Origin: Pseudogymnoascus verrucosus
Lineage: Eukaryota
Length of the DNA stretch: 64,000 nt
Assembly: GCA_001662655.1 (NCBI GenBank)
Contig: KV460240.1
Strand: one strand, 5' to 3'
A model generated the notes under the pieces. It searched no databases and was not told the origin of the DNA. It worked only from the letters and a program-made list of their open reading frames with translations. The position numbers were made by a program, and so were the translations under genes. Every line of letters begins with the position of its first letter. Positions within the stretch are counted from its first letter, which is position 1. Shown here piece by piece: positions 1 through 64,000 of the stretch.

Positions 1-2350
1 CTGGGTATCCCAATAGTGTCACAGAGGACTACATGGAGTAAGTTCCGAAATATTTCTAACGCGTCATACCTATCTGACAGTGGCCCTTAGATATCAGATC
101 TATGTAAGCATATCAACGTCTCATTGTCATATTATTCCATCTTGCTGGCCACGAAGCATTCATGTATCAAAAACTTCTACAAAGCATTGGCAACTACCCC
201 CCATCAAAACATCCCCTAACACCCCCTCAGGACTCGCTCCAAGCCTTCTCAAGCTCCATAGCTGGCCTCATCGCTTCCCGCGCTGTCCTCGAAGGTACCC
301 TCCCTCTCCCCTTATAATAACCCCTCCTAACACCCTCCAGGCGTTGGAGTCGGCGATGCCACTGCCTCCCCAACAACCGCCCTCCTCCTCTCCGTCCTGC
401 AAGACTCCACCGGCCGTATTGCCACCATCCTCTTCGCCGCACGCCTTGGCCTATCCCTCGAGCCCGAGTGCAAGCGCTGGCGTCTCGTCGCCGACATCTT
501 CAACGATGCCGCTATGATCCTCGATTGCCTCTCTCCCGCTTTCCCAAAGCCGCTACGCGTCAGCCTACTCAGCGCATCTGCCGCACTGCGCGCCCTCTGC
601 GGTGTCGCCGCTGGCTCTGCAAAGGCAAGTCTGAGCGCGCACTTTGCTAAGAGCGGTAACCTGGGCGAGTTGAACGCTGTAAGTTGCCCCTCCCATTACC
701 CCCATCAGATCTCAACCCCTAACAAACCCACAGAAAGATTCCTCCCAAGAAACCATCATCTCCCTCTTCGGCATGCTCGTCGGCACCGCCCTAATCCCCC
801 ACCTCACCACCCCCCTCCAAACCTGGACCTACCTCCTCCTCCTCCTCTCCATCCACCTAACCACCAATTACTTCGCCGTCCGCGCCGTCAGCATGCGCAC
901 CCTAAACCGGCAACGCGCCTCCCTCGTCCTCCGCCCCCTCCTCTCCCCCCCCATCGGCCCCTACGACCTCCCCCCAAACCCGATCGCCACACCCCTCCTC
1001 ATATCACAACAAGAAACAGTAATCCACCTCGACCCCTCCTCACTCCACGATCCAAACCCAGCACACGCCTCCTTCGTCCCTCTCGCCACAGTTCTCTCCC
1101 GTGCTTCGCGCGGCCCGAACCCAATAAAGCCACACATCCTCTTCAGCATCTTCGCCGCAGAATCATACATCCTCTATTTTGACCGCTACACTCGCCACGC
1201 ATTCATAGCGCTCAAATCGTACGCCACAACGTCTACAGCCCTACGCGCCTGGTTCTGCGCCATGGAGTGCGCGCACATGGACGATGGTATGTGGGCGGGC
1301 GGCTGGAGAAGGGGGCTTTCGTGGAAGCCTACGCATGGGGGGGAGGAGGGCACGGATTCCGCGGCGCTAGCGGGGTGCGTGAAGCACGTTGAGAGTGTGT
1401 GGCCGGTTATTAAAAAGGCGTTGAAGGGGAAGGGGTGGGATGTTGATACTAATGCGCTTGAGACGAGGGCGGGGACGAGGTTTCGTGTTGTTGGGGGGAA
1501 GGAGAGGGAGAAGTGGGAGTGGTGGCAGAAGTGGGTTGTGGAAAAGAAGGAAACGCGGCCGAGGGAGACTACGAGCGAAACGACGGAGAAGAAGGGGAAG
1601 GAGGTTAAGAAAGATGCCGTGTGGCCGCCGCTGCCGCCGTGGCCGATCTCTTGGGCTCTTGGGAAGAAAAGCAAGAAATCGGAAAATGTGGCGCTGGTTC
1701 AATCACCTATAAAGGAAATAGCGAGCGAGGCACCCAGCGAAGCAACAGCGAGCTCGGCAACATCGCCCGTCTCGGAAGCAGGATCACATACATCCCGACC
1801 CAAACACCGCCTGCGGAAATGGCTCTCCTCCACCTTCCTTGGAAGTCACGCACCGCGCGGAAGGGAAGACAGGGACAGTGATGCGTCTTCCTCCCGGAGT
1901 GAAAGACCATCGACTGAGAAGCCCTCCCATGACGTCCTCCGTGAGAAAGCAGCGATGGAAGCAGCAGCGGCTGACAGACCCTCCTCCTCCGTCCTCTCCG
2001 AGAAAGCAGCGATGGAAGCAGCAGCGACTCACAAACCCTCCTCCTCCATCCTCTCGGAGAAAGCAGCCCTAGAAGCAGCAGAGGCTGCTAAGCCGTCCTC
2101 CTCCTCCGTCCTCTCCGAGAAAACAGCGATGGAAGCAGCAGCTGCCGATAAACCCTCCTCTTCCTCCGCCCCCTCCAAGAAAGCAGCGCTACAAGCAGCA
2201 GAAGCAGCCGAAGTAGCAGCGTTGGCAGCAGCAGCAACGGCAGCCCGGAACCACGCCAGCAGCTCATCCGAACCCCCGCCGCCCTATTCAGAACTTGTCA
2301 CCAAGGAAGCAGTGGATGAGGGAGGCGAGAGTAGTAGAAAGACCGAGTGA
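1..2350 (+). CDS. RUS1/DUF647 (root UVB-sensitive family) protein, 5'-truncated by the window edge, with a long low-complexity C-terminal extension
   Basis: Exons <1-37, 91-103, 231-294, 341-678, 734-2350 joined by GT..AG introns give GYPNSVTEDYMEYQIYDSLQAFSSSIAGLIASRAVLEGVGVGD...EPECKRWRLVADIFND...KASLSAHFAKSGNLGELNAKDSSQET, typical DUF647 motifs. Confidence 0.9.
1915..2235 (+). repeat. Coding tandem repeat of about 5 degenerate ~57-63 bp units encoding KPSSSVLSEKAAMEAAAA
   Basis: Repeated ccctcctcctccgtcctctccgagaaagcagcgatggaagcagcagc units are visible in both the DNA and the translation. Confidence 0.9.
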
Positions 2351-2459
2351 GTTGAAAGGGCTAGCTAGGACGGCCCAGGGAAGGAGGGAGTGAGGTAAAG
2401 GGGTTAGAATGGCGTAGGGAAAGAGCGCGTGGGGACGCAAGGACACATATACATTTTGA

Positions 2460-2590
2460 GGGAAGGAGCGACTGGGGATGTGGATGAGTTTACTAGGATA
2501 GGTCGAATGGTAGGGAAGTAGGGAAGGAGCGACTACGGGGGTAGATGATGTTTTTCTTGGGAAGGAGCGAAGGGTAGGGAAGGAGCGATT
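2460..2590 (+). repeat. Dispersed short direct repeats GGGAAGGAGCGA (x4) in the RUS1 3' UTR
   Basis: Copies at ~2460, 2521, 2559 and 2577. Confidence 0.7.
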
Positions 2591-5500
2591 GAGCGATTGG
2601 GAGTCAGTTACGTTACGGAGCACTTGAGCGCGCATCTCAGGAGTTTCAAAAGGGTCAAATGGGATGGATATGGATATACGAATTGATGAGATTAATGAGA
2701 TAAATGAATGACACGTATGAATACACGCGTTGTTGTTTCGCGTGACTGTTCTGTTGATGTCTGCCTATTGTAAGGGTGTCTGCCTGCCTGCCTGCCTGGT
2801 GTTATTTCTACGCACTTCCATCCTTCTCTTCACTTACATCACGGTTAGAAGCTGAGAGAAAGATATTGGTATGTATAGTAGTTGAGAGGATGAATTAGCT
2901 TAATATATACAAGATAACTCTGATAATCTAGGTGCCTTCTGTCTGCATGTGCATGAGGTTGTGTATACATATGCTCGACGTAATGGAAATAGTGATATAT
3001 AGGAGAAGCTAGAAATAGGCAACATAATGGAGGAATTTAGGGAGACTGTATGAGTTGCCTTTTGAATTTCTTAGAATGATGTGACTAGTAAAGACTGCCT
3101 GTCTAATGGCTATGAGATAGAGAGTGCATATCTAGTTACAACGCACTAGACTAATGAGCCTCTAAATAACATTTAGCCCGCCGCTTAAATCAAAGGTATA
3201 TTGCAGCACCGTAGGCCTCCTATCTAGTGCATGCCCCTTTACCTAGTGTCCATCTAGATCACAGCCTTAATAGGCTTATAGTTATAGTTGCATGCTTATA
3301 CGCAAAGCTTCTGTATGATAACACTCCCATTGAGCAGACTGTGGACGAGATGGATAGAGGGATGGAATGGATAGACAGACGAGCAGATGGACAGAGGGAC
3401 GGGATAAAAAAACAAACGAACAGGTGAACAGAGGAGAGTAGGAGCAGATAAAGAAACAAGCAGAGCAACATATGAGAGGAGAAACAGATAGATAGAACAG
3501 ATAAGTAGATTGGAGGAGGAGTATATGGATAGAACGTATAACATAACAAGCGACGAACAAACGAGAAGATAAACAGAACAACATATGAACAGACAACCAA
3601 AGCAGATAATCAGACAATAGGAGTAACACAAAGCAACACACAACACAATAGGGGCAACCAACCCTGCCAAACACAGAGAAAACAAGACCACATACCTCAC
3701 CGCGAGCCAACCCAAACACCTCATGCCTCCCCATCCCAATCAGCCACCACAACAACACCAACCTGACTCGACGGACGGACAACCACACGGACATACAGAC
3801 AAATGACGATGCAAGAAAACCAATTCACTCACTGCCCCGCCCGTCCTCCTCCTCTCGCCATGATATGCACTTCCCCGAATCTAACCGCCCTCATTCCCAG
3901 TCCCCTTCCCGAACCCTCAAGCCAAGTCCCACCTCCCCCTCCCCATCCCAAACAAGCACTCGGGCCCAGCCCGCTACCCTCACACCGCCGATCCCTCGTT
4001 CGCGCCAGATCTAGATCTCCCTCGATTCCCCCTCCTTGCACGTACATACCCAAACTCCGGTTGCACGAGTACTATACTGTAGTGGAGAGAAGTGTACGGT
4101 ACGGTGGCTAGGTGGGTGTGTTGGGGTTGGGAGGGGGAGGAGGGGGAAAGTAGCCGCATCGCATCCCACGGAGAATCCGCGTCCGAAGGCTCATCGGGCC
4201 GGCTGGCGCTGTGTGGTGAAGAGGGGGAAGGAGGGGGAGGCGTGTGCGGGCGGCTTATTGGGTTACAGGCTATTATACTCTACCAGGTGCTGGGGGTCCG
4301 CTTTTCGATTAGGACGTACAGTACGTGGTGCTGTCCTGTCTAGAAGGGTAAGGTAGGAGGAGGCGAGGATGCTGGATTGGGAGGGTGAGAGGGTTAAGGC
4401 GGGCTTGGGTGTGCTGGCTTTAGAAGATGGTGGTGGTGGCTTGGCTACTTCTGTTCGGTTTTGGAAGTTAGCCCTATAACACAACCCTCACACCAAGTTG
4501 CTGCAGATAGTGCGAGAAATAGATACACCGATAGATATAGTACTATACTATACTATACCATCCACCCATCCCCAAGAAAGCCGCATACAGCACACCACAC
4601 GGCCCTACAACGGCCCCCCGAACCGCTGTCACCGTATCAACCTACTTCCTCACTTACTCACTCACTTGCTTACTAATTGTCTCATCTCGCGCCGCGCTGC
4701 CAGGTCTCGGAGACATACCCTATCTGACTGAAGTGAGACCTTGTCTCGGCTCACCGGCGGGGTCTGGAGCGCACTATACAGCGCTGTAGATCGCAGCACG
4801 CATCATGCTTAAGGCTGCTTGCGGATACGGGGTTGGGCTGGGCTGAAGATTTACTAATGCTGTGGTTGTGGTGATGAGATCTGGCATTGGTGTGGTGCCG
4901 CGGCTTAATTAGTTCGGTGTGTGTGTGTGTGAACCTAACTTTACTGCGTGTGCTAGGCCTAACTTTAACATATCCTGCAACAGAGTTTGGAGTAAACCAG
5001 GCTGGACTGGTTGGGCTAACGCAGGATAGACCGGGAGAGCGCTGTAACGTTGTCAGAGCCTCAACCTCAGCCTGTAGTTCCCCCGATGGAGGATCTCGGC
5101 GCTACCTGCTGCTGGCACAATCCTCTAATTATTCTGTATCCAGTACAGACAGCGATCTCCTGCACGCCAACCTTCTCTAGCCCCCTAGCCTTACCACACA
5201 CACCTCGGCGTCTAAAACAAACAAACATTTTATTTTTTATTTTTACCCTTTCCCAAATTTCCTATTTTTTTTCTTATTTCTTCCCTTAGTTCGCTGCCAT
5301 CATCATGACACCGAGCAACCTCGGCCGCTTATCTGTGTCCGTTACTTACGGCGGTTCCGAGATATACGTGAATGCGAAACCGTGGATGGGAGAGTTTGGA
5401 AGGGCGGCTGAGCCAAGATGACGGGACGACGGCGGCGGGCGAGGCCGGTTGGATTTGTGTTTTCGATCTGATACCCGGGTATACAGTACGTAGAGTAAGT

Positions 5501-8500
5501 AGGAGATCCCGTCTCTGTCCGAGGAGGTGAGTATACGTAGAGTAAGTAAAGCAAAGCAAGTAGACAGAAGTCAAACTCTCTCAGCGAACCGTTAGAGAAA
5601 ATAACCTTCCCACCATCCATATATCGAAGCGGTTCCGAATTTGTCTCGGCCTCCCATCTCCCTCCCCCTTTACGCCTCCGAATAAAAGTGTTACACGACA
5701 TAAGCGCACACACTACTATACCCCCTTTACATTACCTTAAACAATAGATAGGCAACAGATAGGCACCTCATCCCGGAGCCTCCTCCTCCTCGTCCCACCA
5801 CCTCCCCCCCCCTGCACGGCATCCCCGAATCCAGCAATCTTCCAGAAGCCCCCCATAGAAGAAGTTTTTTTTCTTCTTCTCCTTCTTCATGGATCGTGGG
5901 TGGATTTTTGTGGCGCACACACCACCCACCCCCGTTTCCTTTTTTTCCCTTGACCGCGGCTGGCGAGAGACCGACCGGGCTAGATTGGGCTGGAGGGTAA
6001 AAAAGTGGGGGAAGCGAATCTGTAATAGGAACAGAAAGCCGGGGAGGATGGGTGGGGCCGTGTGTGGATACGGTTCGTGAGATTTGAGATTCGAGATTCT
6101 TTGTACCTTTTGGATGTACCGCCGTATAGTGGAGAGAAAGAAGGGAAGGTAGATTAGGTGGTGGCGAAATCTGTAATTTTTTTCTCTCGTCTCTCTTTAC
6201 TGTAAGGGTCTTTTTAGAGTAAGTCGATTATCTGGCGTCAAGACGGGACGGGTGAGTTCGGGAAGCGTTGTGGGTGACAGATGGAGTGGCCAGAGAGGCG
6301 TGGTGAGGGGACAGGCGGCGGGTGAAGAAGGGGGGTAGGGTAGGCAATTAGGATAATCAGCCCTGTCCTGTCCCCCAGGGTATCAGGGTGATGAGACGGA
6401 GTAATTTATCGAGATAAGAAGACTTCATCGCTGGGATAGTTACTGTATGGTATGGTAGATAATAGATGGGCTGTTACAGCAGATAGATGGGGAGTGGATA
6501 TATATAAGAGCGCGTTAAGATATAGATATAGTGGTCTCTTCCATGATGTTTGATACATGTCTTGGTCCTGTGTGAGAGGGACAGGATAATATGTCTCGCC
6601 GAGGCAAGCAGCGACGATCTGATCGGCGTGCCGCGTGGGGGTTAATCTACTCACCTCTCACTCTACTAGCACGCACTACACTCTACTTACTCCATTACTA
6701 TATTGACGCCACCGTTTCCCATCACCACCCACTCTCCGAGACCGGGGATCCGCGCCGGTTTGATAGTTCAGCGGGGTTCTTTCGCAAGTTCGAGTGAGAG
6801 TCGCGAGAGTGCTAAGGGTCTATCTGGCCTGTGGGGATTGTGCAATGGTCCTCGATGAGTGCGTGCGCAGTGGGTATACCTGCCTGTAGTAGGCATTTTT
6901 TTGGCGTGTAGAGCGGGTTATTACAGTGCATTATCGATTCCCTCACCCTCTGGCGTTGTAGTAGAACAGATAAAGCACAAACCCCACACGTGCTCTCCCC
7001 CCAGTAGTAGTGAATCCAAGAACCGTATCATCATCACTCCCAAACAACCGTTACATCTCCCGTGCCCATCCCCAAACCCCTCGGCGACGCAGCATGACGG
7101 CATAGTGAGGTGAGTGGCGAACTCACCTCTCCCTCTTTCCCATCTTAAACCGTAACATTCCCATCCCCATCCCCATCCGTCCTTTCAGGATATGCAAACC
7201 GCCAAACCTGCAACCTTGGAGAAGGTACAAACGCCTAGCACCGCCGATCCCCAGCCGTTGGCTGCGACGCTGGCGGGTTTTAGCCTGAGGGTGGAAAGGT
7301 TGGCAGAGGGTTGGCAGACGACGTGCGTGGGGGTCTTGCTAAATGGGTGGATGGGATGGCGCGACGGTGTGGGGTTTGGTTGGTTGGTTTGGTGTGTGTG
7401 GTGGCGGGTCGGTTTGGTTTGGCTCCGATTTCTTTCGCTAAAGGCAGGAGGAGCAGAATCTGGAGAGGGAGGAGGTGTTGTATTGGACCATTGGACCTTG
7501 GTTGGTACGTCTGTGTTTCGGGGGATCATTCCCGGGCCGCTAGACCCTTCTTTTTTTGTGCGCAGGACGCATTTGCTACAGTAGTGCCGTCCATGGCATG
7601 AAAGTGAAAGTAAGAGGAAAGGTACGTACCCACTCTTCTTCTTTATTCCCATTCCCATTCCCGGGGTCTGGCTGGCTGCGCGGAGGAGGCTTGTGGTTGC
7701 CAGAAGGAACACGAAAAAGAGACGCTACTGCGCGCAGGCTGTCGGCTGGAACGGGGTAAAATGGTAAATGGGGTGAGATGGGTTAAGTAGACAGGGTTGG
7801 TGAGCAGGGGCAGGCGAGATGGGGGGGGTTGCTTGCTGATCGAAGAGGTAAGGGGTGGTGAGAGGGATGCAAGGGGGGAGCACGTGCGGTGTCACGCGCT
7901 GGGGTGAGGTGGGTTTGGTGCTTCTGGAAGGAATGGGGGTGAGATGAGGTAGGGTGGGGTTAACGGGGGTTGAGTGGTGGTGGCCGGCTGGGGGAAGGTA
8001 AGGGAGGGATGATGAGGCTGGGATGTTGGAGATCACGGCGTCGGGGTCGCAGTTGTGCCGTCTCTATCGCTATCGCTGTCCATCTCTGTCATCTATTCGC
8101 TCTTCCCATTACAAAACAAGCAAACAAGCCACAAACCCAACCGTCATCAGCCATATCTGCCACCTCACACACCACCCACTCATCCAAATCCTGCTTTGTC
8201 ATTTCACTCTCCCCTTCCCTCCTCCCCCAATCAGCCATCACGCAACTCGTCACATCTCCTCTCTCTCACCCGGCGCTAGTCTATCACCATCTCCACTTCT
8301 CCCTTCGCCCCCCTCGCCTGCATACAACACAAATCGAACCAACCACCACACTACCCCCGAAATGGAAGTGGCGTCCGGGTGATTGGCTCTGGAGTGGGGC
8401 GAGCCTGGCCGCTTGGGGGTTGGTGGCAAGGTTCTAGCGTCGTTCTAGTGAGGACGGGGGGTGGTGGTGCTAGTATGGGATTGGGTGGTTTGGATGGATT

Positions 8501-11500
8501 GCTTTTTTGTGTTGGTGGTGTTCGGCTTGCGCGGTTGCTTGGGATTGGATTGGATTGACCTGGGTGGGTGGCTGTGTGTGTGGTGGTGATGCTATGCTGA
8601 GTGAGTTTGGGATGGGGTGATTGGGGGTAGAAGATACTTGGGCGCAGTATCGGTGTGCGGTGTGGAGTGGCGGTATCTTGTACGACGGTGTAGCCTGTGT
8701 TGGTGCCTTTTTCCCCACACCTTTTCGCGCCTTCCAACTCCTTCGAAGTACGCCTTCTATCCCCTCTCTTCCCTCTTCCATGCAGCAGAGTACAAGGGAT
8801 AAGAGGAGAGGAGAGTCCAGCCTGGTCCAGTGACCAGGGAGGTGCAGAGGGAGGTACTCTTGCCATATAGATTGTGTACGGAGGGACTTGATGATGCATA
8901 CTACACTATGCTATGCTATCGATAACCAATCCAACCCAACTCTCCGTTTGCTGGATTGTATGGGATGGGCGGCGTGACAGGATTGTGTCATATCTCCTAC
9001 TCTATTCATCATCTATTGCCATCTTCCATCATATAATCCCATCATATACTGTCATATACATACTGTAGAATGTAGAATGTAGAATGTATAGAATAGAATA
9101 CATATTATTTCGTATAGACAATGTATCTTATCGCGTCCAGATAATCCTGTATGGTCCATCCATCCCTATAATCTGGAGTACAGTAGCATAATAATTAGTA
9201 CTCTAAATTCCTGCCGGGTACTATTATTACTGCCGCCATACTACCACCGCCATGCTACCATACTACCCTATCCCATCCCATCCCCCCCCTCTACTCTCCC
9301 ACTCTAGTATGAACAGCAGAGATCGGCGTTTCCGTGGCTCTGTCATCTCGTCATCTCAGTCACCTTCGTCACATCGTTCGCTCATATCGTCACATTTATT
9401 TATCAGCACTCAGTCACACTCAGTCACACTCAGTCACTCATCTCAATTCATTCATCCTCGGCCTCTAATCCGGCTCACTAATCTTACCAGTCCTTCTTGA
9501 ACCCTGGCCCTGACAACCCTCTTAACCCTCCCAAAGCATACCTATCCTTCCCAATATAGTACCAGTAACTCTCCCATTCCTCTCTTATTGATTGTCTTTG
9601 TGTCTGTATTCGTCTATTGTCTCCTTACTGGGCTCCTCTTTCTCCTCTTTGACCCTTGAACATTCCATCTCGCCTCCATCTCGCCTCAAAGCACTCTACG
9701 AACCCCTACACATCCTCTTACATTGCTGCACTCTACCTGCACTTCTACCTGCACTTCTACTCTATTGCACATAAACGCCAAGCCTACGCCCTGCCGCCCG
9801 CCTGTCTCCCCTACCCTGCGCCAGCCCTTGCCTGTCAAATCGACTGGGACTGGGAACTGACGACCGAACGATTCATCCATCCGAACTCCTTGACTCCACC
9901 AACCTCGCCACCGAACCCTGAGCAGCGTACACTCTACTCCCTACTTCCCGTACTCTATTCTTTCCTTCCCTTCCAGAAGCGATAGAAGAAGAAACGACCG
10001 GCGAAGGAGGAGAGTACCTGCTCCTGGTACTTTATCTCTACTCTACGATTACTCTAATACCCTGCCGCTACTTATCCGCCGCGCTTCGCTGTTCTCGAAC
10101 TGCTGCTTGTTTTACTCTCGCTGCTTCCTGGCCCTGCCTGCTCCACCAACAAACTCTCTCTCAACCCACTCTCTTACTCAACTGTACAACTATTCTATTT
10201 GTACAGTAAAGAAAAAGGTAAGAAAATAACACCTCGTTGCCACCCTCACCTCATATCTGCTTCCCAAGAAACTCCACCGCCCGCTACAATCCACTCTGTC
10301 CACTCGTCGTCGTTGTTCAAACCCCCCAAGTGGCACCTCGGACACTCTCGCAACTCGCACCTTTGCACAGTGGCAACCTGCAACCCGCAAGACCCGTTGC
10401 GACCAGCCTTCCTCTTCTAGTAACCTAGCCTGACTTGCCATACGGAGCACTATTTACTTACTTTTTTACTTGTAGTACTCAACATCAACGACAAAAGTTA
10501 CTTACTTGCTCAAAACCAGGCCTTCCATCATTCCGCTGTCCCACGCCCCTCCCTGACCCCGAAAAGAAAAGTCTCCACTGTACGGATTGAACGGACTGAG
10601 CGGACTGAACGGAGTACTCGCCTTTATTACGTCTTGGCCCCACAAGCACCCACAAGCATCCACTATTCAGAGTACCTTACTACTGAAATACCCACTTCGG
10701 ATCTCAGATGCACAGAAGCCTCTTTCGAAACATCCATAACGACCCATATCCCTTCTCCGAGACCAGCCCATCCTTCCCGACCGACCCATTCACTCATTTC
10801 TGCGCGAGAACGTGCTGTCTTTAGCCGCGCCAAACCGATCCCCGTTTGCTCCATACGCTCCATACGATCCATATCGATCCATATCCGCTCCATACCTTAC
10901 CTCACACAAGCACAAGCACACAATCACACCTTGCGAGCCTTGACAGCAAAAAAAAGGCTGCCAGCCGTTGCCTCTTTTCCAGGGCAGTGGGACTATAAGT
11001 GGACTTAGTGCCCATTACCGCACCACCTTGGTGTCACCCGCTACGAAAAAAAGAAAGAGTAGTTATTACGAAAAAAGAGGAATCTACGAATCGGGTCTTT
11101 ACATACATCGTCACTGGCGACACAAAGAATCTGTCACAGGCTACTCTCTCTTATACCTCTCCTTCCCGACACTCTCGCCAACGTTACACGAAGGGTTACT
11201 CAAAGGCACGTTGTGACCACCGCCACACCAACATACACCACGACTCTCACACCCATACCATACATTCGGACGCGCGGAGCCCAGGAAACATTCCTGACGA
11301 AGCACTGCATAACGCTTGACACCCGGGTGTCTTGGAACGGAAACGGAGATCGCCAACCATTGGAAGTTTGATCGGCTACCTACATGCGTTAAAAGTGATT
11401 CGTCGTTTCTTAGATCCTCCAGTCAAATCGAAGACCCTCTTTTGTCCCAAACGCGACTCCAAAAAGGTCGTTGTCCTCATTACCAGATACTCTACTGCAT

Positions 11501-11609
11501 TACACATACACGACGTTGCCAATGCTGTCGATATAGAAACGTCTCTCCATCTTTCAGTACACGAAAGAGCAGGAGCAGTAGCATAGCCGGAAAAGAGGCC
11601 AAGGGCTTC

Positions 11610-12791
11610 ATGAGGTTCTCCCGAATCGCAATGAGAAAGTCGAAACGACCGAAACAATTATCTCAACAAAACCACGAAGAAAATACCGCTTATCCCTCGC
11701 CGAGGTGCTCTGCGGTCGTCTTCGACTGGGACGCCGACGACGAATTCATGTCGTCTGGCGACAACCTGCCATCGAGGCCACTGAGCCTTGCCATACCCGC
11801 TGGCCCATACTGCCCACGAAGGCCGACACTACGAGAGGTGCTCGCAAACTCGGCACCGCCGCCATGGACGCTCAGCGCCTTTATGGCCTACCTTTCACAA
11901 AATCACTGTTTGGAAACACTAGAATTTACAATGGATGCTTCGCGGTACCGGAAACATTATGAAACATTACGAGAGAATAGCCGTGGGCTACTAATTACAC
12001 CGTCGACGGAGGGTTGCGAATACGTTCGTATGCTATGGCAGAAGCTGCTGGATGCCTACATCACACCGAATGGACCCCGCGAGGTCAACCTACCGTCCGA
12101 CGTTCGCGATCGCCTCGTCTCTGCCCCAAACCACTTCACACCACCACACCCCTCACAACTCGATACGGCCGTCAGGATAGTGTATGATCTCATGGAGGAG
12201 AGTGTCCTTGTGCCCTTCCTTAATTCCGTCTCGGTAACGCGAGGCCCCACCACCTACTCGAGTCCGTACCCGTCGACGGATGATATGTCGGGTATGCTCA
12301 CACAGGAGTCTCGTAACTACTCCGGATCCTCTTCACAGTCAGGCTATGGAAGTTCGAGCCGTGACACACAAACTTACTCCGGACCTCTACGCCCGTCACA
12401 ACCTTCTCACCTTGCGCTTGCCCTTAAGCGTGGCCTCGGTTCTCATTATACCTCGTCTACGACCAGCAGCGCCGAAGCAAACGACGACTCCTACACCGAC
12501 GACAGCATGAGCACCGCCGACTCTCCGACTTCCCTCGGTGAGCCCATGACGCCCCCAATCACACCACCCACATCCGACTCGCTCGACTTCTCCGATTCAA
12601 GCCCGAAGGCGAAATCCGGGTCCGCCTGGGAGAAGATGGGCTTCAAGTGGGGACTCCGCAAGACGCGCCCCTCGCACACCTCCGAATCCAGCTCGAGCAC
12701 CTCGAGCTACCCGCACGCGCCTCGCCACAATGCCAACCAATACAATCCGAGCACATCCAGCAGCTACCCGCACGCCCGCCCTCCGCAATAG
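11610..12791 (+). CDS. Regulator of G-protein signalling (RGS domain; RgsA/Rgs2-like)
   Basis: Intronless ORF with the RGS box RRPTLREVLANSAPPPWTLSAFMAYLSQNHCLETLEFTMD...YITPNGPREVNLPSDVRD...VYDLMEESVLVPFLNS. First in-frame ATG is at 11610; the frame is open from 11316. Confidence 0.9.
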   Translation: MRFSRIAMRKSKRPKQLSQQNHEENTAYPSPRCSAVVFDWDADDEFMSSGDNLPSRPLSLAIPAGPYCPRRPTLREVLANSAPPPWTLSAFMAYLSQNHCLETLEFTMDASRYRKHYETLRENSRGLLITPSTEGCEYVRMLWQKLLDAYITPNGPREVNLPSDVRDRLVSAPNHFTPPHPSQLDTAVRIVYDLMEESVLVPFLNSVSVTRGPTTYSSPYPSTDDMSGMLTQESRNYSGSSSQSGYGSSSRDTQTYSGPLRPSQPSHLALALKRGLGSHYTSSTTSSAEANDDSYTDDSMSTADSPTSLGEPMTPPITPPTSDSLDFSDSSPKAKSGSAWEKMGFKWGLRKTRPSHTSESSSSTSSYPHAPRHNANQYNPSTSSSYPHARPPQ

Positions 12792-13589
12792 GGAGCGCAG
12801 ACCGCGCCGAGATCCTCCGTCCCCCACGCTCCGCCGCCCTCGCAGAGGATCCCCGCCTCCGTGCTGCCACCCGCAGCCACGATGACGGCCCCCTTCGAGG
12901 TAGACCCGCACCGTCCATCGCCCGCTATCTCCGCGATGGCAACGATGGCCGGAGCGGGCGCGGCGAATGTGTTAGAGACGAAAGGAGTCGACGTGGTCGC
13001 AAAATCAGAGGCGTCTGCGCCTGCGCCCACGGAACCTACACGAGTAGCACCACCGACGCCGAAACCGAAACCGAGACGCAGGATTCCACGCCCGAGTTTG
13101 CAGAATCAGTATATCTACGCTCACCCGGCGCCGACGCTTAACTCTATCCTCGCAGCTGAGGCAGCGCGACCTGTCACGGCCGCCGAAGCTGAGGAGGTGG
13201 AGATCGATTGGAGACTCGTCGCTGCTGCTGCGTCGAAACGAGGCCGCAATCCGAGCGTGACGAGTAATGAAACCGCGCTCTTCACACCGGCGATGAGCAT
13301 CACCTCGCTCGCGAGCACGCTCGTCGATCGCGCGAGCGTGCACTCTTCTACTACTGCGGCGGGGTCCCAGTCGGCGGATCGGTACGGGTGGGAGGAGAGC
13401 CTTAGTGCGAGGTCGAGCCTTGAATTGGGGTCGAGGGCGAGTGAAGAGACGACGAGGGGTTTTAGTCTGGGTGATGATATGATGGCACCCCCGCCTGCAG
13501 CGGCGCAAGAGAGAGCCCATGAGAGGGGCTTCATGGGGAAGAAGGGGCTGTTGTGGAAGGTGCTCACTATGAATGCACGGGGAGTATGA
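12792..13589 (+). CDS. Stop-free in-frame continuation of the RGS ORF (265 codons): a readthrough extension, or a separate hypothetical protein from ATG 12882
   Basis: Same frame as RGS with no stop between TAG 12789-12791 and TGA 13587-13589. Composition is coding-like, it ends ...GFMGKKGLLWKVLTMNARGV, and AT/GT-rich UTR-like sequence follows. Confidence 0.6.
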   Translation, partial: GAQTAPRSSVPHAPPPSQRIPASVLPPAATMTAPFEVDPHRPSPAISAMATMAGAGAANVLETKGVDVVAKSEASAPAPTEPTRVAPPTPKPKPRRRIPRPSLQNQYIYAHPAPTLNSILAAEAARPVTAAEAEEVEIDWRLVAAAASKRGRNPSVTSNETALFTPAMSITSLASTLVDRASVHSSTTAAGSQSADRYGWEESLSARSSLELGSRASEETTRGFSLGDDMMAPPPAAAQERAHERGFMGKKGLLWKVLTMNARGV

Positions 13590-14628
13590 GAAGAGAAACT
13601 TCTTGTCCATATTTATACGACGACAAGACCAGAGAAATGTTTTGAAAAATGAGGTCAAATTGTATGCACAGCGCGGAGCATTTATTTTTGGAAATTTTTA
13701 GAGATGGGGGCGTCATTACGCGGAAAAGGGATTATGGAATGGGATAAGAGGGAAAAGGAGCGTTTTTTGGGGGGGGGAATACTCTCAGCTTTTTTGGAAC
13801 TACGAGGATTTATCATACGATGGCGTTTTTTTGGGCTTGGGATGGGGGAATTGAGCATTTACAACGATAGGGGGTGTCTGTTCTAGGACTGTGCATAGGC
13901 TATTGGAGTTTTTTTTTGTACTTGTGTGTGTGGTGGGCGATTGGGATGAGATGGGGGAACGGGGGCATTGAGCGTGTGATGCTGTTTGTTTGGATATATC
14001 CTATAGATGTTTTGGAGGGACGATGAGAGAGTGGAGATGGAGTGATGGATGATATATAATTATACCCTCAACTACTTTACAAACAAACAACTCTATCTCG
14101 TGTGTCTGATTGTGATAAATTGTGATAAATGTGATTTAGTGAGGGGTGATAAAGAGGCAAGGTGGTGCTGGAGAGGGATCGGATGAGAGGGAGGCGGGTA
14201 GGCGGCAGCGGATAGAACGGAGTACGTGAGTGAGTGAATTACAACGCGTGTGTGTGTACGTGGCTTTTTATTCCCTCAAATATCTCACGTACTTATCTCA
14301 CCACATTCATAGAGGTGTGCCTACCATAACCAAGCCCCGCTCTTCGGGGATCTGTTCATGCTTTTGCCATATATCTTCGTTTTCATCGGGCCTAGCATAT
14401 ATAGGCACGCACAAGCACACGGGCTGGATCCGAGTCAAGTTATCAAAGGTTATCATATATATACCAAACCAAACCACCCCATATATCCCCCTCCCCCCAT
14501 CTACACCCCCTTCTAGTATAACGCACCGCCCTGATCCAAGAAAACTCCTCCCATGCAATCCCCCCATCCCCCCAACCCTCCACACATCAACACATCAACT
14601 CTCACAACCCCCCCGCCTCCTTCACCTT

Positions 14629-15885
14629 TTACTCAGTAACCTCCCACGCCCTAACCGCTCCATCATCCCCACTCGAAACTACCATCTCCCCCTCCTTCCC
14701 ATCAAACCGCTGACACCACGTAACATGATTAATCTCATACGGTCCATGTCCCATTTCCGCTGTGGCGAGGATCTTCCAGTTTCCTGGGCCAACCTTCTCT
14801 CCCTCCTCCCCATTCCCCTCCCCCTTCTCCCCCTCCTTTTCCCCCTCCTTCCCCTCCTCCTCCCCCTTCCCCGCATCCTCAGCCTTCACCTCCCCATACA
14901 CCACAATCCTCGAATCCCCCCCACAACTCACCACCCTCCCTGTCCTCTCACTCCACGCCACCGCATACACAGCCCTCGTATGCGCCTTCGGCAACACCGC
15001 CTCAAGCACCCATTTCTCCCCCTGCGCTGCCGCCCGCATCGTCGATGGGATCCCGCCACTCTCCGCCTCCGCAGCTTCGACGCGGCGCCAGACGCGGAGA
15101 GTCGTGTCGGCTGAGCAGGTTATTAGGCGGCGGTGTTTATGCTTCTGTGCGTCCTCCTCCTCGGGCTTGGAATCAGCCTCTGCCTGGGACTGGGAAATAG
15201 ACTTCGACTCCGCACCACCTTCCCAAGCAACACCCCAAACCGTCTCCTCCCCCCCCTCAAGCACACCAACACACCCCCATTCCCCCTCCGCATCCTCCCT
15301 CCACACGCGCACCGTGCCATCGTAACTGGAGCTGGCTAGACACTCCCCTTCATCGCCCTCGCTCGGGGCCCAGGCAACGCACTTCACATCCCCTTCGTGC
15401 TCGGTTAGGACGGCGACGGTCTCCCATTCATCGGCACCGTCGACTTCTTCCCAGATCCAGATACTCTTGTCGCGGGAGCAGGTGGCGAGGTATTGGCCTG
15501 AGGGACTGAAGGCTAGGGATTTGACTTCGGCATCGTGGCCTTCGAGGACGACGCTGAATTCCCAATCCTCCCCCTCTTCCCTGTCCTCCACTTCGCCGTC
15601 ATCCCCGGTGCTCTCATCGCGCCGCCATACTCCGGCGGTACCGTCGAAGGATCCGGTCACCAAGCCGAGTTCGCCGGGGCGGAGATGCGGTTTCCAAGCC
15701 GTAGAACGGATAGAGCGGGTGTGGCCGCCTTCGAGGATGGAGTGAGGGGTTGAGGTGCGGAGAGAGGTTATTTGGGCGGATTTGCCGAGGGAGGTCGAGA
15801 GGAGGGGGAGCGTGGGGTGGGGGGTTGAGTGCCAGGCGCGGTGGGGGGAGGGGGGGTGGAGGGGGGGGAGAGGGGTTAGTTGCAT
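14629..15885 (-). CDS. CIA1: Cytosolic iron-sulfur protein assembly WD40 protein Cia1
   Basis: Intronless 418 aa WD40 protein: GHTRSIRSTAW, VLEGHDAEVKSLAFSPSGQYLATCSRDKSIWIWE, TEHEGDVKCVAW, YEINHVTW. Confidence 0.93.
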   Translation of the reverse strand: MQLTPLPPLHPPSPHRAWHSTPHPTLPLLSTSLGKSAQITSLRTSTPHSILEGGHTRSIRSTAWKPHLRPGELGLVTGSFDGTAGVWRRDESTGDDGEVEDREEGEDWEFSVVLEGHDAEVKSLAFSPSGQYLATCSRDKSIWIWEEVDGADEWETVAVLTEHEGDVKCVAWAPSEGDEGECLASSSYDGTVRVWREDAEGEWGCVGVLEGGEETVWGVAWEGGAESKSISQSQAEADSKPEEEDAQKHKHRRLITCSADTTLRVWRRVEAAEAESGGIPSTMRAAAQGEKWVLEAVLPKAHTRAVYAVAWSERTGRVVSCGGDSRIVVYGEVKAEDAGKGEEEGKEGEKEGEKGEGNGEEGEKVGPGNWKILATAEMGHGPYEINHVTWCQRFDGKEGEMVVSSGDDGAVRAWEVTE

Positions 15886-17048
15886 TGTTGTGGTGGTGGG
15901 GGGTGGGTGGAGGTTGTAGGTGTTTGGGGGGTTGGAGAGGTGAGGTGAGGTTGGTAGGTAGGCAGTTTGCAGGTTGGGAGGTGAGATTGTATGGATTGTA
16001 TTGTGGTTGTGGTTGAATCCTCGATGGCGGGGTTGTGATTCGAAGGAGGGGTAGCTCCGTATGCTATCTGCGCGGAGACGTCGGATGCTCCGCTTGGTAT
16101 CGTCAAGCTAAGAATTGCCGGGGATGGTATAGACACAGGTAACGCTCCAGTCGATGTATGTCGCGTCATGTGCACTTCCGTGATTATATATTTATTTCCT
16201 CACTATCGCAGTGCGTAACCGAATTGATCAATCAGCCTCGTCTGGCAGCGTGGGGGATTGGCGGGGCCGGTGCCGGATCAACGACCCCGCCGAGACGGCG
16301 GGTTCACCACCTACCACTTACCACTTACCACTTACCACTATCTTTTTGATACCACCACTACTCCTATATATTAGGAGGCTATCTAACCAGACTTTGACAG
16401 ACAACGACGGAATACGAGTAATGTAGAGAAAGCATAAAGGGAAGTTTACTTTCAACTTACAGAGCTAGCGAGCCTCTTCCATGGATTATGGATTACACTG
16501 GACTACCGTCTCAATACCTTCGATTGGCAAGCCTCTTGACTGGCACGTAACGAATCTAATCAGTATCCTCCACCGGACAGTTTGAACTATTTGATGTTGC
16601 TGTCATTGCTATTTGTCGTTGCCGCTTTCTATTGCCGTCACCGTTTTGCTGTCACCGTTGCTATTACTGTCACCACGTCGTACTATCACCACCATTCCTT
16701 CTAACCTCCCAGAAATAACATACGCCGTCTCACCAAACCTTCACACCTCCCCTATCAGTTACTCGTGGCGCCGTTGCAGTCTTTAGGGGGGCAACTTCCA
16801 TCGCTTCGTCGGTGACCGTGGGATGACTCGTTGGGATCAAAGAACGTCCGCAAGTTGCTCGCTCATTGATCTAATATATTCGCCAACGAGCGCGCATGGA
16901 ACGTATTCTTTGGATGGCGCTTCGGTGTTGGATTCCCTTGGATAAAGGATATATATGAGATAGGTTTTCTTGGTTTGGTTAGGTGATTATTCTTTTGATA
17001 TTTTTGGGGACGGTAGAGAAGGGGTGTTGCAGTAGGTGAATTTATAAA

Positions 17049-17126
17049 ATGTGCATCCCTGCATCACGGGACGCACCCTGTGACGGGACAAACTATTGGT
17101 ACTTTGAATTCAATTGATTCTAAATT
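17049..17126 (+). repeat. Left terminal inverted repeat
   Basis: atgtgcatccctgcatcacgggacgcaccctgtgacgggacaaactattggtactttgaattcaattgattctaaatt. Confidence 0.92.
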
Positions 17127-17526
17127 TGCGAGTCGTGTAACTACTCTTGAACAGACTAAACCCCAGCGACTCTGAAATTTACGATCACGTCGTTGCTGTC
17201 GCATCTAATTGCAGAGGGTGTCAATTCAAAGTATAATAGAACCCCTCGAGCTACAGCATCACCACGAACTCTTATCACTCCTAATACCCATAAGAGAGTC
17301 TTATCTAACCTTTAAGGCACCACTACGATACAGGAGATTGTCATTAGCCTTATAGTGGCAGTGCAGGGCAAATTCATACATGGTTGCCATGGAAATTAAT
17401 ACCTCGAGTCAAAAGCGACTAACAATTTTGGTTAGTGTACTATGGCACTGCACGTGATTTCACTTCGCTTTTGTCATCTTAAGCGTTAAGGGTGTGTGGC
17501 TAATTAGAAGTGTGGCTGAAGTAAAG

Positions 17527-18561
17527 CTAAAAACAGCACTGTACGACCGCGTTATGCCCAGACAGCGGCGTCCGACCATAGCAGTCCTTTGAGTCGACGT
17601 CCACCTTCCTAGTGTCGAGCAGCAGCTTCACGACTGCGTTGTGCCCGCCTGCCACAGCCCCATGTAGCAGCGTCCGACCGTAGGAGTCCTTCGAGTCAAC
17701 GTCCACCTCCCCGTTGTCAAGCAGGCGCTTCACGACTGCATTATGCCCGCCCGCTGCGGCCCCATACAGCGGCGTCTGACCGCCTATGTCCTTCGAGTTG
17801 ACATCCACCTTCCCGGTGTCGAGCAGCAGCTTCACAACCGCGTCGTGCCCCTCGTGTGCAGCCTAAGACAGTGGCGTACGACTGTGACAGTCCTTTGAGT
17901 CGACATCCACCTTCCTAGTGTCGAGCAGCCGCTTCACAACCGCGTTGTGCCCGCCTGCTACAGCCCTATGTAGCGGCGTCCGTCTGTAGGAGTCCTCCGA
18001 GTTGATGTCCACCTTCCCGGTGTCGAGCAGCCGCTTCACGACCGCGTCGTGCCCGCCCGCCGCGGCCCCATACAGCGGCGTTTGACCGTCGCACTCAAAC
18101 ATCCAATCGTGGAAGTACTTCAAGTCAACGTCTACCTTCCTAGTGTTGAGAAGCAGCTTCACAACCGCGTCATGCCCGCACCTCGCGGCCTCAGATAGCG
18201 GTGTATGACCGAAGGGGTCCTTCGATTCGACAGCCACTTCCCCGGTGTCGAGCAGCAGCTTCACGACCGCGTGGTGCCCGTCGAGCGCAGCCCGAGACAG
18301 CGGCGTCCAACCGAGAGGGTCCTTCGCTTTAACATCAGCTCCTCCTTCCAAAAACTTTCGAGTCGTCGCCTCTTGCCCTTGTTGTGCAGCCCACCATAAC
18401 CCTGAGCTCTTAAGTTGTTGTATGTTGTGGCGATAGAGATAAGTATTAAGGACATTGTACAGGCGGCTATTTGCTTGGCTAAAAGCATTGATATCTCTCT
18501 CTGAGTCTAGATTTTCCGATATAGACAACAATAATTCGTTCACTAAATCAAGTAGCGGCAT
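17527..18561 (-). pseudogene. F-box-like N-terminus plus ~9 ankyrin repeats, interrupted by one in-frame TAG (17863-17865)
   Basis: MPLLDLVNELLLSISENL...RLY (F-box-like) is followed by 34-aa repeats TPLxxAAxxGHxAVVKLLL. ORFs 17863-18609 and 17527-17835 share a frame and read RTPLS*AAHEGHDAVVKLL across the stop. Confidence 0.85.
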
Positions 18562-18973
18562 TTCTGAGGGGTTAGCTTCGCATCTAGGTAACTGCAACCA
18601 AGCACTCATGGTCGACTGCAGCTGCTGCGCAAGGTCGAGTGTGCCTTTGCCAGTTGTTCGCTTGTATTATATGACACAGTAGCCGCATGACACAGCAATC
18701 CCTGGTCACCATAAGGCTGAAAACGATTTTTCAGCATCGCGGTGAGGCTCGAAAACCCAGATCAAATAGTTATATCATTTTGAAAGATGCAAAGAGCTCG
18801 TGGTTGTGCTGTAGGTTAGGGGTCCTATTATACGTCAAATTGACGCCCTCTGTAATTAGGCGCAACAGCGACAACATGATAGTAAATTTTAGAGTAGCTG
18901 GGGTTTAGATTGTTTAGGAGTGGTTACACAACATAAGTGACACAGAAAAACTGGAAGTTTTAATAGATTCATG

Positions 18974-19050
18974 AATTTATAATCAATTGAATTCAAAGTA
19001 CCAATATTTGTCCCGTCACAGGGTGCGTCCCTTGATGCAGGGATGCACGT
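18974..19050 (-). repeat. Right terminal inverted repeat
   Basis: aatttataatcaattgaattcaaagtaccaatatttgtcccgtcacagggtgcgtcccttgatgcagggatgcacgt, the reverse complement of the left TIR. Confidence 0.92.
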
Positions 19051-19495
19051 TATAGACAATTATTTTAAAATTACCCAATGTACTGTATAGTAACTTGGCC
19101 ATGGCTAGACCATTCAAATATATTGGTGCACTTGTTATATTATCTAGAGAGCATTTTATTCATTCCTCACTATTTCTAGTCATTAGCCTGTCCTCTCGCA
19201 CCATACTTTATAACAACCAAGCGAGCAAGGGAGTAGATTCATGGATAGATCATATATTCAAGTCTATAGTCCAAAAAACCACCAAACTTATTTATCTCAA
19301 ACCCCCGCCCATTTTCCATGTCCATCCAAAAAACATCAGGCGTATTCTATCAAGCGTAGTCTATCAAAATCATGCGCTTCGATAAACTACCTCCAGGAGG
19401 CAAAAGCTCCCCAAATCAAAACGCCATGGATGCTTTCTTTCATCGTCATCATCTCATCTCATCCCTCATCATATATAGACATTCCCCACCACCCC

Positions 19496-20817
19496 TTAAA
19501 CCTCCTTCTCCTCAACGACCACACCCCATGGGTGGTCCTCGCGGCCGTACATGATATCCACGAGCCAGTTCTTGATGACATTGGTGTAATCGCCAACCTC
19601 TCCCTGAGCCATTGGGACATCGATATCAACGCCACGGAAGTGGATTTTCGACACCGGTGCGACGAAGAACTGCATCCCATATTAGCCGACCATTCACACT
19701 TCATTCTGGGGGAGAATAAGAGGAAAAAACTCACAGCCGTCCCACAAGCAAAACACTCCACCAACCTCCCCTCCTCCGACGCCTCCACAATCTCCTGCAT
19801 AGTATACTCCCTCTCCACCACCTCAATCGGCTCCAACTCGCCCTTCCCACTCAACCTCTCCTTAACAAGCTGAATCACACTCCTCCTCGTCACCCCATCA
19901 AGAATAACCTTACTATCCAACGGCGCCGTAATCAACTGCAACTTTCCCCCCTCCTTACTCCTCATCACCGTGAAGAAATTACTCGCTCCCGCCTCCGTAA
20001 CCTGCGCCTCATCCCCCAAAAGCCAGAGGACTTGGTTGAACCCCAACCTCCGCGCTTCTTGCTGCGCCATCAGACTAGGTCCGTAATTCGCGCCTACCTT
20101 GGCGAATCCGAATCCACCGGGCCACGCGCGGACGGTGTCGTTTTGCGAGGCGAGAAGCTTCATGCCGCCGGGGGTCTCGGAGAGCTCGGGCATGTATGTC
20201 GCGATGATGAAGAGCATTGCCTCCTTGGGGGTTTGGACGCCCAGCTCGGCTTGCGTGCCGATCATCGTAGGGCGGAGATACAAGAACTTCCCCGCATCGG
20301 ACTTGGGCAGGAATTTGGCGGCGTCAACGGCGACGAGCTCGGCGATCAGCTTCTCTATCTCCGCGGTGTCGAAGGTCGGGAGCGCGATGCGCGCAGATGA
20401 CATGAGGAGGCGCTTCGCGTTGCAGTCTGGGCGGAAGAGGCGGACCTTGCCGTCGTAGCCGCGGTAGCATTTAAGCCCCTCGAAGCACTCGGTGGCGTAG
20501 TGAAGCACCGAGGCCGTGGGCATGATGGAGAAGGGACCGTAGGGCTTCAGCTCGGGGACGCCCCAGCCGCTGTTCACGTTCCAGGTGCATGTTATCATGT
20601 GGTCTGTCGCGAAGGAGGAGACGTTGCGGATGGGGTCGTCGAGGGCGGGGACGGTGCGGGGGGTTGTCGTGCGCGTGCGGGTCAGCTTTGAGGCGTCGAG
20701 GGCCGCGAGGGAGGGCGCGGTGGTGCTGGAGAGCTTCGCGGCCACGGCGTCGGCGATCAGGGTGGTTCCTTGCGCCATGGCCTGGGGAGGCGTGGCGGAT
20801 ACGGCGGAGGGAGACAT
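19496..20817 (-). CDS. Branched-chain amino acid aminotransferase (class IV PLP enzyme)
   Basis: LHYATECFEGLKCYRG, LYLRP, AKVGANYGPSL, EAGASNFF, ILDGVTRRS. Intron 19670-19734 restores ...FACGTAFFVAPVS...IMYGREDHPWGVVVEEKEV*. Confidence 0.95.
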
Positions 20818-21353
20818 GAGGGGTTGTTGTGGTGGGGGTTATCGCCCGATGGTATGCGGTGAAGTGATAAGAGATAGAAGAGATAGACTTCTCGTTGCAA
20901 TTGAGAAGATGGAGAGAGTAGATAGAAGAGGCAATGGGGGAATAACAGAGCTTGGGTGTGCTGCTGTTATATGAGTGTATGTGTTGGAAGAGGAAAGGGA
21001 GAAAAAAAGTCGAGCGAGTCAAGACGAGGGGTTGGGGTTCACTTTTGTAGCCACTGCACCGGCTTTGGAGAAGGGAAAGACGGAAGACGGGTGTTGAGGG
21101 GTGGAAGGTCTGTTAGTCACACGCAACTTTCTGGTGCGGGAGCTAATGATGGTAGTTTGATGGTGGATAGGCGTAGTTGGAGAAAGGAAGGTCAGTTCGT
21201 TCCATTGGCTCTAATCCGAGTAAGGATCTCGGCGGCAACGGTGTGTTTGTTTCAACGTGTTGTCTATTCGTGAGTTCCCTCTATTCGGTCTTCTATTCGA
21301 GGCTATAATATTTTGCATAATCTTTCTTTATTCCCTTTTCCCCTGTTAAAACT

Positions 21354-21363
21354 CCGTAATCGG
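21354..21363. promoter_or_regulatory. Candidate Leu3/LeuB binding site CCG-N4-CGG upstream of the aminotransferase gene
   Basis: CCGTAATCGG lies ~540 bp upstream of the ATG at 20817. Confidence 0.4.
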
Positions 21364-22496
21364 ACGCATTGTCGATTGCGGTGAGCAATTGCTGGGGGAA
21401 GGTTGCATGTTGTGGTAGAAGAGAAGGCGCACCCGCATGGTCTGTCTTGCCTTGTCTACTTACCGTGCGCCCGGTCCGCAGGTCTCAGAATTTCTCGGTG
21501 GTGGTCGTTAGGCGGGCGGCGAAGTTTGGATAAGAAAAAACGACGCGTCTGTCCCGGGCCCGAACAAAATATGACGTCGACAGGACCCTTTTTCTCAGTA
21601 ACACAAAAACTTCTTTAATGGGAGGCGTTTGAAGATCAGTCAATTGACAGCCACTTACATCGCAGAGGACGAGTTCATGGTAATTCTGGGGATACCAGGT
21701 GACTGGCCCCCCCTTTTGCTTGGCCTTGTTGGCCCCTTCATGGTCAGCAACGGAGATAATGTTTAGGTTCGATTGATAAATCCATGGGAAAGTGCGGAAT
21801 CAAAAGGTTGATATAGGCCGTTGCAAGCCGAGCGTAGCCCTTTTGTTCCAGCTCTGCCGAATCGCCGACTCGGAAAAGGGTAGAGACGAGAGAGAACACA
21901 TAACAAATCAGTCAGCAGGTACAAACGGTACGTGAATTAGAGAAGCGTATTGGCTTGGGGTGTTTCGGCATATAATTGCGCGATACTGCACTTGATAATG
22001 CTATTGATTCTGTTTGATCATTGACGACGAGTGTTGACGATGGAGGATTGATCGGTGGATGGTTGACGGTTGATGCGTCAGCTGCGATAAGTGACAGTGG
22101 TGGTGGCCGTACTGGCAGCAAGGTTGAGTATCTCCGCCGCCATATCCACGCCTTTCAACAGCTCCCTCTCCAGTACGAATACCCTCACTCCTACCCAAAT
22201 AAATAGAAAAGACAATAACCCCTCTCAAATCCCAAGGGGAATCCCCATCCATTTAACCCCTCCCCTCCTCAACTCGTGACATCAGTCCCCATGCATCCCC
22301 CAACCCAACCCCCATCGGAGATGCGGCTACTCCCAATTGTCAGCCTTGCATTCCCTGTCCTCTGATTCGCCACTCGCATTTCAAAGCCCGACCCGAGCTC
22401 GCCCATCGCCATCGACAATATAATAATCTATCTCCAAAACTACAAACAATTTTCCCAAACCTCATCACCACCTAAACACCACACACACACATAACC

Positions 22497-23111
22497 ATGG
22501 CATCCTTCGCCCGCCCTATGTTCCGATCGGTACCTCCCCCCGCTTCCTCCCCCTCCCTCACTTCTCCCAGATCAAAAGAACCCCAAGCTAACCCATCTCC
22601 CCTCCCCCAGGCACTCCGCCACGCCGCCCGCCCCTCCCCCTCGGCCTTCACACGCTTCCCCCTCCCAGCGCGCCGCTTCCTCTCCGCCGAGACCAAGACC
22701 GCCATCACCGAAGCCGTCGGTTCCGCGCCCGTAGTCCTCTTCATGAAGGGCACGCCCGAGACGCCTCAGTGCGGTTTCTCGCGCGCGAGCATCCAGATCC
22801 TGAGTCTGCAGGGTGTGGATCCGGGGAAGTTCACTGCGTTTAATGTGCTAGAGGATGATGCTTTGAGGTCGGGTATGTTGTCTTTTTCTTTCCGGCGAAA
22901 GAATAATTGCTAATGGTGTGGTTGTGTGACAGGCATCAAGGAGTTCTCGGACTGGCCAACGATCCCGCAGCTATACGTTGATAAGGAGTTTGTGGGCGGA
23001 TGCGATATCCTCGTCTCCATGCATCAGAATGGCGAGTTGGCGAAGCTGTTTGAGGAGAAGAAGGTTTTGGCGCCGCCGGGAGTGGGAGAGGAGAAGCCGG
23101 CTTCGGAGTAA
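22497..23111 (+). CDS. GRX5: Mitochondrial monothiol glutaredoxin
   Basis: Exons 22497-22529, 22611-22872, 22933-23111. Motifs [18 protein letters not shown] and [22 protein letters not shown], with an Arg-rich presequence. Confidence 0.95.
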
Positions 23112-23788
23112 GGGAGCTGTTGGGATCCGAGGTGGATGGTAAGAGAGTGTAGAGTGTACGATGGAGAGGGCGATGTACGTATAGATAGATACCTTGTTAA
23201 TGGGGATATGCAGTTTGGTTGGGTCGTTTCTGGGGGGGTTGGTGTGTTGATGTTGCTGTTGGTGAAAAGAACGCAGAGGTTGTCTTTGCAGCGAGGTTTT
23301 GTTGTGCATGGTGGCTGGTTGCTCGGGATTTGAGTATGCTAGGTAGGCTTGCAGTAAGGTTGGTCATTCAATTATATGTTGGTTGTATTTCATCTCTCAT
23401 ATTTTCAGCCTCCAAAAGAAACTCAGCTCATTTCCAATATACCCCCATCTCTTCCATGCCCAGAAAGACAGAAAAATTAATCGATTTCCATATATGGCTC
23501 TACCAATCCACACCCACAAGATTTAACAATCTTGATCCGAAAGACCTCTCCGTCTCTTTTCCCAGCCGCGCTTGTTTTTATACCTTACCTCCTCAGCGCC
23601 GTAACCGCCCGCTTAACAGCAGCGCGGGAAACAGACCTTTCCATCACCATCTCCAACAAACTCACGACTTGACAAATCTCCATCCCACGCTCTACAACTC
23701 AGCAAGAACTTGCCACACACACCCAAACAGCCTTACCACACTCACCACGCCCACCATCCCACAACCACCCTCCTTCGCACCACCAAAA

Positions 23789-24749
23789 ATGCCACACCAC
23801 CGCCTCATCCCCCGCCCCTCCCACCCCTCCCACCCCTCCCACCCCTCAAAACCCCCCTCCAAACCACAAAAAACCATTTCCACCGCCTCAATCCTGAAGC
23901 GCAAACCCATGGCCACGCTCCACACCCACAAGCACCGCGCCTCACGCCGTCGACGCAGGGAGAAGAGTCGCGAGGGGAAGAGTGGACATCCTTTGATGAG
24001 GGATTATGAGGGTATGTGTTTTCGCTGGCCTTGTTGTCTTGCTGGACTTTTGGGGATTGGGATTGGGGATTGGGGGTTGTGGATAGAGGTGTGGAAGGTG
24101 TGGAAGGTGTGGAAGGAAACAGCTAATGATCAGCAGATGATGTAGCCAAATGCCGCGAGTCTGCTCAATCGAACGCTGTAGCAGCCCTTGCTACCGCACA
24201 CACCGATCTTCTTACGAAAGTGGGAGCTGTCAAGACCACCAACACCACCCTCCTCTCCACCCTACAAACACAGTTCTCAGCCCTCCTCCTACCTCTCAAC
24301 GACACCGAAATCGCCACCACTGGGAACGCCACCCGGGGTGTGAGCGAACAAATCGAATCCTTCCGCGCACAACTTGCAGCGGGGGAGAGGGAGTTGAAAC
24401 GTCTTTGGGGATTATGGGACGAGGCGCAGGGGGAGATTGAGAAGTTGGGCAGGGAGGGGGGAGGGGGGGTAATGAAGGGGTGGGAGGAGGAGGTTAGGGA
24501 CAGGATTGGGGGGATGGAGAGGGAGGTGGAGGAGGCGGGTAGGGAGGCTGTGAGGGGGATGGGGGAGGCGGAGAAGGTGAGTTTTCTTTTTTTTGGTGTG
24601 TTGGTGCTGCTGGTGGGGAGGGGGAGCGGGTGGGATAGGGAAAGGGAAAGAGAAAAGCGGGGTTGGCTGACAGGTGTGTGCAGGAGATTGATAAGAAGTT
24701 GAGGGATGAGCAGGCGAAGCTTGTTGCGATGATGTTTCGTGAGGAGTAA
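23789..24749 (+). CDS. Hypothetical protein with a basic N-terminus and coiled-coil C-terminus
   Basis: Exons 23789-24011, 24146-24576, 24684-24749 with GTATGT/GTGAGT donors and CTAAT/CTGAC branch points join in frame, ending EIDKKLRDEQAKLVAMMFREE*. Confidence 0.7.
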
Positions 24750-26291
24750 AAAGTAGGGGGTATACTGGTGTTTGGAGAATGAGGGAAGCTTGCTAGGGAG
24801 GTTGCTTGGTTTTCGGAGGGAGGGAGATAAGAGAAGTTGCCGGAAGGGTCGCTTGAAGTTTGGAAGGCCACAGAGGGGGGAAAATTATTATATAGATTAT
24901 GCTTGACCTTGCCTCAAAACGGGGGATAGGAGTTTGCTAGATTCGTTTTTGCTCCAAATGATTTTTGGCGGCGTCGGGGATATACTTACACACACATCCT
25001 CAAAATTAGCTAGGTAGCCATTTATTTTATCCACAAAAATATCTTAGAAAACACATAGCTAGATAGAAACATAAAAACCGCAATTGGCTTTAAATATTAA
25101 TTCTTAAATATAAAGTTTTGAACTCTATCATCACCACCTCCCATCTCGAGCTCGTCCCACGTGCTAGCGTAGCATTACTCAAGTGTCTTAGAGAGCTCTC
25201 CAGTACCGGGGCAAAAATGCGGGGAAACTCAATCGTGTGTGCAAGCCGCCCGCCTCACCCAGGAGTCAGTACCGTACCCAGTACCGCACAGAACAACAAC
25301 ATCAACAACAACGACGTCGACCTTCTTCTTACAACCCTCTCCTTAACCGCAGTTGATAAAAACCCCTTTCACACGTACCTACCTTACCTCCTCCAAGGTC
25401 ACCTCATCCTCGGTCCATCCCAGCCCCAGCCCAGCCCCAGCCCCTGTTTGCAACTCTCCCCCCTCCAAGGCCCCCCACTCGTCCATTCTAGGCAACTCCA
25501 ACTCAAGCAGGTTAAAAAAGCGACGGAAGTGGCTGGAACCAGCTGTAGTAGGAGTGGCTAAGGCCAGGACGGGGGTTGCGCGCTGCCAACTCCGGCTAGG
25601 GTTGTTGGAGGTTGGTTGTAGGTTGGTTGGTGTGGGATTGGGACTATGACGTAGTGATTTTGGGATCACATCATGAAAAGGTTTGTTGATGCCAAAAGCA
25701 GCGAGGGGGTGAGCGGTGTTTGAGCGAGCGGATACGGGAATTTAGAGGGGGGATGGGATTTAGAAATAGGTGTTTATATGGTTATATGGGATATAATAAA
25801 TAGGATATTGTATAGGGAATGGATTGTGATGGCGGATTGTACGGAGGCAGTATGTATGTATGAAGCTCGCGACGACGACAACAGCGTTCTAGCCCATACA
25901 CCGCCAACGCGACGACGGCCAACCCCCCCAAACGAGCAAGAAAGGTACATGTCTTCCTCCCACAACCCCAATACAAACCCCAAGTACCCAAGTTAATGAT
26001 GGCAACGAGCTTCCTCCCCACATGCACCTCCACCACACATCCAAGCTCCACACCCAATCAAGCTTCCTCCTCCCCAATATCGTCATCGCCTCTTCAAGAC
26101 CCGCGGAGACAAACGCAATTGCAAGCACCGAGTACCAAGGCAGAGAGCAAGGGTAGTAGTCCCCCCCCAAGCTCCCCCCTCACACCATCCTTTAAAAGCT
26201 GGTCGCCCGCCCTCAATCGTTCGACTTCTCCTCTTCATCAATCAATACACCTGTAGAATCTTTAAACCGGATCCTTCAAGTCGATATCAAT

Positions 26292-27039
26292 ATGTCTCTT
26301 CACTGTATGTTGGATTCCCCGATCTCTGCTGTTTGGAGGGATGGTTATCACACTTGCACAACGATGATGGCTTGGTCACTGTCAACAATGACGTGACACC
26401 ATCACCACTCCGACCCCCCAGTTCTCAATCACCTCAACCACCTCAAATCACCTACCTCACCCCCCACCAAACCACCTCACTAACACCCCTCCCCCCCCCA
26501 GATCTCCCCCCCGTCAAGCCCTCCGCCATCGCCCTCGGCACAGTCTTCAACCACGCCGCCTCTCTCGCCGTCCTCGGCCCCGTCTTCGGCGACACCTACC
26601 ACCGCGCACAAGCCGCAAACTCCAAAGAGGAGTTCATCAAGTCCAAGGAGGCCGCCTCTGCCGCCGCCGCATGGGGAACTTCCGTCGTGGGCTCGGCGCT
26701 GCAGACGTATGGTGTTGGTGCGCTCATCAATGCTACGGGTACGCTGAGCTATAAGGGGGCGGCGTATTTGGGGAGTTTGATTTTCTTTGCTAGTTCGGCG
26801 CCTTCGGTATGTTGTTCTTGCTGTTGTGGCATCACTTCTTCTTTCTTTCCCTTGGGGGAGAGGGAAGGTGATGGCGGTTGGGGATGAAAGCTAATGGAAA
26901 ATAGTTCATCGCGCAGGTCTTCACTGAGAAGAGGCCGCTCGACACCGTCGCCGTTGGCGTCGTCGCCCGCGTCTTCGAGACTGTTGGTCTCTCGCTGTTC
27001 CTTACCTGGTGGGGCACCCGCACGAACCCCTTCGATTAG
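26292..27039 (+). CDS. Small conserved fungal membrane protein (DUF1761-like)
   Basis: Exons 26292-26304, 26502-26806, 26905-27039: MSLHYLPPVKPSAIALGT...GTLSYKGAAYLGSLIF...ETVGLSLFLTWWGTRTNPFD*. Several hydrophobic segments; the family call is from memory. Confidence 0.8.
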
Positions 27040-27417
27040 AGGGTTCGTTGCTTTAATGTGAAAGGGAAGAGGATGGGGGATTTTTTGTAGATGATTAGTG
27101 TGGAGGTGGTGTATTATAACAATGAGATTTTGAACTCGGGATTATAAAACATTTTTAAAAGTATCTTTGATGATGTGTCATTGCTGTGAGGGAGGTTGAT
27201 ACCTATGTCATGGTCTGACTGGTGTGCAATGTACTGCAATTGTAAAAATAATAATTAGTAAAGTGATAATTCCAATCCATGTTAAATTCTATAATCCAAG
27301 GGTATCTTCCGCACGTGTTGAAACGCCGCACCCCAATCTTTAAGCATGCTATTTACCCTACTGTCTAATCCACCCATTTTCCCTTATTTAACCCTCCCCG
27401 CGCAAGACCACCACGCC

Positions 27418-28830
27418 CTACGCCTTCTCCTCCCCCCTCTCCTCCTCCCTCCTCCTCTGCTCCTCCTCCAACACCTCCCTCTCCCTCTGCGCCTTCTCCC
27501 CAACAGCCTTCTCCCCCTTCGCCCTCTGCCTCGCCTCATACCTCTCCCTACTCCTCATAATCCTCTCCACAATCTCCCCCGCATTAACATGCTGAAACAC
27601 ATGCTCCCCAATCTCCCTATACACCCCCATCTCCTTCGCCGCCGCGTACGGATCATACGTCAGCGGCATAAAGCTCGTCGGGCCGTGGTACACCGCGTCC
27701 GGCGTGCCCCAGGGCATGGAGCTCAAGTACGCTGACGAGGGGGTGAAGGGCGCGCCGAAGACGACGGCGGAGACGTACTTGCATTGCAGCACGCAGAGGC
27801 CGCGCTCGTAGATGTTCATGATGGGGTAGTTGACTCCCTTCCACCGATTAATCGTCTCATCATCATGAACCCCGGCAACCACAAACGCGGGTCCATAATC
27901 GGCCCCCCTCCCCGTCCGCTCACCCGTAGCTTCCTCGCTATACCACCCTTCCTCGCGCCCAAGCGCTTCCTCGGCCTCAATCACACGGCGCAGGAACTCA
28001 ATGTGGCCAGATGAGAAGAGATCAAAGCCCCCGTCGACGTAGACCACGCGCTGGCCCGGCTGCGGTTTGAGCCCGGCGCAGAGAGAGTTGAATGTGCCCT
28101 TTTCTTCGGCGGTGTTGTCCTCGCGCGCGCTGGCGGAGGCGGACCAGAACCACACGTCTGCGCCGGGATTGAGGCCCGTGGCGTCGGTAGCGTAGAGGCG
28201 CATGCGCGCCGCCATTGCCTTTCCCTCCTCCACCCTCTCCGCCTCGCTTCCCGATCCCTCCTTCCCCTCCAACAAGTTCGTGAGTGATTTAATAAAATGC
28301 GTGCGCGTGCACAGGAGCATCCTGCCCACCAAATCCGTCGTCGAGATACTCGGCGTGCGCTTCACGACTTTGAATCGCCCCGCCGCTTTGACGAAGCGGT
28401 AACAGTCCTCCCCGGCACTGTCGGAGGTGATGTCGTCCCCGTGAACGACATACTTGCATCCGTAGTGCGAGATCCAGGGGAGAGAGGTGACGTAGGGCGC
28501 GTAGGCGACGGAGGCGGTGACCCAGCGGCAGGCGTCGACGGCGGCGATGCGTTCCTGGAGTGTCATGACTGTTGGGCCTTTGTTCTCGAGGATTGCTTCG
28601 TCGGAGTGGATGCCTACTACGAGTTCGGTGCCGAGTTGGCGCGCTTGGAGCATTGCGCCGGCGTGGCCTGGGCGGTGTGAGAGAGCTGGATTGGGATGGG
28701 ATGGGGGACAGAGGGGCTACTACTGACCATGGTGGAAGAAGTCCCAGCACCCGTCGACCCAGATCCTCCCATCGAGGATCTCGGGGGCGGCGTCGCCGGG
28801 GGGGGATTGAGGTTCTGAGGCTCGGCTCAT
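27418..28830 (-). CDS. ECT1: Ethanolamine-phosphate cytidylyltransferase
   Basis: Two cytidylyltransferase domains: RIWVDGCWDFFHHGHAGAMLQAR (across intron 28668-28727) and YVDGGFDLFSSGHIEFL, plus KRTPSISTT. Confidence 0.95.
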
Positions 28831-29841
28831 GGTTGGGGAGTTGTGGGATGGGAGGTTGGTGGTGGTGGTGGTGGTGGGATGTTAGGGGGTTGTTTATTTA
28901 CTGATAGTGGGATGGATTGAGGAGGGGTAATCGGTGTGGAGTGGGATATCGCTCAGCCTTGCAGGTCGTGCAGTACAGCGTATAACCGAGAGCAGGTACA
29001 GTGGTGTAAGGTGGCCATTTCAGCGGCCGTTAGAGCAAGGGCTTCCTTCCTCGGAACGGTAGGACGTATTGCCCGTACATATTCTTTATTTAATTAGGGA
29101 GAGATTGTCAAGATAATTGTATACTCTACTCATAGAGCTGTATAAGGCAGACGTCTAATGTGGCTTCTCAATAATCCATTATACCAATATTTCGATTTTC
29201 TGATAGGCTGTGATAGCAAGGGGTAACGGTACAATCCCCAGCCAGTCAGCACCTATCAATGGGAAATTGATATTAGCTTCGACCACAGCCCAGCGGTGAA
29301 GTTATTAGCAGCGACGCCATCGAAGCATGTCATAGGTTCGTGCCTGGGCCCCCCAGATCCCTTCGTCCTGGTATCCGAGAGCTGTTGGCGCTTCGGTGTT
29401 ACAACGTTACTCAACTACGCCCTGGTACCTGACACTCTCGAAGCCTCAGATACACATAATGTACGGAGTAGGCAGGGACAAGCAAGGGAAGGCATAATGA
29501 TCCCTGACACGATTATGTCCCTATCACATACATATCACACCTTATGTATACCTTAAGGTCTTATGCAGACCAATGCCTCCCTCCCACATTGCAAAATCAT
29601 AGTACACAGCGAAAAAAGACCTCCGGTCGCAATGTGCTATGCAATATACAAAACGTGCTCTACGACACTTCCACTTCTATGATTGCGATATTCTGGCGGG
29701 GCACAGAAAAGCAGCTGGTCCAAAAGAAGAAGAGGGCCGATCACCACCACCACCCCACCCCCCTGGCAACGGCAAAAGACTGGCGGTGATTGGGTTAGAC
29801 AAACAACCACCAGCACCACCGCGGTCTAGGCACAGACCAAA

Positions 29842-31333
29842 ATGGAGCGATCCCTAGAGGCATTCTTCCCTGATGAAGCCAGCGGCGGCATTTTCTCCAG
29901 GACGGGCGCCATATTCGGAGGAGGGAACAAGACGCCAACATCCACGCGACCCAGCACCAGCAGCAGCGGTTCCCGGCGAACAATCAACGCCTCGCAGTCA
30001 TCGACGGGCTCGACCACCACCACCGCCTCGACGGCCAGCAGCTCCGGCGGCCTCTCGCGCAAACCCTCGTTTTCGCGACTCACGAGATCGCCTCCCAAGC
30101 CGCCGCCGACGACTGTAGCGTCGCGCTCCTTGTCCTTCAGCTCCGCGTTCGTCGTACCGAGCTTCGTCACCGCGGATTCGAGTCGAGAGATACCTCCTGT
30201 CCCTGTTAGGACCGCCAACGGCCGCAAGGCTTCGATCGCTTCGCTTCAATTGAGGGGTGATAAGGGCCGCGGCATTGGGGAAGGAGCTGGCGTCGCTGCG
30301 TCGGAGAGAGAGTCGTGGTCGTCCACCGCGGCGTATAGCAAGATGATTACGGTGCCGTTCAGTCAGGGAGGGGAGATCAAGCAGAGGTCTGGGAGCGCGG
30401 CGGGCGCCAATGGCATGGCTCCTCTGTCTGCGACTATTTCGAATACGCCGGCTAGTCCGTCGCTGGAAAATATTACATATCAGCATATACAGGATGTGGC
30501 ATCGAAGAGAATATCTACGCTGAATTATTTGAAGAAAGCGTAAGATTGCCCTGAAACTGGAATGAAGAGGATATATGCTAACACTATGTAGTCATGAGGG
30601 GAGGGTATACTGGTTCAATACTTTATTATTCAACAAGACCGATCTGGCCCGGATGCCATATTTGGACCAGAAGAAGCTCGCCAGACGAGCAACAAACTAT
30701 CTACTTTTGGGCGTGTCACTGCCTTCAGTCCTCGACCTCAATTCTACCAATGCCGTCGATTTCCTCAAAACTCTCAACGCGCTGCTCGCAGAATTCGAAT
30801 CCTACCAACTAGCACACCCCCCAGATGGCTCCTCCGGATCCCTCTCACGAGGGCGGCTACCGCAGATGTTCAAGCGTGCCGCGAGCTCGACGAACTCCAA
30901 GGGCAGGCGGACAAGCTCAGCTGCAGATATCGGCTTGCCAATGGGCAGCGAGTCGGACTTGAAGTCGATCTCTGGTGGCATGTCCACCACCGGTATCGTC
31001 GCTGCATCGTTTCCCGCGAGCGAAAACGATTTGCTTCCTGGCGAAGAGTACAATTTACTTATTACGCCCTCGCTACCTTTCGAGCCGGACTTCTACGAGA
31101 CATTCGCAACTCTATGTGATGTCTTGATGGACACCTATACGAGACTTATGAGCTTGTTAGCTTCGCCGAAGGACTGTAATACGCTTATAGCCGACATGTT
31201 CTCAAAGGCCGATGGAAGGGTCAGGAAGATCATTGTCCAGGGCGTGGTGAAGGAGTTTGAGGACAGCTGCAGGGTTGGCGCGAAGAGCGAGGTTGCGAGC
31301 ATTGGGAAGGTCGTTTTGGGAGGGCTGATGTGA
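29842..31333 (+). CDS. Fungal protein of unknown function (Ser-rich N-terminus, helical C-terminal domain)
   Basis: Exons 29842-30539 and 30592-31333 join as KRISTLNYLKKAHEGRVYWFNT, with a canonical intron and CTAAC branch point. Confidence 0.8.
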
Positions 31334-31891
31334 CGCATATCAACAACTATCTATCTATTGGGATACTAGGCGTACTGGGCGCATCTCATCGATTTAGGGT
31401 CGTGAGAAGGAGCATTGGCATGAAGGGTTTTCATGACGGAGTTGCAAGTGTGTTTTAAAATAAGGGTCTTGGAGGAGGTATTTTTTTGGGTTAATTTTGT
31501 TTAATTATGTATCGTGGGCACAAGCATTTCATACAAAAAGATATGCTTGAAATATTGCTCTCTAAAAAAGTAATCTAGAGCAAAAGAACGTCCCAAGACA
31601 AGAGTTTTTATCAGATACCATAACGCATTTTGTGTCAACATCGGAAGTCCCGCTTTTTACACGGTCTCCCTCAGTGCTTGACTCTATTTGGTAATCATCA
31701 TATAAAACCCCTCTCCTCAAGAGAATCCGGCTCCTTTGACAGAGCATCTGAGCCGTTCCAAACCGCATCCCGCCAGGCATAGGCACTGCCCATAACAGGC
31801 AGGAGGCCCAGAGTGTTGCGCCTGGCGGTTCAGCAGTGTGATCCAACTCCGCTTTCCATAAGCTACAGATCCAAAAGATAGTGTGAACTCC

Positions 31892-32330
31892 TCGTCTCAA
31901 GAATAAGCCCCATCGAGTTACCCCCCTCGACCAACTGTGAAGCTGGCAAGAAGAGCAATCGCATAACTATCACTCTCGACGAAAGCCTCCCCCCTCCCAT
32001 AAACCCCAACCCAGACCGAAGACACTTCCCCGCCTCCCCGCGATCATTGCAAATGCTCTACCACAACTGAGGTTAGGAGAGCTCGGACTCATATCTTCAT
32101 CCATAAGGTCTCCCCCTCCCCCCGAAGCAGCAATCAAAAGCGCCGAAAGCGAGTACAAGCAGCGAACAAGGTCGATCTGAAGAAAGGTAAGAGGAGAAAA
32201 AAAGAAGCCGCAGTATGCTTCTATGGCGGCGCGTTTCCGCGTTCCTTTTTTCCACAACGAGTTGTAGAAAAAGGTCGTCCGGGGACTTTCTCCCAAAGCA
32301 TTGACTAGCCCATGACAGGCTGAGAGACAA
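31892..32330 (-). ncRNA. RNase MRP RNA (NME1-like)
   Basis: Minus-strand CR-I GAAAGUCCCC (32290-32281) and CR-V AUGGGGCUUA (31913-31904) can form the P4 helix. Terminal P1 pairing is UUGUCUC/GAGACGA, there is a CGCG-GAAA-CGCG hairpin, and the ~440 nt region has no real ORF. Confidence 0.82.
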
Positions 32331-32733
32331 CAATAAATGTGTCTGCTCCGTTTGTGTGCTTCGACTGCGATCCTTTGAACGAGGAGTTGCAGAAGGGAAG
32401 ACGGTTGGTGGGAGGGAAAGTTTATTTTTTTGTAGTCTGCGGGTTCGCGCTAGTGCGGGAGTTTTGGCCCCAGGCAGGCAGGCAGTAGTGGCTTTTAGCG
32501 AGGCGCGTTGTTGGTAAAGTGCTATCGAGAGATACTGCTGCTGCCTTTTTTTGAGACAAGCTCTCTCGCCGCCGTGACGTAGAGGAAACAAACAGCTTAC
32601 AGTTTTCACGAACCGCAGGTGAATTTCTTCGACTCTTGACCTGATCGAAGTTACCACGTAAGACGACGCCTTCGAAGAGCCAGACAGGCAAGCTCAAGCT
32701 AGCTTCACGAAGGCGCACCGCGAGCAGCACAAA

Positions 32734-33906
32734 ATGGCAGGATTATTCGGATCGGGGTCCGCGACCGCAGCGAATACGCTGGGCGATCTGTCGAAGGATA
32801 TTCAGCTGAACAACGGACCGGAGGACAGCATCTCGCACATCTCGTTCTCCCCGCAATCCGACCATTTGGCTGTGGCGTCGTGGGACAAGAAGGTCCGCAT
32901 CTATGAGGTCAACGCGCAGGGAGGCGAGGGAAAGGCTCTGTTTGAGCATGAGGGCCCGGTGCTGAGCTGCGACTGGTCGAAGGTATGTGGTTATTGTGAA
33001 TTGTGGTATAGGCACAAGCTAATCTTTCTGGCAGGATGGTACGAAAGTTTGCGGTGGTGGAGCGGACAAGGCTGCTCGTATGCTTGACTTGGGATCGGGA
33101 GGGACTACCGCCACACAGGTTGCTGTTCACGATGCGCCTATCAGGTGTGTGAGGTTCTTTGATGCGCCGGGCTCGGCGGCTCCTATGCTGGTGACGGGTT
33201 CGTGGGATAAGACGGTCAAATACTGGGATCTGCGAACGGCGAATGCGGTTGCCACCATCAACTGCCAGGAGAGAGTGTATACGATGGATGTGAAGGACAA
33301 CCTGCTCGTTATTGGCACTGCAGACCGTTATATCAACGTCGTCAACCTCACCAAGCCGACGGAGTTCTACAAGACGCTGCAGAGTCCGCTCAAGTGGCAG
33401 ACAAGAGTTGTGGCATGCTTCAAGGATGCCCAGGGCTTTGGAGTTGGCAGTATCGAGGGCAGATGTGCTATGCAATATGTCGAGGAGAAGGATGCAAGGT
33501 CCGTTACAATCTCCACCCTATTTTTGCCCCCCTCTAACAAATTTATAGCCTCAACTTCTCGTTCAAGTGCCACCGCGACCCACCACAGGGAAACATGACC
33601 AACGTATACGCCGTCAACGCCATCTCATTCCACCCCATCCACGGCACCTTCAGCACAGCTGGCTCCGACGGCACATTCCACTTCTGGGACAAGGACGCCA
33701 AGCACCGTCTCAAGGGTTACCCCACCACCGGAGGCTCCATCACCACCACCGGCTTCAACCACACCGGCACTGTCTTTGCCTACGCCGTCAGCTACGACTG
33801 GAGCAAGGGCTACTCGCAGAACACCCCGCAGTACCCCAACAAGGTCATGATGCACCAGATCGTCAACGACGAATGCAAGCCCCGGCCGACCATCAAGAAG
33901 AGGTAA
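32734..33906 (+). CDS. RAE1: Poly(A)+ RNA export WD40 protein Rae1/Gle2
   Basis: Exons 32734-32982, 33035-33498, 33549-33906. Motifs PEDSIS, SWDKTVKYWDLR, SPLKWQTR, GSIEGRC, FSFKCHR, YAVSYDWSKG. Confidence 0.96.
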
Positions 33907-35059
33907 ATGCTCATAACACGCGACGGAGAGACAGAAGCGTATTTTTCTGGAGATAGATGAAGAGGCAAGAGCTAATGGAGGACAAAGTAACCGCAGATAA
34001 GGATGAAAACATGATGGGAGGATTTGGGTGGGGGGATGGATGGGTGATTCGTGTGTTGTTAAGGGGTACGAGTAGGCGTTCTGGAGAGGGAAATTAGGGT
34101 TTAGTTTTGAGCGGCAGATACCAGCATGGAATGGGAAAGATTATTTAGTAGATTCGCTGACCTGCGGTGCTTGTGGACTGTATATATAAGAATATGGCGT
34201 TTGTATGTGAGACTGGTGACAGTTGTGACCAATGAAAACCTGCATCCCGTAGGAAGTCTGGGCTGCAAGGAATATAGAGCTTCAACCCAGGGTCCGAAGC
34301 AGTACCTTGCATGATATTAGGGTATGTGACGACACTATGCCGTGCTGCATTTATTATGCTATACATATCTTGAGTACTTCAAAGTTCAATATTATCTTTG
34401 TCCTCCTCTCTCCGTGCCAAGTCCTTGGAAACTCACCATTTCACCTCCCCCAAGATCGTACCTCGGCGAGTGAACATCACCCACACACACCAGAGCGCAA
34501 GGGCATATTTATTACCCCAGATACTTGACGTAACACACCATGGATTGGCTCACGTTATTATAATGTCCGATCGCTTAACAGTCGGCACACATGGTATGCA
34601 ACCTGTTTCGTCCAGGCCGGTCGGGAATAATTAAGGTATTTTAGTTTGTGTTAGCTCCACGCATTCAAGACTAACCAACTCGACGGCGTCACCTTTTCTC
34701 ACTCGTACAAACCTACCTTTACCCTGCTGCCCACATCACAATTTAATTTTAACAGCCTTACAAATACACATCCACCCCGGCCTCTGGGTCTCCAAAACCA
34801 CCACTGCTACAACCTTTCCAAAGCCCTCCTTCTCAACTACAATCCCGTCTCCAAAAAATCTTGGCAACCAACGTCACAAAGCCCCCCCCATCATGGCTGC
34901 TCAACGTCTGTTGAACATGGTCCAAAACGCCCCAAACCAGTCGTAGAACTCGGCCCCTTCTACAGCAGCGGCCTGCTGCACGCCGCAACCCGAGCCCTGC
35001 GGACACTGTTGTAGGGGGTTATTGAACCTAGATACGAGAGATCTAGAGTGGACGAAAAG

Positions 35060-36150
35060 ATGTCGGACGGAAAGAACGGCATGAACATGGTTGCGCGTCG
35101 GAGCACGCGAGTCTTTGAGAATGATATCGACGTAAGGCAGATCGAGGACTCCGTGCCGGACGCAAGCGTTTGCTATATTAGGAAGGGAGATGAGAAGTCT
35201 CAGGAGAGAGACAGCACCAGGCTCACCGAGATGCTGGTACACACGCGCACGTCCTCTATGTCCAGCTTGGCGGCGCCGGTGGACGGTGAAATCATCACTA
35301 CTTTTCAAAGAGTGTCAAGGAGTGACTCTGAAGAAGGTTAGTTATTACCTGTCAGACTTAAATGTATCCCTGATCAGGAAAAGCTGACATATTTCCCCAG
35401 CTTTCGGCGTCGTGAAGGGCGAGGTTGTGGAGAATCCCAAGATGTACGGTCGCCCTCGCAATTTTGGAACCATTCTCCCCGGAATTTACAGGAGTGGCTA
35501 CCCGGAAGCGGAAGACTATGACTTCTTGAGGGATTTAAGCTTGAGAACTATCGTGTGAGTGCCACTGTCCAACTGTTTCTGGACGGATCTGACGGGAACT
35601 TTAGCACTTTGGTGGATAAAGATTACCCAGAAGGTTACCAGACATTTATGCAGTCAAGTGGAATCAACCATGTGGTCATCAAGATGGAAGGCACCAAGAA
35701 AGTCGATATTCCTCAGTCTGTTATGAATTCTATTCTGGAAGTCGTCATGGACCGCCAGAATCACCCGCTTCTTCTCCACTGCAACCAAGGCAGGGTAAGC
35801 CATCCTTTGCTCAACATATACGAGGAGGCAGTATATTAACGTATCCTCAGCATCGAACTGGCTGTGCAGTTGCAGTTATCCGCAAAGTCCTGGGTTGGTC
35901 GGTTGAATCCACGGTCAGCGAGTACACTTCGTACGCCCACCCAAAAGTTCGTCAAGTTGACGTAAACTACATTCGTCAATTCGAGATTGCAAGCTTGGTC
36001 GGGATTATCGATCCAAAAACCACCAGGACCGCCAGCTTCAGCAAGCCTCGACCCATCTCCCGTTCGCATAAAACGTTCCGGTTCGCGGCCTTCACGATCT
36101 TCGTCTTTATCCTCTGTACTTTGACAGTCTTCAGATATCGCATAGCATGA
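35060..36150 (+). CDS. Siw14/Oca-family (plant-fungal atypical dual-specificity) phosphatase with a hydrophobic C-terminal tail
   Basis: Exons 35060-35336, 35401-35554, 35605-35794, 35851-36150. RPRNFGTILPGIYRSGYP, active site HPLLLHCNQGRHRTGC, EYTSYAHPKVR. Confidence 0.88.
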
Positions 36151-36501
36151 TTCTAGAGCAAGGGCATAGAGTACAGCAGCATTTGCTAGGAGTGTAACAA
36201 AAGATATGACTTCGGGTTGGGAAGCTTCATAGGGGGGACTGGTAATGCAGAGCGCAAAGGCCAGGTTATTGTTTACGGGCGTTTTGAGGGTATTTTAGTC
36301 AATACAGTCATACATGAACTTTGTATTTGAATACTGTAAAATAAGACATTTTTAACAGCCCAACCCTCGTATGGCCCAGACAATTCGATGACTCCCATTA
36401 TCTGCTTCATATCTGTGACTCTGATGGTTTGATTGCTAGAACCACGCTATTGTTTGATATCGTCATACACCTATAATACATATATACAAGTGCTGGTGCC
36501 T

Positions 36502-36967
36502 CTATTCCTCCTCCTTTGCATCCCGACCTAACGCATAAGTTACTCCGCAGGCAGCTAGATTGACTGCTGCCATTCCCATGGCGCTCCCCCTAACAAGGCC
36601 CCTTGCTCCGAATCGAGAGATAAACCTGGCTGACTTCCTCCTGTTGGCGAGCACGAGATAAAGCCCAGACCATGCAGCAGTGATACCGGCCGCATCTTTG
36701 GCGTAATCATTGAGATTCAGGTAGGTGGAGAAAAGTAGAACTGCAGGTACAGTCATAGGCAGCGCCTGAAATGGCCGAGCATGGACAGCTGTGACGAGCG
36801 TAGCTAGGCCCATTGGAGGCAGAGGGGAGTCTGTGTTTATTTTAGCATCACATTCATCATCAAGGAGTTTGCCTCTCAGGTGATTCAAATTACTCACTGC
36901 CCCATGCTTTGGCAAATTGCCATGCACCTTTCTTGGCACCCGATACTTCGCTATCCTTAACAGACAT
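36502..36967 (-). CDS. Aim19-like small membrane protein
   Basis: Exons 36967-36898 and 36830-36502: ...AWGNSPLPPMGLATLVTAVHARPFQ...DAAGITAAWSGLY...GARGLVRG. The family call is from memory. Confidence 0.75.
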
Positions 36968-37240
36968 TATGTCGTGTGCGCTTTTTTATATATGGGCAAA
37001 AGTCATTGTCAGCCTCATCCGTCATTGAAATAGATCGTCACGTGCATTATCAACGCCCCTGCATATTTAGCGCCAAAGTCAACAAATCGATGCCCAGGCT
37101 TACAAAAGACCACCTATATACGGAGATCGTAGAAATCCGAATCCCGCGAATTCCTTCAGATCGCCCTCTCGGAAGCAGATATATCGACAGCTCGTTCCCG
37201 CCAGTGCCGCACCGAGCAAAGTTTTGCGCGAAAGGCGGAC

Positions 37241-38409
37241 ATGTCCGCTAAAGCTACAGCCTCCGGGGCAGACAAGGGCAGTGGAGCGAAGTCGCGGGAC
37301 CACAACCAGGGGAACCAGGACAGGAAATGCACGGTTGAGCAGAAGGCGGCGGTGATCCGGGTGCGCAGATGCTCGCCCACGTCGTTCTACGAAATCTTGG
37401 ACCTGGAGAGCGTCAAGACGACTGTTACGGAGAGTGAGATTAAGAAGGCATATAGGAAGCTGAGCTTGCTCACGCATCCGGATAAGAATGGACATGAGCA
37501 TGCGGATGAGGCTTTCAAGATGGTTAGTCGGGCGTTCGGTGTCTTGGGCGATAAGGAGAAGAGAGACAAGTTCGATCGCTTCGGAGGAGACCCGGATAGC
37601 AGATTTGGTGGCGGCAGCAGTGCGCCACAGTCGAATCCATTCAGTGGCTTTGGAGGGAGGGCGCCCTCTGGAGGTGGCCCAGGCGCTGCGAGAGGCGGTT
37701 GGGACGATGAAATAAGTCCGGAGGAAATGTTTAATAGATTCTTCGGAGGTGGCATGGGAGGTGGCTTTGGTGGTGGTGGCTTTGGAGGTACTGGTTGCGA
37801 ACCCAACGTACATACTGAAGCAGTTTGCTAACTATTCTAGGCGGAGGCATGTTCGATACAGGCCCTCAATTCGTTTTTAATTTGGGAGGAGGCCCTGGTA
37901 TACGCGTACACCAATTTGGCGGGGGAAGACCACGAAGGAGACCACGAGAAGCTGGCGCTGCAGATACCCCCGAACAAACTTTACGATCCACCATCGCCGG
38001 TCTACTACCTATACTGATACTGTTTATTGTCCCACTGCTCAGTTCGTTATTCTCTGGGGGCGAGAGCGTGCCCGCCGGACCACAATTCCGCTTTACCAAG
38101 GCCGACCCGCCATATACGTTACACCGCGAAAGTAAGAACCTTCATGTCGACTATTTCGTCAATCCGTTGGAGGTGGCAGACTTTACGAACAAGAAATTCT
38201 CGCAGCTGGATCAAAGGGCGGAACAAACTTATACGAAGGCTCTGAGGATAGAGTGTGAGCACGAGGTCGACAGGAGGCAACGAGTTGTGAATGAGGCACA
38301 GGGTTGGCTCTTCCAGGATCCTGATAAGATGAAGCAGGCTCGGGGGATGGAGATGAAGGCATGTAGGAAATTAGAAGCGATGGGACAAGTACCTAAAGGG
38401 TCCTTTTAA
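37241..38409 (+). CDS. HLJ1: ER-membrane DnaJ co-chaperone (Hlj1/DNAJB12-like)
   Basis: J domain with HPD (YRKLSLLTHPDKN), G/F-rich linker, EISPEEMF, transmembrane segment LLPILILFIVPLL, and a DUF1977-like C-terminus. Intron 37788-37840. Confidence 0.88.
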
Positions 38410-38912
38410 TTAGTGCTGTTTTTGTTGCAAAGCGCGGCGTTCCGGATATGGGCGGAAGGACCTTTTACATATCATCATGTTGTTTATAGAGAATAAGTAA
38501 GGTCTATTGGATTATTGTACAGTATGGACGTAAAAAAGCTCTCTGGAATGATAAGTGTCTGAAGAGTAAGACCTTATTAAAGAGTATCAAATACCCTTTC
38601 AGGTACAGTTTCAAAGATCGCCCCTTCAGCATTTGGCTGAGTAAATACCCCGCGCTCACTCCTTGTACTGCACATACCATCTCACATTTGAAGTGTCCAG
38701 AAGATTCCCTTGCCTTAGGCGCTTCGTCAGCAACGGTGTGTTTTGATAGATTAAGCTAGAGGCGACAACCAAAACTTATCCAAACCGCGCAATGACATCG
38801 GCAAACCGGGGTCTAGGCTGATAGTAAGGCTCCGCCAAACACAAGTACCACGACGACCTTTAACCCCCACCAATACTCTACTTCGTTATTATTACGAAAG
38901 CACAGAGTAAAG

Positions 38913-41900
38913 ATGGATAACAATGGGCCCCCGCAACCGGGACCTCCGAATAACCCTGATGCCCCTGACAAGGAGGCTATGGACCAGGTCCGTAAGCTCC
39001 AATCTCAACAGAATCACCTCACTGACGGCTTATCGTAGATTCGACGACGACGACTCGAGAAGCTAGGAGGGTCAACGACTCCAGATAGAAACGCCTCCCC
39101 GGGAGCTGGGCCCTCACGATCAAACTCGCAGTCAGCTACAGACACACCTACACAACCGCAAGTCCTGGCGCCCAGGGCCGCGAAGCCACCGATGGCCACG
39201 CCACCACCACCTAGCTCCCAGAGCCCGCTCGACAAATCGAAAGATAAGCCAGCTAGCTCAAGCTCATCTACAACTATTAGGATAGCTCCTGCAGATGCGG
39301 CGGGGAAGAGACCGCGGGAAGCATCGGGGGGATTATCAGGCCCGCCGACTCGCAAAGCGACGCCTCAAGCAACAGATGAATCGCCCCAGGACTTTGAGAA
39401 CAGGGCGCTCAGTACCATATTTCGCGTCACGCTGGAAGGAGAGAACAAAACAGATTCATCGGGCCACAAGCTCACATACCTCCCAGATGTAAGGCAAGAG
39501 CTGCAGGATAGCGGAGAGCATGTCGGATTATCCCTCGGTGCACTCGATTCCATATTGATGGAAGTATGCCTGAAGATTCCCCACACCAAGCCCATACTGG
39601 AATACTTGCTTCCGTGCTGGAAACGAATTATGAGGTCGAACAGGAGCTTGAGAGGACCAGCTCAGCAAAAAGATGCGATACTGAAAGAAGCTAAGCGGTT
39701 GTGCATGAGTAGCTGCATCTTTGCACTGACCATGCCAGAGCTATACGGGCGTGATGAGACGTCATACAAGGACTCCTTAACACCTCACTTTTTGTTGGAT
39801 CCTGAAGATGATAGAGGCTTGTGCCCCGAGTTCTTGGCTGAAGCTGTTTCCCGGGTCGATGAAGATGAGTCCGTTACACCAATGTTTACAAGTGCTGTCA
39901 TCAACCTCAGCACTCAGCTGTCGCGAATGACAATGAACGATAACTACAAACCATATGTGCAGGCTCTCAAGAACTTGACTCGTTTCCCAGTTATCACAAC
40001 TGCAGTTGCAGAAGACCCCGTGTTTCTCATGGCCACCTCCGCACATGGCATAGAACAGCATACTATTCTCGGCCCCTTCTTTCGGATATCGGTTTTGCAG
40101 ACGGAAGTCACCAAGTCTTACTTTGCATCACCCAAGACCATGGATAAATCCCTCGTTGTTACCTCGCAAAGTGCCCTGCGAATGACGCTTAACAACCACC
40201 AGAAAGACCTCTTAGACATAATAAACCAGTTCGTGCGCGCAAGTACGTCTTCGCGGAATCGAACTTTAGACTGGTTTGCTTGGATTGTTAATGCCAACCA
40301 CAAGCGCAGAGCTATCAGGGTTGATGAGAGGCAGGTCTCATCTGATGGTTTCATGATGAATGTCACTGTGGTATTAGACGGTCTTTGCGAGCCGTTCATG
40401 GACTCAACATTTTCCAAGGTGTCCAAGATTGATCCAGACTATTTCAGGCGCAGTCCAAGAATTGATATCAAGGACGAGACGAAGCTCAACTCTGACCAAA
40501 AGACATCTGATAAGTTCTACGAGGAGAAGCTAGAAGGAACACCGAACTTCATCACAGAAGTCTTTTTCTTGACAGTGGCTGCTCATCATTACGGCAGTGA
40601 AGCCGCCAATAGCAAGCTGAAATCCTTGGACAGGGATATCTCGAGTCTCCAAAAGCAACTAGCAATATATGAGCAAGAGCGCCCGAGATTCTTATCTGTA
40701 AGTCTTGAAGTTATATGTTCGAGATAAGTTACTGATGAACAATCAGGACCCCAGGCAGCTTGCTATGATCGAACTAAACGTGAAGAGGTATAATGATATT
40801 CTAGAAAAATCGATGCGACTGAGGCATGCGATCGAGGGTGTTCTATTCGACGATGTGATGCAGGCTCGGTCCTTGCAATTTATGAGATACCTTATTGTGT
40901 TTATGCTGCGAACTGCTTCAGGCTCCGACTATGTTCCGGGGAAACCATTCTCGTATGTGCTTTGTATGGACTATGGACCACTCGGAATAAACTGACAAAT
41001 TTCAGATTGCCATTGCCAGAGACCCAACCCGAAGTCTTCAAGAACTATCCGGAGTACATGCTTGATGATATTGTCAGCAACTTTGAGTTCATTTTCAAGT
41101 AGGTTGAACACTTTTCCAACATAATCCTAGTTGTGGCGAGCTAACATCGACCACAGCTATCTCTCACAAGTCATTATCTCCACGCAAACAGACGAGATTA
41201 TTGTGCTCTGTATCAGCTTTCTTCGCAATTCTGAGTACATTAAGAACCCGTCACTTAAATCGGGATTGGTATCGTTGCTTTATCACGGCACAATCCCCGT
41301 GTATCACCGACAAAAGGGTGTTCTTGGAGATGCTTTGACGACGGATAAATTTGCGAATGACAATTTATTGCATGCTCTCATCAAGTTCTACATCGAGTCC
41401 GAGTTTTCAGGGGCTGCTAACGCATTTTACAACAAATTCAGCATTCGATATGAGATTTTCCAGATCTTCAAATGCATTTGGAGCAACAGTGTATACCGAG
41501 AGCGCCTCACGCAAGAAAGCAAGGTCAACACCGAATTCTTCGTTCGCTACGTCAATCTCCTTATTTACGATGCGACGTACCTCCTGGACGAGTGTTTGAC
41601 CAAGTTCCCCAAGATCCATGATTTGCAGGTTGCTTTGAGTCCTAATGCGGTAGCGTCGTTGTCCGAAGAAGATCGCAAGGCCAAATCAGAGGAATTAAGT
41701 CAACTTGAAGGGCAAGCAAAATCATACATGCAGCTGGCAAATGAGACAATCTCCATGATGAAGCTTTTCACTGGCACTTTGAGCGACGCCTTTGCGATGC
41801 CTGAAATCGTTCAGCGCTTGGCTGATATGCTGGATTATAACCTGGATACGCTCGTGGGGCCGAAATCTGCCAATCTTAAGGTGGAAGACCCATCAAAGTA

Positions 41901-42438
41901 TTTCTTTACCCCGAAGTCGCTTCTTGCAGAGTTCATCGATATCTACCTGAACCTAAGCCACCAGAAGCGTTTCGTCGAGGCTGTGGCCAGAGATGACCGG
42001 TCCTACAAGCCAGCAAACTTTGACAGCGCAACAAGGATTCTAGAGCGGTGGTCTCTGAAATCAAAGGGAGAGCTAGCTGCGTGGATCAAGCTAATCGCCA
42101 AATTCAAGGCTGCGAAGGAAATTGAAGATAAGGCCGATGTGGATCTTGGGGAGATTCCCGATGAGTTCTTGGATCCACTGATGGCCACGTTGATGGAAGA
42201 ACCGGTCATCTTGCCCATTAGCAGAATGACTGTAAATATGAGCACTGTTCGAAGTCTCATGCTGAGTGATGGAATCGATCCATTCAACAGGCAGCCGATT
42301 AATATCGATGATGTAGCGCCTGACGAGGATATGAAGGAGAAAATTAAGCTATTTAAGGAGGAGCGAAGGGCGGCGGCGAAGCAGCAAACAATTGAGGACG
42401 TTATGGATAAGGACGTTATGGATACATCGGAACCGTAG
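38913..42438 (+). CDS. UFD2: Ubiquitin conjugation factor E4 (U-box)
   Basis: Introns 38988-39038, 40698-40746, 40953-41005, 41099-41156. Motifs ILGPFFRIS, SSDGFMMN, NFITEVFFLT and C-terminal U-box EIPDEFLDPLMATLMEEPVILP. Confidence 0.95.
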
Positions 42439-42673
42439 GTTATGGATCTGGGAACGATGGGTCAGGGGCGCACATAGAGGAGTAAAAGAGGTTTGTTGAT
42501 TAAGAGCTATCGAGGAATATCAACCTCCCAATAGCACGAAGACCAGCATATAGGAATTAGACTCCCATCACAACATCAAATATATACAATAATCCTCCCA
42601 TTCAAACGCATGCTTAACTCCCATGCGCCATCGTATCGAAACAAACTGACCCCCGGGATATCATCTTCGCACT

Positions 42674-43548
42674 CTAACCTACAAACGCTGCCAGCAGAAT
42701 GATGGTGAGAATAACTGCTAAAATCAACAGAAGCATGCACATCTTCGACCGTGCGTTCTTCTGATACCTCGCTGCGCTCCTGAGCTCTAAATCAGCCCCT
42801 CTTGTATCGCTCCTCGTATTCTCCACATTGGCAGCAATCGTATCAAGTTGCTCGCCCTGCTCGCCGACAATATGTGCCACATCTCTGAAGAGTTCATTCA
42901 GTTCGCTTACACCCTGCTCGATATTCCTGATCTCCGCCTCACGCTCCACGATCAGCGAATCCTGGAAGTCAACTTCATCCTGCGATGCGAGCCGTAGCTG
43001 CTCCTGAGATTGCTGTTGCTGCTGTCCAAAGCTAGGGCTACCTCCTTCGGCGGACGGGGAGGTTGCTTCCTCGAGTGCTGCGCGTGCTGCGGCGGCTGTT
43101 GTACGTTCCTTCTCGAGGGCTCGGCGCTGGACGTTTTGGAACTCGGTGAGGGTGGCTTGGAACTCGCGGGAGAGCTTCTGTTGGGTGTATTTTTGCGACG
43201 GCTGTGTAGAATTAGTAAATATACTTGCTGATGGTTGAATTTGAGGCAATATCATACGCTGACGTCCTCCCAGGACTGAATCCTCTTGACACCCTCTCCA
43301 ATGTTCTTGAAGTCTTCCGTAGTCTCCTCCAATAGATCGTGTACTCGTTCCCGTACTCGTTCGGTGTCCCTCTTTGTGCCTAGTAAGGCAACTTGATTCG
43401 AAAGTCGAGAGATGTTGCCGGTGAGTGTGAAGAGCTTGTTCATCAGGTCCTGCGACAACTTGGAGAACTCGGGATCGTCGGTATAGGCATCACCGGAGCG
43501 CATGGTTGTTGGCTGCGACTCCAGCGATGATAGCTGATCAAACGACAT
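42674..43548 (-). CDS. PEP12: Endosomal/vacuolar Qa-SNARE syntaxin (Pep12/syntaxin-7-like)
   Basis: Habc region LLGTKRDTERVRERV, SNARE motif EREAEIRNIEQGVSELNELFRDVA and a C-terminal transmembrane segment. Intron 43202-43257. Confidence 0.85.
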
Positions 43549-43880
43549 ATTTGCTGCTCAGACAGTTGCGATTTATGTGGTAGAAAGGTACAGTAGTTGA
43601 GTCGTTTTCTAGATGCTGTGAAGCCTTGATGTGTATGAGCGAAGCACCGTCAGGTCGTCATCGCCATGACCTTGATGGCGATAACAGGCGGCCGCCAAGC
43701 TATAGCGTTGCAGGAATAGGTCCCGTGGCTGGAACATCCCGGTCTCCAAGCGGCCGCATTAATCCGTCGCGAACCAACTATTTGTTTAGAGCTTCCATAT
43801 CAACACAGCAACCCAAATGCAAGGCACACACCAGTTTTAATATCTGCCACTTATTTGGTGACGGCGCGTTCACATCGACT

Positions 43881-46018
43881 ATGGCAGCGACAGCTAGGAT
43901 TCGTCCGTATAAGGTATGTTAAATGGGCGCATATTCCCAACGTAAATCCCAAGCTAACTCTGCTCTGTAGGACTTTCTTACGCCCGCCCTCCATAGACGC
44001 TTCACCAGAGCAGCTGCCACATTACTGGCAGTATGCTACGCAGAATCACTCCTTCTGGGCGAATGGAACTCATGTTAGTATATACTACTTCGAACCCAAG
44101 AATTATACCTAATTATACCTAGTTCTATGGTCCTGGTTCCCTCTCGGACGAGCTGGTTTCCGAACAGGACTTCTTTTCATCAGCGCATTCTCCATCTTCG
44201 TCTTACGAGTCGCACAGCTACACGTTGGCCAAAGGACATCAAACTCAGGAATAGCGACATTTAGAGAATACGCTTTCAGGTACCAGACCATACAGACGAC
44301 GGGATGGTACCTATTCTCGGCCTGGATCTTCAGCGAAGTATTCATTTACTCCGCACCGAGAAGCGCCAGCATCGTGTGGATCACCGAGGGGAAAAACAAT
44401 GAACGGTCGCGGCTGAATGAAAGGCCAATATATATTATGGCCTTCTTCCTCGTTCTCGCCGTTGTGCAATCCGCAATCCACCTTGCATACGATTACGATC
44501 GCGTGGACTTGCCTGCTATAAAGACTGCAAAGAAAGACAATGCAGCTAAGCCGGAACAGGGCTCGACCGAATCCGTTGCCCCATCCACGAAGATTCGAGA
44601 TTCGTTGCCGGGAATAGTGGCCAAGTCCTTCGGTCGTGTCCTAATTATGACGATTCTGATGCCGTTCGTATACTCAATATTTATCAGGCACACCGCTTGG
44701 AAATACACCCTTGGCTTCGCAAAGATTTTCTGGAATCTACCAAAGACAACGTCCCTTCCAACTGTCAGCCCTTTCCACTGGACAGTCTTGGGAAGGACAT
44801 TATATGGCGGAGTGCTGCTTGTACTGCTGTGGGAGATAGGAAACAGGGTGTTTTCAACCTATGTGGCTGAGGGTCCGCTCAAGAATGAGAGGCCTATCAC
44901 ATACGAGTCAAAAGATCCTAATGGAAGTCTCCTGACTGGCCTAAAGGGAAAGAAGCTGCAAACCAGGGTAGGTTATAGGCTAGTTTCTATTTTAAGGTGA
45001 TGTGCTAACACATAACTAGGCATTTGCATTCTGGGAGCTCGTATTAATCGCCGAGCGTTATCAAGGACGAAGAAAGGTCATATTTGAAGATATCGACCGA
45101 AAAGGGGGATCGACATGGTCACAGATACTGACAGCATGTACCGAGACCATAACGTCGATGGACACGCGTGTGGAGACACTCGATCCAGCATCAGCCCCCA
45201 CGGAACACATCGATATCAAACCCAGCCGGACTCCTCAGATCGTGAGTATGCTCAATGGTAGCGACAAACCTGCGAAGCCGGAAGAGCCAATCCCGACGTT
45301 GCCCAGACTCACGGGCGACATTCAAAAAGAGAACATCTGGAATGCCCCGCCGCAGCCAAAGACTACAGCAGAGCGTATCGCGAAAAGCTCGGCTGCCTTG
45401 GCCTCAGAATACGGCAACACCCCCACATCACCTATTAGTGTCGATGGCCGCAGGCTGCTTACACAGGCCACATCCAAGGTCTTAACACCCGAGCAGCAAC
45501 AGGCCCTTACCCCACAAGGCATCTGGGTCGCCTTGTCACCATACGTGACGCAGTTCCTACAGAGCCCCTTGGGCTGGCCGTTCCGTCAAGAGTTCAGGCG
45601 CCGCATCGCGGCTGTAGTGCTTGGGCAACCCTACGGTGATGCGGGTATCATTCTGGATTCGATAGAAGCCTTGAATCTCTTCGCCGTCGCCAGCTTGAAG
45701 GAGGATATTTACGGAAACGTCCAGAAGGATGTCCCTGATATCATCAGGATGCTCACGAAGAGCCTTGTGTCGCTGGAGGCAATGAGGAAGAGCTTTGGCG
45801 TCCACTGGACGGATGTTTCGGGGGATATCGAGAGCCCGGAGGTGGATCTCGTTGTGGGAGGGCTGAGGGGGGCGCTACAGGACATTATTGGGGCATTTGG
45901 GGAGTATTTTGATGATATGAAGATGAATAGAGCGGATGTGCGGGCCGCGAAGGAGGCTGCAAAGGCGCCAGAGCCACAGAGGCCGGCGGAGATGCAAGAG
46001 GCGAGGAAAAGGAAGTAA
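43881..46018 (+). CDS. NDC1: Nuclear pore membrane protein Ndc1
   Basis: RPYKDFLTPALHRRF N-terminus, RLNERP, SKDPNGSLLTGL, AFAFWEL, SLKEDIYGNVQKDV. Introns 43914-43970, 44074-44122, 44968-45019. Confidence 0.9.
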
Positions 46019-46231
46019 AGCGGAAACGGAAATCATGAAACATGTATAACATGGCTTGTATGCTAAACGGAGGATACCACCAATAACTTGGCCCTACATA
46101 ATAGCTCTTATGGTATGAAAAGCAATTGCTGTCATCCCGTAGCCTTCATTGTGAATCCGATTTCATTTCCTTCCATAACCCCTTCTCATGTACTCAACCA
46201 GGTATACGTTTCCCCAACACTAACCAATGCT

Positions 46232-47520
46232 CTATAAATTCCCATCCCTAGGAGGCGGCACCCTCATCCCAGGCGGCATCCTGACACCTGCCGCCTGTGC
46301 GCCTCTCCCCCTTTCCACCGTCGGACTCAACAAATCCACACGCCCCTTCTGCACCGCAAACGCCGGCGTAACCCACACGCCACAACTACACTTCAACCCC
46401 TTCCAATTCCACCTCCCCACCAGCGCCTCACACTTCAAATTCGGGCACAGCAGACGGCCTTCCAGCTCGCCCGTCTCAAGCGCGGGACGCATCCACGACA
46501 GCGCTTGGAGGAAGAAGTGGCCGCATGCCACACTACTCGAGGACGCCGCAGCGGCATCGGGGTTGGGGAGCGGAAGAGCTGCAGTGGAGGAAATTTTGTC
46601 TTCTTCTTTTGGGGCCTTGGGGTCATGCTCAACGATATACTCCTCCTTCGCGAGCAGCGTCCTGCATCTCCTACAACGCATCGCTTTCGTCGCATCAGCA
46701 CTATCCGCAACTCCAGACTTAACCTTCTCCTCGTCCTCAAAGCGCAGACGGTCCGGGGCGCGGCCGATAGAAGTGCTCAGCTCGACTTCAGCGGCGTAGA
46801 GCCAGCGCTGGTAGATAGGGCTGGCTTCCAGATCGGGGGTGCAGCTGCAGCGTCTCCAGAGGTCGAGTTGCGTCATGAAGCCCGGGTTGGGGTCGGCGTG
46901 GGGGCGGGTTTGGCGGACTAGGGAGAGTGCTGAGTAGGGGGTTAGGGAGGGGCGGGTGGCGAGGAGGTAGGCGATGGCGAGGGTTACGGAGCGGGATTTG
47001 CCCATTGCGCTGGGGGGTGTTAGAATGGGATTTAGAGACTTCTTGTTAGGAAATGATATGAAATGATGACTTACCAGTGGATCAGAACACCACCACCTCC
47101 TGCCAGCGCATCTTTGATAAACTGGACAACTCTTGGAAAATGCTCGATGAGGTTCTCATCGTCCATATCGTCGATTTGGACGTTGCAGTGCGTGTAGTTC
47201 TCCCATCCTTTCGTCTCTCTGTAGTTAAACCGCAGCGCGGAGACGATATGTGTTATGCCCGCATCTTTGAGCGTTTGAGGCCGCCGGAGGGCAAATACTC
47301 TTGGTCAGGTCAGCAGATGTTCCATAGGTCTGGGCTGATGTACATGAATACGAGGGCAGACAGAGTGAAAAGGGGGAAGGAGTATGGAATAGCCACGTGA
47401 GAAGTGAGCACAACAGTAAAGGGGTGGGACTGTTAACTTGAAAATGGATGTATAAAAAGGTATGAGCACCTACCCACTGATGTAAATCTTCTCATCACCA
47501 GGAACCTTTGCGATAGACAT
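46232..47520 (-). CDS. YVH1: Dual-specificity phosphatase Yvh1/DUSP12
   Basis: Active site VLIHCAMGKSRS spans intron 47010-47074; another intron lies at 47300-47473. C-terminal Zn domain RCRRCR...CGHFF...CPNLKC...KCSCGVWVTPAF. An upstream in-frame ATG at 47598 is possible. Confidence 0.92.
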
Positions 47521-47686
47521 TTCTATGGCCTTGTTTACTTCCTCTAGTCTTTGCTTCTCTCTAAAGTTGGCGAGCTCTACATCACTTATGCCTTTCATTT
47601 CGTCTATAGTTTGGTTGCTGCTCGGGTGCTGCCCCTCTTGTGCCCCTCCTCTGACCTCGGACAAAAATATCTGAACCCCTCTATCG

Positions 47687-47720
47687 ACACGTGACCAAAT
47701 ATTATATATTACACGTGACC
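47687..47720. promoter_or_regulatory. Tandem ACACGTGACC boxes (GTCACGTG, Cbf1/bHLH E-box) flanking an AT-only spacer
   Basis: Identical 10-mers at 47687-47696 and 47711-47720, upstream of YVH1. Confidence 0.6.
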
Positions 47721-50700
47721 GTTATAATTACACTTTCTATTTTCACACTCTACAGCCACCACTGTAAATTACTTGTGGATGCGCCGTACGTGCCTGCCTC
47801 GGGCCTTGAATTGAACCCCTCACAACGCCAACTGCCGGTCCGATATGCCAGCGGCTATAGTTGCTGAAAGTGAAAGTATTACGGCACGCGATGATTCTTA
47901 CCGCTCTTGCATATATCATCTCCCATCAGGCAGGTTATGTGTTCCTTACCATTGCGGAGGAGAGTGGAGAGAGTCTGAACACCCCCCCGTCGTTCTAGAA
48001 GTCTCACCCCGCCCGCGCTTAGCCCGCTTTTATAGCCTGAGGCACGGGCAACCAGACCTCGAAAAGAAAGTCGAGGCCCATTCGAGACTCTCAGACTTTC
48101 AGCCTTCAGCCGCCCCCTTTCAACCCCACAGGCTCTAAGTGGGACAGACATTGGCACGAAGTATTGTAGATTTGACACCGAGGCCCGCTCGAGCCTACCA
48201 AGACCGGAATTTGGATAGTTACGGGAACGGTAACGACAATATGGAACATCAAGTCGGACCGGGAAATGACCGCTTGCCCACTATTGGACCCGCCCCCGAC
48301 CGCCTTTTCCGTCGTCCCCAGGATGCGTTCCTTCACACCGTTGGACAGGCGGTCGGCCCTTTGTGCTGGCTGGCACGCTGTACCTGGACCCTGGATTTGC
48401 CGCCCCTGTCTGCTTCTCTAACCCTCAGAGAGAGAAGCGCATTAGGCATGTAACCATTCCTTTAGCCTACCATAGGGACCCGTTCTGCGGGATACGTTGC
48501 TATCGTTCCTCCCGGTGGAATATAAGGACTTCTGCTGGCGTCGCCTCGCAGGGCTGCAAGCTTGGTCATAGCGATATTGCTACTACTCTAGCGGCTCCAT
48601 CCACTACGATCTTGACACTTCATGATGCCTCGTGAAATGACCAAAGCGTTGTGCATATGGTAATACTTTTCGGGGAGACGGTTCCTACTCATAGCCCCCG
48701 CAAGCAATCAATGCATAGATCCTGCGTATGTACGAGCAGGACAGGATGATATGAGAGGAAATTGGTTGCGCCGACGGCCGGGAACCAATAAGGAAGCCCT
48801 TTTTCCCATACGTGACGGTGAAGAAACAGCACCTCTACAGCAGGACCGGCAGCGATGCGGGCCCAACGCACCTGCGTCGGACAATTGGACCAATGCCGGG
48901 TGGCCCATGAAATGCGAGGGCCATGCAGGTGGCGGTGGGGTCATTTCGCCACGGCCACATGGTTCGGAAATGGCAGACCAGAGAGAGAGGTGTCTGTTGC
49001 TGTTGAATTGCTAATTTCTAACTGCTATCTTCGGACTCGCCAAGACTGCCACCCTTCGGCATGAGGGGACTACTGCAACTGCACCGTACTCGTACTACTT
49101 GGGCCTGTCTCCGTGGGGTGCCATTCGTCTCAAGCATTTGCATGGAACGGACCACTGTGTAAACCCTTGACGGTGTGGCACTTGTATGGTAAGTATGAGT
49201 ACTCATACCTGTACTCTCAGTTGTGGAGGTTGCCGTGGGATAAACGGTTGACACTCACCTCAGTATCCACAATGGAAAATCATTAATATGGGAAGTTGCG
49301 TGGGCGGCCGCTCACGGATTCCTTACCATGGCACCGCATTGTAGAACTATTCCAAGAAGAGTACGGATGTGCTGCAGCCCTGCAGCGGTTAATCGACGGC
49401 TGGCTAAATCCGAGGAGACCAAGATGAAGCTGCAACTCCCCAACCTCGCCTTTGGATCAGATGAGCCTATTCGTCCCACTGGCCACAGAGTGCCGGAGCA
49501 CACCACGGGCTATCAGGACCATTTGACGGCTTTCACAGATGATGCACATGGGTTGAATCTTGCTGGTTGGGTGTGACGCAGCTACTGAGCGCCATCCATG
49601 CTGTTTGACGTCGTGCTTACCACGCCGCGGAGGTGCGGTTGAGCAACGCGAGATCCCAGTCCGTTGGCGTCGTTAGTGGCCCTACACAGTTTGAGGGGGG
49701 ACCTGTATCTTTTCCCAGCAAAGAGGAACGCAGCGGAGGTTAAGCAACTACGGAGCACGGTACTCCTCGTTGCAGTTCCAGAATAATTACAGTGATGGAG
49801 CAAAGCGGCAAATTGTTCTTATTCAGTGAGCCTGACATGGTTTTGCTTGACTCAAGACTACAGGTTTTGTCCCGCTTTGCTGTCTCATTTTCACACATGG
49901 CGAGTCACGTCGTGGGCATGCTGAACGTTCCACCTACTTGATTTGGCACCCATGGAGAAGCTTCATCAAGCATTGGCCTCACTACGCGGGAGCCGGGACG
50001 GAATGCTGCATCTGCAACCCCACATGCACATCGCCAGAAGAGGTTGGCAATCCGAGCAAGGATGCTTTGGACTGACTGGTTTCTCGCAGCCGTTTCGACG
50101 GGCACGAGTTTATATTAAGGTAGGGAATAAGTGATAGAAGGGGAGCGGTGGTTGGCGATCGAAATGGTTCACACCCCGAGTGATACCGTGCATGTTGACA
50201 TCTCGAAACCCCCAAACTTCATCAGATAAAGACGTTACAAACCCCCAAGGCAGCCGGGTTGGGCACGCGGAGCAATACTTGACGTACATGCCGTGCTTGG
50301 ACATACATGCCATGTGCATATCATGTTCTTGGTGGACATGCGCTGGCAATCTGCAATCTGAGGGCACACCCAGTCTGCTCGCTCCCTTTCAGGACTGGTC
50401 CGGTTGTCGGAATCGTGTTCCATGGGGCGCTCTTCAGAGTTGGAAGTTTTACGAAGCCAGAGTGATAGCGGCGAACGGCCAACCTTCTGGAGAAATGAGG
50501 CCAGATTGAAATGAGTCTCCTCGGAGCTCGTACACTTCGTGAATGCGGCTTGCTTAGTGTATAACCCTGTCTGATCTGTGCGAATGCTATTGTATGGATC
50601 GCCTTCACAGAACTGGACACAGACCTTGCGGGGAAGTGAGCTGAACCAACCCTTATGGATTTGGCTCTCAGGTGTCGCTAGAACCGCGAGTGATTGTTCT

Positions 50701-53700
50701 TATCCAATGAGTCGTGAATAGCGATACTCCTCAGCTCATCGCTTGCAGCTGAAAGCGCGCCTTACCGAGCTTGACACGGAAATGGCGAACTACCGGGAAT
50801 CTATAAGCTGGAGCATGCGCCAAGTATCGCAAGCTGAGACTGATCAGCCTTGTAGAGAGGGGACTGTGACCAGCTGTGATGAGCTCTCTCAAGCTTGTTC
50901 CACTACCGCAAGTTGGAAAGTTGTACTGTGTACTCCGTACTCCGTGCACCAGACCAGTTCGCCATGTATATTCGCCCATTCGACGCACACAACAGCTCAT
51001 CTCGAAGGTGTGTGCATACACAACGCGTAAGGCGCGGCGCAGTAGCGCCGCGAGAGCCAGTGGGCTGCGCGGAACAAGTGCAATACTGCAGATTACGTGG
51101 GACCGCCAAAGGTGGCGCAGCCGGTTTCGCTCATCTCACGATAGTGTACCCAAAGCGAGAAACGCGGGGAAGTGTGATGAAGGGGTCGCGCTACCTGAGG
51201 AGGAGTAGGGGTTCAACGGGAGGGGAGGCACACGTTGTGGAGTTGCATTCCGCCCGCTGCTTCCAACGAACACGCTTTGGACGGGAACATACTGGACGGC
51301 ACAGTATAGTACAGTGCACGCACTCACTACTCATAGGCCATTTTGCCACCCCGTCCTCATCCCAGCGAAGCTGTGAGTTACAGATCACCTTGCCATTCTA
51401 GGCGCGGAAGTTGAATCCACAAAGTTACCAGGCGTTTCTGAGACACGGCAGAGCCAGCCATTTGGTGTGTGTGGCATCAAAAGCCTGGTTGGCGGCAACC
51501 ACACCATCGCCAAGATAGTAAGCTTGTGGACAGCAAGGAGGGGCAAGCTCAGACGCCTGTCCCACAGGGCTTTGCACGTTTACGTTGTACCCAACAACAG
51601 GCCCGTTTTTACCAGACACGGCAGAGTTGGGACGGCTGAGAGTGCTGGATCGACAAAAAGGAAGTTGAACTTGAAATTAAACCCGGCCACCCGCAACATG
51701 TTATCAGTAGCAGTGTGGGGTGATTGGTAACAGAAGCCGTCTTGTCTTGTCGACTCCAGCAAAGAAGAAGAAGGACGTATAATTCTTGTGCGAATACTGC
51801 GGAAATCAGAATATCCGACAAATGGCGTGCCCCACGCGCGCATGTCTAGTATACTGCACTATATTACTACTCGTACCTCTCGCCGGGAGGATACTTGTCC
51901 CGGACTTCGCATAGGGCCAAGTAGGGCTGAAGGATTTCAAGCCCGTCAAAACCATCCGCTTATCATCCGAACCCGCCGCCCGCCTGGCCGTCCGTCCGTC
52001 CCGCATACGATGTAGTCAGCAACCAGCAACGCTTCAGCAACGCTTGACCACATCCAATCACTAAATGCAACCGTGCTGTAACGAACAGGAAAATGCCCAG
52101 CCAGCTAAAGGAACGGAGCCATATCCCGGGCTTTGCATGGGCCACTCGGGCGGGAAGGAAAAAGGAAGAAAAAAAGGAAGCACATCAAAGGCCGTGGTTG
52201 AGAACGTGGTGATGGGATGAGCAGTCGAATACCCAGAATCAGGTTTAATGGGCTCCATCAGTGGCTAGCAGTGCACAGCACCGTTTTGCCCAGTACAAGC
52301 CACTCTCCAGGGCCCTCTCTCACTGCCTTGCCGCGCGCATAAATACACGAGCGAACATCCTGTTTCACTAACAATAGATCGACCTTCAGCTCTTCCCTTT
52401 AGGCCCTTGACTCCGGCGAGCAGAGGGGAGAACTGTGCAAGAAGTGGACGCAAGACAGTGGAATCAGTGGAAACTGCCGGATATATCCGTCTTCTTGGCC
52501 TGATCTCTTTAGCTACCACTCCGAGCCAACCAACCATAGCCCCCGCTCGACTACTGCTACATAGGACTGTGCAGTGCTGTACACAGTAAGTTACCCTGTT
52601 CGTACTGGTACGATTGATCCTAAGGATATGCAGTCAGCACTCTTCTCACTTCCCACAGTCGACCATGACTTCAGGACGAGGGATTCAGTGAGGAAAAAAG
52701 ACGATAGCTGGGCGATCTTCGACATGAGCCCCGCTGTCGTCAAGTTCTGAGCTCAGAGACTGCCTCGGCCAATATTATCCATGTTGCCCATTTAACCTCT
52801 GGTTGCTCCTTCTTGTTGCGGACGGGCGTGCGAACAGACGTTCTCCCGCGACGCTTTCCAGAATGGACCCCGACTATGACAAAGCGCTAGGTCACTTACG
52901 TCGGCGCACAATCGTCTTACTTTTGATGGTGGATACTGATTGTATGCTTGTACTGGAGTACTCGCGCTGAGGCGCAGGACCACGTACATACTCGTGTACA
53001 TACTATACTATGCCATACTGTACGGAGCGAAGGGCAGTTTTACATATTGGAGGGAAGAGGGTAGGAAGGCAGTGGGCACAGTACAGGGCGAAGGAGCCGT
53101 GAGCTGCACTTCGTTCCTGCCCCAGAAACCATTGTCTCTACGCCTGAGTAACTTCTCAGACATGCGGTCCAGCGTACGCTGCAGTACTGTACTCCGCAAG
53201 TACGTACATACATCATCCACTTACCCAGCTACAGAACTCTCGGTACAGTACTAGTAATACTATTGCCTTGCCAAGCAGCGATGGCAGCACTTGGAGGGCG
53301 CTACTGTTACTACTGTTACTGCCACCACTCTTACTATACTACTTACTAGTAGTAAACTGTACACAATTACAGTACTACAAGGACCATTCTGCGACTATTC
53401 TAGTACAAAGGCACGAAGGGACCAGGGGACGGCACCACCACTCCCACTACTCCCACTACTCCCACTACACCTCAGTTCAATGTTGTAGTATCTCCACTTC
53501 GCTTCCTTTCCTTCTCCTCCCCCCATTCCCTTTCCCCACCTCTACTTACCTCCCTACTACCCCCCCTACACCCTCTCCTCGCCTCTCTCCTCTCCTCTCC
53601 CTCCTCCTCCCCTACCCCCCTTACCCTACCCCCTCACCACCAAACACCACCCCCTCCCTCCCTCCTCCACCTCCACCCCTACACACAATCATATACCATG

Positions 53701-54388
53701 TTCAAAATGCACTCTCAAGGTGGTTATACTTAGCCCTGATTATATTATATCCCTACGCACGCCGTTCTTTGGGGGTCAAACTTGAGTACTGTACTCGTCA
53801 AACTTCCCTTACTATTGCTCTTATTACTCTTATTCCTCCCCCCCCCCCGTTTGCCTCATTGTCTGCCTCATATACCACCTAAAACTACCTATTCCAGTAC
53901 TATACGACTATACGGCCCTTTTACTCCATCTCCACACTCCTACAAATCCCCTATTCTACCCCCGTCTCAAACTATCTCAGTGCCACTGTGGAAACCCTGA
54001 GACATTTGGGGCGAGGTTCCGATTTCTGATACCTATTGTCACCCTATCGCCGAAGTACCGAACCCCTACGGTACCGTCCCGCCGACCCTCCCATTTTCAG
54101 CCTTCTCCAAAACAACCTCGACAAGGCGGCTGATGAAATGACATAGACATCAGGCTAACTCGTCGCCCCATAGACGGGACTATTCACTTCATTTCGCATC
54201 GCCTTACTTATTCCTTGCCTCTTTTTTTACGTTTATGCCTTCTGGATATATATACAATTCATGGTTCGTGCTCTCTCGGTCAGTCCGTGAATTGTCGCCA
54301 CTCTGGAATAGGAGACGCGCCAGCCTCCTCCGCCGCCTCCACATGCTGCACAGTTCAGCTCGTGGCAAAGAAAAGACGTACGATCATC

Positions 54389-56736
54389 ATGGACATCCCT
54401 CGCTATGCGTCGGCGCATCGCTCGGCATTTGCGCTGCCCGAAATATACATACAGACCTCGAATCCGTCCGAGAGGAAGGCCATGACAATTCGATCAAGCC
54501 CTAACACCCTGGGATCCTCTCCACCCTCCTCTGCCAGCCCTATGTCGATACCGAATGCGCGGGACGACGACTCGCCGCCGCCACCATTACCGCCACCGCG
54601 GTACGTCAATCATGAGCGAGAAGGAGGGAGTGGGGCGAGGACAGTTGACCCGGGTTGGGAATGGAGCAATTCAAGAGAAGAGCATGGTTGGGGGAAACCA
54701 TCTTCTGTAAAATCGGGTTCGAGTTTATACGGAAGCTTTGCGGGCTATGGGAACGGCATCATGGACGCTGTTGAATATCGCCGTGGGAGCTCTGCCTCTA
54801 CCATAAAATCCATATCTGGAGTCGACTCATACAATAGCTCGTGCCCGAAGGTGGACGAGGGCTATGCAAGCCTTTCTACGTGCGGAAGCATAGGCTCTAC
54901 CAAGTAAGTTAATGGGATTTCTTGCGCGTTGGTTTGGCTATGCTGTTATGAAAATGGATTAGCGGCAGCGTCAAGTTCATGTGTTAAGCTTCATGGACTG
55001 TGGGACTATTGAAATACCCGAGAACTTTGCTAATATTGGTGGTTCTATAGTTCGAGGCATGAAGATTCGATACCTGGGAGACCTGGCTTCCAAAGTTCAG
55101 TACACGAGAAATACCGGAGCAATACACAGACATATGACAAATCCGTACTACAGAAGCTCAACTCGAGAAGGGGAGGCGATATTTCAACATCCCCCCGAAG
55201 TTACGGAAGGGCACCTTTCAGCAAATCTTTCAACGATAGCGTGCCATCGTCGCCGTTGGGCCAGAAGCATGGGCTGTCCCACCAGAAGCCTTTATCTCTG
55301 CCAGCAATGAACTCGAAACTCAGTCCCTTGGAAAGTCCAATTTCTAGGTGGGCGAGTGGAGGTTCAGCACCCAATGCACCACTTGGTATGCGTAATGGGG
55401 GTCAATATGGATATAGGTCACCAAGCGAGCGGGACGATATGGAGCAATCTCCACGGCCATATAGCAGACAAACGACCCACGATTTTGACGACGCTTCCAG
55501 TACGGTTAGCTATTCATATCAAGGCAGCCACTACACGGATAATGAGTCCGACTTCCCCATGGAGGAGACCGGTTTCCAACGCCTTCATATCGACGACGGG
55601 ATGAGGCGATCGGATGGGCAACCACTGAGCGCTGCTGCTGGACAGAAGCGGAGGGCGTCCTCGCCTCCCCTTGACGACGGACCACCATTACTTCATACGG
55701 CTACAAGCTTGAGTGATTTGTATAGGAGGAGGGAGCAAGCCTCCCGTGCCTCGCCAGCTCCGCGGAATCATTCCAACCACGGATCTATTTCTTCGTCTAC
55801 CTCTGGGCCTCGAAGCGCATCTTTAAATTCTGTTCCCTCGCTAGCTGCTAGCAGCATGAGCACTGTTGATTCTTACGGCCGACTGTCTCCAGGGGGTCGT
55901 TCTCCTGGCGCTATTTCTCCTCGTGGATATTCTACTGATACCTATTACCCTGGCGCTGTTTCTCCCCGCACGATGGACGGCCATGATTCGCCCTTCTCTA
56001 TGTCGCTGGCTGCTACTAGCGCGACTCTCGAGCACCCAAGACTCCCCCACAGGGCTATCCCTGATTCGAGGCCTATTGTCTCTGCGCATAAGACTCTGGA
56101 TACCATCAACCAGCCAAAAAATGGCATCCTGAAGGTCCAAAGCGGATATGTGTGCGACTGCTGTCCCAAGAAGCCCAAAAAGTTCGACACGGAGGAAGCA
56201 CTAGCGTAAGTTCCAAACCCCTTATTTTCCGTCATATTATGTACTAATTCGTTCCCAGCGCCCACGAGTCCGAGAAGCAGTACGAATGCGCATACTGCAA
56301 GAACCGCTTCAAGAACAAAAATGAAGCCGAGCGCCACCAAAACTCCCTTCACCTCCGCCGCCACTCCTGGTCCTGCGCCGCGCTCACGGGCTACGTAGAC
56401 GCTTTCCATACCTCTCCCACCGCGCCCAACGACGCCGACACCTGCGGCTACTGCGGCGACGAGTTCGCGCGCAGCGGGACGGGGATCCTGGGGAATGGAC
56501 AGGAGGGCAAGGTGCCGACGGAGCGGGATTGGGAGGCCAGGATCCAGCATCTGGTTGATTTGCATAAATTCCGCGAATGCAATCATACGAAGAAGTTCTT
56601 TCGCGCGGATCACTTTAGGCAGCATCTTAAGCATAGCCATGCGGGGACGAGCGGAAAGTGGACGAATATGCTGGAGAATGCGTGTATGAAGGATGAGCCG
56701 CTGCCGGTGGCGAGGATCAATGAGGAGGATGAATAA
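54389..56736 (+). CDS. C2H2 zinc-finger transcription factor (Ser/Pro-rich N-terminus, C-terminal finger cluster)
   Basis: Exons 54389-54903, 55051-56205, 56259-56736. YVCDCCPKKPKKF..EALAAHESEKQYECAYCKNRFKNKNEAERHQNSLH, CGYCG, HKFRECNHTKKFFRADHFRQHLKHSH. Confidence 0.92.
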
Positions 56737-58819
56737 CAGAAACAATGGTAGATGAGACAGACGGACACGGACCAGACCAAAAAGATCGGACCGAAATTTA
56801 TAGGGGAAGACAATTTTTCACAGGGTGAGAATGCTAGGGGCAATGGTTTTGCGGCATACAGAACAGGGAGATTCATTCATATTTGGAGTTATTTTATGAT
56901 GTCTTTTGGTTAGCATCTCATCTACGAAGCACAGCAGCTTCTTAACGAACGAACGAACGAACGAATATTGCATATACTGGAGCATGTTATATGGGAAACC
57001 TTGCTTGTTTTGAGCAGGGAAGGGGGGGGGGCTATTTGGATTAAAAGAGCGCGCGGTTTTGCGCTGGGAGTCAGTCGAAGGGTGATTAATCCAGGGGAGG
57101 GTTATGAGAAGGTTATACACTTTGGAGGGTGATATAGGCAGTGACGCACGTGGTGCTGGGAAAGAAGCACTGGGCATGAGGGATGAGAAGGGCATGGCTG
57201 CCAAGGGGGTTGGTCAGCGAAGGATGAATATATGGATGGATAGATAATGAGAGGGGGGATCGAGAAACCTCCTCCCTCAATCATGCCATTTTACACTGCC
57301 CATTTACAGCACCATGTTTCAAGAGGCTGCCTCCCATGTGACCATTGAACAAAATGAGACCCCCATATGACCGGAAGAGAATGGCATTCTATTACACATC
57401 CACCCCCAAATAAACGTATTAAGAAACCAGTCCCTCAGCCCTGTATCAAGGAACCCGGAACCCCGAAGCCCCACCTCTTCTCCTGATCCCCTGAAGCCCG
57501 ATGAAGTGGGTAGGGCAGATACACCGAGTATCGATCCGCAATAAAGCCGTTATTAGCAAGGATTCCTTCTTTTTCGGTTTCTAAACCCCCCGGCAGATGG
57601 GGGCTCCGTTTGTTCCATTCCTTCCATGAGATGAGATGAGCCTTACAACCCCACCCATCTCCGGACTACCGAACTCCCCTAATCCCTTATTTGCCCCGCC
57701 AAAAACCGGCATTGTGTCGTCACCGAGCCGCCGGGCGGGATAACTTTTGCACCGGCTGCCGCCAATGGGGGTGCGTAACTGCTACAAGCACTCCTTGCCG
57801 CTGGGTGGGGGATAAGCATATCTGCCCTCCTATGGTGATCTTCCCCCCCTTATAACAAAGGTCGCCTGGGATCTACGTTCAGATCGTCTGTGAGGGAGTT
57901 GAGGAGAGATGCTGTAGGATAGACTACCGAGGCTGGTTGGTGGCGTAACGGCGGAGGGATGGGATAGTAAGCACTAAGCTCGGGTGTGGCTCGAGCGCGA
58001 GGAGGCGTCAGCCACGATGGGGAAGGGCAGGGCGCGAGTGGTGGAGGGAGGAAAGTTATGACTGATGCTGTGGCGTGGCGGCTTATGGTCGTGGGTGATG
58101 CGGACGGAGGGATGGAGGGGTGATCGAGGAATTCCGGATCAGCGCTGATAGAAGGAGTAGGGCTGGATCGAGAGAGGGTAAGCGTCCCGTTGGCCCCTAA
58201 CCGTATTCTGGTAATTTTGCGTGTTCGAGATCATCTGGGGTGGGCATTGGTTGCAAGGCTCCTTCCCTGGGTCGTTCGCCGACTTCCAGAATAGTTCAAG
58301 TCAGATTTCTCACTTTAGGATGGTCCCATCCCGCGTCTAGTTTGGGGAAAGTATCTTCCATGGCCGTGGTACGAGAACAGTACATGATTCCACCGGTATT
58401 TGCCCGCCATCCCAGTCCTGGTAAAGGATGCCACGGCGCTCGACATGCAGTCAGCAGAGTGCTGACAGCCTTCTACCACCACGATTTACGCGGAGGGCGG
58501 CATATGTGCACTGACGTGTCAATTCGGACTCGCCGAAGTGGGCATGTGCGGGGCACGCGAGCAAGGCGTGTTGCATCTCTGGGACGGACCGGCTCGACGA
58601 GATGGGAAGGTGATGCAGAACCTCATGTCCGGTCGAAGCCCCGCCGAAGCTCCGTAGGGGGCAGTTTGTGGAGGGTGCGGCAGTTACGCAGTTAGCGCAG
58701 ACCCAGATGTTTTGAGACTTTCTTCGCAGGGCTGGGGAAAAATTGGGTCATGGCGTGGGGGTTTCGTATATCGTATCCAGGCTCGCTTTGGGGGTGGGGT
58801 TGGGGTTGGGACCGTGTGT

Positions 58820-59505
58820 TCAGCGGATGTCTTTGGGGACGCTGGGGAAGAGGTTTGGGTTTTGGAAGCGTTCGCGGTTGCGTTTTGCGATTTCCCCTGC
58901 TCGCTTGCGGTCAAGGCGTTTTTGGTAGAAGGCCCTGTGAAACGTTAGATGTACGTAAAACATAGCTTTTGGTTTTGGGAAGATTACTTTTGGAGAGCAA
59001 AGACTCGGGGTTCTTCTTCCGGTTCTTGGGATGTAGTATCTGGTTTCTTCTGTATATTGTTAGTATTGCTTGAAGAGTTCACGTGATAGGAATGCATCTC
59101 ATACGGTGTCGTCGTCCTTTTTCTCATCGCCCTTCTCCTTTTTATCTTCGTCTTTCTTGTCCTTGTCCTTCTCCTTCTCCTTTTCCTTCTCTTTCTTCTT
59201 CTTTTGCTTCTCCTCAAACTCCTTCTTCACCCGCTCTACCTCGTCCTCCATCTCCTTCTTCTTCTTAGCCGCTACCGCAGCTTCATCTATGATAGGAGTG
59301 CAGAAGCCCTTGTCCTTCAAATGGCCAGGGCAAATGAAAAAAAAGTCCTTCTAAACATTAGCTATAGTATCAAGGTGTTGAGTAACGAGCGTACCTTGTT
59401 TTCAGGAACAACGAGCACGCTGGTGCTCGGTTTGAAGCATATATCACATGGCTTTGATGCTGTATCTGCCACTTTCCTGTGGGTGTAAATGTTGGGGAAC
59501 GCCAT
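58820..59505 (-). CDS. Vps4-associated protein Vfa1-like (DUF1742)
   Basis: Spliced reading MAFPNIYTHRKVADTASKPCDICFKPSTSVL..DFFFICPGHLKDKGFCTP, a K/E-rich coil, EPRVFALQKAFYQKR...LFPSVPKDIR*. Three introns. Confidence 0.85.
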
Positions 59506-59990
59506 AGTTCAAATGCTCTGTTTCAGAGTGGTTATGTTTTATTGTTACACTTCTCACTTTGATCGGGGTTTGGCGGAGGTTGAAGATATATCTGCTGCGG
59601 GGACCAAGGGTTTGTTGGCAAGATAACGGCATATAGCTCACCGTAGTAGCTACTGATAGCACGTGCGATATTATACCTGTCTGTTAAATTGTCTCTCAAG
59701 ATACCAGTATTTAAACTAATAGAAATTATTATTTTAGCTATACTGTTAGGCAAAAAGCAAAGAAAATTGTAGCTCCGACTGGTTTAAATTATTTATTTTA
59801 CTTATGATTCCATTATATATAGTCCCTTCAGACTTTTGGGCGGCACCACTGTTCTTTATATGGTGGAAATGTACTTCCAGCACGATAGGCCGGCGATAAG
59901 GACGCGCCGTGCGCGTAGCCAGGGCGTCATTATTTCAAGCTGCATTTGTTTTCCTCCAGCAAATCGCCACAAACGTACAAATTCGACAAC

Positions 59991-61504
59991 ATGAGTCAGG
60001 CACTAGACCAGTCAAATCTAGAACAAGCCTTCAAAGATAGGCCAGATATCGTTGGCGCGATACAAGCTGCAGCTAGTAAGATACATATGATTTCCTCTCC
60101 TCCTTAACGACTTGTTTGATAGAAGTGCAGTATAGTATGGACTTCAGCTGACCTAATGCAGCTGCCCCGGCTTGGGCAGAGCTATTCAATGAGATCTCGT
60201 CTTACATAGTCAATTTACGACGAGAATTGGAGCCGTCAGCCTCGGACCCAACGTCTAAGAAGAGGAAGCTTGAAGAGGGACTGCCTATTCAACCTAAGAA
60301 AGAAGCCACCGACACCCAACCGCTAGCGAAAATCGCCAATGGATTCGACCATGCAAATGATGAGGCGTTATTACAAGTGAAGGAGATTTCTATGGTGGTT
60401 CCTCTGCGCAAGAAGTTCACGATTGAGTTTACCAAGAACCATATCCAAGCGCGAGACCCCAAGACAGATGAACTTGTCCCTGGGACAACATACCCGTGGA
60501 AGGACATAAGTCAGTTTCTGCAAAATTGAAATGCTGCTCAAAATTCTAACAAAAGGATAGGCCATGCATTCTGCCTAACGGTTCCCGAAAAGGCGCAAAA
60601 GCAGTACAACTACATCTTATTCCTCAAAGACGCACATATTGTCACGCCACGACACGTCCAATATGGGCCAAACCCGCCTGACCCGCTCGTCCTCACTATT
60701 CCATCCACGGCGCCTAAACCAGGGAGCATTTCGGGCAAATCTCTCAGTGCAGCATCCGCTGTCTCTGACCAGCACAAAACGCTTTTTGACTTCTTCATTA
60801 ACCAACAACTGAAGGCGAATGGCCGTAACATTTCTATCGTCGAATCTAATTGGAAGGTCTTCTCCAGCGCGGGCAAGGAGGCATACAAGCCGAATGACCC
60901 AACGGTGCATGTGAAGGCTTTCCGAGGCAGCAAGGATGGATACTTATATTTCCTACCAGGCGGAATACTATGGGGCTTCAAGAAACCCTTGATATTCCTG
61001 CCCAAGGAGCAAATAGTGGCAGTGAGTTATGTCAACGTGCTACAGCGGACATTTAATCTGGTGATCGAAGTCGATGTCCGATATAAGAAATCTGATGGGA
61101 CCTATGAGGAGGAAAACGAAGAGTTCGAATTCGGAATGCTCGACCAGGAGGATTTTGCAGGTATTGATGCTTATGTGAAGCGTCATGGCTTGCAGGATGC
61201 TAGTATGGCTGATCAGAGGAAGGCAAAGAGGCTGGGTATCAATACGGTCAAGGGAGAAGATGGGACGAAAGTCGATGTGGGAGATGCGGGGGAGTTACAG
61301 AAGGCCGAGCTGGAATTGGGAGGTGAAGTGCTCGATGAGGAAGACGAGGGGACCGAGGGAGAAGATTATGATCCTGGCACTGATGGGGAGAGTGAGGGTT
61401 CTGGATCGAGTAGCGACGAAGATAGCGATGAGGAGGGTGGAGGCGGTGGTGGAGGAGATGAAGACGACGAAGATGATGATGACGAAGGCGATGAAGAATT
61501 ATAG
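59991..61504 (+). CDS. RTT106: Histone chaperone Rtt106
   Basis: Introns 60076-60161 and 60510-60560. FCLTVPEKAQKQYN, HVKAFRGSKDGYLYFL..GILWGFKKPL, QRTFNL, EFEFGMLDQEDF and an acidic tail. Confidence 0.92.
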
Positions 61505-61858
61505 ATGCTATATGACATATACAGTTTTGTAACGACATTGTGGAGGTACGGAAAATGGGTGTAATTAACTACCAGCGCTGGGGGTTAGATAATTGCAATT
61601 GCAATTGCAAATAGGAGATGTTTTTAAATTCATAATTTCCACCAAAATCAAACTTAGTCTTGATCAACCATTAATTGGCACTTATAACGAATAATGTCAC
61701 CCCAGGGAAACATCCATCTTATGCACAACTTGTCCCGGTAATTTCATATATATATTGGTCTGCTTCTTATTTACCTGTCATGATGCAATGATGCTAAAAC
61801 GCTGGTATCACTTATCAAAACCCCCCTCCTCTTTCTGCCACAGCAACTCTATATATGC

Positions 61859-63016
61859 CTACTTCAACAGGCTCTCCTTGACACTGATGGGCCCCTCGCC
61901 GACACCAGTGAAGATAACGCGGCTAAGTCCCTCCTGCAGCGCCTTCACTGCCCTCTCATCCAAATGCGCCGCATCACTCGTCTTAACCTCCTCTCCCTTG
62001 CCCTCCCAGCCCTCGACAGAGCCCAACACAGACTTGATAGCTCCCGCAACCTCAGCCATGTGCTCCTCCTCAAAGTAGATAACGCAGTTTGGTCCAGCAT
62101 CAAACGTATATGCCGCAATAATCTTGCCAGCCTTCTCGTTGATCGCCTCAACCACTCTGATCGCAGCTCTGCTGGTATCATTGAGGTAAAAGATGGGTGG
62201 GAAGGTATCCAAGCACGTAGCGTGGAAGCTGTTGCTCTCCATCATGGTAACCTTGCCAAACAGCTCAAAGTCCTTATCCTTAACAGCTTTAATCATCTGC
62301 TCCATGTGCTTTGGCACCACAATCTCCGCACGGCGCTGGAAAAGCTCGGATGTTGCGACGGTGGTCTGCATGCCAGCCGTGCTGGACACGCCCTTCTTCT
62401 CGGCCGAGGCGACGAGGATCAAGGCGCGCATGTTGGGCCAGTGAGACGCTGGCGCAATCTCAACAGCCTGGGAATCCGATCCATCAGCCGCAGACCCCAT
62501 ATCCCACGCCACGTATCCGCCGAAGAGAGAGCGGCATGCCGAGCCAGAGCCCTGGCGGGCGATTTTCGAAAGCTCAGTCTTCGTCGCTGGGAGTTGGTAC
62601 AAGTCGGCGATAGCGCGGACCAGAGCAGCGAATCCGGCAGCGGAAGAGGCGAGCCCGGCAGCGGTGGGGAAGTTGTTCTCGGACACGATCTTGAGTGTCA
62701 ATGTGGAGAGCTTGGGGAGAGAGGGGTCGGCGGCCTCAAGGGCGGCGCGGAGGGAGCGCAGTTCGCGGAAACAGGCTTGGGTGCGTGCGCCGGAGACGTC
62801 CTGTGGTGAGCCATTGAGGAGGAGAGAGTCGTCGGATCCGAAGGTGGAGGAGCAGGCGGCGGTGGTGTGAGTTCTCAGGTCGGATTGGGAAAGGGTCACG
62901 GAGAGGGACGAGTTGGTAGGGAGGTTTAATTTGGGGTCGCGCTTGCCCCAGTACTTGACGACGGCAATGTTGACGGGCGCAGTGGTGCTGGCCTGGTAGA
63001 CTGTAGAATCGGCCAT
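61859..63016 (-). CDS. ERG19: Diphosphomevalonate decarboxylase
   Basis: APVNIAVVKYWGKRD, NNFPTAAGLASSAAG, ARQGSGSACRS, YTFDAGPN. Intronless, ATG at 63016. Confidence 0.97.
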   Translation of the reverse strand: MADSTVYQASTTAPVNIAVVKYWGKRDPKLNLPTNSSLSVTLSQSDLRTHTTAACSSTFGSDDSLLLNGSPQDVSGARTQACFRELRSLRAALEAADPSLPKLSTLTLKIVSENNFPTAAGLASSAAGFAALVRAIADLYQLPATKTELSKIARQGSGSACRSLFGGYVAWDMGSAADGSDSQAVEIAPASHWPNMRALILVASAEKKGVSSTAGMQTTVATSELFQRRAEIVVPKHMEQMIKAVKDKDFELFGKVTMMESNSFHATCLDTFPPIFYLNDTSRAAIRVVEAINEKAGKIIAAYTFDAGPNCVIYFEEEHMAEVAGAIKSVLGSVEGWEGKGEEVKTSDAAHLDERAVKALQEGLSRVIFTGVGEGPISVKESLLK

Positions 63017-63260
63017 TTTGAGTAAATTTTGAAGACTTGTGGAGAGAATTGAAAGGGGTTGCAATAGAGGGGTTGTTGGAAAGTGATGAGGGGTTGAAGG
63101 CGGTGAGGACTAAATACACTGGGTTGTGGTCTTGGGGCCAGACCAATCGGACATCATAGCGGGAGCAACCGTGCAGGGGCCCAAAATTATTAATGATGCC
63201 CTGTCGCCATCTTCTCGTCTCCCAGCGCGCTTCCAAGAATCCCGACTCACATACGCAAAC

Positions 63261-64000
63261 ATGGGCAAATCTCCAGAGGCAGAGGCGCCAGCCGAGGTGT
63301 GCCCCGTCGATGACAAGACCCGCGCGGCGTGGTTGAAGGCAAACCCAACGGCGTCGTTCCCCGGCGCAGCGAAGGGAGCGAGCGACGCAAAGAAAGGCAA
63401 TGCCTGCGATTCCGAAGATATCACCCAGGCTCCTCCGGCGCAGCCTGGGCTATTCGCGCGATTTTTCTCTTCGACGCCTCCTGCGGATGCGGCGGCCGTG
63501 TCGACAGGACTCGGTACGCAGCGCGTGGTTTCGACAATCCCTCGCGCATCGCCAGTCGACGACAGCGAAGGCTCGAAGCCGGCGAATAGCGAGAAGGAGA
63601 GCGGAGTTAGTGCGAGCGGGAACTGGATATACCCTTCAGAGAAGATGTTCTTTGATGCAATGAAGAGAAAGGTACGTATATTGGGATTGAATTGACGGAC
63701 GTTTCTGACAGTTGTTCCAGGGTCACTCAAGCGATCCTAAGGAGATGAAGACCATCGTACCGATACACAATGCAGTAAACGAGCGAGCATGGAAGGAGAT
63801 CAAGGAATGGGAGAAGCCATATGGAGCCGACGAGAAATGTGGAGGACCTAGGCTACACTCATTCCTGGGACTCTCAACCTCGATGTCTCCGAAGGCACGC
63901 TTCAACAGTCTGCTTGGATATACTACACCATTCGATCGCCACGACTGGATTGTTGATAGGTGTGGCAAGAAGGTTGAGTATATCATTGACTTTTATGCTG
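63261..64000 (+). CDS. CYT2: Holocytochrome-c synthase family protein, probably cytochrome c1 heme lyase (3'-truncated by the window edge)
   Basis: CPV heme-regulatory motif, RVVSTIPR, NWIYPSEKMFFDAMKRK, IHNAVNERAW, SPKAR, PFDRHDW. Intron 63672-63720. Confidence 0.85.

What the first reader, a model, noticed from the sequence alone, without database searches (positions are those of the whole stretch)
12640..13589. RGS gene: single UAG between two in-frame ORFs, a candidate for programmed stop-codon readthrough or recoding
Seen in sequence: the RGS ORF ends CCG CAA TAG GGA GCG CAG and the same frame then runs 265 sense codons to TGA 13587. A peptide repeat crosses the stop: SSYPHAPRH and SSYPHARPP before it, SSVPHAPPP after it. 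No promoter-sized gap or 3'-UTR-like sequence separates the two parts (the next in-frame ATG is ~90 nt after the stop), and UTR-like composition only begins after 13589. Established: CAA immediately 5' of UAG favours readthrough in yeast, gammaretroviral gag-pol readthrough uses UAG-GGA plus downstream structure, and some ascomycetes convert UAG to UGG by sexual-stage A-to-I editing. Inference: the locus makes a short (393 aa) and a long (659 aa) RGS isoform, the long one adding a tail ending KKGLLWKVLTMNARGV that could act as an amphipathic or docking motif. A dicistronic mRNA is an alternative.
Basis: partly seen in the sequence, partly recalled or inferred. Interest (0 to 1): 0.85.

Follow-up and report, generated by a model that had tools for sequence, protein, structure and literature searches.

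The report
Conserved UAG inside fungal RGS gene
A G-protein regulator gene of a Pseudogymnoascus-like fungus is interrupted by one UAG stop codon that has been kept in place across distant relatives, so the conserved 265-residue "next gene" is probably a tail added to the regulator when the stop is occasionally read as an amino acid.

Summary
A 393-codon RGS ORF (ATG 11610) ends at TAG 12789-12791, and the same frame runs 265 more codons to TGA 13587-13589.

The downstream frame codes for protein. It has 16 homologues with invariant motifs. Against a 90%-identical relative it shows 44 synonymous versus 20 non-synonymous codon changes.

All ten Pseudogymnoascus RGS proteins retrieved end at the same residue. 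Public annotations call the tail a separate hypothetical protein, or in one case bridge the stop with an off-frame exon.

Two distant metagenomic relatives (tail identity 43% and 31%) have the same layout: RGS ORF, a single TAG followed by G, then the tail in the same frame. Neither has an ATG ahead of the conserved tail motifs. No plausible canonical intron removes the stop.

I conclude that this is one gene with a conserved recoded UAG (about 0.75). How the stop is passed is not shown. Translational readthrough is my first choice (0.45). A-to-I editing of UAG to UGG is second (0.2) and fits the sequence context, but this editing has not been reported in Leotiomycetes. No known leaky context or significant RNA structure was found, and no RNA data covered the gene.

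The parts
11610..12788 (+). Upstream ORF, 393 codons: the short RGS protein, annotated as such in Pseudogymnoascus genomes
   Evidence: The exact sequence is in the public collection, and a 90% cluster of 10 proteins (347-395 aa) all end ...SSSYPHA[R/P]PPQ.
11868..12227 (+). RGS domain (residues 87-206)
   Evidence: Pfam PF00615, E 2.4e-10, 41.2 bits against a cut-off of 23.9. The same domain is found in L002 and L003.
12705..12775 (+). Two in-phase copies of a 14-nt repeat (AGCTACCCGCACGC; peptide SSYPHA) just before the stop
   Evidence: family D3, 100% identical, spacing 57 nt = 19 codons.
12761..12850 (+). Least-diverged 90-nt stretch of the ORFs between the window and L001; it spans the stop
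   Evidence: 1 substitution against about 8.6 expected; codon-position-preserving permutation p = 0.044 for any window this low.
12789..12791 (+). In-frame TAG, the candidate recoding site (context CAA TAG GGA GCG CAG)
   Evidence: TAG is identical in L001. L002 has TAG in CGG TAG GAT GAG CAG. L003 has TAG in AGA TAG GAA TTA CAG.
12792..12881 (+). 30 sense codons between the stop and the first in-frame ATG
   Evidence: Against L001: 4 differing codons, 3 synonymous and 1 non-synonymous in this frame (0/4 and 1/3 in the other two frames); no indels.
12792..13586 (+). Tail ORF, 265 codons: a conserved, mostly disordered C-terminal extension
   Evidence: 16 homologues; 30 invariant columns among 12 sequences. 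Against L001: 44 synonymous and 20 non-synonymous codons, and 49 of 72 substitutions at the third position. AlphaFold2 mean pLDDT 51.8.
13539..13577 (+). C-terminal helix KKGLLWKVLTMNA (tail residues 250-262), the best-conserved motif of the tail
   Evidence: Predicted helix with the highest pLDDT block, 74. K250, G252, L253, L254, W255, V257, L258, M260 and N261 are invariant in 12 sequences.
13587..13589 (+). TGA that ends the long frame
   Evidence: Beyond it the indels against L001 are 5 nt and 1 nt (not multiples of 3), and the substitution rate rises to 0.151.
13590..14200 (+). AT-richer flank with T-runs, 3'-UTR-like
   Evidence: GC 0.43 with no codon-position bias; T6 runs and TATATA occur only here.

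Best explanation
The RGS gene and the 'hypothetical protein' annotated after it are one gene. Most ribosomes stop at UAG 12789-12791 and release a 393-residue protein that carries the RGS domain. A fraction decode the UAG with a near-cognate tRNA (translational readthrough) and continue for 265 codons, giving a 659-residue isoform. The added tail is intrinsically disordered. It carries short conserved motifs (PKPxRRIPRPSLQxQYIYAxPAPT, EIDWRLL, MSxTSLASTLVD, DRYGWEE) and ends in a conserved amphipathic helix (KKGLLWKVLxMNARG). The tail would give the G-protein regulator a different location, partner set or stability. What is shown: the sequence layout; conservation of the stop, the frame and the coding character of the tail in three lineages; the absence of a start codon for the tail in two lineages; and the absence of a plausible intron. 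What is inferred: that the stop is passed at all, that this happens at the ribosome rather than by RNA editing, and everything about the tail's function. My odds are about 0.75 that the tail is made as an extension of the RGS protein by some form of recoding, and 0.45 that the route is translational readthrough.
For: (1) Stop position is conserved. All 10 of 10 Pseudogymnoascus RGS proteins in the 90% cluster end at the same residue. L001 has an identical CAA TAG GGA GCG.
(2) The layout is conserved at depth. L002 has RGS ORF 4621-5823 and tail ORF 5824-6528. L003 has 4723-5907 and 5908-6735. Each has exactly one stop, always TAG followed by G, with both parts in one frame. The read-through proteins are 59% and 45% identical to the window's. 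L003 is syntenic with the downstream WD40 gene.
(3) The tail has no start of its own in two lineages. In L002 the first Met of the tail frame is at ...SPSMSLTSL, after three conserved motifs. L003 has no Met between the stop and the conserved YLSKSAP motif.
(4) The tail is coding in this frame. Against L001 there are 44 synonymous and 20 non-synonymous codons, compared with 8/58 and 7/59 in the other frames. In-ORF indels are 6, 12 and 6 nt. The 30 codons before the ATG show 3 synonymous and 1 non-synonymous change.
(5) No fused annotated protein exists that would point to an ordinary intron. Searches of 362-1154 aa and 623-2000 aa (profile) found only P0002. The middle of P0002 is an off-frame translation of window 12542-13141.
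(6) Splicing is unlikely. Only 3 GT dinucleotides lie within 260 nt upstream of the stop in the window and 3 in L003. All 14 in-frame GT-AG candidates in the window are 165-450 nt long, lack a branch motif and delete conserved coding sequence.
(7) There is local nucleotide constraint around the stop (p = 0.044).
Against: No RNA, ribosome-profiling or peptide evidence was obtainable. No known leaky context is present: the sequence is not UGA-CUA and not UAG-CAR-YYA. G after UAG is, from recall of yeast and mammalian work, a fairly good terminator context. The codon before the stop is not conserved (CAA, CGG, AGA). Folding 112 nt downstream of the stop in four loci gave z-scores from -1.09 to +1.05, so there is no support for a stimulatory structure. 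The exclusive use of TAG, purines at +1 and +3, and placement in a small hairpin loop in 2 of 3 lineages fit RNA editing at least as well. In Pseudogymnoascus itself a conserved ATG (M31 of the tail) could start a separate protein. The comparative depth rests on only three lineages, and DNA across the stop was seen for only four sequences.
Confidence: 0.45

Rival explanations
1. A-to-I mRNA editing converts UAG to UGG (Trp). This would be stage-specific, for example during sexual development or stress, so the genome encodes a 'premature stop' that is corrected in the RNA. This is how PSC genes of Fusarium graminearum work.
For: The stop is TAG in all four DNA sequences seen. The flanks are U at -1, G at +1 and a purine at +3 in all three lineages. 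This matches the reported preference for U at -1 and A/G at +1 and +3 (PMC11156358, section 5). The edited A would sit in a small hairpin loop in the window (CUCC-GCAAUAG-GGAG) and in L002 (CAUCC-GGUA-GGAUG). The three kinds of mis-annotation described for the conserved PSC site of CHE1 all occur here: the stop taken as a canonical stop, the downstream Met taken as a start, and a spurious intron (PMC11169179, passages; compare). PSC genes are enriched for disordered proteins, 50 of 71 (PMC10776026, passages), and the tail is disordered.
Against: [quoted passage not shown] The Ame1-Tad3 interaction that enables it arose in Sordariomycetes, and the Sclerotinia orthologue neither interacts nor complements (PMC11087585, passages). 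No genome-wide editing was found in Botrytis cinerea apothecia (PMC11156358, passages). The hairpins are no more stable than shuffled sequence (z 0.07 and -0.56), and L003 has none. A purine at +3 in three lineages has a 1 in 8 chance. No RNA data are available.
Confidence: 0.2
2. The tail is a separate protein. It would be translated from its own start (ATG 12882 in Pseudogymnoascus), either from an internal promoter or from a dicistronic mRNA. The RGS protein would then always end at the TAG.
For: An in-frame Met aligned with 12882 is present in 9 of the 16 tail homologues. Other gene calls start at a later Met or an earlier GTG. Public annotations treat the tail as its own gene in 8 named assemblies. 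The Atlas also holds the sequence from residue 31 on.
Against: L002 and L003 have no ATG ahead of the conserved motifs. The tail frame is the RGS frame in all three lineages, with no second stop between them. Independent genes do not require this; the chance is about 1/9 for two further lineages on frame alone. The 30 codons before the ATG evolve like coding sequence and are the least-diverged part of the locus. There is no gap, no AT-rich UTR-like or promoter-like sequence between the parts.
Confidence: 0.15
3. An unrecognised intron, alternative or non-canonical, removes the TAG, so the long isoform arises by splicing and the short one by intron retention.
For: GTGAGC at 12538 is a fair donor. 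Automatic annotation of VKM F-4515 (P0002) placed introns here. L002 has 14 in-frame GT-AG candidates with both a G at donor position 5 and a branch-like motif.
Against: The window has no GT between 12648 and the stop. All 14 in-frame candidates in the window are 165-450 nt long, have no branch motif and delete sequence conserved in L002 and L003 (EPMTPP...WxKMGxKxGLR). L003 has 3 GT donors, none with G at position 5. The L002 candidates are 297-390 nt long, also delete the conserved WKKMGLKLGLRR motif, and have no positional counterpart in the other lineages. The P0002 model reads about 150 residues in an Arg-rich off-frame. Contigs of runs X1 and X23 are colinear across the TAG, but they are probably DNA.
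Confidence: 0.07
4. The downstream frame is a decaying relic or a chance ORF in GC-rich DNA, and nothing beyond the TAG is translated.
For: The opposite strand also carries long ORFs here (230 and 163 codons). One other abutting ORF pair in the window is a chance product.
Against: The tail has motif-level conservation down to 31-43% identity, a synonymous-biased substitution pattern, in-frame indels only, and an intact frame in every homologue seen. Only 11 of 20000 shuffles were open.
Confidence: 0.03

Closest known systems
Premature-stop-codon-correction (PSC) genes of Fusarium graminearum, e.g. CHE1, PUK1, AMD1 (A-to-I editing of UAG to UGG by Tad2/Tad3 with Ame1)
   Same: An in-frame TAG is conserved among relatives, lies in the middle of a conserved ORF, and often precedes or sits within disordered regions. 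It produces the same three annotation errors: a short N-terminal protein, a C-terminal protein started at the next Met, and a spurious intron. The flanks are U-A-G with purines at +1 and +3.
   Different: The lineage is Leotiomycetes (Thelebolales), where this editing has not been reported and where the key Ame1-Tad3 interaction is said to be missing. No edited RNA was seen here. The upstream part is a complete functional domain protein, not a truncated fragment.
Functional translational readthrough in fungi and animals at the short UGA-CUA context (peroxisomal isoforms of metabolic enzymes; PMC4207609, seen as search listing and abstract only)
   Same: A cellular gene whose stop is passed at a low rate to add a functional C-terminal extension. 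The stop and the extension are conserved among species.
   Different: The stop is UAG-G, not UGA-CUA. The extension is 265 residues of conserved disordered sequence, not a short targeting signal. No peroxisomal signal is evident (the tail ends ...NARGV).
Gammaretroviral gag-pol readthrough (UAG-G, 8-nt spacer, pseudoknot); recalled, not from a call
   Same: UAG followed by GGA G in the window.
   Different: GGA is not conserved (GAU in L002, GAA in L003). No downstream structure stands out from shuffles. This is a cellular gene.
Conserved readthrough extensions found by coding signatures beyond stops in Drosophila and mammals (e.g. PMC4132726, seen as search listing and abstract only)
   Same: The discovery logic and the hallmarks are the same: perfectly conserved stop identity, a coding-like in-frame extension, and a disordered tail.
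   Different: Those cases are mostly UGA-C. Here the organism is a fungus and the stop is UAG-G.
Single-domain fungal RGS proteins (yeast Rgs2 / Aspergillus RgsA type); the subfamily name is recalled and was not tested
   Same: One RGS domain near the N-terminus followed by a Ser/Pro-rich region.
   Different: No described member, to my knowledge or in the literature searches, has a stop-interrupted C-terminal extension.

Membership tests
RGS domain protein (Pfam PF00615) | Match to the RGS domain profile above the curated cut-off | tested here: met
   41.2 bits against a cut-off of 23.9, residues 87-206. L002 scores 39.7 bits and L003 46.8 bits.
Programmed stop-codon readthrough gene | A single in-frame stop separating two open frames on one strand with no gap | tested here: met
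   the tail ORF begins at the codon after the stop in the window, L002 and L003.
Programmed stop-codon readthrough gene | Stop position and identity conserved among orthologues | tested here: met
   10 of 10 Pseudogymnoascus RGS proteins end at the same residue. The stop is TAG in 4 of 4 DNA sequences.
Programmed stop-codon readthrough gene | Downstream frame evolves as protein-coding sequence in phase with the upstream ORF | tested here: met
   44 synonymous and 20 non-synonymous codons, third-position bias, indels of 6, 12 and 6 nt; conserved motifs in 12 sequences.
Programmed stop-codon readthrough gene | Known leaky context (UGA-CUA, or UAG-CAR-YYA / CAR-NBA) | tested here: not met
   The contexts are UAG GGA GCG, UAG GAU GAG and UAG GAA UUA. 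The only shared features are G at +4 and CAG at +7 to +9.
Programmed stop-codon readthrough gene | Stimulatory RNA structure downstream of the stop | tested here: inconclusive
   z-scores -1.09, 0.20, 0.58 and 1.05 for 112 nt in four loci. Local nucleotide constraint is present, but no covariation test is possible with one substitution.
Programmed stop-codon readthrough gene | Extended protein or ribosome footprints observed | not testable with these tools
   No RNA run covered the gene. No proteomic or Ribo-seq resource was available.
Fungal A-to-I PSC editing site | Stop is UAG with U at -1 and A/G at +1 and +3 of the edited A | tested here: met
   UAGGG, UAGGA, UAGGA, compared with the preference quoted.
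Fungal A-to-I PSC editing site | Edited A lies in a hairpin loop | tested here: inconclusive
   Loop placement is predicted in the window and L002 but not in L003. The folds are no better than shuffles.
Fungal A-to-I PSC editing site | The organism performs mRNA A-to-I editing (Ame1-dependent Tad2/Tad3 activity) | not testable with these tools
   No genome is held for the window. [quoted passage not shown]
Fungal A-to-I PSC editing site | A-to-G change at the site in RNA but not in DNA | not testable with these tools
   Run X1, the only near-identical run labelled metatranscriptomic, shows no A>G change anywhere in the 8 kb laid, but it is probably DNA.
Gammaretrovirus-type UAG-G readthrough signal | Conserved purine-rich spacer followed by a pseudoknot about 8 nt after UAG (recalled definition) | tested here: not met
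   The spacer is not conserved among lineages, and no significant structure was found. Pseudoknots as such were not modelled.

The most novel reading that the evidence does not exclude
The UAG is a regulated switch, not a leak. In Thelebolales and relatives it would be recoded efficiently under a particular condition. One route is an A-to-I editing activity that nobody has yet seen in Leotiomycetes. The other is a new, context-independent readthrough mechanism acting on UAG-G. Either would convert a soluble RGS protein into a long isoform whose C-terminal amphipathic helix and linear motifs re-target it, so that one codon toggles G-protein signalling between life stages.
Probability: 0.2. Interest if true: 0.8.

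Novelty: new member of a known kind. Interest (0 to 1): 0.62.

Why it matters
If the tail is made as an extension, about nine public Pseudogymnoascus annotations split or distort one gene, among them that of the bat white-nose fungus. A regulator of G-protein signalling would then exist in two forms set by a single stop codon. Long, deeply conserved readthrough extensions are barely documented in filamentous fungi. The known fungal cases are short peroxisomal signals at UGA-CUA, or editing-corrected stops in Sordariomycetes. The locus offers a clean test of whether Leotiomycetes edit mRNA after all, or whether conserved UAG-G readthrough occurs without any known stimulatory signal. It also shows that abutting 'hypothetical protein' genes in fungal annotations can hide recoding sites.

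Tried and rejected
RNA evidence:
- The look-up of sequencing runs listed no RNA holder; the best share of words was 0.45.
- Four runs were laid on 9000-17000. X10 and X5, probably RNA of a relative, covered the neighbouring genes but nothing between 11136 and 14606.
- X1 and X23 gave short contigs colinear across the TAG (12641-12907 and 12629-12822), but these are probably DNA.
- The table of differing letters was cut (204 rows not shown), so I could not read the letters at 12789-12791 for X23.
- This says nothing for or against expression.

Genome and earlier notes:
- No whole genome is held for the window. Codon usage, suppressor tRNAs and the editing machinery could not be examined.
- Three look-ups of earlier scan notes found nothing on this locus.

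Fused forms:
- The searches and the representative search (7 hits, all 355 aa or shorter) found no natural RGS+tail protein.
- Lengths of 464-623 aa were covered only by the single-sequence search.
- Both word-indexed searches scored only the 8000 candidates sharing most words.

Other checks:
- ESM Atlas: best score 0.86, below the level that means anything.
- Pfam on the tail: only DUF3759 at E 0.054, below its cut-off.
- RNA structure near the stop: not distinguishable from shuffles.
- The bacterial promoter/terminator scan is irrelevant to a fungus.
- Literature: searches for RGS plus readthrough in fungi and Pseudogymnoascus plus RGS found nothing on this locus. One search failed on a term that was too long.

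Considered and dropped without a test: selenocysteine or pyrrolysine decoding (neither is known in fungi and the stop codon is wrong for selenocysteine, from recall), and frameshifting (both parts are in one frame).
Full report
THE OBSERVATION

The window carries an ORF that starts at ATG 11610 and ends CCG CAA TAG at 12789-12791. The same frame then continues GGA GCG CAG ... for 265 sense codons to TGA 13587-13589. Residues 87-206 of the upstream part match the Pfam RGS domain (E 2.4e-10). The tail matches no family above threshold.

The first in-frame ATG after the stop is at 12882. GC stays at 0.61-0.68 through the tail and drops to about 0.43-0.48 only after about 13600, where T-runs appear. 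Only 11 of 20000 composition-matched shuffles of the tail gave an open 265-codon frame.

The third, after the stop, is only a loose peptide resemblance.

As a control I scanned the whole window for ORF pairs of at least 150 codons each separated by one stop and found two. The other pair (TAG 63110-63112, minus strand) is a mevalonate-diphosphate decarboxylase gene preceded by a family-less frame, so it is a chance product. The abutting layout alone therefore proves nothing.

WHOSE GENE IT IS

Best hits place the window in Pseudogymnoascus (Leotiomycetes, Thelebolales). The exact 393-residue RGS protein is in the public collection. Its 90% cluster holds 10 proteins of 347-395 residues, six of them from named assemblies, including P. 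destructans VC83_03871. All ten end ...SSSYPHA[R/P]PPQ.

The tail alone found 16 proteins of 149-243 residues. Three pairs carry adjacent locus tags: VC83_03871/03870, V501_04924/04925 and VE04_09980/09981.

One assembly (V496_05008, P0002, 801 aa) fuses RGS and tail. Its middle matches the Arg-rich off-frame ORF 12542-13141 of the window. That gene model hops out of frame and back to avoid the stop.

No other fused protein was found among 362-1154 aa, among 623-2000 aa with a profile, or among 1.84 billion representatives (7 hits, all 355 aa or shorter).

THE TAIL IS CODING

Twelve tail sequences that reach down to about 35% identity share 30 invariant columns. These cluster in the motifs PKPxxxxPRPxLQxQYIYA, MSxTSLAxTLVD, DRYGWE and KxGLLWxVLxMN.

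Against L001, a 1015-bp metagenomic contig 90% identical in protein, the tail downstream of the ATG shows:
- 49 of 72 substitutions at third codon positions;
- 44 synonymous versus 20 non-synonymous codon differences in this frame, compared with 8/58 and 7/59 in the other frames;
- indels of 12 and 6 nt inside the tail and 6 nt in the pre-stop part of the RGS ORF, but 5 and 1 nt after the TGA.

AlphaFold2 on the alignment predicts mostly disorder (mean pLDDT 51.8). It predicts three short helices, the best being the C-terminal KKGLLWKVLTMNA.

THE STOP IS OLD, AND THE TAIL HAS NO START OF ITS OWN

A scan of metagenome contigs with the tail profile returned three loci.

L001 has the identical CAA TAG GGA GCG.

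L002 (tail 43% identical) has an RGS ORF at 4621-5823 ending ...EENIR TAG. The tail ORF at 5824-6528 follows in the same frame.

L003 (tail 31% identical, syntenic with the window's downstream WD40 gene) has 4723-5907 ending ...EGDIR TAG, then 5908-6735 in the same frame.

The read-through translations align end to end at 59% and 45% identity. The stop lies in a variable Ser/Pro-rich linker. It is 31-43 residues after the conserved WxKMGxKxGLR motif and about 24-33 residues before a conserved (S/T)xSAP-like motif.

In L002 the first Met of the tail frame comes only at ...SPSMSLTSL, after three conserved motifs. In L003 no Met lies between the stop and YLSKSAP. A separate start therefore cannot explain conservation of those motifs.

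In a fast-evolving, indel-prone linker, three lineages have kept one stop, always TAG followed by G, with both parts in phase. On frame alone the chance is about 1/9 for the two extra lineages. On stop identity it is about another 1/9, assuming equal stop-codon usage.

Between the window and L001, the 30 codons between stop and ATG show 3 synonymous and 1 non-synonymous change. The 90 nt around the stop (12761-12850) are the least-diverged part of the ORFs: 1 substitution against about 8.6 expected, permutation p = 0.044.

SPLICING

Enumeration of all in-frame GT-AG introns that would remove the stop gave the following.
- Window: only three GT dinucleotides lie within 260 nt upstream of the stop (12538, 12620, 12647). 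The 14 candidates are 165-450 nt long, have no branch-like motif and delete sequence that is conserved protein in L002 and L003.
- L003: three GTs, none with G at donor position 5.
- L002: 87 candidates, 14 with both a G5 donor and a branch-like motif. These are 297-390 nt long, delete the conserved WKKMGLKLGLRR motif and have no counterpart in the other lineages.

A conserved canonical intron is therefore unlikely. Non-canonical or alternative splicing cannot be excluded without RNA.

HOW THE STOP IS PASSED

This is not settled.

Readthrough context. None of the known leaky motifs is present. The preceding codon varies (CAA, CGG, AGA). The shared features are G at +4 and CAG at +7 to +9. Folding 46 nt around the stop and 112 nt downstream of it in the loci gave z-scores between -1.09 and +1.05.

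Editing. The site fits the published preferences of fungal A-to-I editing: U at -1 and purines at +1 and +3. It lies in a small hairpin loop in the window and L002, although these hairpins are no better than shuffles. The mis-annotation pattern is the one described for the conserved PSC site of Fusarium CHE1.

Against editing, the papers I read in passages state the following. [quoted passage not shown] It was absent from Botrytis apothecia. It depends on an Ame1-Tad3 interaction that arose in Sordariomycetes.

I therefore rank translational readthrough first (0.45), editing second (0.2), a separate tail protein third (0.15), splicing fourth (0.07) and a relic last (0.03).

WHAT COULD NOT BE DONE

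No listed run is on record as RNA, and none holds more than 0.45 of the words. The four runs laid gave no cover of the gene from the probable RNA runs, and only short, probably DNA contigs colinear across the TAG. No genome is held for the window. Expression, transcript ends, editing and the organism's tRNA and editing genes are therefore untested.

VERDICT

The in-frame UAG is an ancient, conserved feature of this RGS gene, and public annotations mis-split the locus. It is a new member of a known kind (a recoded stop with a functional extension). The context matches neither the known fungal readthrough motif nor a lineage known to edit mRNA.

Noticed in passing
window 61862-63736 (minus strand), TAG at 63110-63112: This is the second stop-separated ORF pair in the window (208 + 416 codons). 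The downstream part is mevalonate-diphosphate decarboxylase (PF18376, PF22700) starting at a Met 36 codons after the TAG. The upstream frame matches no family and looks non-coding. It is a chance pair and served as a control.
   Followed up: yes
P0002 (V496_05008, Pseudogymnoascus sp. VKM F-4515) compared with window 12542-13141: The public 801-aa gene model joins the RGS part to the tail through about 150 residues that match an Arg-rich off-frame reading of this locus. It also has a 176-residue N-terminal extension that does not align to the window's protein. It is probably an annotation artefact caused by the conserved stop.
   Followed up: partly
window 14632-16107 (minus strand); L003 8660-9788: The downstream neighbour is a WD40-repeat protein (PF00400, E 1.7e-35) and is syntenic in L003. 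Contigs of runs X10 and X5 cover it at high depth while giving nothing over the RGS gene.
   Followed up: partly
window 10335-11135: Run X10 has a very deep contig (depth 840) here, just upstream of the RGS gene, with a 55-nt joint at 10560-10616 (ends GA..GT, not canonical on either strand as printed). It may be a highly expressed small transcript or 5' exon of a relative. I did not identify it.
   Followed up: no
L002 5821-5832; L003 5905-5916; window 12789-12800: All three lineages read TAG-G-purine, five variable bases, then CAG (Gln at the third codon after the stop). With three sequences this may be chance, or it may be part of a recoding signal.
   Followed up: partly
P0021, P0022 (tail relatives, no DNA seen): These more distant tail homologues carry a KGLGLxFL...SSRSSS stretch after the SKSAPLE motif. 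It resembles the pre-stop WKKMGxKLGLRRS motif of the RGS part, which hints at internal duplication or a rearranged linker in that lineage.
   Followed up: no

What the first reader, a model, noticed from the sequence alone, without database searches (positions are those of the whole stretch)
17049..19050. Gene-carrying non-autonomous TIR transposon ('Pack'-type) with an F-box-like/ankyrin cargo
Seen in sequence: 77-78 bp inverted repeats (4 differences) bracket ~2.0 kb that holds no transposase, only an intronless F-box-like plus ankyrin gene with room for its own promoter and terminator. The TIRs contain internal direct repeats (ACGGGAC x2). The right end reads ACGT|TA; the left reads AA|ATGT, consistent with decay (CpG to TpG). 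The element sits between housekeeping genes CIA1 and the aminotransferase and differs from them in composition. Established: TA target duplication and ACGT-starting TIRs occur in fungal Tc1/mariner/pogo elements, and gene-capturing TIR elements are well known in plants (Pack-MULEs). Inference: a mobile vehicle that spreads F-box-ankyrin genes (SCF-adaptor or effector-like proteins) and could account for ankyrin family expansion.
Basis: partly seen in the sequence, partly recalled or inferred. Interest (0 to 1): 0.82.

Follow-up and report, generated by a model that had tools for sequence, protein, structure and literature searches.

The report
Gene-carrying cut-and-paste transposon in Pseudogymnoascus
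A 2-kb jumping-gene shell in a cold-soil fungus has had its own enzyme gene replaced by a complete F-box-like/ankyrin gene; it is present here, absent from the same spot in two related fungi and sits elsewhere in one of them, making it a clear but single-copy fungal case of a transposon moving a host-type gene.

Summary
Window 17049-19050 is bounded by inverted repeats that are 94% alike over the outer 80 nt and 85% alike over about 225 aligned nt.

Laying contigs of four related genomes on the region gave four results:
- The ends are multi-copy in all four genomes.
- The ankyrin interior is single-copy in three genomes and absent from the fourth.
- Two relatives carry the CIA1-aminotransferase interval without the 2,016 nt.
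- One of those two still holds the same ends-plus-cargo unit somewhere else.

A named Pseudogymnoascus protein, 96% identical, also has a different upstream flank.

ACGT termini, a flanking TA and the 2.0-kb size match the Tc1-Mariner families described in Sclerotinia, another Leotiomycete (PMC4188875). No transposase partner could be retrieved.

The cargo is a complete F-box-like plus eight-ankyrin gene. In this window it is a pseudogene, with TAG where two other genomes read CGG. Fifteen environmental relatives of the cargo show no such repeats.

The core reading, a Pack-type non-autonomous TIR element, is supported. The idea that it spreads or expands ankyrin genes is not. This is a new member of a known kind and of moderate interest.

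The parts
17049..19050 (.). Whole element (2,002 nt), from ATGT (decayed ACGT) to ACGT
   Evidence: Other copies' contigs start matching at 17051 and stop at 19052. Contigs of two relatives skip 17048-19063. Sequence.
17049..17275 (+). Left inverted-repeat arm (outer 80 nt 94% like the right arm; about 85% overall)
18790..19050 (-). Right inverted-repeat arm; carries a 36-nt insertion relative to the left arm
17066..17089 (+). Two ACGGGAC words 17 nt apart inside the left arm. One is AAGGGAC in the right arm. They may be a transposase-binding repeat; this was not tested.
   Evidence: Apart from this 7-mer, no arm-spanning internal direct repeat was found; one 10-nt, 90% pair lies in the left arm.
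17049..17445 (.). Left end shared with the multi-copy family. Other copies' alignments stop at 17413, but their next 30 letters still resemble the window by eye.
   Evidence: tables 2 and 7. The depth bin 17337-17503 is intermediate.
17409..17459 (-). Possible remnant of the last codons and stop of the family's own ORF (...TLTKIVSRF*)
   Evidence: translation. The likeness to the loose-end letters was judged by eye (inference).
17446..18683 (-). Cargo-specific segment: single-copy in X1-X3, no cover in X4 at 18339-18672
   Evidence: tables 2, 7 and 8
17527..18609 (-). Cargo CDS: an F-box-like N-terminus plus eight ankyrin repeats, 359 residues if read through. It ends at the family's usual C-terminus (GHxAVV...).
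17863..17865 (-). In-frame TAG (codon 249). Contigs of X2 and X3 read CGG (Arg) here.
   Evidence: (table 3)
18684..19050 (.). Right end shared with the multi-copy family. It has a sharp break at 18683/18684, 74 nt upstream of the cargo ATG.
   Evidence: table 7 (loose ends before 18684 in X2, X3 and X4; 3-4 contigs each, agreement 0.71-0.88) and table 8
18606..18737 (-). Short ORF starting in the shared right end (MLKNRFQPYGDQGLLCHA...). It may be the start of the family's own ORF. Here it runs into the cargo and stops after 43 codons.
   Evidence: The link to the other copies is by eye only. No protein match.
19051..19052 (.). TA next to the right terminus (candidate target-site duplication). 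The left counterpart reads AA (17047-17048).
   Evidence: all other copies match through 19052, then diverge

Best explanation
This is a non-autonomous member of a multi-copy cut-and-paste DNA transposon family of Pseudogymnoascus, most likely the fungal ACGT...TA type of Tc1-Mariner.

The element keeps about 370-400 nt of family sequence at each end, including inverted repeats of about 225-260 nt. The middle, which in the other family members is different sequence and presumably the transposase gene, has been replaced. In its place is a 1.24-kb piece holding one complete intronless F-box-like plus eight-ankyrin gene, in the same orientation as the apparent original ORF.

The composite moves as one unit. 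It occupies the CIA1-aminotransferase spacer in this genome and one relative. It is missing from that spacer in two others, and in one of those it lies at another locus.

Inferred steps:
- It must be mobilised in trans by a family transposase that recognises the ends.
- The capture probably arose by template switching during gap repair after an excision.
- Transcription of the cargo would have to start in the transposon's own upstream end.

In this window the cargo is decaying. It has one nonsense codon and several Gly-to-Arg changes in ankyrin motifs, all of them GC-to-AT transitions.
For: Shown:
- Inverted repeats.
- Multi-copy ends. Summed depth over the ends is 1,120-1,955 against flanks of 166-256 in X1, 205-471 against 41-50 in X2, 257-730 against 36 in X3, and 118-420 against 19 in X4. 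At single positions 3-16 distinct variant contigs were counted.
- Single-copy interior. Exactly one contig's depth covers 18339-18672 in X1 (184.3), X2 (48.7) and X3 (42.6); depth is 0 in X4.
- Empty allele. One contig of 35,623 nt in X3 and one of 8,795 nt in X4 join 17047 to 19064, with 255 letters on each side, at single-copy depth (tables 5 and 8).
- Cargo elsewhere in X3. X3 still has contigs covering 17252-17773, 17756-18079 and 18059-19003, with 9, 14 and 23 differences. These join the cargo to the inner parts of both ends (table 8).
- Same locus in X2. A contig bridges the left junction by 34 nt (16312-17084, 3 differences).
- A different flank in a named strain. Protein P0001 of Pseudogymnoascus sp. 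VKM F-3557 is 96% identical to the cargo and includes end-derived residues. Its residues 1-140 match nothing in the 64-kb window.
- Ends. Other copies start matching at 17051, preceded by a consensus ...CTAAC in three runs. They stop at 19052, after ACGT-TA (table 7).
- Published match. Sclerotinia Tc1-Mariner elements are 1.8-2.3 kb. They start with ACGT in all families but one and duplicate TA. They have symmetric conserved UTRs and transposases of 453-574 aa (PMC4188875, passages).
- Cargo family. 879 proteins score E<=1e-3, and several small fungal ones carry PF12937.
- Relatives without repeats. 0 of 15 metagenome loci encoding relatives match the element's ends or contain inverted repeats.
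Against: - No autonomous copy or DDE transposase was retrieved. No whole genome is held.
- The TIR core found nothing in the metagenome collection. The putative N-terminal peptide of the family ORF found no protein.
- The left junction lacks the expected TA: it reads AA, then ATGT.
- The empty allele is not a clean single-TA site. It has eight letters (TACTTTTA) where this genome has the element. So a small deletion, or an excision footprint, has to be assumed.
- A 3-bp TWA duplication (PIF/Harbinger type) cannot be strictly excluded from one copy.
- No parental gene at 80% likeness or more exists in the source genome. So the donor of the cargo is unknown.
- Contig depths are sums and not true copy numbers.
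Confidence: 0.8

Rival explanations
1. A resident F-box/ankyrin gene that happens to be flanked by two independent insertions of a small inverted-repeat element (MITE) in opposite orientation.
For: The ends are multi-copy while the interior is single-copy. That is also what two MITEs around a gene would give. Some contigs appear to join left-end to right-end sequence (for example 17314 to 18816 and 17351 to 18818 in X1, 'between: not known'), which is compatible with short cargo-less relatives (table 5).
Against: The empty allele in X3 and X4 lacks both ends and the gene together, with breakpoints at the outer termini. In X3 the gene, at another locus, is still joined to the inner parts of both ends (table 8). 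The VKM F-3557 protein model also joins end-derived residues to the gene with a different upstream flank. The two halves share 370-400 nt with full-size relatives that diverge inward at defined points (17413 and 18684). This is the pattern of one element with a replaced middle.
Confidence: 0.05
2. The element is real, but it belongs to another TIR superfamily (for example PIF/Harbinger with a TWA duplication), or to a family with no living autonomous partner. On this reading the 'Tc1-Mariner' label is wrong.
For: The termini can also be read as TWA plus CGTGC.... The window's right side is GCACG|TTA and the consensus of the other copies' left side is TAA|CGTGC. No transposase was seen. The arms of about 225-260 nt are longer than the 36-70 nt reported for Sclerotinia Tc1-Mariner TIRs.
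Against: ACGT termini with TA, a 2.0-kb size and symmetric subterminal regions are the published signature of Leotiomycete Tc1-Mariner families (PMC4188875). The window's left junction fits the expected sequence with a single C-to-T change only if the terminus is ACGTGC (by eye). An 8-bp hAT-type duplication is excluded, because both candidate octamers are present side by side in the empty allele (table 5c).
Confidence: 0.12
3. The presence/absence is a deletion in the C/D lineage of an old inverted-duplication-flanked segment, not transposition. The second locus in C is then a segmental duplicate.
For: The empty allele carries eight unexplained letters instead of a clean target site (table 5c).
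Against: The breakpoints coincide with the termini at which several other genomic copies also end (17051 and 19052, table 7). There are no direct repeats that could drive such a deletion. The cargo unit is single-copy at a different place in C, not duplicated.
Confidence: 0.03

Closest known systems
Tc1-Mariner families of Sclerotinia sclerotiorum (Mariner-1_SS etc.; Santana et al. 2014, PMC4188875; passages read) and the DAHLIAE families of Verticillium cited there
   Same: Both hosts are Leotiomycetes. Shared features are a 1.8-2.3 kb size, termini beginning ACGT, a TA duplication, symmetric conserved untranslated regions next to the TIRs, and truncated or MITE-like relatives mobilisable in trans.
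   Different: Those elements encode a 453-574-aa DDE transposase, and their TIRs are 36-70 nt. Here the middle is an F-box-like/ankyrin gene, the inverted similarity runs for about 225-260 nt, and no sequence similarity to those families was tested.
Pack-TYPE transposons of plants, including Pack-Mariner of rice (PMC8903248; abstract and passages)
   Same: Both are non-autonomous TIR elements whose ends match a transposon family and whose less repeated interior is host-type coding DNA.
   Different: According to the passages read, plant Pack-TYPE elements carry regions of 58-280 bp matching host genes, sometimes from several loci. Here one complete gene from start to natural stop is carried. 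It is single-copy per genome, in a fungus.
hAT-mediated transduplication of histone H3 in Dothideomycetes (Pyrenophora tritici-repentis, Pseudocercospora fijiensis; PMC6710886 passages; PMC3538342 search listing only)
   Same: In both cases a fungal DNA transposon carries a complete host-type coding sequence between its termini, with copies degraded by GC-to-AT mutation.
   Different: Those are hAT elements of about 9.5 kb with 8-bp duplications. They retain hAT domains and were amplified to 26 to hundreds of copies from an identifiable parental gene. Here the element is a 2-kb shell without a transposase. It has not been amplified, and no parental gene was found.
Small fungal F-box-like + ankyrin proteins (for example 'F-box domain-containing protein' of Penicillium olsonii, P. 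salamii and Trichoderma gamsii, about 254-256 aa)
   Same: They share the architecture: an N-terminal F-box-like helix region followed by ankyrin repeats that end ...GHxAVVKLLE. They are 40-48% identical.
   Different: Those are ordinary chromosomal genes on long contigs. The window's copy lies inside a transposon shell, has more repeats (eight), and itself scores no Pfam F-box hit.

Membership tests
Tc1-Mariner superfamily (fungal ACGT/TA type) | Terminal inverted repeats | tested here: met
   The outer 80 columns give 74 matches, 5 mismatches and 1 gap. Similarity is 85% over about 225 aligned nt.
Tc1-Mariner superfamily (fungal ACGT/TA type) | TA target-site duplication | tested here: inconclusive
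   The right junction is ACGT|TA, but the left junction reads AA|ATGT. Other copies match through the TA at 19052 and then diverge. Their left flanks give a consensus ...TA|AC in 3 runs (table 7). Both flanks of one intact copy were never seen together.
Tc1-Mariner superfamily (fungal ACGT/TA type) | ACGT at the termini (feature reported for Leotiomycete families, PMC4188875) | tested here: met
   The right terminus is ACGT. The left is ATGT, and other copies' loose ends read AC before GTGC.
Tc1-Mariner superfamily (fungal ACGT/TA type) | Length 1.3-2.4 kb | tested here: met
   2,002 nt (17049-19050). The range comes from PMC4188875.
Tc1-Mariner superfamily (fungal ACGT/TA type) | A DDE/D transposase with HTH domains encoded by autonomous family members | not testable with these tools
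   No genome is held. The TIR core gave 0 hits in metagenome contigs. The peptide search found none. The other copies' interiors were seen only as 30-letter loose ends.
Pack-type / transduplicating non-autonomous DNA transposon | Ends shared with a multi-copy TIR family, interior not shared | tested here: met
   Depth and contig counts over 17003-17503 and 18673-19173, against single-contig cover of 18339-18672.
Pack-type / transduplicating non-autonomous DNA transposon | No transposase of its own | tested here: met
   Pfam finds only ankyrin families in the two translated parts of the cargo ORF. Six-frame translations of the ends are full of stops.
Pack-type / transduplicating non-autonomous DNA transposon | Interior derived from a host gene | tested here: inconclusive
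   The cargo belongs to a widespread fungal gene family (879 hits), and relatives are not repeat-flanked (0 of 15 loci). But no parental copy at 80% likeness or more exists in the source genome. The nearest named Pseudogymnoascus protein outside the element is 55% identical (P0016).
Pack-type / transduplicating non-autonomous DNA transposon | The composite is mobile as a unit | tested here: met
   The empty allele occurs in X3 and X4. The cargo joined to the ends lies elsewhere in X3. The VKM F-3557 model has a different flank.
Pack-type / transduplicating non-autonomous DNA transposon | Amplification of the captured gene ('transduplication' in the strict sense) | tested here: not met
   The cargo is single-copy in X1, X2 and X3 and absent in X4.
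F-box protein (SCF substrate adaptor) | Recognisable F-box domain | tested here: inconclusive
   The window's N-terminus matches 0 Pfam families at E<=5. PF12937 is hit by 3 of the 5 aligned sequences, that is 3 of the 4 relatives (best E 1e-6), and these are 68-80% identical to it.
F-box protein (SCF substrate adaptor) | Binding to Skp1 | not tested
   No complex prediction or experiment was done.
hAT superfamily | 8-bp target-site duplication | tested here: not met
   The flanking octamers differ (5 of 8 alike, by eye). Both are present side by side in the empty allele (table 5c).

The most novel reading that the evidence does not exclude
This may be a fungal 'Pack-Mariner' caught between lineages: a transposon shell that carries a complete F-box/ankyrin gene. 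In this reading:
- The gene is still intact in some Pseudogymnoascus lineages.
- It is transcribed from the transposase promoter and leader.
- It has been relocated by true cut-and-paste. The TA-...-TA letters left in the empty allele would then be an excision footprint.
- It may have passed between lineages, since the element differs less between genomes A and C (about 2.6%) than the adjoining spacer does (about 5.4%).

That would make it a natural vehicle moving a candidate ubiquitin-ligase adaptor around and between fungal genomes.
Probability: 0.2. Interest if true: 0.6.

Novelty: new member of a known kind. Interest (0 to 1): 0.42.

Why it matters
Gene capture by cut-and-paste transposons is well documented in plants (Pack-MULE, Pack-TYPE). 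In fungi, my five literature searches turned up hAT/histone H3, ToxhAT, Helitrons and Starships, but no compact Tc1-Mariner-type shell carrying a whole gene.

This locus offers a small, fully delimited example with natural occupied, empty and relocated alleles among closely related Pseudogymnoascus lineages. Three questions become directly testable:
- How such captures arise (the breakpoints are at about 17445 and at 18683/18684).
- Whether the transposon's own promoter drives the cargo.
- What happens to the cargo afterwards (intact at the tested codons in two lineages, decaying by GC-to-AT transitions in this one).

It does not explain ankyrin gene family expansion.

Tried and rejected
- Whole genome of the window: none is held. 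Copy counts and the autonomous partner could therefore not be taken from an assembly.
- Earlier notes of this scan: nothing by sequence, by place or by words.
- 22-nt TIR core against metagenome contigs: 0 matches.
A 51-aa stretch of the same frame, searched against longer proteins, had 19 word-sharing candidates and none at E<=10.
- Six-frame translations of both shared ends: no recognisable transposase remnant.
- IR/DR-type internal direct repeats in the arms: none beyond the 7-mer ACGGGAC and one 10-nt pair.
- Pfam F-box in the window's own N-terminus: none at E<=5.
- RIP indices are ambiguous. The ends give TpA/ApT 1.0 and 0.81. The cargo gives 1.2 with (CpA+TpG)/(ApC+GpT) 1.01, against 0.52-0.54 and 1.14-1.15 in the neighbouring genes. 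These are short sequences.
- Retrocopy idea (mRNA-sized cargo): there is no poly(A)/poly(T) trace at the 3' border (by eye), and relatives gave no intron information, so nothing speaks for it.
- The high-depth bins at 15834-16000 and 16168-16334 are G-rich and ACCACTT simple sequence, not part of the element.
- The 'opposite strands' joints are what inverted arms give when another copy aligns partly to each arm. I drew nothing from them.
Full report
**1. What is in the sequence**

Window 17049-19050 is bracketed by inverted repeats. The tool reports arms 17045-17092/19007-19054 (48 nt, 94%), 17091-17126/18974-19009 (36 nt, 94%) and 17132-17246/18818-18932 (115 nt, 82%). A pairwise alignment joins these into one long arm pair with a single 36-nt indel.

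Counted from GTGCATCC, the first 80 columns hold 74 matches, 5 mismatches and 1 gap. The first 262 columns hold 191 matches, 33 mismatches (23 transitions, 10 transversions) and 38 gap columns.

These are the only inverted repeats of 40 nt or more in the 64-kb window. The 37-nt core occurs twice, against none in 100 shuffles.

The window comes from a Pseudogymnoascus lineage. The neighbouring CIA1-like WD40 protein is 100% identical over 97% of its length to a named protein of Pseudogymnoascus sp. VKM F-103, and 77-89% identical to those of other Pseudogymnoascus. The other neighbour is a class IV aminotransferase.

**2. The cargo**

On the minus strand an ORF starts at 18609. It carries ankyrin repeats (Pfam Ank_2 E 4.9e-33 and others) in 102-nt units. 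It is cut by TAG at 17863-17865 and, read through, continues in frame to a stop at 17527-17529, giving 359 residues. Its last residues (GHNAVV...) sit where relatives end (...GHxAVVKLLE). So the coding sequence is complete from start to natural stop.

The N-terminal 95 residues match no Pfam family at E<=5. Four relatives that are 68-80% identical over this part were aligned with it, and 3 of the 5 sequences hit F-box-like PF12937 (best E 1e-6). Several small fungal homologues carry that domain in the precomputed annotation. 'F-box-like' therefore rests on homology, not on the window's own score.

**3. The decisive test: other genomes**

No assembly of the source genome is held. I therefore looked for public runs that hold the region. 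I then laid the contigs of four of them on window 15500-20500 at 80% likeness or more. The four are X1 (probably the source) and X2, X3 and X4 (three other coded organisms).

*(a) The ends are multi-copy.* Summed contig depth in the bins 17003-17336 and 18673-19173, against the flanks, was:

| Run | Ends | Flanks |
|---|---|---|
| X1 | 687-1,955 | 166-256 |
| X2 | 205-471 | 41-50 |
| X3 | 257-730 | 36 |
| X4 | 118-420 | 19 |

At single positions 3 to 16 different contigs carry variant letters. These sums are not copy numbers, but they show several distinct copies in every genome.

*(b) The interior is not multi-copy.* 18339-18672 is covered by exactly one contig's depth in X1 (184.3), X2 (48.7) and X3 (42.6), and by nothing in X4.

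*(c) There is an empty allele.* One X3 contig of 35,623 nt and one X4 contig of 8,795 nt run from the CIA1 side to the aminotransferase side. They join 17047 to 19064, skipping 2,016 nt. Each has 255 matching letters on both sides, at single-copy depth.

*(d) The unit lies elsewhere in X3.* X3 nevertheless holds the cargo. Its contigs cover 17252-17773, 17756-18079 and 18059-19003, with 9, 14 and 23 differences. These link the gene to the inner parts of both ends. Both the empty allele and the cargo are at single-copy depth, so the unit must lie at another locus in that genome.

*(e) X2 has it at the same locus.* A contig covering 16312-17084 bridges the left junction by 34 letters. The contig covering 19023-19893 reaches only 28-30 letters into the right end.

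Independent of these runs, the best database hit of the cargo is P0001, a partial protein of Pseudogymnoascus sp. VKM F-3557 on a 5,148-nt contig, and it is 96% identical. Its model runs through residues encoded by the right arm (147-167 match 18896-18834). Its residues 1-140 match nothing in the 64-kb window. That copy too therefore has a different flank.

**4. Anatomy of the family**

Contigs of other copies begin to match at 17051 and stop at 19052. Inward they stop at 17413 and start at 18684 (table 7).

The right breakpoint is sharp and lies 74 nt upstream of the cargo ATG. There, 3-4 contigs per run share a quite different preceding sequence (agreement 0.71-0.88). On the left, the 30 loose letters still resemble the window by eye, and the depth bin 17337-17503 is intermediate. 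I therefore place that border near 17445.

The element thus keeps about 370-400 nt of family sequence at each end, around a 1.24-kb cargo-specific middle.

By-eye reading (inference):
- The shared right end holds a minus-strand ATG at 18737 (MLKNRFQPYGDQGLLCHA...).
- The frame of that ATG stays open through the 30 letters that the other copies have beyond the breakpoint.
- The shared left end keeps ...TLTKIVSRF-stop at 17409-17411, which resembles the other copies' letters.

If so, the family's own ORF runs in the same direction as the cargo. It would be about 440 codons in an element of this size. A search with the N-terminal stretch found no protein, so this stays a hint.

**5. Ends and target**

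The right terminus reads ACGT followed by TA. The left reads AA followed by ATGT. In three runs, other copies' left flanks give a consensus ending ...CTAAC before GTGC. Their right sides all match through the TA and then diverge, with agreement of only 0.48-0.56. This fits termini ACGTGC... flanked by TA.

Passages of a paper on Sclerotinia sclerotiorum, another Leotiomycete, report Tc1-Mariner elements with these features (PMC4188875):
- a length of 1.8-2.3 kb;
- ACGT as the first four nucleotides in all families but one;
- duplicated TA sites;
- symmetric conserved untranslated regions;
- transposases of 453-574 aa.

The present element matches all the non-coding features, although its inverted similarity is longer than their 36-70-nt TIRs.

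The empty allele is not a textbook site. Between ...ATTTATAA and TATAGATAATTA it has TACTTTTA (table 5c). There are two possibilities, and an outgroup would decide between them:
- The insertion went into a TA of such a sequence, and this lineage then lost 7-9 nt at the left junction and changed C to T.
- The C/D allele is an excision footprint, with two TA copies kept around filler letters.

An 8-bp (hAT-type) duplication is excluded. A 3-bp TWA reading is not strictly excluded.

**6. Where the cargo comes from, and its state**

The cargo family is large: 879 proteins score E<=1e-3 among the lengths searched. It includes small F-box/ankyrin proteins of Penicillium, Trichoderma and others at 40-48% identity, and environmental sequences at 62-77%.

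A scan of metagenome contigs with an N-terminal alignment returned 15 loci, 54-71% identical. In a BLAST script, 0 of 15 matched either end of the element, and 0 of 15 contained an inverted repeat at E<1e-4. Only 5 of the 15 (L003, L005, L006, L010, L014) have at least 1.6 kb on both sides of the match, so the others say little.

No copy at 80% likeness or more other than the element itself exists in the source genome. The donor gene is unknown.

At 16 sites inside the CDS, X2, or X2 and X3, differ from the window. At 14 of these sites both runs agree with each other against the window. At 12 of those 14 the window has A or T where they have G or C. The consequences include:
- TAG for CGG at codon 249;
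- Arg for Gly at codons 157, 215 and 232, in the ankyrin motif DTGKVD;
- Leu for Pro at codon 314.

P0001 agrees with X2 and X3 at the two of these sites it covers.

The window's copy is thus a decaying pseudogene with a one-sided GC-to-AT pattern, several of the changes being CG-to-TA doublets. The other two copies are intact at these sites. I could not read their whole sequence.

**7.

The repeats are multi-copy, and the gene is not syntenic without repeats. The rival of two independent small insertions around a resident gene is contradicted by the unit-wise absence and by the relocated unit (section 3).

Three claims are not supported:
- The claim of a vehicle that spreads or expands ankyrin genes. 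The cargo is single-copy per genome, absent from one genome, and relatives are unflanked.
- The idea that the gene brings its own promoter. Only 74 nt of its own sequence lie upstream.
- Intactness in this genome.

**8. Comparison with what is known**

- Plants: Pack-TYPE elements, including Pack-Mariner of rice, are non-autonomous TIR elements with captured coding DNA (PMC8903248; abstract and passages).
- Fungi: 'transduplication' has been described for 9.5-kb hAT elements that carry histone H3 and amplify it to 26 or hundreds of copies (PMC6710886 passages; PMC3538342 seen only in the listing).
- Also in the listings: Helitron capture (PMC4289320; and a ToxB Helitron-like element, bioRxiv 10.1101/2025.11.13.688278, abstract), ToxhAT and Starships.
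- My five searches showed no report of a Tc1-Mariner-type shell with a whole gene in a fungus, nor of this element in Pseudogymnoascus. The comparative paper on these genomes (PMC4438637) was seen only in the listing, and its supplements were not opened.

I therefore file this as a new member of a known kind. It is a clean, well-delimited example of modest reach.

Noticed in passing
window 17545-18503 (cargo CDS): Compared with the copies in X2 and X3, the window's copy shows a one-sided mutation pattern. At 12 of the 14 CDS sites where both runs agree against the window, the window has A/T and they have G/C. Several are CG-to-TA doublets (17864/17865, 18141/18142). The pattern is RIP-like or methyl-CpG deamination-like, but the simple RIP indices are ambiguous.
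   Followed up: partly
window 18671-18695: The 9-mer ATGACACAG occurs twice, 16 nt apart, straddling the right capture breakpoint (18683/18684). This may be a trace of the joining event, or chance.
   Followed up: no
window 15500-20500 versus X2 contigs (table 8): Divergence between the window and organism B is uneven along the locus. It is 3 differences in 773 nt left of the element, 25 in about 1,800 nt inside it, 17 in 871 nt just to the right, and 27 in 634 nt in the aminotransferase gene. This mosaic pattern is reminiscent of the exchange of small fragments between lineages named in the title of PMC4438637 (listing only).
   Followed up: no
window 15834-16000 and 16290-16340: A G-rich low-complexity tract upstream of CIA1 and an (ACCACTT)n microsatellite attract many contigs in all four runs. 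They are simple sequence, not a mobile element.
   Followed up: yes
P0001 residues 1-140 (Pseudogymnoascus sp. VKM F-3557 model): The gene model fuses a Ser/Thr-rich N-terminal part from outside the element with arm-derived residues and the cargo. This is probably an annotation artefact, but it shows what lies next to that copy.
   Followed up: partly
window 1903-2224: Five tandem 57-60-nt units (64-100% alike) in a Ser/Ala-rich coding-like tract. They are unrelated to the finding.
   Followed up: no
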